Below, one piece after another: positions 1 through 64,000 of a DNA stretch of 64,000 bases; position 1 is the first letter of the stretch, and each line of letters begins with the position of its first letter. The stretch comes from a virus. Location: positions 1 to 64,000 of the IMG/VR virus record IMGVR_UViG_3300044878_000082; one strand, given 5' to 3'. The notes below the pieces were generated by a model. The model saw only the letters and a program-made list of their open reading frames with translations. It was not told where the DNA came from and ran no database searches. The position numbers and the translations under genes are program-made.

Positions 1-2
1 AT

Positions 3-197
3 GAATTCATATGGCTCTTGTATAACGCTATGTACCCCTACCTAGCGCCAATACTCAAAAAGGCCGAGTGGTACATCTACACGATGAACCATTTCCAAAT
101 CATCAACAACAATCTCTACGTTCAACTTGACTTGGACGGGGATGAGGAACCACTATGCTCCCTAGCCAACTTGCCCCCTTTGAACTCGTCTATCTAG
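3..197 (+). CDS. 3' part of a hypothetical protein (truncated by window start)
   Basis: Frame 3 open from window edge (EFIWLLYNAMYPYLAP...) to TAG at 195-197. Confidence 0.4.
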   Translation, partial: EFIWLLYNAMYPYLAPILKKAEWYIYTMNHFQIINNNLYVQLDLDGDEEPLCSLANLPPLNSSI

Positions 198-487
198 ACC
201 AGCAAGGGGTAGAGGTCCCTGTAGCCGACAATGCGGATCGTGTTACGTTCGACACCTTCGCTTTGTTGGTTACTCACCTCAAAGACCATCCGAACTTCAA
301 CGTGGCTGAATACACTCGTGTGGGTGTAGGCTTTACCCGTGTAGATCGCAACAGCACCGATCTGATCGGTGCGATGGTTTATACGCGGGACCTGAACGGT
401 GACCAGATGAAGGTCACTTCCTTTAAGGTACGAGGTCCGATTCCGGATCTGTCCGTGGATGAGTGGTACCTGACTTTCAACGGGTGA
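155..487 (+). CDS. hypothetical protein
   Basis: 110-aa ORF, GAGG RBS upstream. Confidence 0.7.
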   Translation: MLPSQLAPFELVYLDQQGVEVPVADNADRVTFDTFALLVTHLKDHPNFNVAEYTRVGVGFTRVDRNSTDLIGAMVYTRDLNGDQMKVTSFKVRGPIPDLSVDEWYLTFNG

Positions 488-495
488 GGTGACGT

Positions 496-1095
496 ATGTT
501 ACCAATTCCATTTAAAGGCTGGTTCGCTGGAGTAGGTAGTCGCCAAACGCCTGAGGAGGTCTTAGCGCTTATGCGTTTACTTTCCCAGGCGTTGTATGCC
601 CAAGGTTACGCGTTGTCCTCTGGCGACGCTGAGGGAGCTGATACAGCCTTTTACGAGGGGGCAATCCTGTCCCCTCATTACCACACCTTGGGTGCCCGTA
701 TTTATTTGGCTTGGAACGGGGTTCGTGGTCGTTACCATGATCCAAAGAACTACTTCTACGACGCCAGCAAGTTCCCGACATGGGAATCCGCTAACAGCAT
801 TGCGCTGGAAGCTCGGGGGACGTGGGAAGGAATGGGTCGAGGTGGGATTGCGATGCACACCCGTAACGTATTCCAGATCTTGGGTGCGTGTCTCACTGAC
901 CCTGTAAGGTCGATCGTCTACTGGGGTAAACCCGTGGGCAAGACTGAGAAGGTTAAAGGCGGTACCAACACCGCACTACAACTCGCCATTAAGTTTGGCA
1001 TCAAGAATCGAATCAACCTGTACACGGACGAAGGAATGGAGCGTGCAACTCGTTTCCTCGACCAGTATGGGAATCCACTCAAGAGAGCTGCGTAA
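496..1095 (+). CDS. SLOG-superfamily (DprA/Smf-like) nucleotide-binding protein
   Basis: AGVGSRQTP, SGDAEGADTAF and GGTNTAL motifs; GAGGTG RBS. Confidence 0.75.
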   Translation: MLPIPFKGWFAGVGSRQTPEEVLALMRLLSQALYAQGYALSSGDAEGADTAFYEGAILSPHYHTLGARIYLAWNGVRGRYHDPKNYFYDASKFPTWESANSIALEARGTWEGMGRGGIAMHTRNVFQILGACLTDPVRSIVYWGKPVGKTEKVKGGTNTALQLAIKFGIKNRINLYTDEGMERATRFLDQYGNPLKRAA

Positions 1096-1511
1096 TGACT
1101 GCAACCACAACACCCTGCAACGCCTGTCACGTCCGTGGTAAAACCTGGAATGGTGATGACCCTAAGTGTGCCTTCTTGGAAGGTCCGTTCTCTACGACCA
1201 ACTGGAACTGCGCCACCGTAGGTGAGGTACGGGAACTGGCTGAGCGAGAAGATGACTGCCGTATCCATCATCGTCGTCCGGAGAACCAGAACTACGCTAC
1301 GATCGACCTCATGGACTTCAACGTACTCCCGTACGAAGACGAGAAGGGTTTTATTCAAGCCCAACCCGTTTGCCTGTGGGTGGGTTGGTACAAGTCCCGT
1401 GGTGCTACCGAAGCCTTGTGGTTGATGTTTGAAACCGCTCCTCCGCGTCCACCTACCGAAGCCGAGTGTCTGGCGATCATCGAACACTACAAGCCCAAGG
1501 TGAAGACATGA
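1095..1511 (+). CDS. hypothetical protein with N-terminal Cys cluster
   Basis: TAATG coupling; CNAC...CAF...NWNC. Confidence 0.75.
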   Translation: MTATTTPCNACHVRGKTWNGDDPKCAFLEGPFSTTNWNCATVGEVRELAEREDDCRIHHRRPENQNYATIDLMDFNVLPYEDEKGFIQAQPVCLWVGWYKSRGATEALWLMFETAPPRPPTEAECLAIIEHYKPKVKT

Positions 1512-1990
1512 GTTTGATCGTTCGTCAATTGAAAGAGTACTCCACTAACCGTTCTGCGGCTTTTGCGGGTACTCGTTGCTTCCTCGTGACCCTAGGGGTG
1601 AACACTAGCTTTACCCATTACGAAGTAGCGGTGGGTAAGGATCTGGACAACTACTACTTCCTCGCTGAGATGAACAACGACGGTCCACTCCACAGTACCG
1701 CTGCTGCGATCAAACGTTCGATCAAGTCCCAAGGTATCGAGCAGTTCGCTCGTAGTCGCAGCAAGACCATGTTCCGCTGGTCTGACCAGAATACCATCGA
1801 GATGGATTGGTCTAACCCACCAAAAGTCCCGATGCTCGCGATACTGGTGCAGCTCCGTAATGGTGGGATACCAGACTTCAGTGCGCCAGCGTTGTTTATG
1901 TACGTACCCGAAGCTATTCGTAAACCTCGTCTCCGTACCCGCATCAAACCTCTCCCAAAGGGCACCGGCCCAATCCCATACCGCTTGTAA
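1508..1990 (+). CDS. hypothetical protein
   Basis: ATGA overlap with upstream stop; start re-assigned from 1466. Confidence 0.7.
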   Translation: MSLIVRQLKEYSTNRSAAFAGTRCFLVTLGVNTSFTHYEVAVGKDLDNYYFLAEMNNDGPLHSTAAAIKRSIKSQGIEQFARSRSKTMFRWSDQNTIEMDWSNPPKVPMLAILVQLRNGGIPDFSAPALFMYVPEAIRKPRLRTRIKPLPKGTGPIPYRL

Positions 1991-2005
1991 GCTGAGGAGC
2001 TTAAA

Positions 2006-2689
2006 ATGAAAGTCGCAGACAACCGTAAACAACTGAAGCGCCACATCAAACGTTCGATCGCTGACAGCGGCTTTGCCATCCTGTCGGTCAACCCGCCACC
2101 GGTGTTCGGTGCTAACCCGGTGAACTATTCGTACACCGTGGGGCTGGCGCAGAAGGGACTGCCGGAGTTGTTTATCTGTGGTCCGATTCCCAATAGCGTC
2201 ATGGGTGCCATTCTCAAGAACCAAGCTCAGGCTTGGCTGCGTGAGCGTGTAGCAACCTACGAAGTGCGTACGGACATCGTGAAGTCGACTGAGCCGGACA
2301 AACTGATGCGTAGTAGTGTGCGTCTGTTGAACGCTCGTGAGGCCGTCGAGAAGTATTGCGTGGAACTGCGTCAGCGTGCCCCTAAGGGTCTGTACGTAGC
2401 CCAAGTGATCTACCCGGACATGGCTAACGTGTTGCCGGGTGAAGAAGGTTACGACACGCGTTACCGTCAAGACCTGATCACGCTGGCGCAGACTCCCCAG
2501 ACCGACATCCAGTTGGATAACATCGGCGTACGTGAGATGATCACTGAACCTCAGGCTATCCAGTTCATGTCCGACGTACTGGGTGGTGAGGAACGTCCTG
2601 AACCTTCCTGTGTGGCGGGTGATCTGAAAGGTAATGTCAACCTCGGTGAACACTGCTACACCTGTGACTCGCCGGTGGTTGAATGCTAG
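2006..2689 (+). CDS. DUF4262-like protein
   Basis: YSYTVGL...GLPELFICG and QVIYPD...LPGE motifs; GAGGAG RBS. Confidence 0.65.
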   Translation: MKVADNRKQLKRHIKRSIADSGFAILSVNPPPVFGANPVNYSYTVGLAQKGLPELFICGPIPNSVMGAILKNQAQAWLRERVATYEVRTDIVKSTEPDKLMRSSVRLLNAREAVEKYCVELRQRAPKGLYVAQVIYPDMANVLPGEEGYDTRYRQDLITLAQTPQTDIQLDNIGVREMITEPQAIQFMSDVLGGEERPEPSCVAGDLKGNVNLGEHCYTCDSPVVEC

Positions 2690-2874
2690 CGCTCCAGATC
2701 GTCGCAACACTAGCGATCCTCAGTGGCCTCGGGTTCTTCTTCTGCTTAATCAGAGCAGTAGATCATTTCGGTCCACAGATCTGGGGATGGCTCTGCCTCC
2801 CCTTCATGGTCTCTTTCGTAATCTTCGGTAACTGGTGGGCTTACTTACATGAATCCGTACGATCCTGCTCTTGA
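2683..2874 (+). CDS. small membrane protein (2 TM)
   Basis: Two hydrophobic stretches; overlaps both neighbours. Confidence 0.55.
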   Translation: MLALQIVATLAILSGLGFFFCLIRAVDHFGPQIWGWLCLPFMVSFVIFGNWWAYLHESVRSCS

Positions 2875-3886
2875 AAAGAATATTGAACAACTGCTGTCTG
2901 GCGTCCAAGGTTCGGCGGCACAGTGCATGGTTATCCCACAAGTGTCGCAAGCTATGGGTTCGCTGGGTATGCACATCAATGTGTTCTTCCAGCAACAGCG
3001 CAAGCGTTTCTTGGAAGACATGCTGAACGGCAACGGTCCGATGGCCAAGCTGAAACGCATGATCCTCCCACTGACCAAGGAAGCGTTCCATTGGGACTTG
3101 GTTCGTGCTGAGCCGATCACCCACACCGTCCCGAAGCCTCTGTGGGTGCAGAACCATGCTTTCACGGAGTATGTCCGCTATGTGAACAAACGGCGCTCTG
3201 GTGACGACACCAAGGGCTTCCACGACATGCCTTACATCACAGTGCCGACACACTGTGGCTTTGTGAAGCTGTTGTGCTTGAAGCGTCAGATGGCGATCAG
3301 TCAAGCGAACGACACAGGTGACGTTTGCCTAGAGTACTCCGTACCGGCGATGCACTTCCGCGACTTCAGTATCACCAGTCGCCTCGAAGAAGTGTCGGCG
3401 GTGAAGCAAGGTGATAATTTCGGTTCAGGGTCGTTCAATTTCCAGTACGACGTGTTCTGGGACCGCTATTACACCACCGCCACCCACCTGAGAGACCGCG
3501 AGTACAAACCGGGTCTGTTCCGTGGTGTCGTGTTGACCGAGAAGGACTACCGGGAGCCGATTGAGGTACGTCTACACGAGTTCCTCATGGTGCAAGATGA
3601 AGAAGGTGTTCGCTTCATCGACGGGGTGATCACCTTCACTCCACAGTCGTGGCAACCGTGTGGGTATGTGGTTTCTTTCTCTCGCGAGATGGCGTGTGTC
3701 CTCGGTGTGCCGACTGGTTCTCTGGAATGGCAACAAGTTCCACGGGTGTATCAAGAGTTGTTGGTGCAGGTTCCACTGACTGAGAACGAGTCCATCAGTA
3801 TTGAAGTAACTTTCGATCCTGACTACACTCCGGTCTCCACCATCCTCAGTCGTCGGCCTCTGGATGTAGATATAGTGTCAGAATAA
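2849..3886 (+). CDS. hypothetical protein
   Basis: 345-aa ORF followed by terminator. Confidence 0.75.
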   Translation: MNPYDPALEKNIEQLLSGVQGSAAQCMVIPQVSQAMGSLGMHINVFFQQQRKRFLEDMLNGNGPMAKLKRMILPLTKEAFHWDLVRAEPITHTVPKPLWVQNHAFTEYVRYVNKRRSGDDTKGFHDMPYITVPTHCGFVKLLCLKRQMAISQANDTGDVCLEYSVPAMHFRDFSITSRLEEVSAVKQGDNFGSGSFNFQYDVFWDRYYTTATHLRDREYKPGLFRGVVLTEKDYREPIEVRLHEFLMVQDEEGVRFIDGVITFTPQSWQPCGYVVSFSREMACVLGVPTGSLEWQQVPRVYQELLVQVPLTENESISIEVTFDPDYTPVSTILSRRPLDVDIVSE

Positions 3887-3890
3887 ACTT

Positions 3891-3919
3891 GGGGCTTCGG
3901 CCCCTTGTTTTTTTTTTTT
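3891..3919 (+). terminator. intrinsic terminator
   Basis: GGGGC-TTCG-GCCCC plus long T run. Confidence 0.8.
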
Positions 3920-3978
3920 CTACATACAGCCAAGATCATGTGAGAGTAACCCGTGATGTAATAAAGAAAGGAAGTCTC

Positions 3979-4908
3979 ATGATTTTGATTAGCAACCGTG
4001 CTTCGGGACATGTGTCATTCCCTGCCGACTCCAAAGTGTTGCCGGGTGGTGAAGTACACCCTTACGTTGATCCAACCGTTGCGACGTGGTCTGCTGTCAA
4101 CCTGACCGCGCACCTCAAGAACGGCACGGACATCATGGACCTGATCATGGTGACTGACGCAATCCGTCGCCTGAACCCAGCGATCCAGATTCACCTGTGG
4201 ATGCCGTACCTACCGTACGCTCGTCAAGACCGTGTGCCGCGTCCTGGTGAGTCCCTGACCATCAAGCCGTTCTGCGACATCATCAACCTCCAGCGTTACG
4301 ACACCGTGTCGTTGTTGGACGTTCACAGTGACACCGGGCTGGCTTTGCTGGATCGTGTTCGTCACATCTCGTTGCCGCAAGTCGTCGCGAAAGCCATGAC
4401 TCGTCGTAATGAAGCGAACACTGGTGCGTGGACTAACACCGTCCTCATTGCTCCCGATGCTGGTGCGATGAAGAAGACGTTGGATCTGGCCCGGCTGGTT
4501 GGTTGCCCACATGTGGTCTGCGGCTTTAAAGACCGCGATACCGCTACCGGCAAGATCACCGGCACTCGGGTGGACATCAACTTCGAACCACGTCCGGGTA
4601 TGAACTGGCTGGTCGTCGATGACATCTGCGACGGCGGTTACACCTTCGTAGAACTGGCTAAGGCTCTGCGTGAGAAGCTGACGCCAATCCTCGGTGAAGG
4701 CGACCTGCAAACTGGCAAGCCTGCGTACGACCTGGAACTCTGGGTAACGCACGGTCTGTTCACCAAAGGCTTCGATGAGCTGAAGCGTCACTACAGCCGC
4801 ATCGAGACCACCAACTCGTGGCACCCTGAAGCACAATACAGTCAACGTCCAGATGGCGTGACTGACCAAGCGATCTACTGGCACTCCGTACAAGGAATTT
4901 TTGCATGA
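3979..4908 (+). CDS. ribose-phosphate pyrophosphokinase-like protein (probable NARP1 ADPR-PP synthetase, Adps)
   Basis: PYLPYARQDR, LDVHS, IAPDAGA, VVDDICDGGYTF motifs; start moved to ATG 3979 (AAGGAAG RBS) because the upstream part crosses a terminator. Confidence 0.9.
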   Translation: MILISNRASGHVSFPADSKVLPGGEVHPYVDPTVATWSAVNLTAHLKNGTDIMDLIMVTDAIRRLNPAIQIHLWMPYLPYARQDRVPRPGESLTIKPFCDIINLQRYDTVSLLDVHSDTGLALLDRVRHISLPQVVAKAMTRRNEANTGAWTNTVLIAPDAGAMKKTLDLARLVGCPHVVCGFKDRDTATGKITGTRVDINFEPRPGMNWLVVDDICDGGYTFVELAKALREKLTPILGEGDLQTGKPAYDLELWVTHGLFTKGFDELKRHYSRIETTNSWHPEAQYSQRPDGVTDQAIYWHSVQGIFA

Positions 4909-6710
4909 ATCTGTTTGCACCCCACGTTGCTGACGGCTACAAAATCGGCCACCGTCCGATGTTCCCACTGAACACCCACTACACCTACGGCAACCTGACG
5001 GCTCGTGCTGACCGTCTGTTCCTGAAGTCGGTGTCGGCGTCGAAGTTCTGGGACCACAAGGTCGCATGGTTCGGTCTGCAAGGTATCCTGCAAGAACTGA
5101 AAGAGCTGTGGGACAAGTCGTTCTTCTCCCAGCCTAAAGAAGCAGTGATCCGTCGTTACAAGCGCCGTATGGACAACTACATGGGTGTCGGTAAAGTACC
5201 TACCGATGGCATGGAAGCTCTACACGATCTGGGCTACCTGCCAATCCAGGTGCTGTCGCTGCCAGAAGGCTCGCGTGTCAACATGAACGTGCCGCTGTAC
5301 GTGATCTACAACACTCACCCAGATTTCTTCTGGTTCACCAACTACCTCGAAACGTCGATGTCGAACCTGATCTGGAAAATGGTCACGAACGCCACCATCG
5401 CTTACGAGTACCGTCGGGTTCTGGAACACTGGGCTAAGCTCACTGGTTCGCCGGAAGACTTCATTGCTGTACAAGGTCACGACTTCGCCTATCGTGGCGT
5501 GGGCGGTCCTGAAGACGGCTGCCGTTCGAACAGTGCGCACCTGACCAGCTTCGCCGGCACTGACACCATCACAGCGATCGACTATGTCGAAGACTACTAC
5601 GGTGCCAACGTCGAAACGCAATTCGTGGCCTGCACCATTCCGGCTACCGAACACGCTGTAGCGACTGCGAACATCCTGTCGAACCTGCACCGCATGATTC
5701 ACCAGCGTCGTGCTGATGGTCTGCCTGACCTGACTGAAGCCGAGTTCAAAGCTCTGCGCCTAGAAGGTGAGCAACAGTTCATCCGTCGTCTGATCACTGA
5801 AGTCTACCCAGACGGCGGTATCTCGTTGGTGTGCGACTCGTTCAACTTCTGGGGTGTGCTGACTGACGTACTACCTGCTCTGAAACCAGAGATCATGGCG
5901 CGTCTGAAAGACAGCACCGGTCTGAACAAAGTGGTCGTGCGTCCGGACTCGGGTGATCCGGTTGAGATCATCTGTGGCGTGGAGATCTTCTCGGAAGCTG
6001 AGGCTGTCGTGATGATGACCAACTCCACTTACCACGAAGGCATCCTGACCGAACGTCCGAAGAAGATCTACTTCCGTGCAGTCAACGGCCAGACTTACCT
6101 CGCTACCGACAAGATCGCTGGTCGCAAGGCTGGCGCTCTCGATGGTATCGACGAAGGTCACTGGGTTGGCGGCTACCTGATCCAAGATCACATCCTGACT
6201 GCTGAAGAGAAAGGTGCGATCGAAGTTCTGTGGGAAATCTTCGGCGGTACGGTCAACGACAACGACTACCGTGTTCTCGACGAGCACATCGGTCTGATCT
6301 ACGGCGACAGCATCACCGTACAACGCACTGAAGAAATCATGCGCCGTCTGGCTCGCAAGAACTTCGCGTCGTGCAACGTCGTACTCGGCATCGGTAGCTA
6401 CACCTACCAGTACAACACCCGTGATACCTTCGGCATGGCCATCAAGGCTACTGCTGTAGACGTGGGCGGTACTTTGATCGACCTGTACAAAGCGCCAGCG
6501 ACCGAAGGCGAAACTGCCAAGAAGTCGGCCAAGGGCTTCCTGCGTGTTGTGAAAGACGAGGCTGGTGATTTCATCCTCGCACAAGAACAGGAAATGACCT
6601 TCGCGGATCTCGCGGAAGGTTCTGGTGAACTGCGTCCGGTCTTCAAGAACGGTGTGTTCCTCAGCCGTGTCACCCTGGAAGAAGTGCGTGAGCGTCTGCG
6701 TGCTGCTTAA
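4905..6710 (+). CDS. nicotinamide phosphoribosyltransferase-like protein (probable NARP1 Namat)
   Basis: DGYKIGH, HDFAYRG, PATEH, SLVCDS, VVVRPDSGDP, LIYGDSIT, TRDTFGMAIKAT, KKSAKG; ATGA-coupled to the Prs-like gene. Confidence 0.92.
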   Translation: MNLFAPHVADGYKIGHRPMFPLNTHYTYGNLTARADRLFLKSVSASKFWDHKVAWFGLQGILQELKELWDKSFFSQPKEAVIRRYKRRMDNYMGVGKVPTDGMEALHDLGYLPIQVLSLPEGSRVNMNVPLYVIYNTHPDFFWFTNYLETSMSNLIWKMVTNATIAYEYRRVLEHWAKLTGSPEDFIAVQGHDFAYRGVGGPEDGCRSNSAHLTSFAGTDTITAIDYVEDYYGANVETQFVACTIPATEHAVATANILSNLHRMIHQRRADGLPDLTEAEFKALRLEGEQQFIRRLITEVYPDGGISLVCDSFNFWGVLTDVLPALKPEIMARLKDSTGLNKVVVRPDSGDPVEIICGVEIFSEAEAVVMMTNSTYHEGILTERPKKIYFRAVNGQTYLATDKIAGRKAGALDGIDEGHWVGGYLIQDHILTAEEKGAIEVLWEIFGGTVNDNDYRVLDEHIGLIYGDSITVQRTEEIMRRLARKNFASCNVVLGIGSYTYQYNTRDTFGMAIKATAVDVGGTLIDLYKAPATEGETAKKSAKGFLRVVKDEAGDFILAQEQEMTFADLAEGSGELRPVFKNGVFLSRVTLEEVRERLRAA

Positions 6711-6715
6711 GTAAC

Positions 6716-6750
6716 GGCATAGCGGAGGCCTTCGGGCCTCCGTTTATGTT
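6716..6750 (+). terminator. intrinsic terminator with GGCATA/TATG flanks
   Basis: GGCATAG-CGGAGGCC-TTCG-GGCCTCCG-TTTATG. Confidence 0.8.
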
Positions 6751-6762
6751 GGGAGGTTTCAA

Positions 6763-7326
6763 ATGTCCGAAGCAATTAACCAACTTGACTTCTACGCCAA
6801 GATGTTGTCGAAGCTCAAGGGTTGTGTGTTCCCCATGCAAGTTGTGTGGCAACTACCTTGTCCTGACGGCTGGATGAACGTTCGAGTAGTGGAGTTCCGT
6901 GACACTCAGTATCAAGATCCCTATGGCATAAACTTCTATGGGGAGAAACGTGCCCTCAATCAAGCATTCTATTTCTATGTTACTGATCGCCCTAATGGTG
7001 ACGTACACAAAGACCGTTGGATGATCACGATTAATCACTGGGATCAAGGTGTGGCTGGGCCGGGTTGGTTAATGGATGCTCCTGCTCGTTATCGTTCCGG
7101 TACTCCAAGCAGTACCGATAGTGTCATGCTCCAACTGGTGACTAGTCTGATTGACTATGCTCGTGAGTGTTTGGGTTATGATGACTCAGAAGAACGATTG
7201 ACCGTGGCTAAGTTCTTGGACAGTCTCGCTAATCCCAAGCATCGCCCTCTGCGTGTTAAACGCAAACCTTGCGACTGTAATTTCTGTGAGCGTCAGCTCT
7301 CTGTAATTTCTGACAGGATCGACTGA
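6763..7326 (+). CDS. hypothetical protein, C-terminal CxCxxC
   Basis: GGAGG RBS; 187-aa ORF. Confidence 0.7.
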   Translation: MSEAINQLDFYAKMLSKLKGCVFPMQVVWQLPCPDGWMNVRVVEFRDTQYQDPYGINFYGEKRALNQAFYFYVTDRPNGDVHKDRWMITINHWDQGVAGPGWLMDAPARYRSGTPSSTDSVMLQLVTSLIDYARECLGYDDSEERLTVAKFLDSLANPKHRPLRVKRKPCDCNFCERQLSVISDRID

Positions 7327-7361
7327 TCTTGTGTGAATAGCCCTGTTATTAAGGAACTGTA

Positions 7362-8723
7362 ATGTCCGAAGCAAACAACGTGCACCCTTCTGAAGTTGGT
7401 CTGGCTGTAGCAGTAGCCGAAGCCGGCCCAGTACTGTCAAAGAAAGAACTGGCTAAGCTGGCCAACATCATCGGCTTCTTCCGTGACGCCGCTGAAGCAG
7501 TATTCCCGGTTCAAGGTCTCGAGGTCATGACCGATCCATCCCAAGACGTTTTGCGTGAGCGTCTGGAAGCTCTGAAGCCGGGTACTCTGGTAGCTCAGCG
7601 TGCTCGCCTCGAAAGCGACCCGTACTTCCGTCACCCGATTCCGTACATCCTGATCTTCCGTCAGCGTGAAGACGGCGAGATGGAGTTCTTCGTTTACCAG
7701 CGCACCAAGCTGATCGGTGAAGAAAAGCTGGGTCAGAAGTTCTCCATCGCCCTTGGCGGCCACCCAGAAGCACCGTCCATTCGTTTTCACGATGACTGGT
7801 CGTTCAACACCACTGAAAGCCTGATGGCGTGCCTGGTGTCCGAGCTGGACGAAGAAGCTACCTTCAACGGTATGTCCTTCAGCGACTACAGCGAAACTGG
7901 CGGTATGTTCACCTACGGTCACGAAGGCTTCCTGCGTGATGACTCCGATGCTGTCGGTCGTCAACACATCGGCATCGTTTACACCATCGGTCTACCGGCT
8001 GGTGTAGAAGTCGAGTGCAAAGAAGACGAGCTACTTACCGTCGGCTTCCGCACCCTGACCGAACTGGCTGCTGACCTGGAACTCCCAGAAGTCAACGCTC
8101 TGTACGACTTCGAGAACTGGTCGAAGATCTGCATTCGTTCGTACGTTGAGCGTATCGAAGCTGCCAAGGCCGCTGAAGCTGTTGACGCCATGTTCCTCGG
8201 CGACCACGGCCACGACGAAGCGGTTGAAACCCTGGACGACACTCCAGAAGACGTAATCGGTCGCGGTATGACCAAAGCGGTATTGCACATCGAAGAGATG
8301 GGTCTGACTGAAGGTCTGTCTCGCGGTGCCGACGGCGTACTGTACTTCAACATCGACCCGGCTGATCCAGATCCAGTGACCACCATCGCTCGTCTGCAAG
8401 AGATCTACAAGGAAACGGTGAAAGCTGTCCTTGTAGACGAAGGTCAGGAAGCACCGGTCGATCAGAAGGCCGCGTTTGCACAAGCGATCATCGACAAGCT
8501 CGAAGACAGCGACGGTCTCGTTGAGTCCCCAGCAGTCTGGCAAGGTACCGGTAATCCAGTCGATCCGTCGGCAGAAACCAAGATCCTGACTGAACTGCAC
8601 CGTGAAGTCGGCACCACCGATGCACAGATGAAAGACGCTGTGACCGAACTGGTTCGCATCAGTGACTCCGTACAACCGGAAGCTGAAGCAGAAGCGGTGC
8701 GTTTGAGCGATCTGGCTTCGTAA
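7362..8723 (+). CDS. Nudix-like phosphoesterase domain plus long acidic C-terminal region
   Basis: ESDPYFRHPIPY...YQRT...EEKL..KFSIALGGH...ELDEE...VGRQHIG pattern typical of COG4112-type Nudix proteins. Confidence 0.7.
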   Translation: MSEANNVHPSEVGLAVAVAEAGPVLSKKELAKLANIIGFFRDAAEAVFPVQGLEVMTDPSQDVLRERLEALKPGTLVAQRARLESDPYFRHPIPYILIFRQREDGEMEFFVYQRTKLIGEEKLGQKFSIALGGHPEAPSIRFHDDWSFNTTESLMACLVSELDEEATFNGMSFSDYSETGGMFTYGHEGFLRDDSDAVGRQHIGIVYTIGLPAGVEVECKEDELLTVGFRTLTELAADLELPEVNALYDFENWSKICIRSYVERIEAAKAAEAVDAMFLGDHGHDEAVETLDDTPEDVIGRGMTKAVLHIEEMGLTEGLSRGADGVLYFNIDPADPDPVTTIARLQEIYKETVKAVLVDEGQEAPVDQKAAFAQAIIDKLEDSDGLVESPAVWQGTGNPVDPSAETKILTELHREVGTTDAQMKDAVTELVRISDSVQPEAEAEAVRLSDLAS

Positions 8724-8735
8724 GTAAAAGGCTTG

Positions 8736-8770
8736 AGTCGTGTGGGTGAAAGCCCCACGGCTCTATGCCC
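8736..8770 (+). terminator. hairpin with TATGCC tag
   Basis: GAGTCGTG...CACGGCTC then TATGCCC. Confidence 0.55.
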
Positions 8771-8783
8771 TCATACAAAGATA

Positions 8784-8810
8784 TTTCAAACGTATATCAT
8801 CTAGTTGCAA
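8784..8810 (+). promoter_or_regulatory. phage promoter, TATATTAC-family variant
   Basis: TTTCAAACGTATATCATCTAGTTGCAA aligns with five other intergenic copies. Confidence 0.6.
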
Positions 8811-8848
8811 CAATGCCATTAAAAACTTTACCTAAGAAGGTTGATGTA

Positions 8849-9265
8849 ATGTTGAAAGTTGAAGCTACGTTGATTCCAAACCGTGTTCGTCAACTGCTGG
8901 CGAATGTGGAAGGTTTCCGTCAGGTTGCTCCACTGGGTGATGCTATTCAATTGAGTGATCCTGAGACTGGTAAGACCAAGCAGTTGGTTTGCTACTTCGG
9001 GCGTGCAAAGAACACCGGCACCATCGTTGTGGTAACGAACATCCTGCCACCACATCTGGAAGACCTGCTGATCCAGCCGGAACACGAGTCGGCAGTACAC
9101 GTCAGCTTCTTTAACCACCCTGACGAACAAACGGGTCGCATCGAGCAATTCCTCGACACCCTGCAAGATTGCTACATCTACGAGAACGAGTCCGACGTCG
9201 CTCTCCAGAAGCAGTCGATGCTCAACCACATCCTGAACAGCCACGGCGCTTACATCTGCATCTAA
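8849..9265 (+). CDS. hypothetical protein
   Basis: Start moved downstream of promoter motif to ATG 8849 (AAGAAGG RBS). Confidence 0.7.
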   Translation: MLKVEATLIPNRVRQLLANVEGFRQVAPLGDAIQLSDPETGKTKQLVCYFGRAKNTGTIVVVTNILPPHLEDLLIQPEHESAVHVSFFNHPDEQTGRIEQFLDTLQDCYIYENESDVALQKQSMLNHILNSHGAYICI

Positions 9266-9292
9266 CGGGTAATGATACCCAGGGGAATAAAC

Positions 9293-10819
9293 ATGACCTT
9301 TCCAAATGAACAACAACGTCTGACTGCAAAGCAGATGATCGCTGACCACGACAAGTCGAACTTCTACACCTTCGACCAACGCGTAACATTGCTCTCCCTT
9401 GCTGGCAACTACATGGCCGGCTTGGTGAACAAGTCCGATCCGATGCAAGTCGGCGACCTGCTCTGTGAACTGGATAACCAACGCATCCCGTTCCAATTCG
9501 ATCCGCAGACTTCGGCCAAGCTGATTCGTGACAAACACTTCCCGGCCAACATCAACCCATACCGCCTCAGCAAAGTCGCGGTGGCACTGAAAGCACCGAC
9601 CGTGGACGACAACGTTCGTGATCTGATTCTGCGGATCATGGAAGAAGGTTCGGACGATACCAGTCGCACCGGGATCAACTCCCGTTCTGTGGTGGGCGTT
9701 CAGCACACGTACGACATCTCCAATGGGGAAGTTCCAGCGCTGTCGTCGAAGTTCACCTGGATCAACGGCGTCAAGGTTGAGTTGGTGTGGATGGTTTCCG
9801 GTGACACCAACATCCGCTTCCTCAAGAAGCACAAGGTGGACATCTGGGACTCGTGGGTCAAGAAGGGTACCGAAGAATACCGCGATCTTTCCTTCGCAGC
9901 GCGTCGTGCGCTTGCGGAACAGCAGGGTGTCATCATCGCCGAAGCTCCTCTGAGCGGACACGACGCTGCACATCTCTCCATGGATGCACTGGGTATTCCT
10001 CGTCAGGAACTGGTGGGTGGTGAATTGCCGCGCATCTATCAACATCAGTGGCGTGGTTGGGAAGACACCCGTGTGTTGGAAGACAACCAAGAACTCGAAG
10101 CCTTTAAGGCTCGCGGGTTTGAAGTAGTCGGCAACATCGGTCCGAAGGTGGTGGTGCAGCGTAAGATCGACCAACTGCAAAACGTCATCGACCAGCTTCG
10201 CAACAAACCAGACGATCGGGGTATTATCCTGTCGGCCTGGAATGTGGGTGAGTTGGACGAGATGGCTCTGCGTCCTTGTCACACGCTGTGTCAGTTCTTC
10301 ACGGCTCCAATGACGGTGCGTGAGCGTCTGGAGTGGATGGGTAAGTACAAGCCTGCTGGCTTTGAACACCTGTCGGAAGCTGCGATCAAGTTGGCTGCTC
10401 AACATGACGACCGTCGCCACGCTACTGAAATGAAACACCATCCAGAAACTCTGGCGTTCCTCGATGAAGCGAAAGTCCCTACGCGTAAGTTGTCTTCGCT
10501 GCTCTACATGCGCAGTAACGACATCCCGCTGGGTCACCCGTTCAACATCGTTCAGTACGCAATGCTGACCCACATGATCGCACAAGTGGTCGGTATGGCA
10601 ACTGATACCTTCACTTACGTTGGCGGCAACGCACACGTCTACGAAGATCAGTGGCCTGGTGTGCTGGAGTGGATGGAACAAGAACCTCAGAAAGACTCTC
10701 ATCCAACCATTCGCCTGAACCCTCACATCAAAGACATCTTCGACTTCAAGGTTGAAGACATCGACGTTGTGGGCTACAAGCACGGTGGTCGCGTGAAGTT
10801 CCCTAAGGCTGCTGTATGA
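9293..10819 (+). CDS. thyA: thymidylate synthase with N-terminal extension and inserts
   Basis: SRTG, IWDSW, IDQL, SAWN, MALRPCH, YMRSND..LGHPFN, HVY motifs. Confidence 0.95.
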   Translation: MTFPNEQQRLTAKQMIADHDKSNFYTFDQRVTLLSLAGNYMAGLVNKSDPMQVGDLLCELDNQRIPFQFDPQTSAKLIRDKHFPANINPYRLSKVAVALKAPTVDDNVRDLILRIMEEGSDDTSRTGINSRSVVGVQHTYDISNGEVPALSSKFTWINGVKVELVWMVSGDTNIRFLKKHKVDIWDSWVKKGTEEYRDLSFAARRALAEQQGVIIAEAPLSGHDAAHLSMDALGIPRQELVGGELPRIYQHQWRGWEDTRVLEDNQELEAFKARGFEVVGNIGPKVVVQRKIDQLQNVIDQLRNKPDDRGIILSAWNVGELDEMALRPCHTLCQFFTAPMTVRERLEWMGKYKPAGFEHLSEAAIKLAAQHDDRRHATEMKHHPETLAFLDEAKVPTRKLSSLLYMRSNDIPLGHPFNIVQYAMLTHMIAQVVGMATDTFTYVGGNAHVYEDQWPGVLEWMEQEPQKDSHPTIRLNPHIKDIFDFKVEDIDVVGYKHGGRVKFPKAAV

Positions 10820-11076
10820 AGCCGATGTTGAACCTGACCACAGGTCAGATGTTTGACTTCAGTCCACAACCGCGCCCGTTGGATGTGGCTCCTGCTCATT
10901 ACATCGACTACCACCCTGATGAAACTCGGCGGCAAGTTGATGCGATGTTGCAGGTGATCCAGAAGTCCTCTGGTGAGTTTGATGGCAAGGCGTGGCTCGA
11001 TCGTGTCAAAGCCTTCGCTAAGGACAGTCCCCACGAGGTCCTGTTCACCATTGACTCGTACGCTCCAATCTCGTAA
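10816..11076 (+). CDS. hypothetical protein
   Basis: ATGA overlap with thyA. Confidence 0.65.
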   Translation: MKPMLNLTTGQMFDFSPQPRPLDVAPAHYIDYHPDETRRQVDAMLQVIQKSSGEFDGKAWLDRVKAFAKDSPHEVLFTIDSYAPIS

Positions 11077-11082
11077 GTAATC

Positions 11083-11113
11083 TGGCCAGTCCTTCGGGGC
11101 TGGCCTTTATGCC
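11083..11113 (+). terminator. intrinsic terminator with TATGCC tag
   Basis: GGCCAGTCC-TTCG-GGGCTGGCC-TTTATGCC. Confidence 0.8.
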
Positions 11114-11133
11114 CTTAAGTAAGGATAGAAACA

Positions 11134-11382
11134 ATGCCTCTATTAATGAACGTAATTCTGACTAGCACCGTGACTTTCAGCGGCACTATCGCAACGACCT
11201 CGGTAGCTTTTGAAACCAACGACGAAGCTGGTTGCTCCAAGACTGCCCATGCTGCTCTGGGTCAGGGCGCTACTAAAGAAGGCGTTGAGTGGATGGTTCT
11301 CAAAGAGCGTCGTGGTGGTCAAGGTACTGAACGTAAGACTGTGGTGTGCTTCCCTCGGCAGAGTGGTGAGAAAGATGAATAA
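11134..11382 (+). CDS. hypothetical protein
   Basis: TAAGGA RBS; 82 aa. Confidence 0.55.
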   Translation: MPLLMNVILTSTVTFSGTIATTSVAFETNDEAGCSKTAHAALGQGATKEGVEWMVLKERRGGQGTERKTVVCFPRQSGEKDE

Positions 11383-11506
11383 CATCCCACTGCGTCAAAC
11401 TCTAGCGCGTCGTGAAGAATACCGTAACGAGGTCAAGACCCGCATTTACATCGGCGTGTTTATTGTTACGTGCTTGGCCAATCTAGTGTACCAACTGTTC
11501 AACTAA
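11375..11506 (+). CDS. small membrane protein
   Basis: MNNIPLRQ...; C-terminal hydrophobic helix. Confidence 0.5.
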   Translation: MNNIPLRQTLARREEYRNEVKTRIYIGVFIVTCLANLVYQLFN

Positions 11507-11531
11507 TCTCTCTCCTTAGAAGGAATGTATC

Positions 11532-12083
11532 ATGTCGACTCATCGCGAATTGTGGAACAACGTCAAACTCGTCTTGGAACAACGTCAAGTGGACGACCGC
11601 ACCATCCTGCTGGTCAAGGAGAAGTTCTTCCCCAGCATCTTGGGGTTCCCTATTCCAGCGAGCCGTCAATTCACTGCCACTAGGATAGAGGAGTTTACCC
11701 ACCTCAAGATCCTGAACCGGATGAAGTACTACGAGATGGTCTATCCGGCTAACTTCCCAATCCGTGATGACTACGAGTATCGGGTGGTCAATGGTTTACC
11801 GCGTAATGCTGAAGGTAAGCGTGTGCTGGTGGTCATCGGTGCTCCAGCGGGTCAGGACACCAAGTGCATCAAGGACGAGATCTTCGACCTTGGTTGGGAT
11901 GCGTTTTACGCCAAACACGAGGACTGGGACATTGTTAAGTTGGAGGATCTGGACCTGCGGGTTTTCGATCCTGAGAATCCACCTACTGAACGTGTACTGA
12001 TGTCGGAACGATACGCTGACATCAAGATGTACCGCAAGAGCTATGTATACCTACCTAAAGTTAAGAAGACTAAGGAGTCTTAA
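11532..12083 (+). CDS. hypothetical protein, paralog of 12086-12520
   Basis: AAGGA RBS; shared DD(Y/C)xYR, KxE(I/L)FxxGWD, RKS motifs. Confidence 0.75.
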   Translation: MSTHRELWNNVKLVLEQRQVDDRTILLVKEKFFPSILGFPIPASRQFTATRIEEFTHLKILNRMKYYEMVYPANFPIRDDYEYRVVNGLPRNAEGKRVLVVIGAPAGQDTKCIKDEIFDLGWDAFYAKHEDWDIVKLEDLDLRVFDPENPPTERVLMSERYADIKMYRKSYVYLPKVKKTKES

Positions 12084-12085
12084 TA

Positions 12086-12520
12086 ATGTCTTTTCCTCGC
12101 CCACTGCGCAAACAATACAAAGCCGGTCGCATGTTACCGTGTGTACCGAAGTGGCTCACGCTCAAAACCGGTAGCCTCCACTACTTCGCTGCCCTCAACA
12201 TCGCGGTCGAAGACGATTGCGATTACCGCTACATGGAAGTCAACCCCGGTCAAGAGCTGTTGTTGATCTCGCCGAAAGGTCTGGTAACACTGGACCTTAA
12301 GACTGAACTGTTTAACCACGGTTGGGATCACCTGCTCGAGAACCACCCGTACCTCCAAGTCATCACCAAGGACAACCTCGGGTTGCAGAAACTCGAGATC
12401 GGTGAAGCACTGACTGAACCGGCTTTGGTGTTTGCCCGTAGTATCAAGACCGGCGAGCTGCGCAAGTCTGGTATCGTTTATCCACGAGTGACAGTAATGG
12501 GGCAACGTGATGAAGCGTAA
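12086..12520 (+). CDS. hypothetical protein, paralog of 11532-12083
   Basis: AAGGAG RBS; shared motifs. Confidence 0.75.
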   Translation: MSFPRPLRKQYKAGRMLPCVPKWLTLKTGSLHYFAALNIAVEDDCDYRYMEVNPGQELLLISPKGLVTLDLKTELFNHGWDHLLENHPYLQVITKDNLGLQKLEIGEALTEPALVFARSIKTGELRKSGIVYPRVTVMGQRDEA

Positions 12521-12638
12521 AACTATCGTAAAGGAAAAGGACCAACGAGAACTGTTGGTGATTCCTTTCGGCGTGGCAGTGTCCCTGTTTAAGTACCACA
12601 TCCTGAGTGCTCAGTTGAAGGCCAAGAAAAATGCGTAA
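12510..12638 (+). CDS. small hypothetical protein (42 aa)
   Basis: MKRKTIVKEK...KKNA fills the gap, overlapping both neighbours. Confidence 0.45.
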   Translation: MKRKTIVKEKDQRELLVIPFGVAVSLFKYHILSAQLKAKKNA

Positions 12639-13008
12639 GACTAAACACTACTTCGGACAACGCCGTGGGAAACACAACTACGGTCTGGTGCTGAACCGTC
12701 GGGGTCTGTGGGCCGTACCACGTTTCCTACGTGAAGGTTTCACACTGGCGTTCCTTAAAGAGAACGTTCAACCTCTGGAAACAGGCGACCCTCACGAGTC
12801 TGCTGACTTGTGGTTGTGTGGTAAACCGTTGACTGCGGCGGGTGTTGCCTTCCTGGAGGTGATCCAAGCGGCACCAGCGGAACCTGACCCTAATCCTCCA
12901 GTCGTCCCGTTTGTACGTTACTCCGACTACGACCTCCCTCGTAGCCCTGAAATGGAAGCCGTCTATCAGGAAGTTGTAGACGGTATTGAAAAGACAATGG
13001 AGCGCTAA
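12631..13008 (+). CDS. hypothetical protein
   Basis: 125-aa ORF in operon. Confidence 0.65.
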   Translation: MRKTKHYFGQRRGKHNYGLVLNRRGLWAVPRFLREGFTLAFLKENVQPLETGDPHESADLWLCGKPLTAAGVAFLEVIQAAPAEPDPNPPVVPFVRYSDYDLPRSPEMEAVYQEVVDGIEKTMER

Positions 13009-13010
13009 TC

Positions 13011-13532
13011 ATGGCTGTAATGGAAGTTGAACCGATTCAAAAAGAAGAGCTGCGTAAGGCGGTGATGATCCAACACCCTCTCACGCTGCGTCAGTTGACC
13101 AACCGTTTCGAATACGTGGTGACGTACCGTGTGTCCAAGGGTCGCTTCCGTGAACTGTTCCGTAGCTTCTTTGAAGAGTTCGGTAACAAGCCTGGTCTGA
13201 TTGCTGGTAACTGGCACACGGATCACGATGGCCCTTCCCGAGCTTTGGCTTGGTGTGGGGAAAACGGTGAGCGGACTATGATGGTCTGCGACGGTTCTTC
13301 TGAGAACGACAACTCGGTGATCTACTTGGGATTCACCAACTTCGACAAGATCCCTGAGCTGGCGTGCAAGTACTGGCGTCCGATCCAGATGAAGTCTGAC
13401 CGCAATGGCAACCCATGGGGCGTCCTGCTGGAAGACCTGGTGCGAGTTGAGACTGTGACTCCACCAGAAGAAGCTTTGGCAATGCCTGAGCTGAACCTTT
13501 GGTCACGCTTCCTTAAGTGGCTGCGTAGTTAA
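13011..13532 (+). CDS. hypothetical protein
   Basis: GGAG RBS; 173 aa. Confidence 0.7.
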   Translation: MAVMEVEPIQKEELRKAVMIQHPLTLRQLTNRFEYVVTYRVSKGRFRELFRSFFEEFGNKPGLIAGNWHTDHDGPSRALAWCGENGERTMMVCDGSSENDNSVIYLGFTNFDKIPELACKYWRPIQMKSDRNGNPWGVLLEDLVRVETVTPPEEALAMPELNLWSRFLKWLRS

Positions 13533-13561
13533 CCCCCTCTAATCTACAAGGTGTCTGCACC

Positions 13562-14260
13562 ATGAACTTCGAAAGTACTAGTATCATTCTGTTCCTGAAC
13601 CGTCTGACCCAACTGGGTTTGGCTGAACTGTGGCCCTACGTGTCTGAGAACAATCCTTCCAAGGATGCTCCGTATCACAACACCAGCCACATGCTCTACA
13701 TGGCTTGGCTGGCCGACGAATTCTTCCAAGCTCACTCCAGCGAAGAGCAGTTTGCGAGCAACGAGCGGGAGATGATCGCCGCCGCACTGTTCCACGACTT
13801 CGATCACAGTGGTGGTCACGAACCTGACTCGGTCAACATTGATCGTGCGGTAGCTGCTTGGTACATCGCGTACGAGAAACTCCAACCGAAGCTGGTGAAC
13901 TCCAAGTTGGTAGAGTGCCTCATCCGCACCACCCAGTACCCTTACGTCGGTGAGACTAAAACCCTCGCCGGTAAGTGCCTGCGTGATGCCGACCTACTGT
14001 ACACCACCGTGATGGGTAATCCCTACATTGTGTTGCGTGGCCTCAAAGCTGAGATGGAAATCCAGTTGAAGAAAGAGATCACCAAAGAAGAAATGACCGA
14101 GGGTTACAAAGAGTTCATTCGTAAGGCAGACCTGAACACCGACATCGCCAAGATCGTTCGGCTTCAGTGCTTCCCTCCGTTTACTCTGAGCTTGGCTATG
14201 CAGTGTACGGGAGTCAAACCGATCTCTCCGGCGTTTGCTGCCGAGTGGTTGAAAGGCTGA
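13562..14260 (+). CDS. HD-domain metal-dependent phosphohydrolase (class I PDE-like motifs)
   Basis: PYHNTSH, AALFHDFDHSG, LRDADL. Confidence 0.85.
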   Translation: MNFESTSIILFLNRLTQLGLAELWPYVSENNPSKDAPYHNTSHMLYMAWLADEFFQAHSSEEQFASNEREMIAAALFHDFDHSGGHEPDSVNIDRAVAAWYIAYEKLQPKLVNSKLVECLIRTTQYPYVGETKTLAGKCLRDADLLYTTVMGNPYIVLRGLKAEMEIQLKKEITKEEMTEGYKEFIRKADLNTDIAKIVRLQCFPPFTLSLAMQCTGVKPISPAFAAEWLKG

Positions 14261-14300
14261 CGGCATAAAGAAAGAAAAGGGTTCACGCCCTTTTCTTTTT
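14261..14300 (+). terminator. terminator with GGCATA tag
   Basis: CGGCATAAAG-AAAGAAAAGGG-TTCACG-CCCTTTTCTTTTT. Confidence 0.75.
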
Positions 14301-14316
14301 GTTTGCTTGAAATTAG

Positions 14317-14343
14317 TTTCAAACCTATATTACCTAAGTGCAC
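14317..14343 (+). promoter_or_regulatory. phage early-type promoter (TATATTAC)
   Basis: TTTCAAACCTATATTACCTAAGTGCAC. Confidence 0.75.
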
Positions 14344-14363
14344 TCTAGCCTTAAGGAATCGTC

Positions 14364-14570
14364 GTGGCAAAGCAGAAACGCATTGAAGACATGACACCCG
14401 AAGAGAAACTGGAATGGCTTGATCAGTATCTGGCTGATATGCCCAAGCGCCAAGCCGAGAGAGACAGGTTCGTGAACTGGGCGGTAATCTCCATGAGTGT
14501 GGCGTTGATAGCAATTCCTGCTCTTCCTTTAATTGCAGTACTAATCGAAAAGATAACTAAGGGGTTATAG
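14364..14570 (+). CDS. small membrane protein
   Basis: AAGGA RBS, GTG start, C-terminal TM helix. Confidence 0.65.
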   Translation: MAKQKRIEDMTPEEKLEWLDQYLADMPKRQAERDRFVNWAVISMSVALIAIPALPLIAVLIEKITKGL

Positions 14571-14574
14571 AAGG

Positions 14575-14865
14575 ATGTCTAACAAGATCTTCCCTGGGGC
14601 TAAACTGTTTCAGCTCAAAGCCACCCACGGGATGCCTCTGGAGAATGCTCTGGACATCCTGATCAACCAGCACTCTCTGAAGATTGACTGGGTTGGCTTT
14701 GTTGACGAAGCCCGTAAGAACGAGTGGTGGGATTTCCAAACCCTCGAGGCTGTGGAGAACGCTTTGATCGAATCCACGGTCAACCGCGACATCGTAGTAA
14801 ACACCGTCATCGGCCTCAAGCGCTACATGCTACAACAACCTCATCCTGCTATGGAGCAAAAGTAA
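14575..14865 (+). CDS. stand-alone protein resembling an alanyl-tRNA synthetase helical segment
   Basis: GAKLFQLKATHGMPLE...LKIDWVGF resembles AlaRS GxxAFxLYDTYGFPxD...VDxxGF. Confidence 0.6.
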   Translation: MSNKIFPGAKLFQLKATHGMPLENALDILINQHSLKIDWVGFVDEARKNEWWDFQTLEAVENALIESTVNRDIVVNTVIGLKRYMLQQPHPAMEQK

Positions 14866-15440
14866 TGACGAAGCAAACTTCCGTATTGTCCAAGATGATC
14901 ACCGCGATTCAGAAAGAAGCCGGTCCCGGTGCCCTGACTCCGGATCAGTTCATTCTGACGGCCATCAATCACTGGGGTCGATACGACGTGTTCTTCCGCG
15001 CCTTCGACCCAGTGGTGTTGCCGTCCCTCACTTCCGGTGACCGGTCTTCCGAGTTCGTCATCTTCAAGCAAGAAGGTACCGACCACTACTTCGGCATTCC
15101 GATCTCTGGTACGATCTTGCTGGAACGTCTCGGGATCTACGGCAAGCCCAACTTCGCCGGTTATGGTACGGACATTGCTGCGATCGTGATGCTACGGTTA
15201 CACGCACAGGGTTTCGAGTTCTTCGGGATCATGGCTGCACCGATTGCTCGTATGGAAAACGGTGGCCCGGCGGCAGATCCAAAACGCTACACCATCAAAG
15301 AAGCTCGACTGGGCGACATCCTCAAAACCCCGGCCTACATCGGTTACAAAATGACCGACGAGTTCAAGGGTGCCACGTTGCTGATCCCAGAAAGCCTACT
15401 GGTGCCTAAAGCGTTCCAAGGAGAAGCAGAGAATGTTTGA
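14865..15440 (+). CDS. hypothetical protein
   Basis: TAATG coupling; start re-assigned from 14724. Confidence 0.7.
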   Translation: MTKQTSVLSKMITAIQKEAGPGALTPDQFILTAINHWGRYDVFFRAFDPVVLPSLTSGDRSSEFVIFKQEGTDHYFGIPISGTILLERLGIYGKPNFAGYGTDIAAIVMLRLHAQGFEFFGIMAAPIARMENGGPAADPKRYTIKEARLGDILKTPAYIGYKMTDEFKGATLLIPESLLVPKAFQGEAENV

Positions 15441-15975
15441 TTCCGCCCTCCTACCTGGTCCTCGTCCTGATGCCAACTGGGTTCTGATTGATGACCTGGC
15501 TTCTCTGGAACCGTACGTTGAGATCTTCAACCTCGGTAAGCTGGTGCCACTGACTGACAAGTTTGTACCGTTTACCGAAGAAGAGAAGGCAACCCGTGGG
15601 ATGCTCAGTCTGATCGCCCAGCGTCAAGAAGAAGTCATGACGTTGCCGCGTAACAACAAAGAGCAAACCACGTACTACACGGTACTGGACGAAAAAGCTT
15701 GGGCGACTATGAAGCACGAGTTGACCAAGCCCAAACGAACCCCACACCCTAATCCACGGCGCAATTGGTCCAACAGTGTTCAAGAGCGAGTGGAATGGTT
15801 CGATACCTTCCTGCGTGAAAACCAACTCCCCACAGCCTTCACTTTCGTGATGACCAACTCGGCCATCATCGGTGATAACGTATTCTGGCCACTGCGGGTT
15901 TCGCACAACGGTAAGTGGGCAGAACTCATCGCTGAAAATGTTCCACCGACTCACCAGTTCAAACGTCGTACCTAA
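15433..15975 (+). CDS. hypothetical protein
   Basis: AGGAG RBS; 180 aa. Confidence 0.7.
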   Translation: MFDSALLPGPRPDANWVLIDDLASLEPYVEIFNLGKLVPLTDKFVPFTEEEKATRGMLSLIAQRQEEVMTLPRNNKEQTTYYTVLDEKAWATMKHELTKPKRTPHPNPRRNWSNSVQERVEWFDTFLRENQLPTAFTFVMTNSAIIGDNVFWPLRVSHNGKWAELIAENVPPTHQFKRRT

Positions 15976-16008
15976 TCGCAACCCCAACCTTAAGTAAGGA
16001 AAACACTC

Positions 16009-16548
16009 ATGAACGACTTGACCCTCGCAACCGTAACTGAAACCGAAATCCCAATGGTTGGTGCAGACACACCAGACGCTGGTTCTTTGGCTCGTGAGAA
16101 GCTCCAGACCAAACAAAGTCTGCTCCGGCGGATGTGGTTCTGGACGAAAGTACAGATCGCTGTGGTAGTACTCGTAGCTGCCGCAGTACTGGGCTACTTT
16201 GTTAACGACGCTTACAAAAACCGTGTGACGCAAGTCGTGACCGACATGCGACCGTGTGTGGTAGATGTAGGTGGGGAAAAAGTTACAGGCGTTCGTGAGT
16301 ACCAGTACAACTACTTTGACATCTTCGGCATCCGTATCATTGATACCGCCAAGATCGAAGTGTCCACCACAATCGAGTACAAAGGTAATGACGCCGTTGT
16401 GTTCGGGATCGGTGGTTCTGAAGGTTGGTGGTCGATGAAGACCTCGGAAGGTGAGTACGGTAAAATGAAAACCAAGCCAGCACAGACTTACGCGTTCTAC
16501 GTGAAAGGTCGTACTGCCGTTATCGACAGCAACAAGTTCTGTAAGTGA
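16009..16548 (+). CDS. single-pass membrane protein
   Basis: TAAGGA RBS; TM segment IAVVVLVAAAVLGYFV. Confidence 0.75.
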   Translation: MNDLTLATVTETEIPMVGADTPDAGSLAREKLQTKQSLLRRMWFWTKVQIAVVVLVAAAVLGYFVNDAYKNRVTQVVTDMRPCVVDVGGEKVTGVREYQYNYFDIFGIRIIDTAKIEVSTTIEYKGNDAVVFGIGGSEGWWSMKTSEGEYGKMKTKPAQTYAFYVKGRTAVIDSNKFCK

Positions 16549-16555
16549 GGCAATC

Positions 16556-17167
16556 ATGAAACTGTTCATGGCGTTGAACATGCACTACCCTCTCCCTGAG
16601 CTGTTCGCTCGGGAAGAGATCACGTTGAACCTCTGGCGTGATGCGAAGTCTGTGAACCCGGATCTGGATCAGAACGTGGTGGAAATGACCATCGACGTTC
16701 CTGACTCGGAAATCATCAACCAGAAGGATTACATTGATCCGAAGGAGATGGCTCCCGGCCTGTACGACAAGGGTTACACTTGGACGTACAAAGGTGACCC
16801 GATCAAGATCACCAACACCAAGGTGGTCAAGAAGGCTCGGTTGCCGATTGTCGAGGACATCCCTCGCGTCAGCATCGTGGCGGTACTGGATCGTGAGGTG
16901 TTACTCTCCACACACTGGTATCACCACCCAGACGTACTGGCCGTGATCGAACGCTACAAACCCAAGTGGGGTGCCAAGGGTTACGTGTTCGGTAAGATCG
17001 GGAATGACAAGATCCGTCTGGATTACGTGCCCCTGACCATCAACCCAACGGCTGCGGCTACACTGATCACGTCCTTGATGTCGTTCGTCGAGGGTGTGGT
17101 CTCCGAGCAGCTACCACTGGTACTCAATGACCACGGTTCCCACCAAGAGCTGATGGACATCCTGTAG
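16556..17167 (+). CDS. hypothetical protein, paralog of 17175-17786
   Basis: GAGG RBS; shared IP(R/K), YxPKW, YVxG, Y(V/I)P motifs. Confidence 0.75.
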   Translation: MKLFMALNMHYPLPELFAREEITLNLWRDAKSVNPDLDQNVVEMTIDVPDSEIINQKDYIDPKEMAPGLYDKGYTWTYKGDPIKITNTKVVKKARLPIVEDIPRVSIVAVLDREVLLSTHWYHHPDVLAVIERYKPKWGAKGYVFGKIGNDKIRLDYVPLTINPTAAATLITSLMSFVEGVVSEQLPLVLNDHGSHQELMDIL

Positions 17168-17174
17168 GGGGTGT

Positions 17175-17786
17175 GTGATGTTGACGCTATTCGGATCATT
17201 GAACATGGTCACGGATCTTGACGATCCCGAATGGATTCATCGGATCGCACAACTGACCCTCTACAGGTTCCACAACGAGGTTAAGCCAGCAATCAACTAC
17301 GCGATCTACAAGTTTGAGTTTGATGTAGATGACGAGAAGGTAAGTCTGTGGCAAGAGAACAATCCTTACGGAAGAAACTTCGGGCAATTCCGCGAGGGTG
17401 TTTACTTCTACAGACCTGCCAAAGATTATGATGGTGAAGTCCCGACGTTGTTATCAGTCGAACGGGTGACGAGGGCCGAGTTGATTACGGACCACACGAT
17501 CCCCAAGATTGACGTTCTGATCCCTGTGGATGACCCCGCGTTGTTCGGTCGTACAGACTGGTGGGGTGAAATGGTGGTGGAAGAACTGGCTCGCACTTAC
17601 GCCCCCAAGTGGATCTGTGAGCATTACGTAACGGGACGGGTGCGTAACCTCATCAAGGTGTCGTACATCCCGGTGGTCATCAAGACAGAGAAGCTTGAGG
17701 CACTACACCAAGCACGAAATCTGATTGAAGAACTCGTGGAAGCGATCAACTGCAATTACCAAGGGTTGAAGCGCAATCTGTTTTAG
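17175..17786 (+). CDS. hypothetical protein, paralog of 16556-17167
   Basis: Same length (203 aa); shared motifs. Confidence 0.75.
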   Translation: MMLTLFGSLNMVTDLDDPEWIHRIAQLTLYRFHNEVKPAINYAIYKFEFDVDDEKVSLWQENNPYGRNFGQFREGVYFYRPAKDYDGEVPTLLSVERVTRAELITDHTIPKIDVLIPVDDPALFGRTDWWGEMVVEELARTYAPKWICEHYVTGRVRNLIKVSYIPVVIKTEKLEALHQARNLIEELVEAINCNYQGLKRNLF

Positions 17787-17796
17787 ACTTTGGACA

Positions 17797-17850
17797 CCCC
17801 GGCGAGTTCTCCCTTCCCCTTCCTCGCCGGGGGTTCTTTTTTTTTTCTTT
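17797..17850 (+). terminator. intrinsic terminator
   Basis: ACCCCGGCGAG...CTCGCCGGGGG then T run. Confidence 0.75.
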
Positions 17851-17861
17851 AAGGACGACGT

Positions 17862-18704
17862 ATGCTTCAAGCAATGGTTAACACTTTGTATGAGTTCTGG
17901 CAGTTCGTATTCCCGAGTCGACTCGAACAGACACTCCGTAAGATCGAAGTCTTGCTGGAAGACCGTCCCTTTGTTAAGGTTCACGGGGCTACATTCGAAG
18001 AAGACATCGAGGGTACCTTCTTCCTCGTGGTTTGTGTGGATCGGAAACTCGGTCGCCTACACTACTTCAACCCGTACTCCCACGCCAACCTGTCGATTGA
18101 CTGGAATGACTTCAGCAGCCTTACGGTTGACCCCGTTCAGAATTTCGGCCTGAAGACCAACCCTGAACTCAATCGGTTGATCTGGAAGACCTACAAGGAT
18201 GACTCCCCGTACAAACGTGGTGAGCGTCGTCGTCGGCTGGGTTACGATTGGAAAGGTAATCCGATCTACATCGAACGCGGACTCCACGTCTACAAAGGTA
18301 CTGACGAAAACCACGTCCGTTGGGGTAGCGTCGCTTGTTTCGAAGTAGCGGCCCTGAGTGTGGATCGTGGTGGTGAGTACTACGAGGCATTTCCTTATTA
18401 CGCAGGCTACGGCACCTACGGGATAACGATTGACATCGGTGAGTGGGAACCCGACCCACGTTTTATCGACTACGAACAACAGAACCGTAACGCGCTGCGT
18501 GCTGAGTACGACGCCTACATGGCCAGTCCACCGTTTGAAGAAGGACAGATGATCGAGTCTCCACACTTCGGTTATCTGATCTTCATTGGCTACACAGACT
18601 CTACCCGTTCCGCCATGCGTGTGTATCCGGGGAATGTCATTGAAGGGATCACCACCCTGATGACCTTCAAGGTGTCTGACCGCCAACCTTTGATTGAAAC
18701 ATAA
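17862..18704 (+). CDS. hypothetical protein
   Basis: TAAGGA RBS; 280 aa. Confidence 0.75.
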   Translation: MLQAMVNTLYEFWQFVFPSRLEQTLRKIEVLLEDRPFVKVHGATFEEDIEGTFFLVVCVDRKLGRLHYFNPYSHANLSIDWNDFSSLTVDPVQNFGLKTNPELNRLIWKTYKDDSPYKRGERRRRLGYDWKGNPIYIERGLHVYKGTDENHVRWGSVACFEVAALSVDRGGEYYEAFPYYAGYGTYGITIDIGEWEPDPRFIDYEQQNRNALRAEYDAYMASPPFEEGQMIESPHFGYLIFIGYTDSTRSAMRVYPGNVIEGITTLMTFKVSDRQPLIET

Positions 18705-18730
18705 CTCAGGTATATATTACCTAGGTGCAA
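18705..18730 (+). promoter_or_regulatory. phage early-type promoter (TATATTAC)
   Basis: CTCAGGTATATATTACCTAGGTGCAA. Confidence 0.75.
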
Positions 18731-18770
18731 TAACCAAACCAAAACCAACCTTGTACAAGGAAAGCTGTTC

Positions 18771-19031
18771 ATGAAACTGACTACCGCTCTGGAAAAAGCT
18801 ACCACTGTTTCGTTCGTGAAAGTTGCTGGTACTTCGCTGACCGTCATCAACGACAAAAACGAACTGGTCACTTACGACATCGCCGATGGCGTGCTGCCGA
18901 AAGAAACCATCGTTGGTACCAAGCTGACCTTCGACGCCACTGGCGCTCTGACCGGCTCGGATCACCCGAACTTCAAACCTGCGGCCAAGACTGGTCGTAC
19001 CGGCTGCCTGGAAGCTCGCGTCCAAGGCTAA
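18771..19031 (+). CDS. small hypothetical protein, probably highly expressed
   Basis: Own promoter and terminator, AAGGA RBS, strongly biased codons. Confidence 0.8.
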   Translation: MKLTTALEKATTVSFVKVAGTSLTVINDKNELVTYDIADGVLPKETIVGTKLTFDATGALTGSDHPNFKPAAKTGRTGCLEARVQG

Positions 19032-19046
19032 GCTGTAAAACACAAG

Positions 19047-19083
19047 GAGTGTGGAGGGCCAACCCCACACTCTTTATGCCGTC
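19047..19083 (+). terminator. terminator with TATGCC tag
   Basis: GAGTGTGG...CCACACTC-TTTATGCCGTC. Confidence 0.7.
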
Positions 19084-19104
19084 AGCTCAAGGGAGCACGT
19101 AAAG

Positions 19105-19716
19105 ATGTCAATGGCAGTCGTTCTAAATGGTGTACTGGCTACTGATAGCCAAATGTTGAATCGTCTGCGTGAGCGTGACGAATACCTCTCGGTTGGGAAG
19201 AAGCTATTTGTCAGCCCCGACAAACGTGCAGTCATCGCTGTGGTTGGTTCGGAATGGGACTCTATCGAGCTGGCGCTCGTATGGACTATTATCCAGGCTC
19301 GACTCACAGCTTTTTATTTGTCTTATGACGCTGGCAATCCGCTGGAGTTCTCTGACGAAGAACGGGCTCTGCTCAGTGGGGCTTCCAGCAAAGGTAAAGT
19401 CGTCCGTCGTTTCTTTCTGGCGACCCGTACACACCTGTGGGAAGTGATACACGATAACGATGACGGTGCCCGCATCAACGCACTCGATCCAAAGGGCTAC
19501 CACAGTCACGGTTCGGAGTGCAACATGGCGAACGTCTTTTACAAGGCAGGGTTCAATGCGCCGGAGATCATTCGACGTATTGCGCGGTTGAGCAACACCT
19601 GTGGTGGTGAGCCGCAGGTGTTTGTGGCTAAAGACTTGGAGGAGTACCCTCGTGAAGTCCCAGCCAAGCCTGCTCGTAAACCACGTCAACCGTCTGCCCG
19701 GAGCACCCGTAAATGA
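19105..19716 (+). CDS. Ntn-hydrolase / proteasome-beta-like protein (putative)
   Basis: N-terminus MSMAVVLNGVLATDSQ, later SHGSE and TCGG; GGAG RBS. Confidence 0.5.
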   Translation: MSMAVVLNGVLATDSQMLNRLRERDEYLSVGKKLFVSPDKRAVIAVVGSEWDSIELALVWTIIQARLTAFYLSYDAGNPLEFSDEERALLSGASSKGKVVRRFFLATRTHLWEVIHDNDDGARINALDPKGYHSHGSECNMANVFYKAGFNAPEIIRRIARLSNTCGGEPQVFVAKDLEEYPREVPAKPARKPRQPSARSTRK

Positions 19717-20252
19717 TCAACAACTTCGCCGCATTTTCAGGTAACGACCTGATCACCACGTTTGACCTGATCCGTCCTAACGGCTTGATCGTGAAGGCGC
19801 CAGTAGACTACTACTATTCCAAGTGGGGTTTCCTGATCCCGCTGGAAGTCAACGGTCTGAACGTGCTGGAATACCTGAATGGCGATCGCGACCTCGAACT
19901 GACTGCTGATGGCGTACTCAAAGCGTTCATCATCACACACGACGGGGTGCTGGAAGAATGGTCGCGTGCTGGGCCTGCTCGTCGGGTTCCATTCATGCGT
20001 CGGGTAACTCCATGGGGCCCTGAGATCGCTCAGGTGCGCAGTAACTGCATGGAGGTAGAGGAAGCTTGGGTGGCGGCAATGGATGCTACTGATGACGACC
20101 TCGATCGGTCATTGGCGTTGGTGCAACAGACTCTGCGTAATAGCGCAGCACGCATTACCAAACTCCACATTCCGACCATCATTGAGGAACTTAATAAACG
20201 GTTTCCCCTCAAAGATAAGAAACGTCAAGTAAGGGGGACGCTCGAAGAATAA
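19713..20252 (+). CDS. hypothetical protein (possible divergent Ntn-like partner)
   Basis: ATGA overlap; beta-rich N-terminus and EEAWVAAMDA helix. Confidence 0.65.
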   Translation: MINNFAAFSGNDLITTFDLIRPNGLIVKAPVDYYYSKWGFLIPLEVNGLNVLEYLNGDRDLELTADGVLKAFIITHDGVLEEWSRAGPARRVPFMRRVTPWGPEIAQVRSNCMEVEEAWVAAMDATDDDLDRSLALVQQTLRNSAARITKLHIPTIIEELNKRFPLKDKKRQVRGTLEE

Positions 20253-20265
20253 GAGGTACTACAGG

Positions 20266-20568
20266 ATGGATTTTAAGATTAAGGCTTACAAGGGTCGGGA
20301 TGGGTTGACTGTTGTGTTTGCAGCCCTTGAAATCACCAAACGCTGGAACCGTGAACGCACGGGGAAGATCACCGCAGCAAAGTTGCTGACCGGTACTTTC
20401 AAACGCGATTGCTCGAACCTGGAAGTGTTGTACATTTCCGGTGGGGCTTGGGACGGTACCCTTCATATCGACCCCAAATACTTAGCGCCGGGGGGACCAG
20501 AAGAGGTCGCCTTGACTTCGGCCCAGATAAACCGTGTTAAGAATCCACACGCTCGTTGCAGAGCTTGA
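20266..20568 (+). CDS. hypothetical protein
   Basis: GAGGT RBS. Confidence 0.65.
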   Translation: MDFKIKAYKGRDGLTVVFAALEITKRWNRERTGKITAAKLLTGTFKRDCSNLEVLYISGGAWDGTLHIDPKYLAPGGPEEVALTSAQINRVKNPHARCRA

Positions 20569-20583
20569 TAAAAGGTAATAGTC

Positions 20584-21054
20584 ATGGCGGTCACTTTAGT
20601 GGTCTATCGCTTCGATGAAACACCCAAGGTGGATGACACGTTGTTTTACTTGGGTCACATCCCGGCGTTTGCAGACGCACCAATCGTGGGGAACGTGTAC
20701 GAGAGTCCTTCTCTCGATCATTACCCGTATTACAACGTCCTGAGGATTGAGGATGAGCTACTGGAGGACAACAGCCTGTACGTGTTGTTTGTTCTGAACC
20801 CAGACGCTGAACCTGTGGTCTTTGGGGAACAACAAGTGTACCTGCCTCCGGCTCAGGAAGACACCGTCACCAGTGAGATTGCTGACTGGATGATGTTGAT
20901 CAACGGAACCCGGATGCGACACTACGGAACGAGCAACGGGAATTTCCTGTTTGTTCTAAAAGGAGCGGGTGGAACAGTCAACAAGATGTTTGCACACGCA
21001 AGACGTAAACATGTTCATGTAGCCGAAGAGGGCCAAGATGTCGCAACAAGATAA
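20584..21054 (+). CDS. hypothetical protein
   Basis: AAGGT RBS; 156 aa. Confidence 0.7.
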   Translation: MAVTLVVYRFDETPKVDDTLFYLGHIPAFADAPIVGNVYESPSLDHYPYYNVLRIEDELLEDNSLYVLFVLNPDAEPVVFGEQQVYLPPAQEDTVTSEIADWMMLINGTRMRHYGTSNGNFLFVLKGAGGTVNKMFAHARRKHVHVAEEGQDVATR

Positions 21055-21169
21055 AGTAAGCCCAGCATCCTGGTGGGTGTTGGGTGGCTTCACCGTAGTG
21101 CTGGCAGCGTTGATCTATCGTGAACCGCTGCCTTTCCTGTACCTGCTCGCAATTGTGTGGCCTAATTAA
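21038..21169 (+). CDS. small membrane protein (43 aa)
   Basis: GAGGG RBS; MSQQDKVSPASWWVLGGFTVVLAALIY... Confidence 0.55.
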   Translation: MSQQDKVSPASWWVLGGFTVVLAALIYREPLPFLYLLAIVWPN

Positions 21170-21183
21170 AAGGAAGTTGTGTA

Positions 21184-21492
21184 ATGTGTTTTCGTGATCG
21201 AAGCGCCCGTGCTTACAACCCACGGACAGCAACGCTGAATGTTCCAATGAACCTTGCTCGTACTCAAGGGGCTATGGTGGCAGACATCGGCGAGATTACA
21301 GGAGTCCGGAATAGCGCTGTGGACTCCAAAAAGATCCTCGTGGTAAACGGTAAACAAGTTTACTACGTGGAGAAGCAAATGGCGGATGCTTTTAAGTATG
21401 GAGTGGGCGATAGAGTAAAGGTCTGGGAGTTCTCTAACCAGTATTACTTCACTGCAACTAAGAAGAAGGGGACTGTTCATGGCAATGTCTGA
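21184..21492 (+). CDS. hypothetical beta-rich protein
   Basis: AAGGA RBS. Confidence 0.65.
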   Translation: MCFRDRSARAYNPRTATLNVPMNLARTQGAMVADIGEITGVRNSAVDSKKILVVNGKQVYYVEKQMADAFKYGVGDRVKVWEFSNQYYFTATKKKGTVHGNV

Positions 21493-22006
21493 TTGCATCA
21501 AGTGCTGGGATACACCGTGCGTTTGTGGTCACGACTACCGAGATTGGCCGATCAAGAAGCTCGAAGAACACATCGCCATGTTGCAAGGGGTACTGGCCAA
21601 GAAGACCGGTGTCAAACCGCTTCCACCGTATCCTGAAGGCGATTTCGACGTCAAGCTTCAGCACAGCAACCAAATCCGTAGCCAACTGATCAAGATGATC
21701 CTAGAGCGTTGTGACTCACGGATGGTTGAACTGTGTCAAGCTGAGGTCATCGGTAGTGGTACGCTGACGTTCATCCGCGATTGCAACGATCCGGCCTACT
21801 GCTGGCTCCAAGTAAACTCGGCGACTGAGTACCGTTTACCCAAGACGGAACTGGGCGCGTTGAACGCTGAACTGGGTGAGCGCCTCGTGATTTTCCGGCA
21901 CCACAAAATGAAGTACGTTGTAAAGGCACCAGTGAACTTGGATGCCAAGAAGTTGCCGCTGGCGATTTCTGAAGTAACTGTTAAGCACACTGACTACCAC
22001 CACTAA
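21479..22006 (+). CDS. hypothetical protein with N-terminal CxxC...CxC
   Basis: SDCIKCWDTPCVCG. Confidence 0.7.
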   Translation: MAMSDCIKCWDTPCVCGHDYRDWPIKKLEEHIAMLQGVLAKKTGVKPLPPYPEGDFDVKLQHSNQIRSQLIKMILERCDSRMVELCQAEVIGSGTLTFIRDCNDPAYCWLQVNSATEYRLPKTELGALNAELGERLVIFRHHKMKYVVKAPVNLDAKKLPLAISEVTVKHTDYHH

Positions 22007-22027
22007 TCTTTGAACTTTGGAGTTCAC

Positions 22028-22657
22028 ATGCGTAATGTAAACGTAGTAATGACCATGCAAAGCGACAGCACCAATTTCGACAGTCATGACTGCCGAGTCA
22101 TGGATGAACTGGAACGACGTTACCCAAGTCGTTCGGTAAGGCGTCAAGGCATACTGGGCTATGCTCAGGAAGAGTTGACTCGTGACATCGCCCGTCACCA
22201 CACTTGGTTGGGTCGGCGCCCTTTGTTCCTGGACCGCTGCTTGAGCACCGAAGGCGAGTACGACCAAATGATTGTAGTGTTGCCTTTGGGTAGTACGTGG
22301 AAAGCGGTGAACGCGGCCTATTCGTTCCTGCGTGGGTTGCTCGTTCGAAACAACCCCGGCGACATGGACGGCTACGAAGTTAGTAGCGACGTACGCACCT
22401 TCGCTCACGACGGCATCGTTCCGTTGCTGGACACTCAGGGCGAGTTCTCGCGTTACCCATTCGACCACAAGATCGCTTTCGATCTAATGTTCACGATGAA
22501 GTTGGCAATGACCAAAGCGATGATTGGTTGTGGGTCGGTGGAATCCATTGATTCACTGTACCTGTTTGATTCTGATCCAGCAGACGTTGTGAATCTCGGT
22601 AAACGCGAGACTCGTCAACTGGCACTGGTCTTCCGCTTCAAACCGCTGGCGATTTAA
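22028..22657 (+). CDS. hypothetical protein
   Basis: GGAG RBS before ATG 22028. Confidence 0.7.
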   Translation: MRNVNVVMTMQSDSTNFDSHDCRVMDELERRYPSRSVRRQGILGYAQEELTRDIARHHTWLGRRPLFLDRCLSTEGEYDQMIVVLPLGSTWKAVNAAYSFLRGLLVRNNPGDMDGYEVSSDVRTFAHDGIVPLLDTQGEFSRYPFDHKIAFDLMFTMKLAMTKAMIGCGSVESIDSLYLFDSDPADVVNLGKRETRQLALVFRFKPLAI

Positions 22658-22705
22658 GACGGCATAAAAAGAAGGGGTGCGAGCCCCTTCTTTTTTTTTT
22701 GCCTG
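22658..22705. terminator. bidirectional terminator between convergent genes
   Basis: GACGGCATAAAAAGAAGGGG-TGCGAG-CCCCTTCTTTTTTTTTTTGCC. Confidence 0.85.
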
Positions 22706-22975
22706 TTACAACCGGAAACCATTCGACTCGAAGTTAACGTAGTTGATGTACACAGCTTCTGGAACGCGCTTGAGAATAACTTGCGCGATACCCCAACAGT
22801 TGAACAGTTGCCTTACCTCGGCAGGCGTACACAAGCCATTGACGATCTTGAAGTACCGTTCAGTACCGTCGACCATCCTTACATAACCCGCACAGTGTTC
22901 GTGGCGGATTTGGTACTCACGGGATTCAAAGCAAACCCGTAGGCGATCCATTACATCAAAAGACAACGGTTCCAT
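22706..22975 (-). CDS. hypothetical protein
   Basis: 89-aa ORF downstream of nrdAB. Confidence 0.6.
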   Translation of the reverse strand: MEPLSFDVMDRLRVCFESREYQIRHEHCAGYVRMVDGTERYFKIVNGLCTPAEVRQLFNCWGIAQVILKRVPEAVYINYVNFESNGFRL

Positions 22976-22986
22976 GGTTTATCCAA

Positions 22987-23076
22987 TTATGTCCGTGACC
23001 ACATCTTGTAACCGCAGTAAAGCACTGCACCCACAACTGCTAAAATTGTTGCACCTACACCGAGTAAGAACGACAT
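22987..23076 (-). CDS. very small membrane peptide (29 aa)
   Basis: MSFLLGVGATILAVVGAVLYCGYKMWSRT; TAATG-coupled. Confidence 0.45.
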   Translation of the reverse strand: MSFLLGVGATILAVVGAVLYCGYKMWSRT

Positions 23077-23183
23077 TAGACAAACCCCCTACGAGAGCCA
23101 CGAACCCACAACCAACAGCCAGACAGACCAATGGGTGAGACGACGGCCACAATCAGCAAGCACAGCTTTAATGATTCTTCCAT
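23076..23183 (-). CDS. very small membrane peptide (35 aa)
   Basis: MEESLKLCLLIVAVVSPIGLSGCWLWVRGSRRGFV; AAGGGA upstream. Confidence 0.45.
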   Translation of the reverse strand: MEESLKLCLLIVAVVSPIGLSGCWLWVRGSRRGFV

Positions 23184-23194
23184 GAGGCATCCCT

Positions 23195-24364
23195 TTAGAA
23201 ACCGGAGACATCGAATACCGCGTCTTCGTCGTCACGTACCACGACGTTCACTTTATATTGGGCGTTGGCTTGTTCCTGAGGTGAAGGCTGGGTATCACCC
23301 ATGTTCATCCAGGTCTTCATGTAGTGCAGTGGAAGTTTCTCCACTTGTGGGTAGTCCATGTCCAGACGGCACGAACGAGCGATGTAGGTCGCGTGGAACA
23401 ACACCGAGTCCTTGAGTTGCTTCAAGGTGCAGTGGCGCAGGTCTTCAACGATCTCACCGGTTTCGTCGTCAGTGTAGGCGAAGTCCGACCAGTTCAGTTC
23501 GGTCTCGATCACTTCGTTCAGAACACGGTTCATCCGAGGACGGAGTTGCTCGTAAGCAATCTGCCCACGTTCGGTGGTCATCTCGTGTTGGATCACGAGG
23601 AAGTCCAGCTCGCAGTGAGTTTCGTATTCGTCCTGAGCAATCTTCTGCACCATTTTGCAGATCGGGATGAACAGGTCTTCTGCGGCCAGTGCGAAGGTGA
23701 TGCCAAACGAAGCCATGAACTGGAGACGTTCCAACACAAACATCATGAATGCAAACATGAAGGCGGCGTTGTAGGTTTCTTGGTCGCCAGGTACGTCGCC
23801 CAACTGGAAGCGCAAACCACGTTCACGAATCCACTTCATCTCCGCCGCTACTGTTTCCAGTCGTTGCATTGCTTCGGTGATGCTGAGGATCTTGTCGAGG
23901 ACCTCACGAGGGTTGTCGAAGCTGGCGCGGACGATCTCGGAGTAGGTAGCCGCGTGAACGATTTCCTGGTCAGAGATACGTTGCCATGCTGCCCACAGCT
24001 CAGGCGCTGGGTTGAACAGGCTGACGATGTGACTGATGCTGCGTGAAGCGAAGGAGTCTGCCTCCCACTGCCAAGCCAGAGACTTGATCATCTTCTGGGC
24101 TTTGGTACGCAGCGCCGGGTTCTTGAACTCAGCGTTGCAGGAAGACATAGGAATCTCGTTTTCATCCCAGTCTAGGGACTTAACGGTTTTGTACACTTTC
24201 CAGATTTGTGGAAACTGTTTGTTGACGGTATCAAACAGACCGGCAGGTTGCCCTAGCAACAGGCTGGTATTCTGATAGTCAGATTTGTACATGTTGAAGA
24301 TGGCCGGGTCAATGACCGGCGGAGTCTTCGAGAACCCCATTTGAATCATTACTGGTGCTGTCAC
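23195..24364 (-). CDS. nrdB: ribonucleotide reductase class I beta subunit
   Basis: WDENEI, EAD, EIVHAATY (radical Tyr), ERLQFMASF, IAQDEYETH, PQE..Y. Confidence 0.93.
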   Translation of the reverse strand: MTAPVMIQMGFSKTPPVIDPAIFNMYKSDYQNTSLLLGQPAGLFDTVNKQFPQIWKVYKTVKSLDWDENEIPMSSCNAEFKNPALRTKAQKMIKSLAWQWEADSFASRSISHIVSLFNPAPELWAAWQRISDQEIVHAATYSEIVRASFDNPREVLDKILSITEAMQRLETVAAEMKWIRERGLRFQLGDVPGDQETYNAAFMFAFMMFVLERLQFMASFGITFALAAEDLFIPICKMVQKIAQDEYETHCELDFLVIQHEMTTERGQIAYEQLRPRMNRVLNEVIETELNWSDFAYTDDETGEIVEDLRHCTLKQLKDSVLFHATYIARSCRLDMDYPQVEKLPLHYMKTWMNMGDTQPSPQEQANAQYKVNVVVRDDEDAVFDVSGF

Positions 24365-24421
24365 GAGAACACTCTCAAAAGATTTGAAGGAAAGGGCGCT
24401 CCCCAGAACGCCCCACCAGTA

Positions 24422-26929
24422 TTACATTTTGCAACCACCAGCACCGCAGTCGGCTTCTGGGAGCTTGTCGGTGTTACGCACTTCAACCATCACGATCTCA
24501 CCGTTGTCCATTTGACGGGCTTCGGTGGTCAGAGTGTTGTAGTAGTAACGAGACTTGTACCCGTACTTGGTCATGCGGAAGAACCCAGTCAGCAGTTCAG
24601 TTGAACCTACAGTCTCACCTTGTGGCAAACGGCGATGTTGGTCGCCCGAGATACCTTGGTCGGTGAAGTACTGCGTGATGGCCGTGTAGTCGATCTGGTC
24701 CTCAGGCTTAACGTCCCATGCAATCTCGTAACGATCACCCCACAGGTCACCCTCAGGAGCAGCCCAACGCGATACGATGCCGTTGTCGGTCTTGGTCATC
24801 ACCAAGTCGCGAACAGGGTACAGGCTGTTTGGTTGCCCAGCAGCTTTCGAGCTGGACTCACCTGGCATGTGAGAAGCCACGCAGGAGAAACGCATACCTT
24901 CGTTGTCGATCAGGTCTTGACGCACAGGAGCCCAATCACGCTTCAGACCAGTGGTCACCAGTTCGAGCACGTTCTGGTTAGCACTGTCCATCGGCAGGTA
25001 GCCTTCAGGCCAACGGGTACGGTGCATCCACTCAGCGTTACCACGCTCTTTGCCCAACTGGATCGACTGAGTGATCAAGTGGTAGAGGTGAGTCTCGTTG
25101 AGATCCCAGATGGCGTTCTTGCCTTCTTGCGAACCGTACTTGAGGTTGTTCTTGGCCATGTAGGTCGCGAGACCCATGATGCCCACGCCAGCGTTCATAC
25201 GAGCCTTGGACGTGTAGCCAATGTGTGGCAACTCGTATTCGGCCTTGTGAATGCAGATGTCGATCATCAACAAGACGTAGTAGGCAACCTCAGCGTACTG
25301 GGCGTCAGACTCGATGTTGGCTGGCACAATACCGCCGATGTTACACATAGCCACTTCTGGCTCGTGCTTGATCTCGTCGATGCTGGCGACTTTGTAAGTC
25401 AGGCCGTTCTTGACGGTGCGGAACGACTCGTCAGGACCCAGCTCGATGGCAGCAATGGCTTTACGGTCCGTCCGTCCAGGTGCAGCGCCTTCTGGTGGAG
25501 CACGATCTACCCAGACCTTCTGCGGTGCATCCAACTTGATGCGAGCGCCGTCAGTGGTAGTCAGCTTGACGTAACCCACAGCCTCGCTGGAGTACAGGTC
25601 CATCATGTGTTTGTAACCACGCTGAGGCAGCATGATTTCTTGGCACAGGTTGGAAGCGAAGATCGAATCGTAGAACGGGGTGTGACGATTCATCTCGTCA
25701 GCCCAGGTCAGGTAGTAACGACCGGTTTCCAGAGCTTCCGTCAGAGCGACCAGTACCAACTCACGAGCGTTGAAGTAGTCCTTGACGAACAGTGGGTCTG
25801 CTTCGTACTTGGCGTACAGCTCTTCGAACTTGGCGAAGTCTGCCGAGTAGAAGGCTTCGTACAGGTCTGGAGCGGTAAAGCAGTTGAACTTGAACAGCTT
25901 GCCTTTCTGACCAGCAAAGCGTGCAATGAACTTGCTCACAGTGACCGAGTAGTCGATACCACGGATCTGCTTCTCTTCCACCGACATCGGGTTCTGGAGT
26001 TGCAGCATGGTTTCGTTTTCAGGATCGAACATGCTGTAGGTCAGCGTGTCAGCACCACCACGACCGTTTTGCAGGTTGGCCTCGACCATCGCCTTGGTAG
26101 CGCGGACGTATGGGAGTTTGCCTTGGTGCTTGATCATGCCACCACGAACAGCATCGCCCAGCGAGCGGGTGTTCAGGTGAGTACCGCAACCAGCAGACAT
26201 GTAGGTCATGGTGTAAGCAATGTGCAGGCCGATGCCGATCGAGGCAGCGGTGTCTTCGTTGCTGTAGATGCAGCAAGAAGCGAAACCACGCAACGGAGTA
26301 CCTAGGTTGACGTAGTTCGGAGTCGGGGCATTGATGCGAGCGTCCGAGAGGTGCTCGTAGAACTTGGCGACGTCATGCATGCGACGTTCACGCGGCTGCT
26401 CTTCAGAGAGCGCCATGGCCATACGCATGTACACGAACTGTGGAGTCTCGTAGACATTGCGCTCGGCGCCGATACGGTTTTGCAGGGCGTACTTCTTATA
26501 GATGTACTCGCTGCGGAAATGCGGGTAAGTCTGGTCTTTCTTGTGCTGGATCATCTTTTCTACTTCGGCGTATTCAGCCTCGGTATAGTCCAGCAGGTAC
26601 ATATAGCCCTTTTCAGCCAAGCTCAGGTGAAGCTCACGCACCGTCGGTACTTTCTGTCCGAAGGTCTTTTTCATGATCAGTGGGGCATACAGCTTACCTG
26701 CCATCAGGTAGTGGGCCCAACTCTCGCCACGCAGGGTGACGTCAACCAGCTTCTCCTGGAACTCTTGAGTAGACAGTACCGGAGGACATTCATTGACCGC
26801 ATCCAGCAGGATACTAGCCCAGTCCACACGGTTGCCGAGTTTACGACCAGCCCATTGACTCCATTTCTTAGCCTTCTCGGCAATAAAGGGTTCGCTGGAA
26901 CCGTCAAACTTGATCATCTCTCGAATCAT
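24422..26929 (-). CDS. nrdA: ribonucleotide reductase class I alpha subunit
   Basis: ETPQF, PTP, FASCC, QNGRGG, SNLCQEI, MCNIG, KSRYY, C-terminal CGAGGC. Confidence 0.95.
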   Translation of the reverse strand: MIREMIKFDGSSEPFIAEKAKKWSQWAGRKLGNRVDWASILLDAVNECPPVLSTQEFQEKLVDVTLRGESWAHYLMAGKLYAPLIMKKTFGQKVPTVRELHLSLAEKGYMYLLDYTEAEYAEVEKMIQHKKDQTYPHFRSEYIYKKYALQNRIGAERNVYETPQFVYMRMAMALSEEQPRERRMHDVAKFYEHLSDARINAPTPNYVNLGTPLRGFASCCIYSNEDTAASIGIGLHIAYTMTYMSAGCGTHLNTRSLGDAVRGGMIKHQGKLPYVRATKAMVEANLQNGRGGADTLTYSMFDPENETMLQLQNPMSVEEKQIRGIDYSVTVSKFIARFAGQKGKLFKFNCFTAPDLYEAFYSADFAKFEELYAKYEADPLFVKDYFNARELVLVALTEALETGRYYLTWADEMNRHTPFYDSIFASNLCQEIMLPQRGYKHMMDLYSSEAVGYVKLTTTDGARIKLDAPQKVWVDRAPPEGAAPGRTDRKAIAAIELGPDESFRTVKNGLTYKVASIDEIKHEPEVAMCNIGGIVPANIESDAQYAEVAYYVLLMIDICIHKAEYELPHIGYTSKARMNAGVGIMGLATYMAKNNLKYGSQEGKNAIWDLNETHLYHLITQSIQLGKERGNAEWMHRTRWPEGYLPMDSANQNVLELVTTGLKRDWAPVRQDLIDNEGMRFSCVASHMPGESSSKAAGQPNSLYPVRDLVMTKTDNGIVSRWAAPEGDLWGDRYEIAWDVKPEDQIDYTAITQYFTDQGISGDQHRRLPQGETVGSTELLTGFFRMTKYGYKSRYYYNTLTTEARQMDNGEIVMVEVRNTDKLPEADCGAGGCKM

Positions 26930-27081
26930 GACTCAAACCTTAAATTTGGCTACTAACAGGGGACAGTAATTAGTCCGTGACTATAACATTAGGTTTCAAA
27001 ATCGTCTGTCAAAAACAATCCCCAAAACCAACATAGGGTACAGCCACTATGTACTAAAACACTCCCTTGAACCAAAGACTT

Positions 27082-27107
27082 TTCAAGTATATATTACCTA
27101 AGGGCAA
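27082..27107 (+). promoter_or_regulatory. phage early-type promoter (TATATTAC)
   Basis: TTCAAGTATATATTACCTAAGGGCAA. Confidence 0.75.
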
Positions 27108-27135
27108 TACTAACCTAAACGATCTATGGAGATCT

Positions 27136-27915
27136 ATGATGAAGAAGCCTAAGCCTCGCCACCTCAAGAAAGAAATCGCTAAGCAAGTCCGCGCCATTCA
27201 AATTCAGATGGGTCTGACTCCGCGTCAGATGCGTGCAATGACCGCATTGAAAGAAATGCGTGATAATCAGCGGCTCCAGCAACTGGCTGACACTGCTGTG
27301 CATCTTGATCCCATGAACTTCGGTAAGACTGCGAGTCGCCTGAGTATGTTACCTGTTTCTCAGGCTCGTCAGGAAATGTTCGAGCAACACGATGTCCAGA
27401 ACCGTAAACTGCTGAATATCTACGGGAAGGATGGTGACTACAAACCGTTCCCTGACCTAACCAGTCAGACGCCGTTAACCAGTGAAGAAGCTTACGACGT
27501 CCTGTACGGCGGTATAGACGCAGAGCTGGGTTCGACTGTGGATAAGTCTGCTCTACCTCTGGGTCGCCCTAACCCGCTGCGTGAACACTGGGAAAAGTAT
27601 GGGGATCAGGATACCCGTGTGATTCCTGGTCAGGTGAATGTTGATGCGCTGTTGGATCAAGGTGCCAACCCTGAACTGCGCCAACACGTAGCTCGACTCA
27701 TGGCTACGACTAACCTACCGTTTGGCTTGAGTGATCCGGGTCGGGCTGAGGATCGTGATTTCACCAAGCTGGCTGTCAAGGCTACTCCTGAGCAGATAGC
27801 TGAGATGGGTAAGGACATGAAGCTGGTCTTCAAAGACGGCGTTCAGGTAGCCGGTACTGGTTGGTCGGTAGATCACGACGGTGACGTTGATCACATTCCC
27901 CCTAAGAAGGACTAA
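27136..27915 (+). CDS. hypothetical protein, basic N-terminus
   Basis: GGAG RBS; start placed downstream of the promoter. Confidence 0.7.
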   Translation: MMKKPKPRHLKKEIAKQVRAIQIQMGLTPRQMRAMTALKEMRDNQRLQQLADTAVHLDPMNFGKTASRLSMLPVSQARQEMFEQHDVQNRKLLNIYGKDGDYKPFPDLTSQTPLTSEEAYDVLYGGIDAELGSTVDKSALPLGRPNPLREHWEKYGDQDTRVIPGQVNVDALLDQGANPELRQHVARLMATTNLPFGLSDPGRAEDRDFTKLAVKATPEQIAEMGKDMKLVFKDGVQVAGTGWSVDHDGDVDHIPPKKD

Positions 27916-27917
27916 TC

Positions 27918-28301
27918 GTGGCTAACGAACGTGGTTGGAAAGACGGGGTGTACAATCCTGGGTTTGGTGTACACCCAGATTACCTACGTCTCTATAAAGA
28001 GCGTGCTCAGGCCGAGGGTTACAGTCTGGATCAACTCCCTGAGATCAAGGGGGTAAGGTTCAAGCAATCCAAAGGTCAGCACCTACCGCTGCGCAATAAG
28101 GTAACTCGGGTGGTGATGGTGGGGTTTGACCCATTCAACCACTCGGGGTTGCCTGAACACATCGAACGCAAAGTGGTGTTCGATTACTGGGCTCGGCTGG
28201 AGAACGAGTTTGTTCAAGGTTGGGTCGACGAAGCTGGACCTGAAGAAGAACGCGTAGGTTTAATCGCGTGGACTGATGGTTACAAAATTATTCATCCCTA
28301 A
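27918..28301 (+). CDS. hypothetical protein
   Basis: AAGGA RBS, GTG start. Confidence 0.7.
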   Translation: MANERGWKDGVYNPGFGVHPDYLRLYKERAQAEGYSLDQLPEIKGVRFKQSKGQHLPLRNKVTRVVMVGFDPFNHSGLPEHIERKVVFDYWARLENEFVQGWVDEAGPEEERVGLIAWTDGYKIIHP

Positions 28302-28314
28302 GGAGGGCTTGTAA

Positions 28315-28911
28315 GTGCCACACAATCCAATGTTAACAATCCGGGAAAACATGCAACTGGATCAAATCCGTTCTCGTAAAGACAGTGACCCGGTAGTTTC
28401 TGAGATCGGGTTGCTCCACTCAGACCTGTGTCCGGAGATTGTGTCGTTACCTCAGACCGTGTTCCAACACGCAGGTCACCTCTGGTTACACACGCACCAT
28501 GAGTGGGCTAAGTCCTCAACCATTACTGGGACTGTAGAGCTGTTTGTCTCTACAGCGGAAGATCTGGTGCCAACGCCTGTGGACGTACAACAACGGTCTC
28601 TGAGTACTGGTCGTGTAGCTTACTTCTCCCAGTTCGCAGACACGGCTGGACACATGTCCCAGTGCGGTCGTAACGAAACCATGGCGTACATGATCGTTGA
28701 CCGACCTGATCATCCACTGGACTCGATCATGATGGAAGCACTAAAGGATCTGGACATCGCAGTCACTTACCCTTGTACGGTAGAGATGCCTCCTGAGTTG
28801 TGCACCCCTGAGCAAATCGCTGATGCTGAAGCCGCGATACAGGAAGCTCAAGAGGGCAAACTCGACTATCTCCTCGAAGGTACCCAATGGGACCCAAGGA
28901 ATCGCAAATGA
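28315..28911 (+). CDS. hypothetical protein
   Basis: AAGGAGG RBS. Confidence 0.7.
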   Translation: MPHNPMLTIRENMQLDQIRSRKDSDPVVSEIGLLHSDLCPEIVSLPQTVFQHAGHLWLHTHHEWAKSSTITGTVELFVSTAEDLVPTPVDVQQRSLSTGRVAYFSQFADTAGHMSQCGRNETMAYMIVDRPDHPLDSIMMEALKDLDIAVTYPCTVEMPPELCTPEQIADAEAAIQEAQEGKLDYLLEGTQWDPRNRK

Positions 28912-29345
28912 ATCTGGAAGGTCTCGACAAGTTCATCAAGCTGTTCAACGATGAAGACACCCCGACTGCTCTGGCTAACACGCTGGCTATCTGTAGCATG
29001 CGTTACCAAGGCTGGGGTGGCTACGCTGCCTTCATCTACAGCCAAGACAACACCTCGCACTACAACAACACCTTCCCTGAGATGGTGGAGGACGAGGACT
29101 TCTGGCAAGGGCACATCAGTCAGATCCCGTGGTTTCCTTTGCGGTTTGGTAATACGCCTCAGGAAGCGCTGGACAAGCTGATGAAGTTCCTGCTCCTGGA
29201 AACCCCTGAAGAGCACATCGAACTCTGTAAGTGGAACTCGATGTGTGCCTCTCTGGCCTTCACGTTGGTGCAATGTCCTGAGTCCCAACGTCCTGACGTG
29301 AACCTGAAGCGTTTCCACGAAGAAAGCTTTACCCGTAAATCTTAA
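28908..29345 (+). CDS. hypothetical protein
   Basis: ATGA overlap, AAGGA RBS. Confidence 0.7.
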   Translation: MNLEGLDKFIKLFNDEDTPTALANTLAICSMRYQGWGGYAAFIYSQDNTSHYNNTFPEMVEDEDFWQGHISQIPWFPLRFGNTPQEALDKLMKFLLLETPEEHIELCKWNSMCASLAFTLVQCPESQRPDVNLKRFHEESFTRKS

Positions 29346-29451
29346 CAGCTCCGGCTGATATAATGACCAAACAAACCCTGTTCTTAAAAAGAATAGTGAT
29401 AGGGGTTCTTTATTCCCTATCACTATCCAACTGCTCTGAGGAGAGCTACCA

Positions 29452-29709
29452 GTGATCGTTAAAATCGAAACCGCAGAACTCCAGCAAGCCATTGACTACT
29501 TGGAGGCAGTACACTCCCGTGTGCGGTTCACCAGCAAGAATGGTCGTCATTATATCGAGTTCCCACCCGGAATGTCCAAGGACGGTTCCACTGCGCTGAA
29601 TCTGGTTAGTCGTGCTGACCAGATGATCCACCAAGAATACCTCCCCATGGAGCTGAAACTCCGTGTCGAGCAAATCCGCAACAAGTACAACCACCAACCC
29701 AAGTCCTAA
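29452..29709 (+). CDS. hypothetical protein
   Basis: GAGGAG RBS. Confidence 0.65.
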   Translation: MIVKIETAELQQAIDYLEAVHSRVRFTSKNGRHYIEFPPGMSKDGSTALNLVSRADQMIHQEYLPMELKLRVEQIRNKYNHQPKS

Positions 29710-29725
29710 AGAAAGGAAGAGAAGT

Positions 29726-30607
29726 ATGCCACGCGGAATCCCGAAAGATAAACCCGATGCCAAGAAGCCAGGTCCAAAGCCGGGCGCTAAAGCAGCAGCC
29801 GCTAAACCTGCTGTGAAGCCTGCTGCTAAACCGGTAGGGGTACAAGCCACAGCTCCACTGCCCCTGCAACAACCGTCGATTCTCCCACGTACCGAAACCC
29901 AATCTTCCCCTGTTAAAGGAAATGCCGCAATGACCCCAGTATCCCCTGCCGTTGCTGAAGCCATCGCCAAACTCGAAACCAGCAGCAAGGCTGACCTCAC
30001 CCGTCCGCAACCGTTCCGCTACAACTTCAACCAGCGTGATAACTACTTCTCGTTGGTCGCCTCCAAGAAAGGTCTGCGCCAAACCGCTTCCCTGTACCTC
30101 AACGGTGAAGTGCTGGCGTCCACTCAAGACTTCACGGTGCTGTCCGAATACGTGGTGGCCTTCTTGGTCGACGGTAAGCAACACGTCTTCCAACACCAGG
30201 TCGAATCCGAAACCTACGTCAACCTCAGCGAATACACCGGTGTGCTCCTGTCTCCGGTCGATCGCGCTGAAGTCGAGAAGATCATTGCCAACAGCGACAA
30301 GGCTGCCAAGGCTTTGGCTGAAGACGACCTGATTGTGATGTTGCAACAGGAACGTCCGGCGTTCAAGCGCGGTGATCGCGTGTACCACATGCTCGACCGC
30401 ACCACGCAGTTCCTGGTCGTTCAAATGGCAACGCCTGCCGATCCGTATCGCCCACGTCCTTTCAGCCAAGATGCTCGGGATGTTGATCTGGACATGATCA
30501 TTGTGGCGGTAGGCGTGAACTACGATGCCAACACCGAGACTTCGGTCCCTACGTTGGTTGCTGAACCGAAGAAGGTGTACTCGGGTCTGTACCTGTTGGC
30601 CGATTAA
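29726..30607 (+). CDS. hypothetical protein with Lys/Pro/Ala-rich N-terminus
   Basis: AAGGA RBS; KKPGPKPGAKAAAAKPAVKPAAKP. Confidence 0.75.
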   Translation: MPRGIPKDKPDAKKPGPKPGAKAAAAKPAVKPAAKPVGVQATAPLPLQQPSILPRTETQSSPVKGNAAMTPVSPAVAEAIAKLETSSKADLTRPQPFRYNFNQRDNYFSLVASKKGLRQTASLYLNGEVLASTQDFTVLSEYVVAFLVDGKQHVFQHQVESETYVNLSEYTGVLLSPVDRAEVEKIIANSDKAAKALAEDDLIVMLQQERPAFKRGDRVYHMLDRTTQFLVVQMATPADPYRPRPFSQDARDVDLDMIIVAVGVNYDANTETSVPTLVAEPKKVYSGLYLLAD

Positions 30608-30679
30608 ACCTGCGGTAAGAGTGAGGAGGGCCAACCCCTCACTCTTTTTTTGCCTAATCTATTACGGAGCTTAGAAGCC

Positions 30680-32695
30680 GTGGATATTCCTGAAAGAATC
30701 CTTGAACTTCGAGGCCTAATCAATAAATGGAATGAAGAGTATCACGATGATGACGCTCCGACCATTGCTGATACTGACTATGATCGTTATTACCGCGAAC
30801 TGGTCTCCCTCGAACTTCAACGTCCTGATCTGGTCACGCCAGACTCTCCGACACAACGCGTGGGTCACACTCCCAAGGAACGCGGGTTCCAAAAAGTAAA
30901 GCACTTGGTACCCATGCTCAGTCTGGGTAACGTGTTCAGCTACGAAGAATTGATGGACTGGTACAAAACCACGGGTCTACCTGAAACTGAGGGCAGTCGT
31001 GCGATTGAGCCGAAGGTCACTGGGGAAGTCAAGCTTGATGGTTTGGCTGTGGGTCTGCGTTATATCGACGGCGTGTTTGCTCAAGGTGTGACGCGTGGGG
31101 ATGGTGAGGTAGGGGAAGACATCACGGACAACCTTCGACACGTTGAAGGTATCCCGATGGAGCTGGAGGGAGACGACTGGCCTACAGTGCTAGAAGTCCG
31201 TGGTGAAGTGGTGATGCACAAGGCTCAGTTCATGGCTTTGAACGAACGCCTCGTCGCCCAAGGTCACGAACCCAAGGCTAACCCTCGTAACGCAGCCTCT
31301 GGTACCTTGCGTCAGTCTGATCCAGCGGTGGTAGCCGATCGTGGGTTGAACTTCTACATGTACGGCATGATCCAAGAGATGGTGCCGTTTCATGCTGGGC
31401 AACTGGAACGCGCTGCGACTTGGGGCTTCAATGTCAACCCGACCTTCCCAATCGACAGCGGCAAAGACTTCGCGTGGATGTTGGAACTGACTGAACGCCA
31501 ACGTCCAATGTTTGCCTACGAGATCGACGGTATCGTGTTCAAGGTTAACGAACTGGCAATCCAGCGTAAGTTGGGCTTCCGCTCTCGTGAACCTCGTTGG
31601 GCGACGGCTTTCAAGTTCAAGGCTCAAGAAGCTACGTCGGTACTCCAGAAGATCGTGGATCAAGTGGGGCGTACTGGACAAGTCACTCCTGTAGCCAAGA
31701 TCCTTCCAGTACATCTGGCAGGTGTAACGGTTTCCTCGGTGACGCTACACAACTACGACGAGATCGCACGGTTGGAGCTGGGTCTGCTGGATGAGATCCT
31801 AGTGTGTCGTGCTGGTGACGTGATCCCGAAGATCCTGCGAGTGGTAATGAAGAACACACCACATGCGACGATCGTACCTCCGACTAACTGTCCGGTGTGT
31901 AACTCAAAGCTGGTGAAAGTGGGTGCCGACCTGATGTGTCAGGGTGGTTGGGATTGTTCAGCACAGCGCCAGCGTCGGTTCGAACACTTCGTTAGCCGCA
32001 AAGCCATGAACATTGACGGGGTGGGTACGTCTACTATTGATAACCTGATCGAGGCTGAGAAGATTGCATACCCTCAGGACTTGTACAAGGTCACTGTAGC
32101 CGACTTCTTGGAACTGCCTGGCTATGCCGGGGCTTCGGCTCGGTATGACTACGCAGCGATTCAGGAAAGCCGTACACGGCGTCTGCACAACTTCCTGTTT
32201 GCCATCGGTATCCCGGAAGTGGGTGAGGGTACGTCGAAACGGTTGGCTCGTTCATTCGAGACACTGGCTGAGATCCGTGTGGCTGACTTTGCTCGGTTCA
32301 AGTCCATCAAGGACATCGGTGACGAAACGGCTGAGTCTCTGGTCTCGTGGTTCAAAGACCCGACCAACCTGAACATGCTCGATGAACTCCTGAGCTTTGT
32401 AACTCTGGAGAACCCGCTGTTCGATAAGTCTGGTCAAGTCCTACTGGGGCAGAACTGGGCAATCACGGGAACCATCGGTAATCACCACCGAGATGACCTG
32501 AAAGAGTTACTGTCAGGTTTGGGGGCAACTGTAGGGGACGTTAGCAAGAAGACGACCGTACTGGTGGCAGGTGAAGGGGCTGGCAGTAAGCTGGCTAAGG
32601 CTGAGAAGCTGGGTATCCGGGTGATGACCCCAGTGGACTTCGATAACTTCGTGGCTGAGATCACAGCTAAAGCTGAGGATGACTCCGATGAATGA
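30680..32695 (+). CDS. ligA: NAD+-dependent DNA ligase
   Basis: EVKLDG, TRGDG..GEDIT, EVRGEV, NPRNAASG, DGIVFK, Zn finger CPVC..C..C, HhH repeats, BRCT (ITG...AGSKLAKA). Confidence 0.96.
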   Translation: MDIPERILELRGLINKWNEEYHDDDAPTIADTDYDRYYRELVSLELQRPDLVTPDSPTQRVGHTPKERGFQKVKHLVPMLSLGNVFSYEELMDWYKTTGLPETEGSRAIEPKVTGEVKLDGLAVGLRYIDGVFAQGVTRGDGEVGEDITDNLRHVEGIPMELEGDDWPTVLEVRGEVVMHKAQFMALNERLVAQGHEPKANPRNAASGTLRQSDPAVVADRGLNFYMYGMIQEMVPFHAGQLERAATWGFNVNPTFPIDSGKDFAWMLELTERQRPMFAYEIDGIVFKVNELAIQRKLGFRSREPRWATAFKFKAQEATSVLQKIVDQVGRTGQVTPVAKILPVHLAGVTVSSVTLHNYDEIARLELGLLDEILVCRAGDVIPKILRVVMKNTPHATIVPPTNCPVCNSKLVKVGADLMCQGGWDCSAQRQRRFEHFVSRKAMNIDGVGTSTIDNLIEAEKIAYPQDLYKVTVADFLELPGYAGASARYDYAAIQESRTRRLHNFLFAIGIPEVGEGTSKRLARSFETLAEIRVADFARFKSIKDIGDETAESLVSWFKDPTNLNMLDELLSFVTLENPLFDKSGQVLLGQNWAITGTIGNHHRDDLKELLSGLGATVGDVSKKTTVLVAGEGAGSKLAKAEKLGIRVMTPVDFDNFVAEITAKAEDDSDE

Positions 32696-33056
32696 GAAAT
32701 ACACTCCGAGCATCCACACGTTACTGACCAACCTGATGGACCATGTGGTGATTCCGCATGTCTTCAATGGTCCGGCTGTGGATCGCCCTAACTACTCGGG
32801 TTCGGTTGAAGTGGAGGGTAAGTTGTACGCCCTTTACTTCCGCCGTAACAGTAACTCTGAAGTAGAGGTTAGCATCACCCGCAATGCGAACGTAGTTAAG
32901 TGGACGTACCACAAAGACATGTTCACCAAGACCCTACAGGTATCCCACACTCCGTCAGCGGGTGCCTGTGGTCATGCGGCCTACTTGAATGATCCGTGGT
33001 TGTTGATGCGGATCTTCGCTACCTACGTCGACATCAGTGCACTGCGTGACTACTAA
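32679..33056 (+). CDS. hypothetical protein
   Basis: Overlaps ligase stop; start may be 32688. Confidence 0.65.
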   Translation: MTPMNEKYTPSIHTLLTNLMDHVVIPHVFNGPAVDRPNYSGSVEVEGKLYALYFRRNSNSEVEVSITRNANVVKWTYHKDMFTKTLQVSHTPSAGACGHAAYLNDPWLLMRIFATYVDISALRDY

Positions 33057-33065
33057 GGAGTAGAT

Positions 33066-33509
33066 GTGAGAAAGGTTAAAGGTTTCTTTGGTGCTCGCCG
33101 TCGTTGGCCTGACAGTCCACGTCTGCAAAAGCTTCAAGTCACATGGGACATCGAAGCCATGTCTGGTCTCGGTAACGACAGTTTCGGCATCTACGAACAC
33201 ATCCAGAGTTTGGAGTGTGACTTGATGGTGGGGTTGTCGAAGATGACCATCCCGATGACTGAGCATATCGTTGGGAGGCTCAACGGTGGGTTCCGTGTTG
33301 GGGAGTTCTGGCACTTTGCGGTACCTAACCCTCGTCCACACATGCACCTCGCCCATCGGCTCCAGGAGATGCTCAATAATGGTTTACAGGGTAAGGTTAT
33401 GATCTGTCTAGAAGACTCATATACCCACCCTCACTACGTACCTTACCATGAATTCGATAAACTCCGCTTGGAGACACCCGATGCTGACGTATGTGCGCCA
33501 AACTGGTGA
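33066..33509 (+). CDS. hypothetical protein
   Basis: TAAGGAG RBS. Confidence 0.65.
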   Translation: MRKVKGFFGARRRWPDSPRLQKLQVTWDIEAMSGLGNDSFGIYEHIQSLECDLMVGLSKMTIPMTEHIVGRLNGGFRVGEFWHFAVPNPRPHMHLAHRLQEMLNNGLQGKVMICLEDSYTHPHYVPYHEFDKLRLETPDADVCAPNW

Positions 33510-33942
33510 ACCCCATGAAACTCGTGAAGCAGCTCTGGACACACTGGCTGGAGCTTTGTCAATCGAGAACATTCATTTTGGTTTTGTGGATAGTCTACAC
33601 CGTGCTGTATTGTTCGCCGACTGTGGCGATTACACTCAGGGACTATCTAAAGACCAAATGCTGGTGGATGGGGTACTGGGTAAAGGCTTTGATCGTACCG
33701 CTCCTTGTGAACGGGTTGTAATGGTTGAAGTCCAGCGTTATGCTCAGATCCAGCGTATGACTACGTTGGAGATGATGGCTGAGCGTAGTCCATGGCTGTT
33801 GTTTGGCCACGATCACCCCAGCGACACCAAGTTGTGCATCATGTACCTGACTGCCGATCACGAGATCAGCGGTCTGACCAACACCCCGGTAGACTTCGAG
33901 TTACCTCGTGTCTGTCGGGAACCGAGTAAGAAAGTAAGCTGA
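33481..33942 (+). CDS. hypothetical protein
   Basis: GGAG RBS before ATG 33481. Confidence 0.6.
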   Translation: MLTYVRQTGEPHETREAALDTLAGALSIENIHFGFVDSLHRAVLFADCGDYTQGLSKDQMLVDGVLGKGFDRTAPCERVVMVEVQRYAQIQRMTTLEMMAERSPWLLFGHDHPSDTKLCIMYLTADHEISGLTNTPVDFELPRVCREPSKKVS

Positions 33943-33995
33943 TACAACGGGGGTTCACTAGAGCCCCTTACCTAATCAATGTACTCTGAGAAGAG

Positions 33996-34646
33996 TTGGA
34001 GAGTTTTACCGTGGACGAGATTCAAGTAGAGATCGCAGAAGAGAAGGAAGTACTGTTTCACGATCTGGACGTACTGTTGCGTTTAGCGCTAGTGCGCAAG
34101 TTCCATGGCAAAGCTAACAAGCGTGCCGTCAAGGAAATGGTCAAAGAGCTGTGGGACCGTACCCAACCGGTCGTACAGCAAGGCGTCCTGAGAGGGATGA
34201 TGTACATGAAGACCGATGAACTGGATCGTAATCTGAACTGGTTCATCTCGGACTACCTGTATTACTCGGTACCCGCTACACAGTTGGGTGCTCAAGGTTA
34301 CGACGGTTACGCTATCCACCAGAAGGTAGTGTACCCAGTAGAGATCTGGTACGAGACTGAAGACGACTACCATTGGGCTCGTAAGAACCAGTCTGAACTC
34401 TGGACTGGGGTTTGCCGTGACCTGCTCTACGAATTCCGTGATGCTCCTCGTGCTGAGGGTGAACCACGTAAAGCCACAGCCGAAGTGTTGCTGTTCCAGA
34501 ACCGTGGCTACAACGGCTTGATCAAACACTGGGGCGTTGAGATGAACGACGATCTACCTTTCTACCTGAATGGGTTGGTGGCTGAAGATCGTAGCGCAAC
34601 CGTACATCGCATCGGTCCTAAAACACTTAAAGGGGGTCAGCAATGA
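33996..34646 (+). CDS. hypothetical protein
   Basis: 216-aa ORF coupled to DHFR. Confidence 0.7.
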   Translation: MESFTVDEIQVEIAEEKEVLFHDLDVLLRLALVRKFHGKANKRAVKEMVKELWDRTQPVVQQGVLRGMMYMKTDELDRNLNWFISDYLYYSVPATQLGAQGYDGYAIHQKVVYPVEIWYETEDDYHWARKNQSELWTGVCRDLLYEFRDAPRAEGEPRKATAEVLLFQNRGYNGLIKHWGVEMNDDLPFYLNGLVAEDRSATVHRIGPKTLKGGQQ

Positions 34647-35239
34647 GTGCTGAAGTTGAAGTTGTTAAAGTTGGTCTGATTGCTGCTGTTGAAGCAAACT
34701 GGGGAATTGGGCTTAAAGGGGGAATGCCTTGGCATAACCCGCGCGAGCTGCGTCACTTCAAAACAGTAACCATGGACCGTGTGTTGATTATCGGTAGCCG
34801 CACTGCGGACAGCCTGATCAACCTCCAAGGGGATTTCGAAGGCAAGGTTTACTCGCCTGAGGAGAACATTGTTCTCAAAGGGCGTAAGATCATTGTCGTG
34901 ACCAGTAAGGAGCATGTTCGAGATTACGTCCGACTGGGATTGTATGTCGAGCGTAGTCTGGAAGAAGCCATTGCTAAAGCCAGAGAGCTTGAACCAGACG
35001 TCACCAAGTGCGTGTACATCGCCGGCGGTGGGAAGCTATATAAAGAAGCGTTGGACAAAGACCTGGTCGACAGTATGTTGATCTCGTTCATTGTCGATGG
35101 ACACTCCTGTGACACGGTGTTCCCTGAATTCGATAAGTCGAAATGGGATTGCCACTTCATGGGAGATGAAGGCACTTTTACCGTTGAACTGTATATCAAA
35201 AGGAAAGACTCAAATGAGCCTGCTCTCTACTCGTCGTGA
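34643..35239 (+). CDS. folA: dihydrofolate reductase
   Basis: IAAV..NWGIG..GGMPW..PRELRHFK..T, LKGRKIIVVTS, YIAGGGKLY, CDTVFP. Confidence 0.93.
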   Translation: MSAEVEVVKVGLIAAVEANWGIGLKGGMPWHNPRELRHFKTVTMDRVLIIGSRTADSLINLQGDFEGKVYSPEENIVLKGRKIIVVTSKEHVRDYVRLGLYVERSLEEAIAKARELEPDVTKCVYIAGGGKLYKEALDKDLVDSMLISFIVDGHSCDTVFPEFDKSKWDCHFMGDEGTFTVELYIKRKDSNEPALYSS

Positions 35240-35612
35240 AGTTGCTGTCCCGGTGGGCATTGACACCGAGGCATTCAATCCTGAGAAACCCCACGTAGCC
35301 GTTAAGAAGGCTTCCGGCGGGTTCGTCTACTTCAACATCCTGTTCAAGACCCTGGGTCTGATTGACCAAATGTTCACTCCGCGTGAACTCAAAGACCGAA
35401 AGAAAGTCTCGTTGGACGTACTGAACGATCCGACCTTGGTCAAAGCCTTGCAACCTTACGGCAACCCAATGGCAATCCACAAGAAACGCGAAGGCCTGCT
35501 GGATTCCTCCAAGCCTGGCAACGTGATTCCATGGAAGCGTCTCTACCTACAAGAGTACCACATCGGTGATCAGGTGTTCTACGCACCTACCACACCGACC
35601 ACGGTGCATTAA
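35214..35612 (+). CDS. hypothetical protein
   Basis: AAGGA RBS before ATG 35214. Confidence 0.7.
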   Translation: MSLLSTRREVAVPVGIDTEAFNPEKPHVAVKKASGGFVYFNILFKTLGLIDQMFTPRELKDRKKVSLDVLNDPTLVKALQPYGNPMAIHKKREGLLDSSKPGNVIPWKRLYLQEYHIGDQVFYAPTTPTTVH

Positions 35613-35627
35613 GGGGAAGGGAAAGAA

Positions 35628-35657
35628 TGGGGGCTTCGGTCCCCTTCTTTTTTTTTG
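35628..35657 (+). terminator. intrinsic terminator
   Basis: GGGGGC-TTCG-GTCCCC then T run. Confidence 0.7.
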
Positions 35658-35704
35658 GCCTACTCTATGACATTATGATCTTTTTGCTAGGGTGGGTAAA
35701 GGGA

Positions 35705-35935
35705 ATGAACTTGATTGTGATCGCGTTGATGTATGGATTGCTCCTGTACGTGGTTCTGGGAGGCTTTCTGTTGACAGTCTGTACTGACTATCCAGAGTTC
35801 CTCAAACGCTACCGCTTGGACCTCATGCAGGTCTACGGACAGAACTACCTGAAGACAGTACTAGTGCTGCTCTACTGGTACGTCATCGGGATCGCAATCT
35901 GGTGGTACTGGGTCATCAAGCACCGTTCGGAATAG
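35705..35935 (+). CDS. small 2-TM membrane protein
   Basis: Two hydrophobic helices. Confidence 0.55.
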   Translation: MNLIVIALMYGLLLYVVLGGFLLTVCTDYPEFLKRYRLDLMQVYGQNYLKTVLVLLYWYVIGIAIWWYWVIKHRSE

Positions 35936-35942
35936 CCTGTAA

Positions 35943-35978
35943 ACATAACTGGGAACTTCGGTTCCCTTTTATGCCGTC
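35943..35978 (+). terminator. terminator with TATGCC tag
   Basis: GGGAAC-TTCG-GTTCCC-TTTTATGCCGTC. Confidence 0.8.
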
Positions 35979-36016
35979 ACGATATGAGGGATGTCCCTCT
36001 CGTAAGGAGTACCGTG

Positions 36017-36511
36017 ATGGCTGACATTGTTAGTTTCAGAAAGTTTGATGCGGAGCTGATGGTGGCCTACGACACCAAGGCCAGTAAGCTCCTAGGGAAA
36101 GACTACTGGCGCGTCCAGAAAGGCTTCCACTACTACCTCGGTGAGAAGGGGTCTAACCGTTGGGTGTTCATCCCTGCGGGTTACTTGACCGATGGTGCTT
36201 CGGTACCACAGATCTTCTGGTCGGTGATCCCACAATGGGGTGCGTACGGACAAGCCGCTGTAGTCCACGACTACCTGTGTGAATACCTGTCGATCACCGT
36301 CGACGGCAAACCACAGAGCATCACCCGCTCAGAGGCCGATGACATCCTCTTGGAGGCGATGCGTGTTCTGGAGGTACCTGAGTTCACCGCGCAGACGATC
36401 GAGGCTGCTGTGGACTTCTACCGCGTTATAACGCAAACCTCAACACCAAGCAACAAACCGTTGAAACGTCAACTCGAAGCTGAGTGGGCGAAAGGGGAAT
36501 TGACGGTTTAA
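36017..36511 (+). CDS. DUF1353-family protein
   Basis: IPAGYLTDGASVP, AAVVHDYL, RSEADDILLEAM. Confidence 0.85.
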   Translation: MADIVSFRKFDAELMVAYDTKASKLLGKDYWRVQKGFHYYLGEKGSNRWVFIPAGYLTDGASVPQIFWSVIPQWGAYGQAAVVHDYLCEYLSITVDGKPQSITRSEADDILLEAMRVLEVPEFTAQTIEAAVDFYRVITQTSTPSNKPLKRQLEAEWAKGELTV

Positions 36512-36651
36512 CCTACCTATTAGATGACGGGTTGCCAAAAGGCACATCGCCCGGTGGAGCCTCAAACATAATCTGGCCCACACCAACACTTAACACAGCA
36601 CCACATGTATCTCCACAAGTTTTTGTGTCATCACCTAAAGGAGTATCTGCG

Positions 36652-37038
36652 ATGGCTACAATTAAAGCTGCGGTGGAGTGTAGGGAAGCATTGAATTTCT
36701 TACCAGACACCAAAATCTACCTGATCACGGATGTGAAGGATAACTTGCCTCAATCGCACATTGGGTACTTTACCTATGGTACGAAAGCTGGGTTCACAAC
36801 CCAGAAGCAACGTTTCTACATGGAAGTCGGCGGGGACTCACACTCCTCGTGTCAGCATAAAGAAATTGATTTCATCGCCTCGTTCGGCGCGTACCTTGAG
36901 CGTAAGTTTAAGGAATGTGGTGTTCAAGTCTTCGAAGTTAACCTTCCTAAGTCTCACGGTTACAGTGGTAACACTTACGGGTACTTCACCACCCTGCGGC
37001 TGTTCCCACACGCTGGTATTAAAAAGCAAGCGGCATAA
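36652..37038 (+). CDS. hypothetical protein
   Basis: AAGGAG RBS before ATG 36652. Confidence 0.65.
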   Translation: MATIKAAVECREALNFLPDTKIYLITDVKDNLPQSHIGYFTYGTKAGFTTQKQRFYMEVGGDSHSSCQHKEIDFIASFGAYLERKFKECGVQVFEVNLPKSHGYSGNTYGYFTTLRLFPHAGIKKQAA

Positions 37039-37100
37039 TACTGTGACTGCTCTAGTAGCCCTCCGAAGAAGGCTACTAGAGCATTAGGGCTTTTATGCCC
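37031..37100. terminator. long hairpin flanked by GGCATAA / TTATGCC
   Basis: TGCTCTAGTAGCC...GGCTACTAGAGCA inside GGCATAA...TTATGCC. Confidence 0.7.
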
Positions 37101-37138
37101 CTTGGCCACAGGAACAGCGGTTGTGGAGACATGTGTGA

Positions 37139-37510
37139 TTATCTCATACTATCATTGTTCAGGTATGGGAGTGAATTTGCAGGCTTGGCAACAGACGACT
37201 CGAACCCGAAAAGAAATTCCTTAAGTGCTACTCTGTGAAGGTCTACGACTCTACCGACAAAGCTAAACAACTTAGGGGTTAGCTCACAACACCACTGTCG
37301 CACTAACTGAACGTTCAACGGATGACAAAACCGATACATGGTAATCGCGTTTGTTACCGATGGAACTTCTTGTGAGGGCAAAACAGAGAAACCCGATTGG
37401 GTCAGTGGATGGATTGATTGAGTGTAACACCTAGTACCATTACGAGACACCACACCAATACCCCCTTCCGTGGGTTTTGGCACGTTGGTTCTCGTGCGAC
37501 TGCTTTCCAT
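37139..37510 (-). CDS. hypothetical protein (isolated minus-strand gene)
   Basis: AAGGGAAG before ATG; no competing long + ORF; atypical codon usage. Confidence 0.4.
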   Translation of the reverse strand: MESSRTRTNVPKPTEGGIGVVSRNGTRCYTQSIHPLTQSGFSVLPSQEVPSVTNAITMYRFCHPLNVQLVRQWCCELTPKLFSFVGRVVDLHRVALKEFLFGFESSVAKPANSLPYLNNDSMR

Positions 37511-37637
37511 TGGTACTTCCCTTTTAAGATTATTGTTGCTATTAAGAACGTGCATCATTGCTCGTTCATTACATCTATCAGTTCTGTAAGACTTTACTTC
37601 TGCCGGGAGTATACCGGTGGATGTAGAATTAAACATA

Positions 37638-37663
37638 TTACAGACCTATATTACCTAGTTGAA
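37638..37663 (+). promoter_or_regulatory. phage early-type promoter (TATATTAC)
   Basis: TTACAGACCTATATTACCTAGTTGAA. Confidence 0.7.
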
Positions 37664-37704
37664 TAGGATAACCTCTTCAATCCATCTACTAATGCTGGTG
37701 CATT

Positions 37705-37968
37705 ATGGCAAAGACAAAAGCAGCACAATGGGTAACTCTGACTGAGAGCGACCATCATACCACCTCGGCTTGTTCCGCTGGCTTTGGCGCACTGGTGAAG
37801 AACCAGAGCTTCGAGCAGCGTAAGATCGACGGTATGAACATCACGGTGCAGGTTAGCGAAAGTATGACCTACGTGCCGAACGTGCTGGTTGAGCAAAACA
37901 ACAACGGCTGGGTTCTGACCCCGCACTTCCCCGGTCACACCGGTACACGCAAAGCTCTAAACATCTAA
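37705..37968 (+). CDS. hypothetical protein
   Basis: First ORF after promoter. Confidence 0.65.
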   Translation: MAKTKAAQWVTLTESDHHTTSACSAGFGALVKNQSFEQRKIDGMNITVQVSESMTYVPNVLVEQNNNGWVLTPHFPGHTGTRKALNI

Positions 37969-37997
37969 TCACATCCCTCCTAAGTAAGGAAAAGAAA

Positions 37998-38345
37998 ATG
38001 GCACCTGTAACTACCTCCGGCTTGGCTGACTTCGTAAACCGCTGCATCACCCGTCGTCTGGAAATCAACCTGCGGCTGGAATGTCACAAAGACATCGTGG
38101 TCGAGTTCACCCGGACAGAGCTTCGTGAGAAGCACACCAAGGGCGATCGCATCAAGGACGTCTCCATCGAGCGCATGATCAAAGGTCTGCGCGCTTACGG
38201 CTACGAAGTCAAGGGCGAGCCGAACTCCGAGAACTTCCGCGTCACCTTCAACGTTGAACGTTATCTCTCCCAAGCATTCAGCTTGGAAGAGCTGAACGAC
38301 TCCTCCGACTACCTGGCAACCATCTTGGTTAAAGACGAGGAGTAA
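37998..38345 (+). CDS. hypothetical protein
   Basis: TAAGGA RBS. Confidence 0.75.
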   Translation: MAPVTTSGLADFVNRCITRRLEINLRLECHKDIVVEFTRTELREKHTKGDRIKDVSIERMIKGLRAYGYEVKGEPNSENFRVTFNVERYLSQAFSLEELNDSSDYLATILVKDEE

Positions 38346-38348
38346 GCC

Positions 38349-38660
38349 ATGGCCGATCTACCTGATGACGAACTGACACACGACGTGATGTTGGCCGAAA
38401 TCCAAAAGATGGCCAAACGCAGTGTGACCATTACGATCAACGAGCACCTCGATGAGAACCAAACCATCGAAGAGGCTGTAGACCGCATGGTGGCCTCTGG
38501 GTTGATTGATGATGACCAAGCGCCTGAGTACATCGCCTCAGGTACGATCGTTCAACTCACGGCCAATGGCGAGACCGAAGAAGAGACCATTGACATCATT
38601 GGGCCAACGCTCAACGATGCCATCGGTAATATGTACTTCTACTTGAAAGCCGAAGAGTAA
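38349..38660 (+). CDS. acidic hypothetical protein
   Basis: GAGGAG RBS. Confidence 0.75.
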   Translation: MADLPDDELTHDVMLAEIQKMAKRSVTITINEHLDENQTIEEAVDRMVASGLIDDDQAPEYIASGTIVQLTANGETEEETIDIIGPTLNDAIGNMYFYLKAEE

Positions 38661-38730
38661 GGGCATAAAGGGGAGAGAGCCGTATTGGCTCTCTCCTCAC
38701 AAGTCCGGGCGTGGACTCTTTTTTTTTTGG
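38661..38730. terminator. tandem/bidirectional terminators
   Basis: GGCATAAA-GGAGAGAGCC..GGCTCTCTCC, then AGTCC..GGACT plus T run. Confidence 0.7.
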
Positions 38731-38733
38731 CTG

Positions 38734-40278
38734 TTAAGCGGCTTCTTGGGTTTCCCACCAAACGTTTGCACTGCCACCCTCAGTTTCAGGGCGACCACCA
38801 ACCTTACGCATCGAACGGTCTGCACCGTTAATGTCGTCAGGGATGCTACCAATCTTCTCGAACTTCAGTACAGTGAACAGATCCTTCTCAGGAGTGATCG
38901 AAATCTTACGGTGCTTACCGCGCATACAAGTCAGGTAAGACTCACCTTGGAACTTCTCAATGTGAATCGAGATCTCCATGTCCACTTCTTGGTCTACGGT
39001 ACGGCACGAGTCGTAGTAGCCTTTGTTAGCAATCTCTTGCACGAAGTTTTCAATCTGCGAACGAACCAGTTCTTTAGCCTGAGTCGAAAGCTGATGCGGG
39101 GTAATGAACGTGATGCCGCGAGGAGCAGTGAAGTTACGCACACGACGGAACAAGTCACGAGTCTCGAAACCGTGTGGGCCTTGCTGACAACCACGCTTGG
39201 ACAACATGTTGAGGTAGTCGAGTACACAGAAGTGGACTTCGTAACCCTCGGATTCGTATTTCTGAACCAGGTCGAACAGGTCACGGTAGCCGAACAGGGA
39301 TGGGTCAACCCGCAACATACGGACGTGGTACCCATTCTCCATCAGACGACGCTTAACGTACGCAGAGGCCTCAGTAGTGTCCACCCCACGGATAGATACT
39401 GCTTGACCGGTTTCGTTCTCTTTAAGCGACACGTAGAGCTGCATAACGTTGTCGATCAAGTTGTTCTCGGCGGAGACGTGCAGTGCCAGAGGTTTCTTGA
39501 GCGGATCACGCAGGTACGGTTTGTTATAGATGCACATCTGTTTAAACAAGCTGAGGGTGAAGCCTGTTTTAAAGTTGTGTTGCAGTGCACCGAGCAGAAC
39601 GAACTCCCCACGACGGAAGCCACCCTGATCACCACACATTCTATTAATAGCCTGCCAGCCCGTACGAAGCACGCCATCAGCCGACAGTTCATCCTGGGCC
39701 TGTTCCATCAACGCCATGACCGCATCGTCGTCATTGATGTCTACAGAGCCTACAATGGCCGGGTTGGACTCAATGGTCTGCACCGTAGCCAAAGGTTCCA
39801 AGTCACCGATGACATCTTTAACGAAGTTCTTCCAGTCGATGGTGTGTGGATTGAACAGAGCCTTCTGAGACGCTTGCTTGAAAATCTCAGTGATCTGGTT
39901 CTGGTTCAGGTACGCTTGTAGCTCAGAACGGTACTCGAGCACCATGCGCTTGATGAGGTTGAGGTCACTGACATCCTCAGTAGCCCCTTCGAACGCTTGG
40001 TATAGACTGTCCTCGTCCGCTACGTTTACACGTATTCTTTGAAGTAGGATAGTCCTATCGTAATCCTGGTTGACCGGGTTACCAGCCATCCACATCGCTG
40101 TAGCCCGAAGACCCACCAGAGTCTCACGACCACGGTCTGTCTCCATCGAGGTTTCTGGGATACGAATACTGGCCACAATCTGACCGACCAGTTCGGCAGA
40201 GTTCGCTGTCCGGTTGTCCAGTTGACTTTCCCGATACAGGAGAGTGATCACCTGTACCAACAGTAGTTTATAATCCAT
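38734..40278 (-). CDS. DnaB-like replicative helicase (phiKZ gp118-like)
   Basis: RTGWQAINRM, GGFRRGE, variant Walker A GALQHNFKT, LDYL, TPHQLS, RGKHR. Confidence 0.88.
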   Translation of the reverse strand: MDYKLLLVQVITLLYRESQLDNRTANSAELVGQIVASIRIPETSMETDRGRETLVGLRATAMWMAGNPVNQDYDRTILLQRIRVNVADEDSLYQAFEGATEDVSDLNLIKRMVLEYRSELQAYLNQNQITEIFKQASQKALFNPHTIDWKNFVKDVIGDLEPLATVQTIESNPAIVGSVDINDDDAVMALMEQAQDELSADGVLRTGWQAINRMCGDQGGFRRGEFVLLGALQHNFKTGFTLSLFKQMCIYNKPYLRDPLKKPLALHVSAENNLIDNVMQLYVSLKENETGQAVSIRGVDTTEASAYVKRRLMENGYHVRMLRVDPSLFGYRDLFDLVQKYESEGYEVHFCVLDYLNMLSKRGCQQGPHGFETRDLFRRVRNFTAPRGITFITPHQLSTQAKELVRSQIENFVQEIANKGYYDSCRTVDQEVDMEISIHIEKFQGESYLTCMRGKHRKISITPEKDLFTVLKFEKIGSIPDDINGADRSMRKVGGRPETEGGSANVWWETQEAA

Positions 40279-40307
40279 TTCTCTGATACCCAGCCCGGAG
40301 TGTTTAA

Positions 40308-40838
40308 ATGAAAGTAATCTTGGTACCCCAGTGGCTGAAGAAAGCACTGGAACACGCTAATCTGAATTTGTCAACGGTTGCGGATCTCAAAACCTTGACG
40401 ACTATACTATCGACCGAGGACGTAGCTAAATACCTACTGCTCAATGAGGACCGTGCTACTTACCTCACCAAGGGTATCGCTTCGAGCTTCGACGGTATCA
40501 GTCTGTACGGTTCTGATAGTGGCGTTGCATCAGATAAGTTAGACAAAATTGCCAATCAGTTACAGTACCTGAGAATCAAGGACAAGCCTACTTTGGAGGA
40601 GGCTTGGATCGGTCGTGATGTCGCCGAAGCGTCTGGCTACAGCCTCACAGCACAACTGGTTGGTAGCGATACGTTAATTATTACACCTATCTTAGGACAA
40701 GCTGCCGCAGACGCAAAAGCTGATGCCGCTCGGTTCATGGACCAATTGATTGGCCTGTGGATCTCAGTCTCGTCTCTAGAGCTGGTTGCTACCACTCCGA
40801 TTTTCAAAGAGTATTTGAGCCTCGTTAAGAGTGTTTAA
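40308..40838 (+). CDS. conserved protein upstream of capsid gene
   Basis: Divergent from helicase; phiKZ-type synteny (recalled). Confidence 0.7.
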   Translation: MKVILVPQWLKKALEHANLNLSTVADLKTLTTILSTEDVAKYLLLNEDRATYLTKGIASSFDGISLYGSDSGVASDKLDKIANQLQYLRIKDKPTLEEAWIGRDVAEASGYSLTAQLVGSDTLIITPILGQAAADAKADAARFMDQLIGLWISVSSLELVATTPIFKEYLSLVKSV

Positions 40839-40991
40839 ATATATTCTATGTTTCAATGACCTTTTCAATAGTTTTGTGAAATCTGTTTAATTATATAGCA
40901 GCTATAACAAAATACGTTGTGGTCGCAATTGGTAAAGGCAGAATGCCGATTCCACCCCACTTATACTTATCCGATAAGTAAGGACTCAAAC

Positions 40992-43202
40992 ATGTCACTT
41001 CTGAAATACAAAGGTTCCGCTGGCTCGGCGCTGGCTAACGTGGTTTCTGCGCTGAAGCAAACCGTTGCTACCCAAGGTAGCGAGTTCTCCTCAAAAGGCA
41101 CTACCGGCAACCTGGTCTCGATGGAGAGCCTGGACGAAGCCGGCCACGCCGAACTGCATCGCGTCTGTAAAGACCTGTCTTCGGAAATCCGTGACGCGTT
41201 CAAAGCCCTGCGTCCTTCGATGGAAGACGGCGAAGAAGGCGGCGAAGAGCTGACCGAAGTACAACTGGAAGCTGGTGCCATCGCAGCCATGGCCGCAGGC
41301 GACCCTGCTGCTTACGCCGACGTAGCAATGCGTTCCCAGGCCGAACAAGGCGCTGGCATCGACGGCGTTGTTGACATCGGTTCGAGCGGTGCTGCTGGTT
41401 CCGTCGACACCCGCGACACTCCTTCGCTGGAATCGTTCGACGAACGTGAACTGGCCAAGTTCCTGCCTTACTCGATCGCCTTCAACGTGAAAGCGTCGGT
41501 TCAGGACAGCTTCTCGGAAATGTTCTACCCTACTACCGTTGTTCCGCCAGAACAAGGCGGCCTGGACATCACCGTTCGTCGTACCCTGGTACACAACGCC
41601 ATCCAGCACAGCAACACCGGTAAGGCCACCAACTGGAATCGTAAGAACCTGGTTGACGCCGCAATGGACCACACCATCTTGGCTGACGAGAGCACTGCTC
41701 TGGTTCCAGTGGTTCTGGCCAACGGCACCAACGCCGACATGTTCATCGACGAAAGCCTGCTGGCTCGCGAAGTTCGCCGCATCAGCAACGTTGACGTGAC
41801 CACCGCTCCACTCGCTATCAACCAGGAACTGAACCTGCTCGGCCTGTCCCAGCACCCTGGCCTGATCGGCGCTGGCGTGATCGACCACACCGACGCAATC
41901 GACAACAGCATTGGCCTGGACAAGATCTACGTTCAGATCGACGCTGCTGGTCCTCTGACCGATGGCGCTGACGTTATCGCTTTCACCACTCGTCGTCTGG
42001 CTCGCAGCCACTTCGTCAAGTCGGTTGAAGGTGCAAACCGTGAGATGAACCTGAACTTCCGTACTTCGGATCTGGTTCTCGACGCCAACACCAAGAACGT
42101 TGCCGGCGTTACTCCGGACGTACTGGCTGCCGTCGTATCGGGCGAACTGACTGTTCGTCTGGCCGTGAACCTGAACGGTGAGTTCGATACCCAACTGGGT
42201 AACGGTCGCGTTTACAGCTCGCCTGTAGTCGTTGACAGCATCGTGAACAAAGACGGTGTTGACATCTCCCTGACCGCTGGTGCTGGTGCAGCTATCGTTG
42301 CCTCCTTGGCCGGTTCGAAGGTTATTGCTTACGAGCTGAAAGCTGCTCGTACCAACAGCAACCGTCGTACCCGTGGTCTCCTGCTGGATACCAACGATCG
42401 TACCTTCCGTTTCCACATCCCACTGGGCGCTCCGATCTCGGCTCCTTCGCCAGCCGGTAGCAACCGTGACGCACGTGACCTGGAAGCACTGATCAGCGCT
42501 GCTCGCGTTCGTAACACCAACAACGCTGTGACCCGCCTGCTGAACTACGCAGAAACCCTGCGTGCTTACGCTGTCAGCGTCAAGCGTAACGACACCATTC
42601 CAGAAGTGGAAGGCGTCGGTCGTTTCCTGGTCAAGCCTTTCTTCGAAGAGAAAGAAATCGACCTGGAAGCTCAGGTATCGTCGATCCGTGACATGGACCG
42701 TGCCGAAGACATCAACGCGATCCTGGTTAACGCCATTCGTGACGTGTCGTACCGCATGTACCGTGACTCGGGCTACCAGCCAGCTCTGAACGCTGCCGTT
42801 GGTGGTTCCCAGCAGCCAAAACTGCTGATCGGTACCGACGTAGTTCTGCAACGTCACCTGATGGTCGTTGGCGACAGCCGCACCTTCGGTATCGCGTTCC
42901 CTGAATACCAAATCGAAAGTTCTTTCGACAGCCGTATGAAGGACACCATCGTCATCGCCCTGACCCGTACCGGTCAAGTCGAAGGCATCGACCCGCTCAC
43001 CTTCGGCGTTCACGCCTGGATTCCTGAGCTGGCTTCGAGCATGATGGTTCAGCGCGACGGTGGTACCTATCCAGAGGCCATGGTTCAACCACGTAACCTC
43101 CAGATCAACCACCTGCCGATGATGGCGATCATCAAAGTGAAAGGCCTGGACAAGGTCCTCACCTCCAAGGTGCCTGTATCTACCCAAGAGGTGCAGCCCT
43201 AA
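40992..43202 (+). CDS. major capsid protein (phiKZ gp120-like)
   Basis: ~736 aa, extreme codon bias, AAGGA RBS, S-x-E sites in N-terminal region, RTNSNRRTRG and NHLP motifs, synteny with DnaB. Confidence 0.9.
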   Translation: MSLLKYKGSAGSALANVVSALKQTVATQGSEFSSKGTTGNLVSMESLDEAGHAELHRVCKDLSSEIRDAFKALRPSMEDGEEGGEELTEVQLEAGAIAAMAAGDPAAYADVAMRSQAEQGAGIDGVVDIGSSGAAGSVDTRDTPSLESFDERELAKFLPYSIAFNVKASVQDSFSEMFYPTTVVPPEQGGLDITVRRTLVHNAIQHSNTGKATNWNRKNLVDAAMDHTILADESTALVPVVLANGTNADMFIDESLLAREVRRISNVDVTTAPLAINQELNLLGLSQHPGLIGAGVIDHTDAIDNSIGLDKIYVQIDAAGPLTDGADVIAFTTRRLARSHFVKSVEGANREMNLNFRTSDLVLDANTKNVAGVTPDVLAAVVSGELTVRLAVNLNGEFDTQLGNGRVYSSPVVVDSIVNKDGVDISLTAGAGAAIVASLAGSKVIAYELKAARTNSNRRTRGLLLDTNDRTFRFHIPLGAPISAPSPAGSNRDARDLEALISAARVRNTNNAVTRLLNYAETLRAYAVSVKRNDTIPEVEGVGRFLVKPFFEEKEIDLEAQVSSIRDMDRAEDINAILVNAIRDVSYRMYRDSGYQPALNAAVGGSQQPKLLIGTDVVLQRHLMVVGDSRTFGIAFPEYQIESSFDSRMKDTIVIALTRTGQVEGIDPLTFGVHAWIPELASSMMVQRDGGTYPEAMVQPRNLQINHLPMMAIIKVKGLDKVLTSKVPVSTQEVQP

Positions 43203-43266
43203 GCTGCTTCCAGGGATGGTACAAATCACTAGACTTCCGGGTCTGGTGTTCGCTCCACACCCTTGA
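43198..43266 (+). other. putative +1 frameshift extension of the capsid protein
   Basis: CCC-TAA at 43197-43202; +1 frame reads PKLLPGMVQITRLPGLVFAPHP-TGA-TGA. Confidence 0.55.
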
Positions 43267-43308
43267 TGATTCGTCGTCAGGGGTGAGTCCTTTAAGTGGG
43301 GACACACT

Positions 43309-43357
43309 GGAACTCTCCCTGACCTTCGGGTCAGGGAGGGATTCCTTTTATGCCGTC
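43309..43357 (+). terminator. strong terminator with TATGCC tag
   Basis: CTCCCTGACC-TTCG-GGTCAGGGAG...TTTTATGCCGTC. Confidence 0.85.
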
Positions 43358-43372
43358 TGTGATTCAAAGCGA

Positions 43373-43399
43373 TTTCAAGTGTATATTATCAAAGTGTAC
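43373..43399 (+). promoter_or_regulatory. phage early-type promoter variant
   Basis: TTTCAAGTGTATATTATCAAAGTGTAC upstream of the nvRNAP-subunit operon. Confidence 0.65.
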
Positions 43400-43447
43400 T
43401 AAGAAGAGGATTATCAAGGGATAATACCTGATTGAGTGGAAATACCG

Positions 43448-44620
43448 ATGAGCCAGTACATCCCCAATAACCAACTCATTAACCATGAAGCGCCATTGAT
43501 CGAAGTGCCATCAATGTTGGCCCTTGGTCCTGGTTCCCAGCTTTCTATCGAGAAGGAGTTCTTTAACGGCTTCCGCAAGGCCGTTACAATGGTTGATCGC
43601 TCTGGTATGCCCCTCTGTATTCAGCCTATGAATGTACGAGGCCTGAGCAAGTTCATAGTACGCTACACGATCAAGTATCGAGCCGGTGTAAATATTGACG
43701 TAGAACGACTATCCAATGCAACGTCTGAAGGCATGAGAGCATTACGCGACGCAGTACTCAGCGGTAGTGTCAGACAGCGTATGGGGCAGTGTTTTGCCCA
43801 AGTGGATTATGGGGTAGATGAGGACGAGGTACAACGTAATGGAGGCTCCCTTTACTTAGTCAACCTAGACGTCGTGGTTTCCACGATGATCGGGGGTTAT
43901 GTCCCGCATCACCCATTCAGTCAAGACGGCGTCCGTAACCGCCTCGTGGCCGACAACGAAACTATCAATACAGCAGGAGTGGTGGGCTACAGTCTACAAA
44001 TCGTTGACAACGAAGACATCTTTGGGCCACGTTACATCAACATCAATAAGGAGATCTACCTAGTCCAACCTACCAAAGATCCAGGCAGGCTCAGTGGCGT
44101 GTATCGCGCTTCGACTTGTCCGGTGAGTGAGAGTGGTGGTGTTGGGAAGCCTCGGGCGGAGTACTTCGCATTCCCTGAAGCAGAAGCGTTACTTGGCATG
44201 TTCAAGTCTTACGAAGAAGCTACAGTGATGGGAGACATCGCAGCAGAGAAGAAACGCGAACTCGAAGCATTGTCGCTAGAGCTTAAACACCAGGAGCATC
44301 GGAATAAGCTGGAACGACTCGAGCGAGAGGAAGAGTTTGAAACATGGAGAAGAGATCTCGAGCAGAGACGTTTAGCGGAGGAAAGTGAACGCAAAGCACA
44401 GGACCATCGGTGGAAACTTGAGGAGGCTCGTATTAACGAAGCCGGAGCAAGACTCAAGGAGGAACAAACGCGAGTGGAGCACCTGCGAGCAATTGCAGCA
44501 CTAGAGCGTAAAGACCACTATGAAGAACGGAGCCACGTACGGAAGGACGCTTCGGAGTTTCTTAAATGGGTTCCAGCCATTGCCACTGGCATTGCGGCTC
44601 TCTTTCTAGCTTTCAAGTAG
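43448..44620 (+). CDS. conserved protein with C-terminal coiled coil and hydrophobic tail
   Basis: E/R/K-rich helix then WVPAIATGIAALFLAFK. Confidence 0.8.
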   Translation: MSQYIPNNQLINHEAPLIEVPSMLALGPGSQLSIEKEFFNGFRKAVTMVDRSGMPLCIQPMNVRGLSKFIVRYTIKYRAGVNIDVERLSNATSEGMRALRDAVLSGSVRQRMGQCFAQVDYGVDEDEVQRNGGSLYLVNLDVVVSTMIGGYVPHHPFSQDGVRNRLVADNETINTAGVVGYSLQIVDNEDIFGPRYININKEIYLVQPTKDPGRLSGVYRASTCPVSESGGVGKPRAEYFAFPEAEALLGMFKSYEEATVMGDIAAEKKRELEALSLELKHQEHRNKLERLEREEEFETWRRDLEQRRLAEESERKAQDHRWKLEEARINEAGARLKEEQTRVEHLRAIAALERKDHYEERSHVRKDASEFLKWVPAIATGIAALFLAFK

Positions 44621-44645
44621 TCGTTAGGTAAGGGTCGGATCAGAG

Positions 44646-46298
44646 ATGGACAACCACTTCTTCAACTTGGTCGAACGGGCTATCCCGCGCTTTAACGACA
44701 AGATCATGTCTGGTCTTGCGGTAGAGCAGATGCGTGGCGTTGAACGCTACGTGGATGGTTTGTTCAGGAGTATTTCGAAAAGCTTCCCAGAGGGCTTGAA
44801 ATACGAAGGCTGTCGTCGTTGCACTCCTCAGGAAGAGTTCAACGAGATTACACCGAAGCGTACCGGTAAGCCAGTGTTCGACATTGCGCGATCCGATTTG
44901 TTTCTGGTGGAGTACAACTTCAGCTATAATGGGGAACCACTGCTGAAGCGCTACATGTATCTTCCCTTTGTCCGCCAGGCGGGGTTGATCACAATTCGTG
45001 GCAGTACATTTAGTATCAGTCCAGTTTTGGCTGATCGGGCTATTAGCTATGGGGTTAACACGATATTCATTCCGTTGCAGGTGACGAAACTCACCTTTGA
45101 ACGGCTTGACCATACGTTCCGGATGTTCGACGTGGCTGACAACGGCGGAGAGACGGCATGGAATGAAACTGCAAACGTGGCGTGGGCCACTGTTTACAAT
45201 CGTAGCCCTGAGAAGGGTGCAAACTCGAAAAACCGTATCACCGCAAAACACACAATGGCGCACTACCTGTTCAGCAAGTATGGCGTTACCCAGACATTCA
45301 AGATGGTGTCTAACACAGACGTCCACGTCGGCTACCCGGATGAAGTCAACTATGACCTCTACCCGAAATCCGAATGGGTGATCTGTGGCTCGAAACAGAT
45401 GTGTCCACGAACCCTACGGGGGATGCGTCGGATTGGATATGTCGCAAGCAACTTGCGCATGGCCATTCCTCGTGCTTCGTGGAATACCAAGAATGTGGGT
45501 CTAGTTGCTGGCTTCTTCTACGTAGTGGATCATTTCCCGCAGCGCGTAGAACCAGAGTTCATCAACAGCACGCGTCTTTGGCGTATTCTGCTAGGTCACT
45601 TGATCTTTGGTTCAAACCAGAGTGAAGGTAAGTTGGCGGAAGAGGTCGAAAACCACATCGAGTCTTTGGACGAGTCCTTAGATGAACGATCGCGGTTGGA
45701 CCTACGAAGTGAGAATATCCTGGTAAACGACGTGTACGAGCTGTTTGCGTTTATCATTGGAGCACTGTCTGAGATGGTGATCCAGTCGGACAACGTGGAA
45801 TCCACGATGTACGATAAAGAGTTGATGGTCTTGCGCTATGCGCTGTTCGACATCAACAAGGCTATCTCCCACTTCAAGTTTGCACTGCAAAAGGCCGCAC
45901 GGAAACCAAAGATCAAAGAGGAAATCAATCTGGCACTGCGCCGGAACCTCACTTTGGATGCTATTACCAAGATCAACCGCCAACACGGTGAGGTGGCAGG
46001 TATCTCCAGCCCTGGGGATAACATGTACTTCAAGATCACGTCCAACCTCGTGCCTCAGACAAGCGCCACTGGTACTGGACGTAATAGCGGGAAGTCGGCT
46101 GCGACTGACGCCTCCAAATTGCTACACTCGTCTATCGTGGAGATCGGCTCGTATAACAACCTGCCGAAAGCAAGCCCAGATGGTCGGACACGTATCGGTA
46201 CGTGCGTGCAGTATGACTCGAACTATCGGGTTGTGCGTAGTGAGAAGTTCAGACCGTTGATCGACGAAGTTCAACGTAAAATCCAATTTACCAAGTAA
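44646..46298 (+). CDS. non-virion RNA polymerase beta-like subunit (phiKZ gp123-like)
   Basis: SDLFLV..F, YLPFV..AG.I.IRGS.F.ISPVLAD; position two genes after capsid. Confidence 0.8.
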   Translation: MDNHFFNLVERAIPRFNDKIMSGLAVEQMRGVERYVDGLFRSISKSFPEGLKYEGCRRCTPQEEFNEITPKRTGKPVFDIARSDLFLVEYNFSYNGEPLLKRYMYLPFVRQAGLITIRGSTFSISPVLADRAISYGVNTIFIPLQVTKLTFERLDHTFRMFDVADNGGETAWNETANVAWATVYNRSPEKGANSKNRITAKHTMAHYLFSKYGVTQTFKMVSNTDVHVGYPDEVNYDLYPKSEWVICGSKQMCPRTLRGMRRIGYVASNLRMAIPRASWNTKNVGLVAGFFYVVDHFPQRVEPEFINSTRLWRILLGHLIFGSNQSEGKLAEEVENHIESLDESLDERSRLDLRSENILVNDVYELFAFIIGALSEMVIQSDNVESTMYDKELMVLRYALFDINKAISHFKFALQKAARKPKIKEEINLALRRNLTLDAITKINRQHGEVAGISSPGDNMYFKITSNLVPQTSATGTGRNSGKSAATDASKLLHSSIVEIGSYNNLPKASPDGRTRIGTCVQYDSNYRVVRSEKFRPLIDEVQRKIQFTK

Positions 46299-46309
46299 GG
46301 AGTGTGACC

Positions 46310-46411
46310 ATGAGTCTCGCACTTGAGGAAGTAGAGAGCTGTACTGCAAAGCCCAAATCAGCAGTAGCAGAGCATGGTCACATCAAATCCCCACTCGGTC
46401 AGTCTAAGTAA
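46310..46411 (+). CDS. small hypothetical peptide (33 aa)
   Basis: TAAGGAG RBS; fills the gap. Confidence 0.4.
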   Translation: MSLALEEVESCTAKPKSAVAEHGHIKSPLGQSK

Positions 46412-46424
46412 ACGGAGCAACAAG

Positions 46425-48659
46425 ATGTTTTCCACCTTTAACCAGCCCAACGTGAATCAACTGCCGGTCTCGGCAACTGAAGTTAACCAGCAGTACTACT
46501 GTGCCGGTGCTCCGTATCAGGTTCCTTTCAAGAACGCGTTCCCTGACATCGTCAACGGCTACGTGATCAAGATGTTGCAGGACAGCGCTTTCAAGAACCC
46601 ACTGCGGATCTTCTTGTTCAACATGGCCAGCGCCAATGGCTATCAGAACGAGCTGTACCAGATGTTGGTAGCTTCGACTACCGCGCTGGCAGAAGCTCTC
46701 GCAGTTACGACCCAGGGGAACTCCCAGGAGCAACTCGTACTCAACGCTTCAAACGAAGTCGTTGCTTGTGCCACCGCAATGATGGCAAATCAATATCCCT
46801 CCCTGAAGAACATGATGGGTCAGGGTATTGAAGTTGAGATCAACCGTCTGATGTCTCGTCACCAGCAGATCGGGCAACTGATCGCGCAGGTGCAGCAACA
46901 GCAACAAAGCTTCGCCCAACCACAACCGCAAGGTCAGTGGGGCGGTGGCCACAACCAGTTCTCCCAACCGCAACAAGGTAGCTGGCCTCAGCAAGCTCAA
47001 GGTGCTTGGCCACAGAACCGTGCTCCAGCGCCAGCAGCAAACCCTAACATCAACTGGGGTCGCTTCGCTGGTGGTGCAGTTAACGCTCCACCTGCTGCAA
47101 GTACGTTCAACCCTAATGCGGGTGGTTACCAAGGTCGTGGGGGTCTGAGTGCAGCTCCGGCCCTCCCAGCACCTACACCAGCACCACAGGCAGCACCAGC
47201 AGCGTCTTCGGATTCCTTCGGGGGCGGTCAGTGGGGTGGTCGTAGCAGTTCCGATTGGCCAAAGCGTGCTGCTCCGGCAGCTCAGCCGAGTGCCATCGTT
47301 GAGGAAATGTTCCAGGACATGGGGACTCCAGCCATGCAACCGATCGAAAATGCTCAACAGAAGGCTTTCGCCGAAAGCGTACAGCGCCAACAGCAGAAGC
47401 CAGTACCTGAACCTTACATCGAGCCTACTCAGGCACCGGTGGCCACTCAAAGCCCTGGCGGTGTAACCAACCACGATACGATTGACGAATCCCGTCCTTA
47501 CGATCTGGTGCAACTGGACAGCGGTGTTGAAATCCGTCCTGCGCATCTCAGCCCGTGGAAACGTACCTGGACTATCGAGGCACCATGGGATATGGCCTTC
47601 GATCCAAACACCCACATGAAGTTCCACGTTCGTACTCCGGATGGCGTGGTGAAAGAAGTTGTCAAGGCAATCGCGCCTCAGGAAGCTGAGAAAATGGAAT
47701 ACCTGCAACACGAAATCAAGCAACGTACCCCGTACGTCCTGGACCCATCCAAGAAAGTCGTTCCAGTAGACTGGGATGAAGTAGCGACTCTGGATGCTCC
47801 ACAAGTAGTAATGGCGGACGATGGGGAAACCACTCCTGTGGAGAACCCTGAAGTGAAGATCATTCCGACCGAGCTGGGGGCACACTCGTTCGATGAGGCT
47901 GAGATCAAATACCTCAATGAAGTCATTGCGGTGGGATCTGAGCACTTCGACGGCAAAGTGCGTGAGTACTACTACCGGGACATGAAGCCAGTCAACGTTG
48001 ATGGCAACATGATCGGTGTGATGGTAGAGCTGAGCAAGAAACAAACGCTGAGCGCTGCTGCCAAGTTCCTGCGTGAACACCAAGAGAACGACGAGATCAC
48101 TCCTCGTCTGTACAACATCCTGAACAAGGAGCTGACTGCACGGGTGAACCAAGCCCTGAGCGTGAACCTGGGTTATGGCAACCAGTGCGTGATCGAGGAT
48201 TTCGTCCTCGACATCGACGATCTGGGCAACGAGCTGCACAACGATGCAATGGGTCTGCTGTGGTCTCTGCTGAACACAGAGCGCGCGTCGGACATCCTCA
48301 ACTCTGTAACCAACATCCTCAAAGGTGAGGAGTACTGGGACTACCTGGACAAACTGGGCAAGAACCTCAACAAGGAACACAAGGCAGACGTGATGCAAGT
48401 GCTGGCTCGTTATGAGCTGAACTCGGTCACTCACCTGCCATGGTCGCTGGAACTATACGCTGGTAAAACAGCAGAAGTCCTGAAGGCCAGCGAAAACCCT
48501 GCGGTACACAAAGCAATGATCGGTCTGTTGACTCGTACTGGGAAGAAACCTACCAAGTTCTCCCACCACTACGTTGTTGACATCAATGGTCGTGTAATGG
48601 AAATCCTGCCAGGCTACCTAGGTTCGAATTCCGTGCTGGTGCGTGCTGCTTCGGTGTAA
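46425..48659 (+). CDS. large protein with central Q/G/P/A low-complexity region
   Basis: GGAG RBS before ATG 46425. Confidence 0.85.
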   Translation: MFSTFNQPNVNQLPVSATEVNQQYYCAGAPYQVPFKNAFPDIVNGYVIKMLQDSAFKNPLRIFLFNMASANGYQNELYQMLVASTTALAEALAVTTQGNSQEQLVLNASNEVVACATAMMANQYPSLKNMMGQGIEVEINRLMSRHQQIGQLIAQVQQQQQSFAQPQPQGQWGGGHNQFSQPQQGSWPQQAQGAWPQNRAPAPAANPNINWGRFAGGAVNAPPAASTFNPNAGGYQGRGGLSAAPALPAPTPAPQAAPAASSDSFGGGQWGGRSSSDWPKRAAPAAQPSAIVEEMFQDMGTPAMQPIENAQQKAFAESVQRQQQKPVPEPYIEPTQAPVATQSPGGVTNHDTIDESRPYDLVQLDSGVEIRPAHLSPWKRTWTIEAPWDMAFDPNTHMKFHVRTPDGVVKEVVKAIAPQEAEKMEYLQHEIKQRTPYVLDPSKKVVPVDWDEVATLDAPQVVMADDGETTPVENPEVKIIPTELGAHSFDEAEIKYLNEVIAVGSEHFDGKVREYYYRDMKPVNVDGNMIGVMVELSKKQTLSAAAKFLREHQENDEITPRLYNILNKELTARVNQALSVNLGYGNQCVIEDFVLDIDDLGNELHNDAMGLLWSLLNTERASDILNSVTNILKGEEYWDYLDKLGKNLNKEHKADVMQVLARYELNSVTHLPWSLELYAGKTAEVLKASENPAVHKAMIGLLTRTGKKPTKFSHHYVVDINGRVMEILPGYLGSNSVLVRAASV

Positions 48660-48668
48660 GTGAAACGG

Positions 48669-48700
48669 TGAGGGGGACTTCGGTCCCCTTTACTATGCCC
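48669..48700 (+). terminator. terminator with TATGCC tag
   Basis: AGGGGGAC-TTCG-GTCCCCTT-TTACTATGCCC. Confidence 0.8.
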
Positions 48701-48723
48701 ACCACCTTCTATATAGGAACCGT

Positions 48724-49017
48724 ATGGATAACATGCGCCGTCGTGACTTTGTTAAGGTCATGAAATGCGAAAAGATGTTGTTAGGGCAACCTGTACTGAG
48801 CTACTGTGATAACTACGTCACCGTGGCTTTTGACTTCTACCCACGCGCACATGACTATGAGCGCTTTGAGCAGGCTGGCTGGGTAGTACACGGACACCTA
48901 GGTCACAATGACCTGTGTCTGAACATCCACAACCGTAAGTTCTTCGAAGTGACCTTCCGCCGAGTGGCCCGTGATACCTATATCGGTGCTAGCCCGGTTT
49001 CAATCGAATACCAGTAA
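48724..49017 (+). CDS. hypothetical protein
   Basis: AGGA RBS. Confidence 0.65.
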   Translation: MDNMRRRDFVKVMKCEKMLLGQPVLSYCDNYVTVAFDFYPRAHDYERFEQAGWVVHGHLGHNDLCLNIHNRKFFEVTFRRVARDTYIGASPVSIEYQ

Positions 49018-49038
49018 TGCAACCTTTATTTAGGAAAC

Positions 49039-49488
49039 GTGCGAATGGCCGTTGAAAACGATGTAACTGATGTAGCTTTCCAACACGAGACTATCGTGAA
49101 GAACATGTATCAACTCAGTGCTGGTCCTTTACTGAGCTTTCTCTCCAAGGTGTACAGTATCGACAAGGCACCGTTCACCGAGGAAACTGAAGCCGTCAAG
49201 ACCCACATCTACTGGGGCTTTGATCGTACCTTCAACATCCATCTTAAGAAATCCGATGGTCACGAGTGTATCTTCAAGATCATTCCAAGCCCTCGGTCGA
49301 ATGATCGCATTCGCATTCAGTGTTCGGTCCCGATGTCGGTCCTGAGTTCGAAACGTAAGAATAGTCAGGCAATTGGCCTACCGTACTGGTTCCACCGTTT
49401 GATCCTGTTGTACTCGAAGACTATTCGAACCAACAGACCCGCAGAAGGCACCATGTTGCCACACTGCTCCTTCCCAACTTTCTTCTAA
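49039..49488 (+). CDS. hypothetical protein
   Basis: AGGA RBS; start may be ATG 49045. Confidence 0.65.
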   Translation: MRMAVENDVTDVAFQHETIVKNMYQLSAGPLLSFLSKVYSIDKAPFTEETEAVKTHIYWGFDRTFNIHLKKSDGHECIFKIIPSPRSNDRIRIQCSVPMSVLSSKRKNSQAIGLPYWFHRLILLYSKTIRTNRPAEGTMLPHCSFPTFF

Positions 49489-49509
49489 TCCCTAACCTGA
49501 GTAGGTTTT

Positions 49510-49914
49510 ATGGCTCTCACAATTCTGCTTTTCAAAGACACCCCGTTCGAAGACGTACACAGCCAAACCGAACATTTCCTGAGTCTGCTCAGCATCTGCG
49601 ACGGCAAACACATCCGTGGCACCTGTAAGCACACCACGTTCGACGTTGACGGGATTGTGCAACATGGTTACATCCTCGACATCGAAGACGAGGTCATCCA
49701 CACCGACGACCTGTGGGTTATCTACGTGGGTCTCGAAAACGCGGTCGATCCCAAGTTCCGTGAACTGGGTACGGAAGTGTCGAACATGGTTGGTGCACCT
49801 ATGCTGATCGGCTACGTAGTGGCTGGTAACGGCGTGCTTCAATACAGTGGCGGCGCTAAGTACATCCGCGATCTCCACGCTACACATCGGCGGGCTGACA
49901 TAGCCGCTGTCTAA
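49510..49914 (+). CDS. hypothetical protein
   Basis: AGGT RBS. Confidence 0.7.
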   Translation: MALTILLFKDTPFEDVHSQTEHFLSLLSICDGKHIRGTCKHTTFDVDGIVQHGYILDIEDEVIHTDDLWVIYVGLENAVDPKFRELGTEVSNMVGAPMLIGYVVAGNGVLQYSGGAKYIRDLHATHRRADIAAV

Positions 49915-49917
49915 CAC

Positions 49918-49974
49918 ACGGCATAAAAGCAGGGGCTCGCACCCCTGCTTTTTTTTTTTGGCTTTTATGCCGTC
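49918..49974. terminator. bidirectional terminator framed by ACGGCATAAAAG / CTTTTATGCCGT
   Basis: AGCAGGGG...CCCCTGCT, T run, outer 12-bp inverted repeat. Confidence 0.85.
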
Positions 49975-52866
49975 TTAATGGTTGTCTTTCCGAGGACGCT
50001 TGCTGCGTTCCAAGAAGTCTGCCAGTGCACCACCACCGCCATTGGATTGACCCAAGTCGGCTTCTTCACTTACATCCTCCTCTTCTTCCTCAGCATCCGG
50101 TTCAGGCTCTTCTTCCTCTTCCTCAGAAGCGTCAGGTTCCTCCTCCCCTTCGGTGTCGTCTCCAGCGTCGGCATCATCACCGCCTCCTTCGTCGTCACCC
50201 ATATCCCCTAGATCGTCATCTCCACCTAGGTCATCGTCGCCCATGTCATCATCGTCACCACCCATTCCGTCGTCATCGCCGGAAGAGTCGTCGCTGTAGT
50301 CATCACCGCCACTCGAACCACCACCTACTTCGATGTCCTTGTCAGCTTCCACAGCTTCAGTCAACTCGTTGCGTTTCTTTTGAGCTTCCGCAACTTGAAT
50401 CATGTAACCTTGGATACTTGCCGCAATGGCATCAACGTGTTCGGTGTGAGTCGTGAGCAAGTCGATCATCGGGTGCTTCTCTTCCGTGAAGGTCACCAGA
50501 TCAGCCAACTCAGGCATGACGTTGTTGTCACGCAACCACTTACGTTTGAAGTGCGCCAACATGGCCGCCTTCACAACCTCTACCGAATCAGCTTGATCGC
50601 CCAACGAGGTACCATCGAGGAAGTCAGCGTTGAAGTATGCTTCGAGGCACTTCTCCAGACCTTCGATGTACTTGTCGTAAGCTTCCATCTGACGTTCCAG
50701 CGTAATGCTGTCTGGACGTGGTAAGGTTACGGTCAACGAGTTGATGAACTCTGCTACGATGGCATCAACATCCACGTTAACGTCGGTTGGGTCGTTGTCG
50801 TCAGCTTTCGCTGCGTCATCGGCCTTCTGCAACATCTTCTTGTTGGCTTCCACGGTCTTGCGGAGCTTGTCCATCAAGTTACCGGAGTTCAGCACGTACT
50901 TACGGATAAACTCACCCAACAGCGCGGTGAACTTGTCTTGGTACAACATCACTCGTTTGGTCAGCAACAGGTTCGAGGTCACAATAGAAGTAGCGAACTC
51001 AACGTTGTAGCCGTTGTCCACAGTCTCAGGCGACAAGCCCAAGGACATCAGGAACTGCTTCTTCAGGTTGTCTTCGAGGTCAGTGTTCGGTGCAGCTACT
51101 GAACGTTGACGGTCTTCAACTTCCATCCGAGTCTCAGGATACGCAGGAGAACCCTGGACGTTCAAGTCAACGCCTGCGTTTTGCAGGAAGTTAACAATGT
51201 CCACAGGAGAAGACGCACCCAGTGGGTACGACGCCTGACGAGTCTGAGTGTAGTTGTGGACGAGCTTCTCGACAGTACCAGACGGATCTGGGTCAGCCGG
51301 ATCGAGTGTAATGTTCAGACCCGTGTGAGGGGTCGAGTTCTTGATAGCCGCCATGGTGTTGGACAGCATCATCATTACACGCAACGAAGCGAGGATCTTG
51401 TTGTCTTCGAGCAGCGACTTACCCACGCCGTAGCGGTTGTAGTCAAAGGCGAAGTACGTAACCAGTTCCGCAGGCACGAACAGCAACTGAGTGGACATGT
51501 TGGCAAAGGTACGCGCCAGCATGATACGGTACACTTCCAACGGACGAGAGATCTCGATGTTGTCGGCGTAGATACCGTTTCGCAGACGAGCGATCAGGTC
51601 TTCCTCTACGAGCTGTGCGTAGATCCGTGTGGCTTCTTCGGTGTCGATGTCCGAACGTTGTTGGTAGCCTTCAACCGTACGTTGACCTTGGGAGATCAAC
51701 TGACTGGCCATGTCCTTGTTGATGGACATGTTCATGTTCAGATCGTTGTAGTACTCAGACCGGTTAGCCTTCACCACTGGGTTGCCTTGTGGATCGAGAA
51801 TCACAAAGTAGCCGATGTGTTCATCAGGCGAGCCTGGAACGTGTACGGGGATGATCGACTCTGACGGCAGACGCATGACCAGTGGGTGACCCACGGTAGC
51901 ACGTTTGATCTGCTCACCAGTCTTCACACCTACAACTGGACGAGCCGCTTGCAGACGGGGACGGTAGAACGACATTTCGATGTCATCACGAGACACCTCA
52001 TTGTTGGACTCCATACCAAAGCCTTGACGCTTAAAGGTAGCCGCCAAATGCTTACGACGTTGCAGCTCGTGGACGAACGGAGCCTTCAACAGATCCGGGT
52101 TGTCCGAGACCGAGATCTTGGTGTCAAACCCTTTCTTCGCCAGACGTGGACGCAGCATCCGGAAGTTCTGGGTGTAGTACTGGTTCATGTCCTCCATGGA
52201 CACTTTCATGCGGTTCTTCGGTACGGACTTACCGTCTTCGAAGGTGGAGTCACCCAAAACGCCGATGGAGAAGTTGAACAGACCACTGGTGTCAACCCGG
52301 CCTTCCATACCTACACCGGCACGTTCCCCGTTGATGATTTCATCCACAGATGACTCTGGAATGATCATTACAGGGTAGGAGCCCTTCTTAAACAGGACGT
52401 CTGACAAAATACCCGGCAGTTGGGGATCTATTTTATAGACTTTGGTGAAAAATTCTTCGACTACACTGAGGAGTACACCAGTGATCTCCCCCTTCAAAGA
52501 AGACTCGTTACAGACGTAGTTCAACTCCGTCGTAACCATGTCTTTCGGCGAAAGGATACTGCTGACCAGAATCTGTTCTGCCAGCTCGGTATCTGGGAGC
52601 ATCTGGTAAAGGTTTTCTGCATCGGTCACGTTACCGGCGGTAATGTCCGAGACTTTATTCAGATAACCAGTTGTGGGGATGTCGACGCCTCGTGAGGGAC
52701 TGACGGAGTTGCTGTTCCCCAGTGACTCATTGTTCCTTACAAGTTTGCTAACAACAGCGGTGGCTAGGGGCTTCTTCTTGAGCAGCCCGAGTTTCTCGAA
52801 ACGCCGCTTTTGACTATCCAGCCCCAGCATTTGTAGCTGGTTAGAGTCAGAATCAGAACCAGACAT
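49975..52866 (-). CDS. portal protein (phiKZ gp129-like) with acidic C-terminal tail
   Basis: ILVSSILSPKDM, GHPLVMRLPSESIIPVHVPG, YRIMLAR, GLSPETVD; G/S-M-E sites; recalled synteny. Confidence 0.75.
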   Translation of the reverse strand: MSGSDSDSNQLQMLGLDSQKRRFEKLGLLKKKPLATAVVSKLVRNNESLGNSNSVSPSRGVDIPTTGYLNKVSDITAGNVTDAENLYQMLPDTELAEQILVSSILSPKDMVTTELNYVCNESSLKGEITGVLLSVVEEFFTKVYKIDPQLPGILSDVLFKKGSYPVMIIPESSVDEIINGERAGVGMEGRVDTSGLFNFSIGVLGDSTFEDGKSVPKNRMKVSMEDMNQYYTQNFRMLRPRLAKKGFDTKISVSDNPDLLKAPFVHELQRRKHLAATFKRQGFGMESNNEVSRDDIEMSFYRPRLQAARPVVGVKTGEQIKRATVGHPLVMRLPSESIIPVHVPGSPDEHIGYFVILDPQGNPVVKANRSEYYNDLNMNMSINKDMASQLISQGQRTVEGYQQRSDIDTEEATRIYAQLVEEDLIARLRNGIYADNIEISRPLEVYRIMLARTFANMSTQLLFVPAELVTYFAFDYNRYGVGKSLLEDNKILASLRVMMMLSNTMAAIKNSTPHTGLNITLDPADPDPSGTVEKLVHNYTQTRQASYPLGASSPVDIVNFLQNAGVDLNVQGSPAYPETRMEVEDRQRSVAAPNTDLEDNLKKQFLMSLGLSPETVDNGYNVEFATSIVTSNLLLTKRVMLYQDKFTALLGEFIRKYVLNSGNLMDKLRKTVEANKKMLQKADDAAKADDNDPTDVNVDVDAIVAEFINSLTVTLPRPDSITLERQMEAYDKYIEGLEKCLEAYFNADFLDGTSLGDQADSVEVVKAAMLAHFKRKWLRDNNVMPELADLVTFTEEKHPMIDLLTTHTEHVDAIAASIQGYMIQVAEAQKKRNELTEAVEADKDIEVGGGSSGGDDYSDDSSGDDDGMGGDDDDMGDDDLGGDDDLGDMGDDEGGGDDADAGDDTEGEEEPDASEEEEEEPEPDAEEEEEDVSEEADLGQSNGGGGALADFLERSKRPRKDNH

Positions 52867-52913
52867 TATACAACTCCCAGTGACGTTTTAAAAGTTGATT
52901 GGAGGACCTAGAC

Positions 52914-55745
52914 GTGTCCAACGCTTACTATAGACTCTACGTTGACTCCATGATTCTCATGGCGAAAACGATTGTCATCAAGAGTGAAGCGACTGCTAAC
53001 GCGATGAACGTTGGGTTGAACGAACGGGGACTGGACGTTGATGAAAACGATCCAACCACCTGGAAGTACTACCTCAACCTGTCGGGACGTTATCATTCGA
53101 CTGACACACCGATGACAGTGACGTCGTTGGATACTCGTGAAGAGATTCCATTCGATGTCCAAACGCTTTCAGTACATCGCAGAACTTTGCGGGACTACGC
53201 TTTCGGTACACGTTTCTATGAGCAATTGGTTAACCGGTACCCTGAGCAGAGAGATCTGATTCACGGTATCTTGAATCCGGTGGACATTGACGTAGCGATA
53301 GCCGCACCAGATGGTAAGATCCTCTACATCGACCAGTTCCTGATCGAAGAGAACGAAACCAACTTGGTGAGCCAGATCCAAGACCGCATCGACGCATTCA
53401 TGCTACGGTACAACGTGGCTGAGTTCGTTATGGTTGACGACCTCTATCCAGCCGCTCACTTGGCGCTACTGTTCTTAAATTTACCCCTGTTCATTGAGGA
53501 CGCACGACTCACGAACTGTCATACGGAACAGGTTCACAGTTTCCATATTCGACAGTACCTGGCCAGTCACGGGAGACTGGACACGTATATCTCCCACCTC
53601 GACAAAGAGCAGATGCTCTTCCTTTATAGGAACATTCTGTACATCCAGCGCAACGCTGGTAAACAGGATACCTTCGAGTGGTTGATCGACAAAATCATGA
53701 CACACCGCATGTTACCGGTGGCTGAGTTCAATTTACATCATAACGTAAGTGAGCAGCCGGACAACTTGTACCCGACGGTGGAAGTAAAGCGTGTTGACCT
53801 GACGCGCTTTAAGAGTGGCAACCCGATCGACACGTTCTCTGTGGAAGAGATCTGTAACCGAGCAGCGTTTGTAGCGCCCGGTAACTACGATCAACTCGAC
53901 GCTACGATTGCTAAAGTCACCGACCAGATGACCCACAGCTCTAGTAACAAACTCAAGACCAAAATGCTTGAGTCTTCCGTCGTCGACCGCAGTAACGATT
54001 ACGCCCTCACGTTCTCAGACGTGTTGCTGAACCACTGGCTGTACTTTGCTCAAGAAGGTTGGTACAAGACGATCATCTCGTTTGACAACCCCCTGACTGG
54101 CGATCAGTTGTGGTACAGCGCGAAAGATGCGTTCATCTTGTGGATCTACGCCCTCAACCGTTCTCTGGGTCAAGACCTGACTTGGGTTCCAAATCCTGAC
54201 GCGGTGATGGTGCGTAAACAGTTCCTCCCGACCCGTGCTGACCTACGTAAGATCACCGAGTCCAAGCGTGTCCCTGACTCTGTACTGGATGCTTTGCTGA
54301 AAGACCAACCCGTCTTGAATGACTTGGTCTCGGTGGAAGCGTTCTACGACAAGTGTGTTCAGATCCACCATGCGTGGAAAGAGCACAACTGGATCTACAC
54401 CAGTCAGGAACATTACGAGGCCCGTGGTCAAGCCGAAGCGGCTGCACTACACCTGTACCAGAACAAGAACTGTCAGCTCGATAACGGCACGCCGATTACC
54501 TACGACCAATGGTTGCGGGAACATCAGCTTGACGTCACCAACTTCTCTAAAGCGGAGTTTGAGCTGTTAGCGGCTAACCTGCTGGCACTATCCACCGGTA
54601 CCAACTTACACGTCACAGTGAGCTTAGAAGAGCTTCAGGCCGCAATGATTCGCCTGATGACTCAACTGAGCAGTTACTCGGTGCAATTCCTTCGGGAGCT
54701 GCGCGGTACTAACATGATCTCACTGAACTGGTCGGCTATTCGACAAGGTGACGATGACGGTCAGGGTGAGGGTCACATGTACGTGCACGAGGCTAACGTC
54801 TACGTGCAAAACATGGATGGTAAGGGTAGCCACTATCAAGCCGAGACGCTGGACAACGCTACGTTTGAAATCACGAACAGCGCTGGCGAACACGGCGACA
54901 GTGGCAAGTACGACAACACGGTTAACTTCGCGTCTGACGGTTACTCCAAGTTCAAGATGCGTTTGACAATCCCGACCATCTACTGTTCGGTACCGGATGT
55001 CAAACCGCTAGAGCTGGACGACGTCATCAACCAGCAAGCTATTCCGGAATACCTGTACCTGCGGATGGCACCACCGAACATCGGTAACTACATCCACATC
55101 AACACGGTTCTGACTGAAACTGACCTTGACGGGTTTGTGTACTCACCGACTCCGGTGATTCCATGGGCCGACGTAACGTTGAATGGTTTCGACTACCCAC
55201 TGTTCGATGAGACCGCACTCAACCTGAAAGACTTGACCGGTTTCGACTACGACGTGATCCCTGTGGATAAGTTGTTGTTGGCTAACCAACTGAGTGGGTT
55301 CGAGTACGAGGTGTTGGGTGTTAAGCTGGCGCTGACCAACTACCTAGGTGGGTTTGAATACGCCACCATCGACGGCAGACTGTCACTCTCGACGAACCAG
55401 TCTGGGTTTGACTACCGTGAGACACCGGTTCCTCCACTGGATCTGAACCTAGAGCTGAGTGGACTGGAATACAACCCGGTTGTGTTGGAGTTGGATCTGT
55501 TGGACGGCTTGGCGGGCTTGGAATATGAAGTTCCAGCCAAACGTCTGAACCTGAACACCAACCTCAACGGTTATGACTACCCAGTTGCTGATGATCCACT
55601 GTTCATCAACTTGGGCGACTTCGATTACATCCCTGATCTGTCTAACCTGATACTACGCACCCGCTTGCCGGGCTTGGTGTTGAGGCAGGATGATGTTCCG
55701 AAGATGCGTCTTAACGGCTTGGTGTTGAATCCGCCACTCGAGTAA
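52914..55745 (+). CDS. virion structural protein (phiKZ gp128-like) with C-terminal peptide repeat array
   Basis: GGAGG RBS + GTG; TWKYYLNLSG.YH, HSFHIRQYLASHG, LFLYRNI, QLSSYSVQ; divergent from portal. Confidence 0.8.
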   Translation: MSNAYYRLYVDSMILMAKTIVIKSEATANAMNVGLNERGLDVDENDPTTWKYYLNLSGRYHSTDTPMTVTSLDTREEIPFDVQTLSVHRRTLRDYAFGTRFYEQLVNRYPEQRDLIHGILNPVDIDVAIAAPDGKILYIDQFLIEENETNLVSQIQDRIDAFMLRYNVAEFVMVDDLYPAAHLALLFLNLPLFIEDARLTNCHTEQVHSFHIRQYLASHGRLDTYISHLDKEQMLFLYRNILYIQRNAGKQDTFEWLIDKIMTHRMLPVAEFNLHHNVSEQPDNLYPTVEVKRVDLTRFKSGNPIDTFSVEEICNRAAFVAPGNYDQLDATIAKVTDQMTHSSSNKLKTKMLESSVVDRSNDYALTFSDVLLNHWLYFAQEGWYKTIISFDNPLTGDQLWYSAKDAFILWIYALNRSLGQDLTWVPNPDAVMVRKQFLPTRADLRKITESKRVPDSVLDALLKDQPVLNDLVSVEAFYDKCVQIHHAWKEHNWIYTSQEHYEARGQAEAAALHLYQNKNCQLDNGTPITYDQWLREHQLDVTNFSKAEFELLAANLLALSTGTNLHVTVSLEELQAAMIRLMTQLSSYSVQFLRELRGTNMISLNWSAIRQGDDDGQGEGHMYVHEANVYVQNMDGKGSHYQAETLDNATFEITNSAGEHGDSGKYDNTVNFASDGYSKFKMRLTIPTIYCSVPDVKPLELDDVINQQAIPEYLYLRMAPPNIGNYIHINTVLTETDLDGFVYSPTPVIPWADVTLNGFDYPLFDETALNLKDLTGFDYDVIPVDKLLLANQLSGFEYEVLGVKLALTNYLGGFEYATIDGRLSLSTNQSGFDYRETPVPPLDLNLELSGLEYNPVVLELDLLDGLAGLEYEVPAKRLNLNTNLNGYDYPVADDPLFINLGDFDYIPDLSNLILRTRLPGLVLRQDDVPKMRLNGLVLNPPLE
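55095..55742 (+). repeat. 12 tandem ~18-aa protein repeats, core L-x-G-[FLY]-[DEV]-[YL]
   Basis: LDGFVY, LNGFDY, LTGFDY, LSGFEY, LGGFEY, QSGFDY, LSGLEY, LAGLEY, LNGYDY, LGDFDY, LPGLVL, LNGLVL. Confidence 0.9.
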
Positions 55746-55814
55746 CTTACCGTGGACTCTCACACATCCTTTTAACCGAGGGTGTGTGGAGTCCTTTCTT
55801 TTTTTGTCTGAGGA

Positions 55815-57074
55815 GTGAAGATAGTGCTTGACACAATCGGTTTGCTCACCTTATCTCCTCGAGCGGCTTTGCTGGAACTGATCAACTCGCGGAATGACGT
55901 ACAGTTACAGGATGACTGGATTGCCATCTTGAACCCTACGGTTGTCTCGGGTCGTGAAACCGAAGTGACGCTCAAGGTGCGAAAGAGCTTTGATCCGTTC
56001 GCCCCCGTTCCGTTTCAAGGGGAGACCAAATTCACCTATAACCGTTTGGACATCACAGAGTTCTTCATGGGTGCGAAGATCAACCTGACGATGCCCTTAC
56101 CGACGACTACCAGTGCGTTCTTGGAGGTGTTGACCAACGAGTACGGCTACGTGTTTGATTCGGATGATTTCTATGAAGACATCATTACTGTGGCCAATGC
56201 TCATGGCTATCGGTTGCGTGCTACTCCTCGTTCTCTACGGTGGATTGGGGAGTACGCTGTAAACCTGATGCCTCGGGAAGACCTCGAACTGATGGCTAAG
56301 GTAACGGACTTGGGTTCCTTGAATCCAGTGCTGCACCAAGGGCGTCCGTTTGTCACCCACAACAAACCGTTCACTGACGGTCTCTACTACGGTAGTTACC
56401 TCAAGAACATCCGTAAAGGGGTGATCGTTGACGGTGTGTACCTCGCCAGCATCATGGGGAGCATCTATTCCGGCCTCAACGTGGGCGTAGGGAAGACTTG
56501 GACGTACAGTCCTACTGCTGGGCCTAAGAACCTTTACGGTGCTCAGGTGAAGTATAACGGACATGTGGAGGACATTGGGGCTGTTCCGTACAACAAGAAC
56601 GCCACCAAGGTTTTGATCATCGAGCTGAACCCGACGCTCTGTACAGACGTCGCCGGTACACTCGTCATCTATTACAACTCCCGCATCAACGTGGTGATTC
56701 CAGAGTTCCCGATTGTCTACAAGCAACCGGCTGAACTGTTGGGTCTGGGTCAAGTCCACGGGCACAGCTACCCTGCACAGATTGTCCAGTATCCATCGGA
56801 CTACGAGTTCAAAACTGACGGGTTGAACATCGACTTCTTGAACACGATTTATCGTCAAGAGAATGCGGTGGGCGAAGATCGCTTTAAGTGTGTGAAGCGT
56901 CCGTCGCTGAATAACCTCTACGGGGCGAAGGTGTTGTTCAACGGGTACAACCGGAAGTGGCCTGAAGCATACAACGTGTACTTCGGTTACATCTGGGTGA
57001 TCCAACTCAACGAGCAGTACTGTACGAACCTACGGGGCAACCTGTTGATCCACTATAACCTGTCGAAGCTGTAA
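55815..57074 (+). CDS. virion protein of the phiKZ gp130/gp131-like family
   Basis: LLELINSRN, FTYNRLDI, A.P.SLRWIG; duplicated NLYGA.V.[YF]NG...C....G.L.I.YN domain. Confidence 0.75.
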   Translation: MKIVLDTIGLLTLSPRAALLELINSRNDVQLQDDWIAILNPTVVSGRETEVTLKVRKSFDPFAPVPFQGETKFTYNRLDITEFFMGAKINLTMPLPTTTSAFLEVLTNEYGYVFDSDDFYEDIITVANAHGYRLRATPRSLRWIGEYAVNLMPREDLELMAKVTDLGSLNPVLHQGRPFVTHNKPFTDGLYYGSYLKNIRKGVIVDGVYLASIMGSIYSGLNVGVGKTWTYSPTAGPKNLYGAQVKYNGHVEDIGAVPYNKNATKVLIIELNPTLCTDVAGTLVIYYNSRINVVIPEFPIVYKQPAELLGLGQVHGHSYPAQIVQYPSDYEFKTDGLNIDFLNTIYRQENAVGEDRFKCVKRPSLNNLYGAKVLFNGYNRKWPEAYNVYFGYIWVIQLNEQYCTNLRGNLLIHYNLSKL

Positions 57075-57085
57075 GGAGTCTCACT

Positions 57086-57658
57086 GTGTTGGAATTAGCA
57101 ACTGTTTTAAAGAGCACGGGCAATGAGACTCTGGTCGCGTTGTTCCAAGACTCGAATGACGTCTATCTGGACATGGGTCACTTAGACCTGACTTACTCCA
57201 GTGCTGCGGACACGATCAACGTCGTCGCTACGGCTCGTGTGACGGCTCTGGATGGTACGGCGGGTAAGTACAAAGGGGCGTTCACCGTGAAGTATAAACG
57301 CGGTAACGTGACGGCACTGATGAACGGTGTGGTGCAACTCCCTTTCCCTGCGGTGTTCCCATTCACCTTCGCTACCCTCAAGGCGGGTCTCAAAGCCCAG
57401 TACGGTTTGGTTATCGAGGCACAGGACGTGTTGATCCCCAATACGACCACGGTGATGACTGACGCTACTTCGATCACGGCTGGTATGGCGGTGTCGGGTG
57501 TGGTGGAACTGAAGGTGGCTGATAAGTCTCCTCGGTTCATTCCGAAGTCGGCGAATGGTGGTAGCTTCTTCATTAAAGTGGTTGACCCTGCGGGCGGTCA
57601 ATTGGATTACTTGGCGGGCACTACGACGCTGGGTTCTGTCACTACGATGGACGCTTAA
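57086..57658 (+). CDS. virion protein, gp131-like N-terminal domain
   Basis: TAAGGAG RBS; Y.G...V.YKR, L...YGL, SPRF pattern shared with upstream gene. Confidence 0.7.
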   Translation: MLELATVLKSTGNETLVALFQDSNDVYLDMGHLDLTYSSAADTINVVATARVTALDGTAGKYKGAFTVKYKRGNVTALMNGVVQLPFPAVFPFTFATLKAGLKAQYGLVIEAQDVLIPNTTTVMTDATSITAGMAVSGVVELKVADKSPRFIPKSANGGSFFIKVVDPAGGQLDYLAGTTTLGSVTTMDA

Positions 57659-57661
57659 AGT

Positions 57662-57692
57662 AGAGGGAGGCTTCGGCCTCCTTCTATGCCGT
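57662..57692 (+). terminator. hairpin with TATGCC tag
   Basis: GGGAGGC-TTCG-GCCTCCT-TCTATGCCGT. Confidence 0.75.
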
Positions 57693-57775
57693 TATGTACA
57701 GTTATACTGTGAACCAGATTAATTTAGTTGGCCCTGTGTCGACTCTGTCACTCCTTGTTGATAAAGGTTTTTCAA

Positions 57776-58642
57776 ATGAAAACGATTACCCGTAGTGTCT
57801 GGGGTTCATCCCTTCAGACCTCTTTGCTTCTGGGTCAACGCCCAACGATTCTGGACCACACCACGCTTAACGAGAAGTTCAATGTCTTCCCAGACGAAGA
57901 ACTCAGCCTAACTGAGCGACCGGCCATGCAGTACTACTGTATCGGCAACGGTGGCCACAAGAACATGGTAGGCGCCGATGGGGTTCCTTACACATCTCCT
58001 TTGCCACACCGAGCTTCCGACGCTGCTCTGTATCGTCACTTGCCTTTTGTACTGCGCCGTGTCGATAATGACCTAGACGTCATTGCGCGTGGTCGTTACG
58101 CACTGCGTGTCCTGCTGACCATCGGTGGCGTGAACTACTGGGCTTACTACCTCAAGCGCATCAGCTTGTCGAACACCGCCCCGGCCATCAACCACACCAT
58201 CGTCGACGGTGACCAGAAGTCCACCGAACCGTACGTGCCGAACCTGGCCAACCTGAACCCGACGCCACCTGTGATGTCGAACACCGGTGTGATCAGTTCG
58301 TCTGGCGACTACCTGTCGACCTCGAGCATCCTGACGCTGATCTTCAGCGAAGCCGACGTGAAAGAACTGATCGACGCTTGCCGCATCATGTTCGACAACG
58401 AAGCCTACGCTGTGATCTCCGAGATCGGCCTGTGCTCCGGTATGGATCGCACCCTGACCGTGCCGGGTCCTGGTAACACGCAATTCAACATGAAAGAAGT
58501 GATCGCCTGTCAGATCAACTCCTTCATCACCACTCACCACTCCGTAGCCTTCACCAACAAAGGCTTCACTCAGGACATCGAACTGGGTGCTACCGAGCCG
58601 TTGCTGTCTGACGCCGACTACGTGAGTGCTAACAACGGTTAA
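57776..58642 (+). CDS. conserved virion structural protein (phiKZ gp139-like)
   Basis: TTLNEKF, IGNGGH, PFVLR..DNDL, AYYLKRI, ISEIGLCSG.D, G.TEPL. Confidence 0.75.
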   Translation: MKTITRSVWGSSLQTSLLLGQRPTILDHTTLNEKFNVFPDEELSLTERPAMQYYCIGNGGHKNMVGADGVPYTSPLPHRASDAALYRHLPFVLRRVDNDLDVIARGRYALRVLLTIGGVNYWAYYLKRISLSNTAPAINHTIVDGDQKSTEPYVPNLANLNPTPPVMSNTGVISSSGDYLSTSSILTLIFSEADVKELIDACRIMFDNEAYAVISEIGLCSGMDRTLTVPGPGNTQFNMKEVIACQINSFITTHHSVAFTNKGFTQDIELGATEPLLSDADYVSANNG

Positions 58643-58648
58643 TCGCTT

Positions 58649-59239
58649 ATGTTGTTTATCCCAGAACACAGTCGTTACTTTCGTGTAGGCGCGATCGACC
58701 CCGGTACAGACACGTTGGGGACTAGCATCCTCGACGTGGATCTTTTCACTGGCGAGATTATCCTTCGGGACGTCAACACCCTACACGGGAGCCGTAACAT
58801 GCGTCGGTATCCCGGCGTAGAAGAAGTACATGGCAGTCGATGGGCTAAACTCCATTCCCATGGCGTGGAGCTGTTGAACTGGATGCGATACTTTGGTATC
58901 CATTCCTTGATCTGCGAATCGCCCTTTCTAGGGCGGTTTCCACAGGCATTCGAAGCACTGGTTGAATGTAAAACTGCTATTCGCCGGGCACTGTACGAAT
59001 ACGATTTGTGTATGCCATTGGAAACAGTCGATCCCCCGTCTGCAAAGATGGCGGTAGGGGTGTCGGGCAAGAGCAAGAACAAGGACGATGTCAAGTGGGC
59101 CATTCTGAAGTTACCTAACTTCCGAAATGAGTCTGGGAAGCGCATCGAAGATCTCGATGAGCACTCCACTGACAGCATCGCGGTGGGTTACTTCAAATGC
59201 TTAGCGTTAATCAATTTCGTTAAGGGTGCGGGGATATGA
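58649..59239 (+). CDS. RuvC-like Holliday junction resolvase
   Basis: AIDPGT..LG, ICESPF, P.SAK.AVG....K.DV, H.TDSIAVG. Confidence 0.8.
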   Translation: MLFIPEHSRYFRVGAIDPGTDTLGTSILDVDLFTGEIILRDVNTLHGSRNMRRYPGVEEVHGSRWAKLHSHGVELLNWMRYFGIHSLICESPFLGRFPQAFEALVECKTAIRRALYEYDLCMPLETVDPPSAKMAVGVSGKSKNKDDVKWAILKLPNFRNESGKRIEDLDEHSTDSIAVGYFKCLALINFVKGAGI

Positions 59240-59478
59240 ATTCACGGATGGCGTTAATTTTTAAGGGGACAGGAAAACACAGTCTCCGACTACTTCTTAT
59301 TACCGGTCTGTTCTACGGACTGTACTGGTACTACGATGACACTGCTAAAGCTTTAGCCGAAGCTGCTCAAAAGGCAGAGAGCTTGGAAGGAACCAATCAG
59401 CAGTTGGAACTAGAGGCAAAAGGATTGAAGACTCAAACCAGGGTCCAGATTATCCAGAGACACCAGATGGATGGTTGA
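59236..59478 (+). CDS. membrane-anchored coiled-coil protein (possibly spanin-like)
   Basis: N-terminal TM then heptad helix. Confidence 0.55.
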   Translation: MNSRMALIFKGTGKHSLRLLLITGLFYGLYWYYDDTAKALAEAAQKAESLEGTNQQLELEAKGLKTQTRVQIIQRHQMDG

Positions 59479-59511
59479 TACATAGCACGCATAGCGAGCA
59501 AGGGGAGCAAT

Positions 59512-59928
59512 ATGAACATCGGAGGCGCGCTAGGGGTTCTCGGCTCTGAGGCTATCGGCACTAAGTCATGGGGAGGAATGATCGTCAAGATCTGCAACTT
59601 CCATCTGCCAGACGACAAGCTGGTAACTCTGACCGACACTGGTGACGAAGTCATGGGTAAGGTTGTGGCCATGGATGATAAAGTCCAAGTCACGATTCTG
59701 ACCATGGACATCGGTAACCTGGACGGCTTCGATCCAAGCTCATCCCGTGGGGTGAATGTGATGAAAGCCGGTGCGGTAATCATTGCGTTGGCTATGGTGG
59801 TGATTGGAGCGATGTCGACCTTTATGTACTCCAATGAAGAAGGTGGGATGGACGTCCAAGTCCTGAACTCAATCTTCAGTACCGGCATGGAGCTGGTGAA
59901 GTTGTTGCTCGGGGTACAAGGGGCATAA
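59512..59928 (+). CDS. membrane protein
   Basis: GGAG RBS; TM AGAVIIALAMVVIGAM. Confidence 0.7.
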   Translation: MNIGGALGVLGSEAIGTKSWGGMIVKICNFHLPDDKLVTLTDTGDEVMGKVVAMDDKVQVTILTMDIGNLDGFDPSSSRGVNVMKAGAVIIALAMVVIGAMSTFMYSNEEGGMDVQVLNSIFSTGMELVKLLLGVQGA

Positions 59929-59962
59929 CGAGAGAGGGCTCACGCCCTCTCTCTATGCCGCC
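59921..59962. terminator. bidirectional hairpin framed by GGCATA / TATGCC
   Basis: GGCATAAC-GAGAGAGGG..CCCTCTCTC-TATGCC. Confidence 0.8.
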
Positions 59963-59964
59963 TG

Positions 59965-61512
59965 TTAGGCGAGTTCAGACATCATCTTCTTGGAGTCAGC
60001 CAGTTTACTGAGAGGGTGGGTGATGTGATCGCCCCACTCCATCACGGTTGTTTCCATGATACCCACCGCACGAATGTACGAGGTAAAGTACTTCACGGGT
60101 TCGTCGTTCATCCACCGAATCACCGCCGCCACTTGACGCTGTACCGAAGGACTAGCCTTCGAGCTGATCGCCCACGCTTGAATACGTTCGTAAACTTCCA
60201 GTACTTTATCGAACTTAGTCAGCGCGTCATCAATCGAACCGTTGAAGTTACTCAGCAGCGTAACTGTAACGATACCAGCCGACGCCTTGGATACTTCCCC
60301 GTACTGTGGGAAACGGATCTTCAATTGTTTGCTGATCTGACTACTGGAGACTGGAATCGAGCTGAACGCAGCGAGTTGCATCAGGTTTGGATTGTGCTCA
60401 CCCACCTTTACCAGAGCCGAACCACACGGCATCGTGTCATCGGTACCAACGAAGCTACGGAAGATCTTGTAGACTTCTGCCCGTTCGGTTTTCGTCTGTT
60501 CCGCTAGATGACGAATCGCGTTGGACTTGGTGCCATCGTACGCAACCCCACTGGTAAATACTTTCTCAGCCTTCAGTGCGATCTTCATCAGCTCAGCCGC
60601 CAACAACTTACCTTGGGAGCGACCTTCTTTACCACGGAAGGCAGTGTCCCAGACCATCTCGTTGACGTCATCATGAGAGATCAGAACGTGGTCTTTGGCG
60701 GTATCGCGGAAGGTTCGTTGACCGTTAGCCGCCATGGCTGTGATCAGTGCGTGTTTAGCGTGACCGATCTGTAACTCGGAGACCGCTTTCACGTCCTTCT
60801 TGCGCATGGCAACAATGTCTTGACCATCGACAGTCATCGGTCGGGACGAGTCCACCGGACCATCGCTGGAACGCACCACAACGTGTGCTGCCGCTGGAGT
60901 GAGCAGTACCAGTTGTTCTGGCTTCTCTTTCCCCAATGGCGTGGTTGCGAGGTTGTCTAGGACGCGTTGTACCGAGGAGACGTCCTTCAGGTGCTTGAGG
61001 AGGTTCTTCTCAGCCAACTTAGAGATCGCCGCATCGTTACCGCCTTCCTTGGCTTTCTCCAGTTGGAACTTGATCTTCTTCTCTTTGCGTTTACCGAACC
61101 CAAAGATCAGGAGAAAGAAGTCACGGATACCACGCAGGATCTTACGGATCAGGGCAACCATCCCTTCCCAGATCTTGGCTATCCCTTGGGCCAGCCCTTC
61201 CATTGAAATCTGGCGACCGTCTTCGTCATTCGCTTCCATCGACGGCGTGCGAATAACCAAACCGATACGCTGGTGTACCGACTGAAACGAGTGACCGATA
61301 AACACGCGGTCCATTCGAGTCAGTTGGCTCGTACCTTCAATGTCGTCGAGGATACTTTCCAGCGTGGCTACAATTTCAGCAGTGGTATCGTGGTCGGCGA
61401 TGGATTGACCAACTTCAATACCTGCAACGGTTACGTCATACTGCGTGTGTTCGACTGAGTCGTCGTGATCAGCGAAGTGTTCCTGATCGAAGTGCTGTGC
61501 GAGGTTGCTCAT
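59965..61512 (-). CDS. internal head protein (phiKZ inner-body/ejection protein type)
   Basis: Acidic N-terminal region with ATLE, PSME, ISME sites then amphipathic helix IAKIWEGMVALIRKILRGIRDFF. Confidence 0.7.
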   Translation of the reverse strand: MSNLAQHFDQEHFADHDDSVEHTQYDVTVAGIEVGQSIADHDTTAEIVATLESILDDIEGTSQLTRMDRVFIGHSFQSVHQRIGLVIRTPSMEANDEDGRQISMEGLAQGIAKIWEGMVALIRKILRGIRDFFLLIFGFGKRKEKKIKFQLEKAKEGGNDAAISKLAEKNLLKHLKDVSSVQRVLDNLATTPLGKEKPEQLVLLTPAAAHVVVRSSDGPVDSSRPMTVDGQDIVAMRKKDVKAVSELQIGHAKHALITAMAANGQRTFRDTAKDHVLISHDDVNEMVWDTAFRGKEGRSQGKLLAAELMKIALKAEKVFTSGVAYDGTKSNAIRHLAEQTKTERAEVYKIFRSFVGTDDTMPCGSALVKVGEHNPNLMQLAAFSSIPVSSSQISKQLKIRFPQYGEVSKASAGIVTVTLLSNFNGSIDDALTKFDKVLEVYERIQAWAISSKASPSVQRQVAAVIRWMNDEPVKYFTSYIRAVGIMETTVMEWGDHITHPLSKLADSKKMMSELA

Positions 61513-61524
61513 GTCTAGATTCCA

Positions 61525-62202
61525 TTAGGCGATGAACTTCTGTCCACGCACGTATTTTTCTTGTACCTTCGCCGCACATTCTGCTTTGGTGACGAGGCCG
61601 TCCTTGTTGATGTCAAGACCCTTGTTCTGAACGTACGCAGTAGGGCGCACTTTCTGATCAAAGATCACGAATTCTTCTGGCTTACCCACAGCCGCTGGCC
61701 AGAGGATACGCATGTACACGTCGCTGAGGGTCTTCAGCTTACCCTTGTACGGTTTGAAGAAGTTGTACACGTACTCGAGCTGCTCCAACGCGGTCATCTT
61801 GAGCAGAGCCTCGACCGTAGTGCCTGCATCTTTGGCTGCGGCGTCACCGAACTGGATCAAACCATAGTAAGGGGCGCCAGCGCCGTTCTTGATCGTCGGT
61901 GAGAAGGTTTCACCGGTTTCGAAGGCCATACTCGCCATCAACCAGTTAGGCCCCTCAGGAGGCATCTCAAGAGCTTTGGCGATAGTCCGTACTCGGAGTA
62001 CGAATTCTTTCGGGACTTTGGTAGCCCAGATAATGCGGGTGGCGTCAAATTCAGGATACACGACTTTATCTCCTTGTGACTTGTCCCAAGCCGCTTGACT
62101 CTGAGGTCCCCAGATACCGTCGATGATCCCTTCATACAGACCCAGTTCTTTCAGTTTGCGCTGCTTCTCTTTAATAGCGCCTTTGTCTACGACTTGAAAC
62201 AT
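61525..62202 (-). CDS. endolysin: peptidoglycan-binding domain plus lysozyme-like/SLT domain
   Basis: QRKLKELGLY.G.IDGIWGP.S; MAFETG.TFSP, GLIQF, EQL.YV, YM.ILWP, LD.NKDG. Confidence 0.85.
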   Translation of the reverse strand: MFQVVDKGAIKEKQRKLKELGLYEGIIDGIWGPQSQAAWDKSQGDKVVYPEFDATRIIWATKVPKEFVLRVRTIAKALEMPPEGPNWLMASMAFETGETFSPTIKNGAGAPYYGLIQFGDAAAKDAGTTVEALLKMTALEQLEYVYNFFKPYKGKLKTLSDVYMRILWPAAVGKPEEFVIFDQKVRPTAYVQNKGLDINKDGLVTKAECAAKVQEKYVRGQKFIA

Positions 62203-62245
62203 TGTGGTCACCTTGATGGGGTATTTAGAACTTACATAACATGGC

Positions 62246-62287
62246 CGCATAAGAGGAGGACCGAAGTCCTCCTCCTTTTATGCCGTT
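62246..62287. terminator. hairpin framed by GCATAA / TTATGC
   Basis: GAGGAGGAC-CGAA-GTCCTCCTC (TTCG loop on minus strand). Confidence 0.75.
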
Positions 62288-62733
62288 GGACCGAGTAGTC
62301 GACCGGGTACCAAACCAGTACTGGCGATGAGGTAACCCACGTTGACGATGGACCGACCGGGTGCAGCACCTGGACCGTAGAAGTTTTGGGAGCTACCAAT
62401 AGAGCCCCCAGATGCACCGGGTTGACCGAGGTCACCACCTTTACCTTGGTAGGGGTTGTCGTAACTGGTGAGACCACCAGCCGTCTCCGTACCATTGTAA
62501 CCTACGTATCGGTAGTTCGCTGACCACGTAACGTCCCCGCCGGCCCCTGGGTTGATGCCAGCACCTCCGCCGCCAGGACAGTTGTTACTGTTACTACCAC
62601 CGGTCTCACCAGAACCCCCACCTCCGCCACCACCACCACCGATGTAACCGTTGTTGGTGATCGTCGTAGGGAACTCGAGCAACAAAGCATCGCTCCCAGG
62701 TTGAGCTGGCACAACTGTAAACTGATAACCCAT
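62278..62733 (-). CDS. Gly-rich adhesin-like protein, C-terminal part (T-even gp38-like)
   Basis: ITNNGYIGGGGGGGG, GGGGAG, GKGGDLGQPG, GAAPG; GGAGGAGG RBS. Confidence 0.7.
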   Translation of the reverse strand: MGYQFTVVPAQPGSDALLLEFPTTITNNGYIGGGGGGGGGSGETGGSNSNNCPGGGGAGINPGAGGDVTWSANYRYVGYNGTETAGGLTSYDNPYQGKGGDLGQPGASGGSIGSSQNFYGPGAAPGRSIVNVGYLIASTGLVPGRLLGPTA

Positions 62734-62747
62734 TACAACCTCCTCCC

Positions 62748-63164
62748 TTAGTGAGTACCACGGTCAGGTTCGTGTGGTGTACCTGTCCGGGTCACGTTAC
62801 CACCCTTACCACCAGCACCTTCAATGTAACCGTTGTTGATGATGGTTAGGGTAGAACCGGCTGGGAAGCCACCAGTCCGCAATGCAAAGTTACCCGGCGT
62901 CCCACCAATCTTACCGTTGTTGATAAAGATAAAATTGCTAGGTGACTGTGGATAACCAAAGCACGCAGCGATGTTCATGTTGTATCCGTACCCAACGTGG
63001 GTATAGATCTGTGCACCTGGCCAGACTTCTTTCCAAGTAGACGCATCAACCTTGACCATCACACGCTTGGCTTTGTACCAGTTGTTGTCACCCAGTTTAA
63101 TGAACGGAGTTTTGACTGGAGTGAAGACCCCTGGGGATAACTTGACCGCAATTTTCTGTGTCAT
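62748..63164 (-). CDS. Gly-rich adhesin-like protein, N-terminal part
   Basis: WY.AK...VKV...WKEVW attachment-like motif; TLTIINNGYIEGAGGKGG. Confidence 0.7.
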   Translation of the reverse strand: MTQKIAVKLSPGVFTPVKTPFIKLGDNNWYKAKRVMVKVDASTWKEVWPGAQIYTHVGYGYNMNIAACFGYPQSPSNFIFINNGKIGGTPGNFALRTGGFPAGSTLTIINNGYIEGAGGKGGNVTRTGTPHEPDRGTH

Positions 63165-63179
63165 CGGACAGGCCTTTTA

Positions 63180-64000
63180 TCAGTAGGTGAACCAGACATC
63201 ACCTACAGCACCCCAGGCGCCGTTAGGGTCAGCCGTGGAGATCAGGAGGGCACGTTTACCCATGGTGCCGACTTGGTTATACGCAGCAGCCAAGATCGAC
63301 GCAGTGGTGTTACCTTCCAGTGCAGCAGCGTTCACTGCGGTACCGTTAGCAGGCAGACGCAGACCCACGAGATAGTTCACGTCAGCCACCGTATACGCAC
63401 CCACCATCGCAGCGGTTGTCCCGTGTGGGTTACCGGATACAATCTTGGCGTGAGCATCCATAGCAGCAGTCTGGAACGCAATGGCCTGAGCAGTGAGCAA
63501 CGGCGTCATGTACTTGGTGTTGATCGTGCCCGCTTGTGCTTCAGCAGTCGATGCTACACCGTAGTCCAACACGTTACCCAACCCTACTTGCGCCTTGGTA
63601 GTTGCGTGCGGGTTGTTGGTGTTGGTGATGTGGTTGTTCAACGGAACCAAGGCTTGTTGAGCAATCGCCTGAGCAGTCCGCAGTGGAGTCATATACTTCA
63701 GGTTCGAAGTACCGGCCTCCGCTTCAGCTTGCACCGCGAGATCGTAGTTCTGCACGCTACCGAGTCCCACTTGCGCTTTAGTCGTGTTGTGGGGGTTGGT
63801 CTGGTCGTTGATGTGCGTGTTCAGCGGCACGACTGCTTGAGCCGTAATCGCTTGCTTCGTGGTCAACGGCGTGAGGTAACGATCGGAACGAGTCCCTGCT
63901 TCCGCTTCAGCTTGGGTGGCTGGCTGGTAGTTTTCTACCAAGCTCAGACCAACCTGTGCTTTAGTCGTAGCGTGAGGGTTCGTCTTGTCCGCGATGTGTG
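63180..64000 (-). CDS. tail fibre protein, 3' part (truncated by window end)
   Basis: Repeats of H...NPH.TTKAQVGLG.V.[ND]Y...A.AGT...YMTPL.T.QAI; C-terminal GDVWF. Confidence 0.85.
   Translation of the reverse strand, partial: HIADKTNPHATTKAQVGLSLVENYQPATQAEAEAGTRSDRYLTPLTTKQAITAQAVVPLNTHINDQTNPHNTTKAQVGLGSVQNYDLAVQAEAEAGTSNLKYMTPLRTAQAIAQQALVPLNNHITNTNNPHATTKAQVGLGNVLDYGVASTAEAQAGTINTKYMTPLLTAQAIAFQTAAMDAHAKIVSGNPHGTTAAMVGAYTVADVNYLVGLRLPANGTAVNAAALEGNTTASILAAAYNQVGTMGKRALLISTADPNGAWGAVGDVWFTY

What the first reader, a model, noticed from the sequence alone, without database searches (positions are those of the whole stretch)
43191..43269. Capsid gene ends in CCC-TAA; +1 frame appends a virion-motif peptide
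Seen: the capsid ORF ends GTG CAG CCC TAA. Slipping +1 (CCC to CCT) reads K-L-L-P-G-M-V-Q-I-T-R-L-P-G-L-V-F-A-P-H-P, then TGA TGA, all before the terminator. The peptide shares TRLPGLV exactly with repeat 11 of the virion protein at 52914-55745 (LSNLILRTRLPGLVL) and fits its repeat consensus. Established: CCC-U followed by a stop drives +1 frameshifts that extend phage structural proteins (e.g. SPP1 major tail protein, Listeria phage capsid proteins). Inference: a minority of capsid subunits display a short docking tag rather than a folded Ig-like domain. I do not know of this being described for phiKZ-like capsids.
Basis: partly seen in the sequence, partly recalled or inferred. Interest (0 to 1): 0.9.

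Follow-up and report, generated by a model that had tools for sequence, protein, structure and literature searches.

The report
Frameshift tail tag on jumbo-phage capsid
The major capsid gene of this uncultured phiKZ-like giant phage is followed, one base out of frame, by 21 codons that evolve as protein and copy the last unit of the baseplate wedge protein's tail, so a small share of capsid subunits very probably gain a short docking tag through a ribosomal +1 slip at the CCC-UAA stop.

Summary
The phiKZ-type major capsid (MCP) gene ends CCC TAA. The +1 frame then reads 21 codons and two stops, upstream of the terminator.

- **Conservation:** the +1 peptide is present in 10 distinct sequences (this window and 9 metagenomic relatives). 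The core V..T-R-L-x-G-L is invariant although its Arg and Leu codons vary. All three indels are multiples of 3.
- **Match to the baseplate:** in 6 of 7 phages the whole tail aligns over 14-19 residues to the terminal unit of that phage's own baseplate wedge protein (phiKZ gp128 orthologue). No shuffle reached these scores, only the +1 frame gives them, and most identical residues use different codons.
- **In-frame relatives:** more distant MCPs, including cultured Xanthomonas phage LucasX, carry a like motif in frame. Their gp128 orthologues carry matching arrays. A sister clade has neither.

So the peptide is almost certainly translated, most simply by a +1 shift at the stop. CCC occurs nowhere else in the gene.

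Weak points:
- No protein data exist.
- One subclade ends CCG or CAA before TAA, which are poor slip sites.
- The binding partner is unknown.

The scan found the same thing earlier on other DNA (e1-5651742). I found no paper describing it.

The parts
40992..43202 (+). Major capsid protein gene (phiKZ gp120 family). The ORF opens at 40917; the likely start is ATG 40992, preceded by AAGGA.
   Evidence: Pfam PF25620 PhiKZ_MCP, E 3.6e-212. phrog_3231. PDB hits to jumbo-phage MCPs, including phiKZ gp120 8y6v. Start codon seen; homologues are 720-730 aa.
43188..43193 (+). SD-like GAGGTG, 3 nt upstream of the CCC codon. This is the same spacing as in prfB. It occurs in this window only.
   Evidence: Read. 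The relatives have GAAGTG, GCGGTG, GAAGTT or CAAGAG at this place, so it is not conserved.
43197..43203 (+). Proposed shift site CCC_UAA_G: peptidyl-tRNA-Pro re-pairs CCC to CCU, and AAG (Lys) is read next.
   Evidence: CCC is the last sense codon in all 4 members of the window's subclade, but is used for 0 of 27-28 internal Pro codons of the same genes. Genome-wide, CCC makes up 11.8% of Pro codons.
43201..43269 (+). The +1 ORF: 21 codons (K-LLPGMVQI-TRLPGLV-FAPHP) followed by TGA TGA.
   Evidence: protein-coding signature in 10 sequences; aligns to the terminal unit of P0002, and only in this frame.
43227..43248 (+). Hairpin formed by the T-R-L-P-G-L-V codons (9 bp in the window).
   Evidence: for the window fold. 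Across relatives only 4 bp are kept, with one compensatory change, so this hairpin does not explain the conservation.
43258..43285 (+). Stable hairpin with a UUCG loop that starts at the last codons of the +1 ORF.
   Evidence: many compensatory pairs (alignment A1, columns 78-105). Also present in relatives that lack the peptide.
43287..43303 (+). Invariant stem-loop GUCCUU-UAAGU-GGGGAC in the MCP 3' UTR.
   Evidence: Identical in all 10 sequences and nearly so in relatives at 65% identity. Unique in the window. No Rfam family matches.
43311..43350 (+). Intrinsic terminator of the capsid transcript.
52914..55745 (+). Baseplate wedge protein (phiKZ gp128 orthologue) with a C-terminal array of about 12 L-x-G-[FL]-[DE]-Y units. 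The array ends in two R-L-x-G-L-V-L units.
   Evidence: PDB 9xqs_C PHIKZ128, E 4e-123 over residues 3-630. Role of gp128 from PMC13250141. Array read.
55638..55679 (+). Unit LSNLILRTRLPGLV of the wedge protein, the counterpart of the capsid +1 tail.
   Evidence: 8 of 14 residues identical, score 38, reached by 0 of 500 shuffles. 18 of 42 nucleotides differ.

Best explanation
**Proposed mechanism.** Most ribosomes translating the major capsid mRNA terminate at UAA (43200-43202). A minority shift one base forward while peptidyl-tRNA-Pro sits on the final CCC codon (CCC re-pairs with CCU). They then read AAG and 20 more codons, giving an MCP that is 21 residues longer.

**What the tail is.** The added tail (core L..V..T-R-L-P-G-L-V) is a copy of the terminal unit of the C-terminal array on the baseplate wedge protein (gp128 orthologue).

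**Where it would sit.** In phiKZ the MCP C-terminal arms meet at the centre of each hexamer. The tail would therefore emerge there and present, on a few capsomers per head, the same short linear motif that the baseplate presents in multiple copies. Presumably it recruits the same, still unidentified, partner.

**Shown here:**
- The sequence is as described.
- The tail shows protein-level selection in the +1 frame.
- It resembles the wedge unit of the same phage.
- A like motif stands in frame on other MCPs.

**Inferred:**
- Attachment to the MCP by a +1 shift.
- A low share of shifted product.
- The docking function.
For: **(1) Coding signature in 10 distinct sequences**
- V, T, R, L, G and L are invariant. 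Arg is encoded by AGA, CGA, AGG or CGG, and the two Leu by CTT/CTA/TTG and CTG/CTA/TTA/CTT/TTG.
- pN/pS is 0.48 with no stops; 0 of 2000 column shuffles reach this.
- There are 66 first-position synonymous pair differences on the plus strand and 0 on the minus strand.
- All three indels are whole codons.

**(2) Match to the same phage's gp128 orthologue**
- The tail aligns ungapped over 14-19 residues with scores of 38-55. None of 500 shuffles reached these scores in 6 of 7 phages.
- 6-8 of the identical residues per pair use different codons.
- The other five frames score only 14-26.

**(3) In-frame relatives and matched variants**
- More distant MCPs carry a like motif ([YW]L.G[LI]..P) in frame at the extreme C-terminus. 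These include cultured phage LucasX.
- All gp128 orthologues examined from these phages (five IMG/VR records and LucasX) carry motif arrays, and the variant usually matches the MCP tail. Example: LDGH.Y in both proteins of one phage.
- The sister clade without the MCP motif has short gp128 orthologues without arrays.

**(4) Link to the capsid reading frame**
- The peptide frame is +1 and opens at the stop codon in all 10 sequences.
- No internal ATG, GTG or TTG has an SD-like word in front of it, apart from a 4-nt GAGG in one relative (L001).

**(5) Shift-prone site**
- The final codon is CCC in the window's subclade, although CCC is absent from the rest of the gene.
- CCC_stop is a documented +1 site: Listeria phage tsh genes, E. 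coli pheL at 15%, and more than 1% in about half of the E. coli genes that end in CCC_UGA (PMC5009743).

**(6) Structural fit**
- The phiKZ gp120 C-terminal arm lies at the capsomer centre and, in pentamers, binds an outer decoration protein (PMC11297242).
Against: - There are no protein, ribosome-profiling or reporter data. The phage is uncultured.
- Five relatives end CCG_TAA and one ends CAA_TAA. After a +1 move the P-site tRNA cannot re-pair well on these, so either the shift works without re-pairing, its rate is very low there, or another mechanism is used.
- A terminal Pro is family-wide, also in MCPs without any tail such as phiKZ gp120. It is therefore not specific evidence.
- The SD-like stimulator is not conserved, and no downstream structure stands at a canonical distance.
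- One close relative (L003, 89% identity) has lost the tail yet keeps the wedge units, so the tag is dispensable.
- The resemblance to the in-frame tails of other clades rests on a short motif (PSSM p of 0.0025-0.075 per sequence).
Confidence: 0.7

Rival explanations
1. The 21 codons, or their last 15-19, are a separate mini-gene. After terminating at UAA, the ribosome re-initiates nearby at ATG, GTG or TTG and makes a free micro-peptide that carries the wedge-type motif, for example as a competitor or regulator of the motif's partner.
For: Every sequence has at least one ATG, GTG or TTG within the first 8 codons of the +1 ORF. The selection shown proves translation, not attachment to the MCP.
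Against: - The candidate starts lie at different codons (3 to 8) and have no SD-like word in front, apart from a 4-nt GAGG in one relative (L001).
- Residues upstream of them (K-R-x-L-A-E) are conserved and take part in the match to the wedge unit: KLAEMV against KLADMV in L004.
- At least two of the three indels lie upstream of the candidate starts, yet they keep the frame with the capsid stop.
- In other clades a like motif is physically part of the MCP.
Confidence: 0.12
2. The tail is attached to the MCP, but by a recoding event other than a simple +1 slip on the last codon. Candidates are a short hop of peptidyl-tRNA-Pro over the stop or a -2 shift, at least in the CCG/CAA subclade.
For: CCG_UAA and CAA_UAA are poor +1 re-pairing sites. 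In L009, L010 and L014 a second CCG lies 7 nt after the stop in the +1 frame (CCG TAA GCG A CCG TTG), a possible landing site.
Against: The second CCG is absent in L004, L018, L005 and the whole CCC subclade. I found no conserved take-off and landing pair or homopolymer.
Confidence: 0.08
3. Nothing is translated. The conservation reflects RNA structure in the capsid 3' UTR, or a decaying relic of a former in-frame tail.
For: - The 3' UTR is strongly structured (z = -5.7).
- The TRLPGLV codons form a hairpin in the window.
- Relatives without the peptide have a plain hairpin at that place, and the sister clade has a truncated +1 remnant KLLQLAEKL-stop.
Against: - Only 4 bp of that hairpin are kept, with one compensatory change. 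L018 and L004 keep the peptide with quite different codons.
- Synonymous changes at first and third positions, whole-codon indels and absence of stops are not expected of an RNA element or a relic at this divergence.
- An RNA element would not match another protein of the same phage through different codons.
Confidence: 0.05
4. The conserved reading frame is on the minus strand. The region would be the start of the long antisense ORF 43367..41091, which runs through the whole capsid gene.
For: The antisense frame is open over about 2.1-2.2 kb in all 14 relatives. It shares third positions with the +1 frame, so its pN/pS is also low (0.56, no stops).
Against: - At the sites that tell the two frames apart, the plus frame has 66 synonymous pair differences and the minus frame 0. 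Invariant residues number 6 of 18 against 3 of 17.
- The minus-strand frames do not match the wedge protein (scores 16-24 against 38-55).
- Inside the gene the antisense frame is the exact codon-for-codon complement. It stays open simply because TTA, CTA and TCA are rare (1.5% of codons in this genome, fewer in highly biased genes).
Confidence: 0.01

Closest known systems
Listeria phages PSA, A118 and A500: +1 frameshift at (AAA) CCC_UGA at the end of the major tail gene tsh; PSA capsid gene cps: +1 at ACA_CCC before a pseudoknot (PMC5009743)
   Same: A +1 shift on a CCC proline codon at or near the end of a major structural gene yields a minor C-terminally extended virion subunit alongside the major form.
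   Different: - Those extensions are longer.
- In the wider class of frameshifted capsid and tail extensions the added part is often an Ig-like domain; here it is a 21-residue linear motif copied from a baseplate protein.
- Here the host is probably Gram-negative and the phage a jumbo myovirus, and the stop is UAA.
- The site is not conserved in the whole clade.
Bacillus phage SPP1 major tail protein gp17.1 and gp17.1* (from my memory of Auzat et al. 2008; not read here)
   Same: A +1 frameshift at the end of the gene, on a proline codon next to the stop, gives a minority of extended subunits that co-assemble with the major form.
   Different: That is a tail tube protein and the extension is a folded domain.
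T7 10A/10B and T3 gene 10: -1 frameshift near the end of the major capsid gene
   Same: Two capsid protein forms come from one gene, with the minor form carrying a C-terminal extension displayed on the head.
   Different: The direction is -1, on a heptanucleotide-type site. The extension has no counterpart elsewhere in the virion.
E. coli prfB (RF2) autoregulatory +1 frameshift, CUU_UGA with an SD-like element 3 nt upstream (from my knowledge)
   Same: A shifty stop: a slow-to-decode stop in the A site and a slippery P-site codon. In this window, GAGGTG stands at the same 3-nt spacing.
   Different: The prfB shift is regulatory and highly efficient, and its SD-like element is essential. Here the SD-like word is not conserved, and the product is an alternative isoform.
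In-frame C-terminal motif of related jumbo-phage MCPs, e.g. Xanthomonas phage vB_XciM_LucasX LUCX_285 (...NVYLDGLKYPTP-stop) with an LD[DE]L.YP array on LUCX_291
   Same: The same pairing of an MCP C-terminal tail with the unit type of the gp128-orthologue array in the same phage.
   Different: There every MCP subunit carries the motif, with no recoding. The unit is of the L-D-G-L-x-Y-P type rather than R-L-P-G-L-V-L. No function has been described for either.

Membership tests
PhiKZ-type major capsid protein (Pfam PF25620) | Full-length match to the family profile above the curated cut-off | tested here: met
   706 bits against a cut-off of 27, profile positions 1-634 of 635. PDB matches to gp120 of phiKZ and other jumbo phages.
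Programmed +1 ribosomal frameshift at a 'shifty stop' | A P-site codon that can re-pair in the +1 frame, directly followed by a stop codon | tested here: met
   CCC_UAA_G in the window and in L001, L002 and L019. CCC is otherwise absent from these genes. Not met in six relatives (CCG_UAA or CAA_UAA).
Programmed +1 ribosomal frameshift at a 'shifty stop' | The +1 ORF downstream is conserved as protein-coding and is in phase with the upstream gene | tested here: met
   The frame is +1 from the stop in 10 of 10 sequences, and the indels are whole codons.
Programmed +1 ribosomal frameshift at a 'shifty stop' | A conserved stimulatory element (SD-like word 3 nt upstream, or a downstream structure at a short distance) | tested here: not met
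   GAGGTG is at the right spacing in the window only. The conserved hairpins begin at least 25 nt after the stop.
Programmed +1 ribosomal frameshift at a 'shifty stop' | Two protein products from one gene, shown experimentally | not testable with these tools
   The phage is uncultured. No proteome or reporter data were found.
Frameshift-appended Ig-like or other folded decoration domains of phage capsid and tail proteins | The extension is a folded domain of about 80-100 residues | tested here: not met
   The extension is 21-24 residues in all 10 sequences.
phiKZ gp128-type baseplate wedge protein (for the protein at 52914-55745) | Sequence homology over the structured N-terminal 630 residues to PHIKZ128, and conserved gene neighbourhood | tested here: met
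   PDB 9xqs_C, E 4.4e-123. tblastn with phiKZ gp128 gives 36% identity, E 8e-118. The neighbours are the gp129, gp127, gp139 and gp140 orthologues.

The most novel reading that the evidence does not exclude
Nucleus-forming jumbo phages may share a head-to-baseplate tagging system. In it, the extreme C-terminus of the major capsid protein carries a copy of the terminal unit of the baseplate wedge protein's C-terminal array, and the two co-vary from phage to phage.

The copy is supplied in frame in some clades and by recoding in others: +1 here, and by the scan's earlier unchecked notes stop read-through in phiKZ itself and -1 in EL-like phages.

Recoding would then set how many of the roughly 1500 capsid subunits recruit the same unidentified partner (a fibre, adaptor or assembly factor) that the baseplate binds.
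Probability: 0.45. Interest if true: 0.9.

Novelty: new variant of a known kind. Interest (0 to 1): 0.8.

Why it matters
- **Hidden isoform.** Frameshift-made capsid isoforms are known in small phages, but I found none described for the phiKZ-like nucleus-forming jumbo phages, whose virions are now being solved at atomic detail. A minor MCP isoform would be averaged out by icosahedral reconstruction and missed by gene callers.
- **Unexpected link.** The tail copies a unit of the baseplate wedge protein and co-varies with it across clades. This points to an unrecognised short linear motif system that links head and baseplate.
- **Testable now.** The in-frame version can be tested in a cultured phage (LucasX).
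- **Annotation rule.** In this family, compare all three frames after the MCP stop with the C-terminus of the gp128 orthologue.

Tried and rejected
- **Complex prediction.** Complex prediction with the gp139 orthologue (two copies, alignment of 121 rows) and residues 884-943 of the wedge protein returned 'no answer' (scores 0.04 and 0.02). It says nothing for or against binding.
- **More DNA.** I therefore could not get DNA for about 15 further close MCP homologues, including three that end 8 residues early (P0008-P0010).
- **Pattern scan.** A scan of IMG/VR for the invariant stem-loop found no new capsid loci; the seven extra hits were unrelated.
- **Other collections.** The genome collection gave only two distant MCPs.
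- **L052.** This MCP (39% identity) has a +1 ORF ending ...AMPGLYAVMP after CCG TAA, but no relatives were found, so its conservation could not be tested.
- **RNA families and tRNAs.** Rfam gave no family for the 3' UTR. There are no tRNA genes in the window or the 113-kb contig, so no phage-encoded shifty tRNA on the held DNA.
- **Solved structures.** No PDB sequence matches the repeat array.
- **Hop hypothesis.** A CCG-to-CCG hop fits only 3 of 10 sequences.
- **Upstream stimulator.** An SD-like upstream stimulator is not conserved.
- **Sequencing runs.** Only contigs were available. One soil RNA-library contig of a relative runs from the MCP end across the tail region to the conserved stem-loop. 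This shows neither translation nor RNA-level editing. The low word shares in other runs were not interpreted.
- **Motif resemblance.** The PSSM built from in-frame tails scores the +1 peptides only moderately (p 0.0025-0.075).
Full report
**1.
The ORF 40917-43202 (likely start ATG 40992) is a phiKZ-type major capsid protein (MCP). It matches Pfam PF25620 at E 3.6e-212, phrog_3231, and solved jumbo-phage MCPs including phiKZ gp120. It ends GTG CAG CCC TAA at 43191-43202. From 43201 the +1 frame reads K-LLPGMVQI-TRLPGLV-FAPHP and then TGA TGA at 43264-43269. The intrinsic terminator follows at about 43311-43350. TRLPGLV also occurs in the protein of 52914-55745. An open +1 frame of this length after a stop is common in this genome (42% of long ORFs). 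Everything therefore depends on comparative evidence.

**2. The +1 peptide is conserved as protein.**
IMG/VR and metagenome scans gave relatives of the capsid gene. Nine of them, together with the window, carry the +1 ORF (21-24 codons): L001, L002 and L019 in the window's subclade, and L004, L018, L005, L009, L010 and L014 in a second subclade.
- In a gapless 18-codon block, V, T, R, L, G and L are invariant.
- Arg is written AGA, CGA, AGG or CGG. The two Leu are written CTT/CTA/TTG and CTG/CTA/TTA/CTT/TTG.
- pN/pS is 0.48 with no stop codon; 0 of 2000 column shuffles reach this.
- The three indels (window minus one codon; L019 and L005 plus one codon) are whole codons.
- The only competing frame is the minus-strand frame that shares third positions (pN/pS 0.56). 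At the sites that tell the two apart, the plus frame has 66 synonymous pair differences and the minus frame has none.

**3. RNA structure does not explain it.**
The 3' UTR is highly structured (z = -5.7). The hairpin that starts at the end of the +1 ORF has many compensatory pairs, and an invariant stem-loop, GUCCUU-UAAGU-GGGGAC, follows. Both also exist in relatives that lack the peptide (L003, L006-L012). The hairpin formed by the TRLPGLV codons keeps only 4 bp across relatives, with one compensatory change. L018 and L004 encode the same peptide with different codons.

**4. The tail copies the terminal unit of the baseplate wedge protein.**
The protein of 52914-55745 is the orthologue of phiKZ gp128 (PDB 9xqs_C, E 4e-123). 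In phiKZ, gp128 is the single-copy subunit of each baseplate wedge (PMC13250141). Gene order agrees: the gp129, gp128, gp127, gp139 and gp140 orthologues lie together.

Its last 300 or so residues are a lineage-specific array of L-x-G-[FL]-[DE]-Y units that ends in R-L-x-G-L-V-L units. I fetched the gp128 orthologue from the same phage records as the capsid loci.
- The whole +1 tail aligns without gaps to the terminal-type unit of its own phage.
  - L004: KLAEMVTQTRLPGLRL against KLADMVVFTRLPGLTL (12 of 16 identical).
  - L010: LAELVTTTRLPGLRLVTPP against LADMVVITRLPGLVLTPRP (11 of 19).
  - Window: 8 of 14.
- In 6 of 7 phages, none of 500 shuffles reaches the score.
- 38-53% of the aligned nucleotides differ, and 6-8 of the identical residues per pair use different codons. 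The likeness is kept at the protein level and is not a recent DNA copy.
- Only the +1 frame gives these scores: 38-55 in those six phages (26 in L001), against 14-26 for the five other frames.

This is the strongest argument that the peptide is made.

**5. Other clades carry a like motif in frame.**
Among 120 MCP homologues, a large separate clade ends in frame with ...NP[YWF]L.G[LIF]..P-stop. So do IMG/VR loci L038-L042, L048 and L053 and the cultured Xanthomonas phage LucasX (...NVYLDGLKYPTP).
- All gp128 orthologues examined from these phages (five IMG/VR records and LucasX) carry arrays of the same unit type.
- The variant tracks the MCP tail in most of them. One phage has LDGH.Y..P in both proteins. 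Another has L.G[IL].YP in both. A third has GLKYP in both.
- An own-versus-other score matrix shows this at the level of four groups.
- The sister clade of the +1 clade (L006, L007, L011) has neither the MCP motif nor the array. Its gp128 orthologues are 728-762 aa, about the length of phiKZ gp128, which is 724 aa.
- One exception: phage L003 has lost the MCP tail but keeps the wedge units.
- On its own, the resemblance between the in-frame tails and the +1 tails is modest.

**6. How the tail is made (inference).**
- The tail frame is +1 and opens at the stop codon in all ten sequences.
- Internal ATG, GTG or TTG codons lie at varying positions and lack SD-like words, apart from a 4-nt GAGG in one relative (L001).
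- Residues upstream of them are conserved and belong to the match with the wedge unit.
- In the window's subclade the last sense codon is CCC in 4 of 4 sequences. CCC is used for none of the 27-28 other prolines of the gene, against 11.8% genome-wide.
- CCC followed by a stop is a documented +1 site (PMC5009743).
- The window also has GAGGTG 3 nt upstream, the same spacing as in prfB, but relatives do not.
- The second subclade ends CCG_TAA or CAA_TAA, which are poor re-pairing sites. A CCG-to-CCG hop would fit only three sequences. The mechanism there is open.
- With roughly 1500 MCP copies per phiKZ-sized head, even a shift rate around 1% would give about 15 tagged subunits (my estimate, not measured).

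**7. What the tail may do (inference).**
In phiKZ the MCP C-terminal arms form a six-helix bundle at the hexamer centre. In pentamers they bind the outer protein gp244 (PMC11297242). A tail would therefore emerge at capsomer centres. In phiKZ the outer baseplate is tied to gp128 through a band of gp139 dimers that ends at gp127. The orthologues of these proteins flank the wedge gene here. The partner of the motif is unknown.

**8. Context.**
I found no paper on recoding in phiKZ-like capsid genes. Earlier notes of this scan report the same +1 tail on another genome (e1-5651742), and read-through or -1 versions in other jumbo phages. Of these I checked only one point: phiKZ gp120 ends CCG TGA and is followed in frame by 26 codons with two RYLE[ND]G units before the terminator.

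**Verdict.** The peptide is real and selected (about 0.9). It is attached to the MCP by a +1 shift (about 0.7). Its docking function is plausible but untested.

Noticed in passing
window 41091-43367 (minus strand); same place in L001-L012, L014, L018, L019: The codon-for-codon antisense frame of the capsid gene is open for about 2.1-2.2 kb in all 14 relatives examined, down to 65% protein identity. TTA, CTA and TCA together make up 1.5% of codons genome-wide, and only 3 of 761 in the capsid ORF. Codon bias probably explains this, but the persistence is striking.
   Followed up: partly
window 43287-43303 and 43258-43285: An invariant stem-loop, GUCCUU-UAAGU-GGGGAC, lies in the capsid 3' UTR of all relatives, including those without the +1 peptide. 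It is preceded by a hairpin with many compensatory pairs. No Rfam family matches. The function is unknown; RNA stability or processing of the most abundant late mRNA are possibilities.
   Followed up: partly
L106 (phiKZ NC_004629) 4510-4600: phiKZ gp120 ends AAG CCG TGA. It is followed in frame by 26 codons (AGKGYRYLENGTIRYLEDGNARKLEE) with two RYLE[ND]G units, just before the terminator. This fits the scan's earlier notes of a read-through tail. I did not test its conservation.
   Followed up: partly
L102 and L104 (Xanthomonas phage vB_XciM_LucasX, LUCX_285 and LUCX_291): This cultured phage has the motif in frame on its MCP (...NVYLDGLKYPTP) and about 11 LD[DE]L.YP units at the C-terminus of its gp128 orthologue. 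That orthologue was discussed in its genome paper as a GTA-like protein. It is a ready experimental model.
   Followed up: partly
L052 (IMG/VR 3300005961_000015), after the MCP stop: An MCP only 39% identical ends ATC CCG TAA. It has a 22-codon +1 ORF ending ...RAPAMPGLYAVMP, which resembles the tail motif. No relatives were available to test conservation.
   Followed up: partly
L065, and L008/L011/L012/L017, after the MCP stop: The +1 frames begin K-R-T-L-A-E... (L065, MCP 32% identical) or K-L-L-Q-L-A-E-K-L-stop (sister clade), echoing the K-R-x-L-A-E start of the tail. These may be remnants or a shared nucleotide element. Unexplained.
   Followed up: no
MCP homologues P0003-P0122: Most MCPs of the family end in proline (..TP..QP..YP..AP), whatever the tail type. 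This includes phiKZ gp120 (..LKP). A C-terminal Pro slows termination in E. coli (from my knowledge). It may be a family-wide predisposition to recoding at the stop, or a structural feature.
   Followed up: no
window 55815-57074 and 57086-57658: The gp127 orthologue (419 aa against 290 in phiKZ, with two phrog_1037 stretches) and a 190-aa paralogue follow the wedge gene. The paralogue ends ...GGQLDYLAGTTTLGS..., which resembles the tail motif, and the gp127 orthologue holds FTDGLYY.
   Followed up: no
window 43050-43317 in run X10 (soil RNA-seq library): A 5.3-kb contig of a relative, at high word depth, runs from the MCP 3' end through an 80-nt counterpart of the tail region to the conserved stem-loop. 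It comes from an RNA library, but this is not proof of transcription.
   Followed up: no

Follow-up and report, generated by a model that had tools for sequence, protein, structure and literature searches.

Two adjacent genes, called A and B here, follow directly a gene for a protein with a C-terminal array of short repeats in a 64,000-nt stretch of viral DNA (the window; positions 1 to 64,000 of the IMG/VR record IMGVR_UViG_3300044878_000082). An earlier note, made from the letters alone, had proposed that each of the encoded proteins binds a peptide tag and presents another one, so that head-to-tail chains would be formed by strand donation and nucleated on the repeat array and on frameshifted capsid subunits. 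The questions raised by this locus are what the A and B proteins are, how their subunits may be joined and to which parts of the virion such chains could be attached.

Genomic neighborhood of genes A and B

The window was recognized as a part of a phiKZ-like jumbo phage (Chimalliviridae) and is located on a 113-kb IMG/VR contig. The following features were identified upstream and downstream of the two genes:

49975–52866, minus strand: portal protein gene (phrog_3004)
52899–55745, plus strand: baseplate wedge gene, homologue of phiKZ gp128 (PDB 9xqs_C, E = 4e-123 over aa 7–635)
55760–55789, plus strand: hairpin with a T-rich run after it, in the gap separating gene A from the wedge gene
55815–57074, plus strand: gene A, DUF7941 protein, 419 aa counted from GTG 55815 (the numbering used for residues below)
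57086–57658, plus strand: gene B, 190 aa
57666–57681, unstranded: palindromic GC-rich hairpin directly 3' of gene B
57728–58642, plus strand: spoke protein gene, homologue of phiKZ gp139 and Goslar gp32 (PDB 9xpg_A, E = 1e-61; Pfam DUF7208)
58649–59239, plus strand: RuvC-like resolvase gene
59965–61512, minus strand: phiKZ-type internal head protein gene (phiKZ_IP)

The hairpin with the T-rich run preceding gene A looks like a terminator. The genes are arranged in the order portal, wedge, A, B and spoke, with A and B located between the wedge and spoke genes. The corresponding order is gp129, gp128, gp127 and gp126 in phiKZ, where gp127 and gp126 adjoin the wedge gp128 and the portal gene as A and B do, and gp36, gp35, gp34, gp33 and gp32 in Goslar. 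The same gene order was kept in seven IMG/VR relatives, the gene A products of which were 63–80% identical. Among cultured phages, the best tblastn identities of gene A to its homologues were below 30%, and neither the megablast search with the locus nor the tblastn searches with gene B and with the wedge repeat region gave any match; the gene A locus has no close cultured phage. The spoke gene as called begins with TTG 57728, which adds 16 residues in comparison with the phiKZ and Goslar homologues, the starts of which are better fitted by the ATG at ~57776.

Domain layout and kinship of the A and B proteins

Gene A matched the Pfam DUF7941 profile (PF25613) with 133.3 bits and E = 1.5e-38 (cut-off 27), and chain 0 of PDB 9xqd (PHIKZ127) with E = 1e-18. 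Based on sequence, fold and gene order, it is the counterpart of phiKZ gp127 and Goslar gp34. Because all 17 gene A homologues start with M-L-D-T-I-G and a GAGGAG ribosome-binding site is positioned 8 nt upstream of the GTG at 55824, the true start of the gene is probably this codon, giving a protein of 416 aa. The first GTG overlaps the gene's own GAGGAG ribosome-binding site (55815–55826). A single-chain AF2 model of A, calculated with an 18-sequence homologue alignment as the input, had domains with pLDDT of 70–93 and two linkers below 50, which divided the protein as follows:

55815–56273, plus strand: N-terminal globular domain (N-domain) of A, aa 1–153, AF2 pLDDT about 80
56274–56378, plus strand: linker 1 of A, aa 154–188, with the motif at nt 56280–56327 (aa 156–171), pLDDT <50
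56379–56684, plus strand: C-domain 1 of A, aa 189–290 (AF2), aligning to the C-terminal half of gp127
56685–56750, plus strand: linker 2 of A, aa 291–312, disordered, with conserved P299, E307 and L308
56751–57074, plus strand: C-domain 2 of A, aa 313–419, a duplicate of C-domain 1, pLDDT 80–93

The duplication of the C-domain was detected by internal BLASTP (40% identity, E = 2e-9) and as a second DUF7941 match in A at Pfam profile positions 180–275. The form with two modules, each composed of a linker and a C-domain, was common to all 24 of the 24 near-length A homologues. The only structural match of the A model found by Foldseek was the N-domain of phiKZ gp127 (9xqd_0, from the map of the outer peripheral baseplate; TM 0.79, E = 4e-10). 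The N-domain fold of gp127 (PDB 9xqd) is thus the same as in the A model, whereas the single C-domain of gp127 stands against two in A. Similarly, the layout of Goslar gp22 (N-domain, linker, C-domain) matches that of A, to which a second linker and C-domain module is added.

Residues L151, L157 and G167 were nearly invariant among the A homologues, and the linker-1 motif was conserved down to 32% identity even though it was disordered in the monomer model. One concern about the proposed chains was that the motif might be a strand buried in the subunit's own complete fold. In the AF2 monomer, the motif of A was placed in a disordered, unburied linker, with only a short helical turn predicted in the first half of this linker. 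According to this model, the motif behaves as a short linear motif and not as a buried strand, and the proposed strand donation is unproven. D-L-G-G-L-D, a full match to L-x-G-L, occupies the place of the motif in relatives of A.

Gene B was divided into two parts:

57086–57583, plus strand: N-domain of B, aa 1–166 (DUF7941 match; hhalign to the A family, 98.3%; gene order)
57584–57658, plus strand: C-terminal tail of B, aa 167–190 and the stop codon, with the motif at nt 57599–57646 (aa 172–187)

The match of gene B to Pfam DUF7941 was borderline when taken alone (28.6 bits against the cut-off of 27), and plain BLASTP of A against B gave no significant match. The relationship was confirmed by hhalign of family profiles built from 18 A and 16 B homologues, which aligned A residues 3–171 with B residues 2–187 (98.3%, E = 1.1e-14), and the search of the genome with the B-family profile recovered the A N-domain (E = 2.6e-11). 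The domain of ~150 aa that the earlier note had assigned to both open reading frames was thereby confirmed together with its signature residues: Y-[NK]-R, [EQ]-Y-G and S-x-R-[WF] corresponded, in each of the two families, to columns without or almost without variation. The two motifs were found exactly where they had been placed, and the linker motif of A and the tail motif of B occupied the same hhalign columns; judged from this alignment, they are homologous to each other.

Conservation of the 24-aa tail of B extended over the seven relatives and throughout a family of proteins of about 190 aa, and in the family alignment the tail came after the last strand of the N-domain. By its position, B corresponds to phiKZ gp126 and Goslar gp33, the orthology being positional only. 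In comparison with phiKZ gp126, which has 147 aa and no tail, B possesses the conserved tail, and in its architecture of an N-domain and a tail, it is the same as Goslar gp23. The family to which the proteins belong, their fold and domain layout, the order of the genes and the conservation of the motifs were all observed at this locus. By sequence, A and B are new, divergent members of the family described in 2026, and the features that they add are the duplicated linker-plus-C-domain module in A and, in B, a gp126 counterpart with a tail.

Tag-like peptides in the wedge protein and behind the capsid stop codon

The C-terminal part of the wedge protein (about nt 55095–55745) consists of 12 repeats of ~18 aa each with the pattern L-x-G-[FLY]-x-[YL]. 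This array is absent from phiKZ gp128. The number of wedge repeats was about 5 to 12 among the relatives with gene A products 63–80% identical, and the last two units (of the R-L-x-G-L-x-L type) were the best conserved among them. The spoke protein, unlike the wedge repeat number, was nearly invariant among close relatives. The array was also considered as a ruler for the ten-protomer spoke, and this reading was set aside because the number of repeats varies among close relatives.

The motifs of A and B had been described as weaker copies of the wedge repeat. The HMM of the 12 wedge repeats did not score the single A and B sequences above chance, the corresponding PSSM gave p = 0.95 and p = 0.49 for A and B, respectively, and the HMM of the penultimate repeat missed both proteins. 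At the family level, the linker profile of A (18 homologues) was compared with a tag profile of 13 members, of which seven were penultimate repeats of the wedge and six were the capsid +1 peptides described below, and an ungapped match with p = 0.003 by column shuffling was obtained; the B tails alone gave p = 0.32 in the same test. The description is therefore only partly supported, for the A linker as a family, and is unproven for the tail of B. Two metagenomic DUF7941 tails scored significantly with the wedge PSSM of the window (p = 0.002 and p = 0.004).

In other lineages, the likeness was evident. The DUF7941 linkers of Goslar carry a second motif, L-small-G-[LF]-x-[YF], and the C-terminus of the Goslar wedge has three to five L-x-G-L repeats, while about ten L-x-x-L-x-Y-P repeats were found in the wedge of LucasX. 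In Totoro, one DUF7941 protein contains five tandem L-x-G-L-[DE]-Y-P units in its linker, and the heptapeptide E-L-E-G-F-D-A is common to one DUF7941 tail and one wedge repeat. Four to six tandem L-x-G-[LF] units follow the N-domain in Totoro 02610 and another DUF7941 protein. Proteins of this type form the clearest link between the DUF7941 linkers and the wedge-type repeats, and they could possibly act as branching subunits.

The same kind of peptide was detected at the end of the major capsid protein gene:

40917–43202, plus strand: major capsid protein gene, with the stop codon TAA at 43200–43202
43201–43266, plus strand: peptide in the +1 frame after the capsid stop codon, with a tag as in wedge repeat 11

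The HMM of the penultimate wedge repeat matched this peptide with E = 9e-6, and it was the sole non-self match in the six-frame translation of the window. Five relatives had the conserved peptide in an unchanged frame relation, even though the DNA was only about 70% identical in this region, and all indels between the capsid stop codon and the peptide were multiples of three. The residue that varied among the relatives was the x of R-L-x-G-L. The context of the stop codon (window 43191–43269) was CC[CG]-TAA-GC in five of the six sequences and CAA-TAA-GCG in one, so a simple slip on a proline codon does not explain every case.

In Goslar, Totoro, FLC9, RP12 and PhiEaH1, the capsid gene ends with TGA, which is followed in frame by 15–28 codons with [DSN]-G-F; the expected number of G-F dipeptides in 20 residues is only 0.07. 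In phiKZ, PhiPA3 and Noxifer, the TGA is followed by a conserved extension of the [YF]-L-E-D-G type. An in-frame extension of 15–30 codons was thus present in all eight of the surveyed chimallivirus capsid genes ending with TGA, and an extension of this kind was absent from the surveyed genes ending with TAA. In the survey of seven other chimallivirus lineages, no capsid tag or extension was noticed. In LucasX, pEa_SNUABM_48 and RAY, an L-x-G-L tag is located inside the normal C-terminus of the capsid protein, and every capsid subunit of these phages would bear the tag without recoding.

The Goslar capsid extension had its best match among 59,000 six-frame residues in the tail of gp23 (E = 7e-4). 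In Totoro, the pattern L-[ES]-G-F-D recurs in the capsid extension, in one DUF7941 tail and in one wedge repeat, the likeness of the extension to the tail being at the pattern level, as it was not recovered by short-peptide BLAST. Taken together, the conserved stretch has the appearance of a leaky-stop extension of the chimallivirus capsid protein that is common to the whole family. In several lineages, a relationship to DUF7941 linkers and tails is evident from the compared sequences, both for the wedge tags and for those that follow the capsid stop codon.

The docking of wedge tags on the N-domain of A, as the earlier note would have it, was examined with a fusion that imitates natural read-through. 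The final two or three tags of the wedge, the spacer of 23 codons and the N-domain of A were folded as one chain with AF2, with the stops read as Gly and the A homologues as the alignment; the wedge gene and A share the reading frame. The N-domain was modelled with pLDDT of 80–89 and the tags remained disordered at 26–30 with no docking, in a test of low power, which was weakened by the single chain, the hydrophobic spacer and the lack of a co-evolution signal, was read out by pLDDT and secondary structure, and paired wedge tags with the A N-domain, a pairing different from that of linker and N-domain. AF2 docked no peptide in cis, either in the A model or in the fusion with wedge tags.

Proposed assembly of the DUF7941 proteins on the virion

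In phiKZ, gp128 and two gp87 subunits make up the heterotrimeric baseplate wedge, and a spoke of five gp139 dimers leads outward from gp128 to gp127; at the tip of this spoke, gp127 belongs to the outer peripheral baseplate and not to the head, with one gp127 modelled per star lobe (PMC13250141). This location of the solved homologue of A gives no support to placing A and B mainly on the head.

The layout of DUF7941 proteins was described as an N-domain followed by a disordered linker and then a C-domain, with ten paralogues in Goslar, of which gp23 and gp22 were estimated at about 2140 and 580 copies per virion, respectively, and were unseen in the maps (bioRxiv 10.64898/2026.04.21.720040). 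According to the same preprint, AlphaFold 3 predicts head-to-tail dimers of gp22, gp23 and gp126–gp127, in which a protomer's linker and C-domain are placed on the next N-domain, and gp126–gp127 was modelled into unexplained phiKZ density (bioRxiv 10.64898/2026.04.21.720040). Purified Goslar gp22 makes filaments visible in negative stain, and the authors proposed a cloud of filaments with six anchoring sites in the peripheral baseplate (bioRxiv 10.64898/2026.04.21.720040). The wedge tags and the capsid extension are not mentioned there, and the text of this preprint (bioRxiv 10.64898/2026.04.21.720040) has no mention of readthrough, frameshift or stop codon; nothing on a tag in a capsid-stop extension was found in the literature search.

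Since the chain mechanism was recently proposed for DUF7941, the chain model drawn from the letters of this locus is a rediscovery of it. Its head-to-tail arrangement agrees with the AlphaFold 3 dimers and the gp22 filaments and is not new, and of the supposedly undescribed system, it is the anchoring to tags of the wedge and capsid that is apparently unpublished. The comparisons presented here suggest such anchoring on the wedge array and on recoded capsid subunits.

The best explanation of the data is that A and B are DUF7941 virion proteins that are probably chained head to tail through the docking of the peptide following one N-domain on another N-domain. The N-domain would be the docking module, and the disordered conserved peptide located after it, which is a linker in A and a C-terminal tail in B, would be bound as a ligand by another subunit's N-domain; as each N-domain would dock the peptide of another subunit, the subunits would join head to tail. 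In such a chain, B would be held through its N-domain by the linker and C-domain of A and could recruit further subunits with its tail, and the two linker-plus-C-domain modules of A could hold two partners. The baseplate location (phiKZ cryo-EM), the docking (AlphaFold 3) and the filaments (Goslar gp22) are taken from the literature, and by homology A and B may be expected to behave likewise in this phage, including their presence in the baseplate. It should be kept in mind that the head-to-tail model in the literature is based on AlphaFold 3 and on the negative stain of one protein, and that one gp127 per star lobe of phiKZ also fits a static structural role.

Such a role is the core of an unlikely alternative, in which A and B would be peripheral baseplate parts of fixed copy number, the segment after the N-domain would only link domains or make contact with a neighboring baseplate protein, and its likeness to the repeats would be a convergence of leucine-rich motifs of low information. 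The single gp127 per star lobe in the phiKZ atlas and the low copy number of gp128 are in agreement with it, as are the negative HMM and PSSM tests on A and B of the window and the negative AF2 fusion. However, it does not account well for disordered linkers conserved down to 32% identity, for the ability of Goslar gp22 to form filaments alone or for the near-identical heptapeptides present in the capsid extension, wedge and DUF7941 tails within single genomes. A broader reading, which may be entertained although the balance is somewhat against it, is that the DUF7941 N-domains are receptors of L-x-G-[FL] tags and that chains nucleate on the 12-tag wedge array and on a recoded minority of capsid subunits; in that case the baseplate and the head alike would be decorated by A and B, and this part of the reading is held with the same reserve. 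It is favored by the likeness of the capsid +1 peptide to the penultimate wedge repeat (E = 9e-6) with the frame kept in five relatives, by the best match of the Goslar capsid extension to the tail of gp23 (E = 7e-4), which is the most abundant DUF7941 protein and the tail of which is predicted to dock on the next N-domain, and by the resemblance of the A linker profile to the tag profile (p = 0.003). The L-[ES]-G-F-D pattern in the three Totoro proteins and the Totoro protein with five tags in its linker point in the same direction, and ~580 copies of gp22 and ~2140 of gp23 fit many anchor points more easily than six. On the other hand, the wedge tags stayed at pLDDT 26–30 when fused to the A N-domain, the single A and B sequences and the B tail profile were not above chance against the tags, and the solved gp127 contacts the gp139 spoke and not the wedge tail or the capsid. 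Moreover, the recoding of the capsid gene is putative and conservation of its slippery context does not extend to every relative.

It is also conceivable, with a low probability, that the tags are real and their receptor is a third protein, such as a gp139-like spoke subunit or an assembly factor, with the DUF7941 tails being ligands as well. The array has 12 repeats, the phiKZ and Goslar spokes have 10 protomers and the wedge contacts the first spoke dimer, which would suit a receptor of this kind, but the repeats vary from about 5 to 12 among close relatives with a nearly invariant spoke protein, purified gp22 polymerizes without a partner and the AlphaFold 3 models put the linker on the DUF7941 N-domain. 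Generalized to the whole of the Chimalliviridae, the proposal of N-domains as tag receptors would describe a common decoration system, for which the case is suggestive and still short of even. The N-domain would be the receptor, and its peptide would be found after every DUF7941 N-domain, in the wedge arrays and on the capsid, where it would be constitutive or added by a leaky UGA or in the +1 frame. If this is true, the fibre cloud of DUF7941 proteins grows from many sites on the baseplate and head, and its density is set by recoding efficiency and repeat number.

In chaperone-usher pili, which are assembled by donor-strand exchange, a peptide of one subunit completes or binds the next one, giving polar chains. 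The proposed DUF7941 chains are alike in outline, with no relation in sequence or fold, so this is an analogy only. In the read-through coat protein A1 of Q-beta and in frameshift decoration fusions of tailed phages, a minority of the capsid subunits gains a C-terminal extension. The capsid extension described here resembles Q-beta A1 in the putative recoding at the stop codon (leaky UGA or, in this phage, +1) and differs from it in being a tag of 15–30 aa, not a domain, and in matching motifs of baseplate proteins.

The DUF7941 proteins are among the most abundant unplaced virion proteins of chimalliviruses, with about 2,700 copies in Goslar. As they often occur with sugar-binding or hydrolase domains, they are likely devices of first contact in host recognition. 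If the N-domain reads a portable tag, the location of the missing DUF7941 copies would be explained, the conserved sequence behind the capsid stop codon of many jumbo phages would gain a function and a simple handle for the attachment of cargo to virions would be available. Six metagenomic proteins were found in which two tandem DUF7941 N-domains are joined by a linker and, in some of them, followed by Ig-like repeats; these proteins are good potential single-chain models of the head-to-tail contact.
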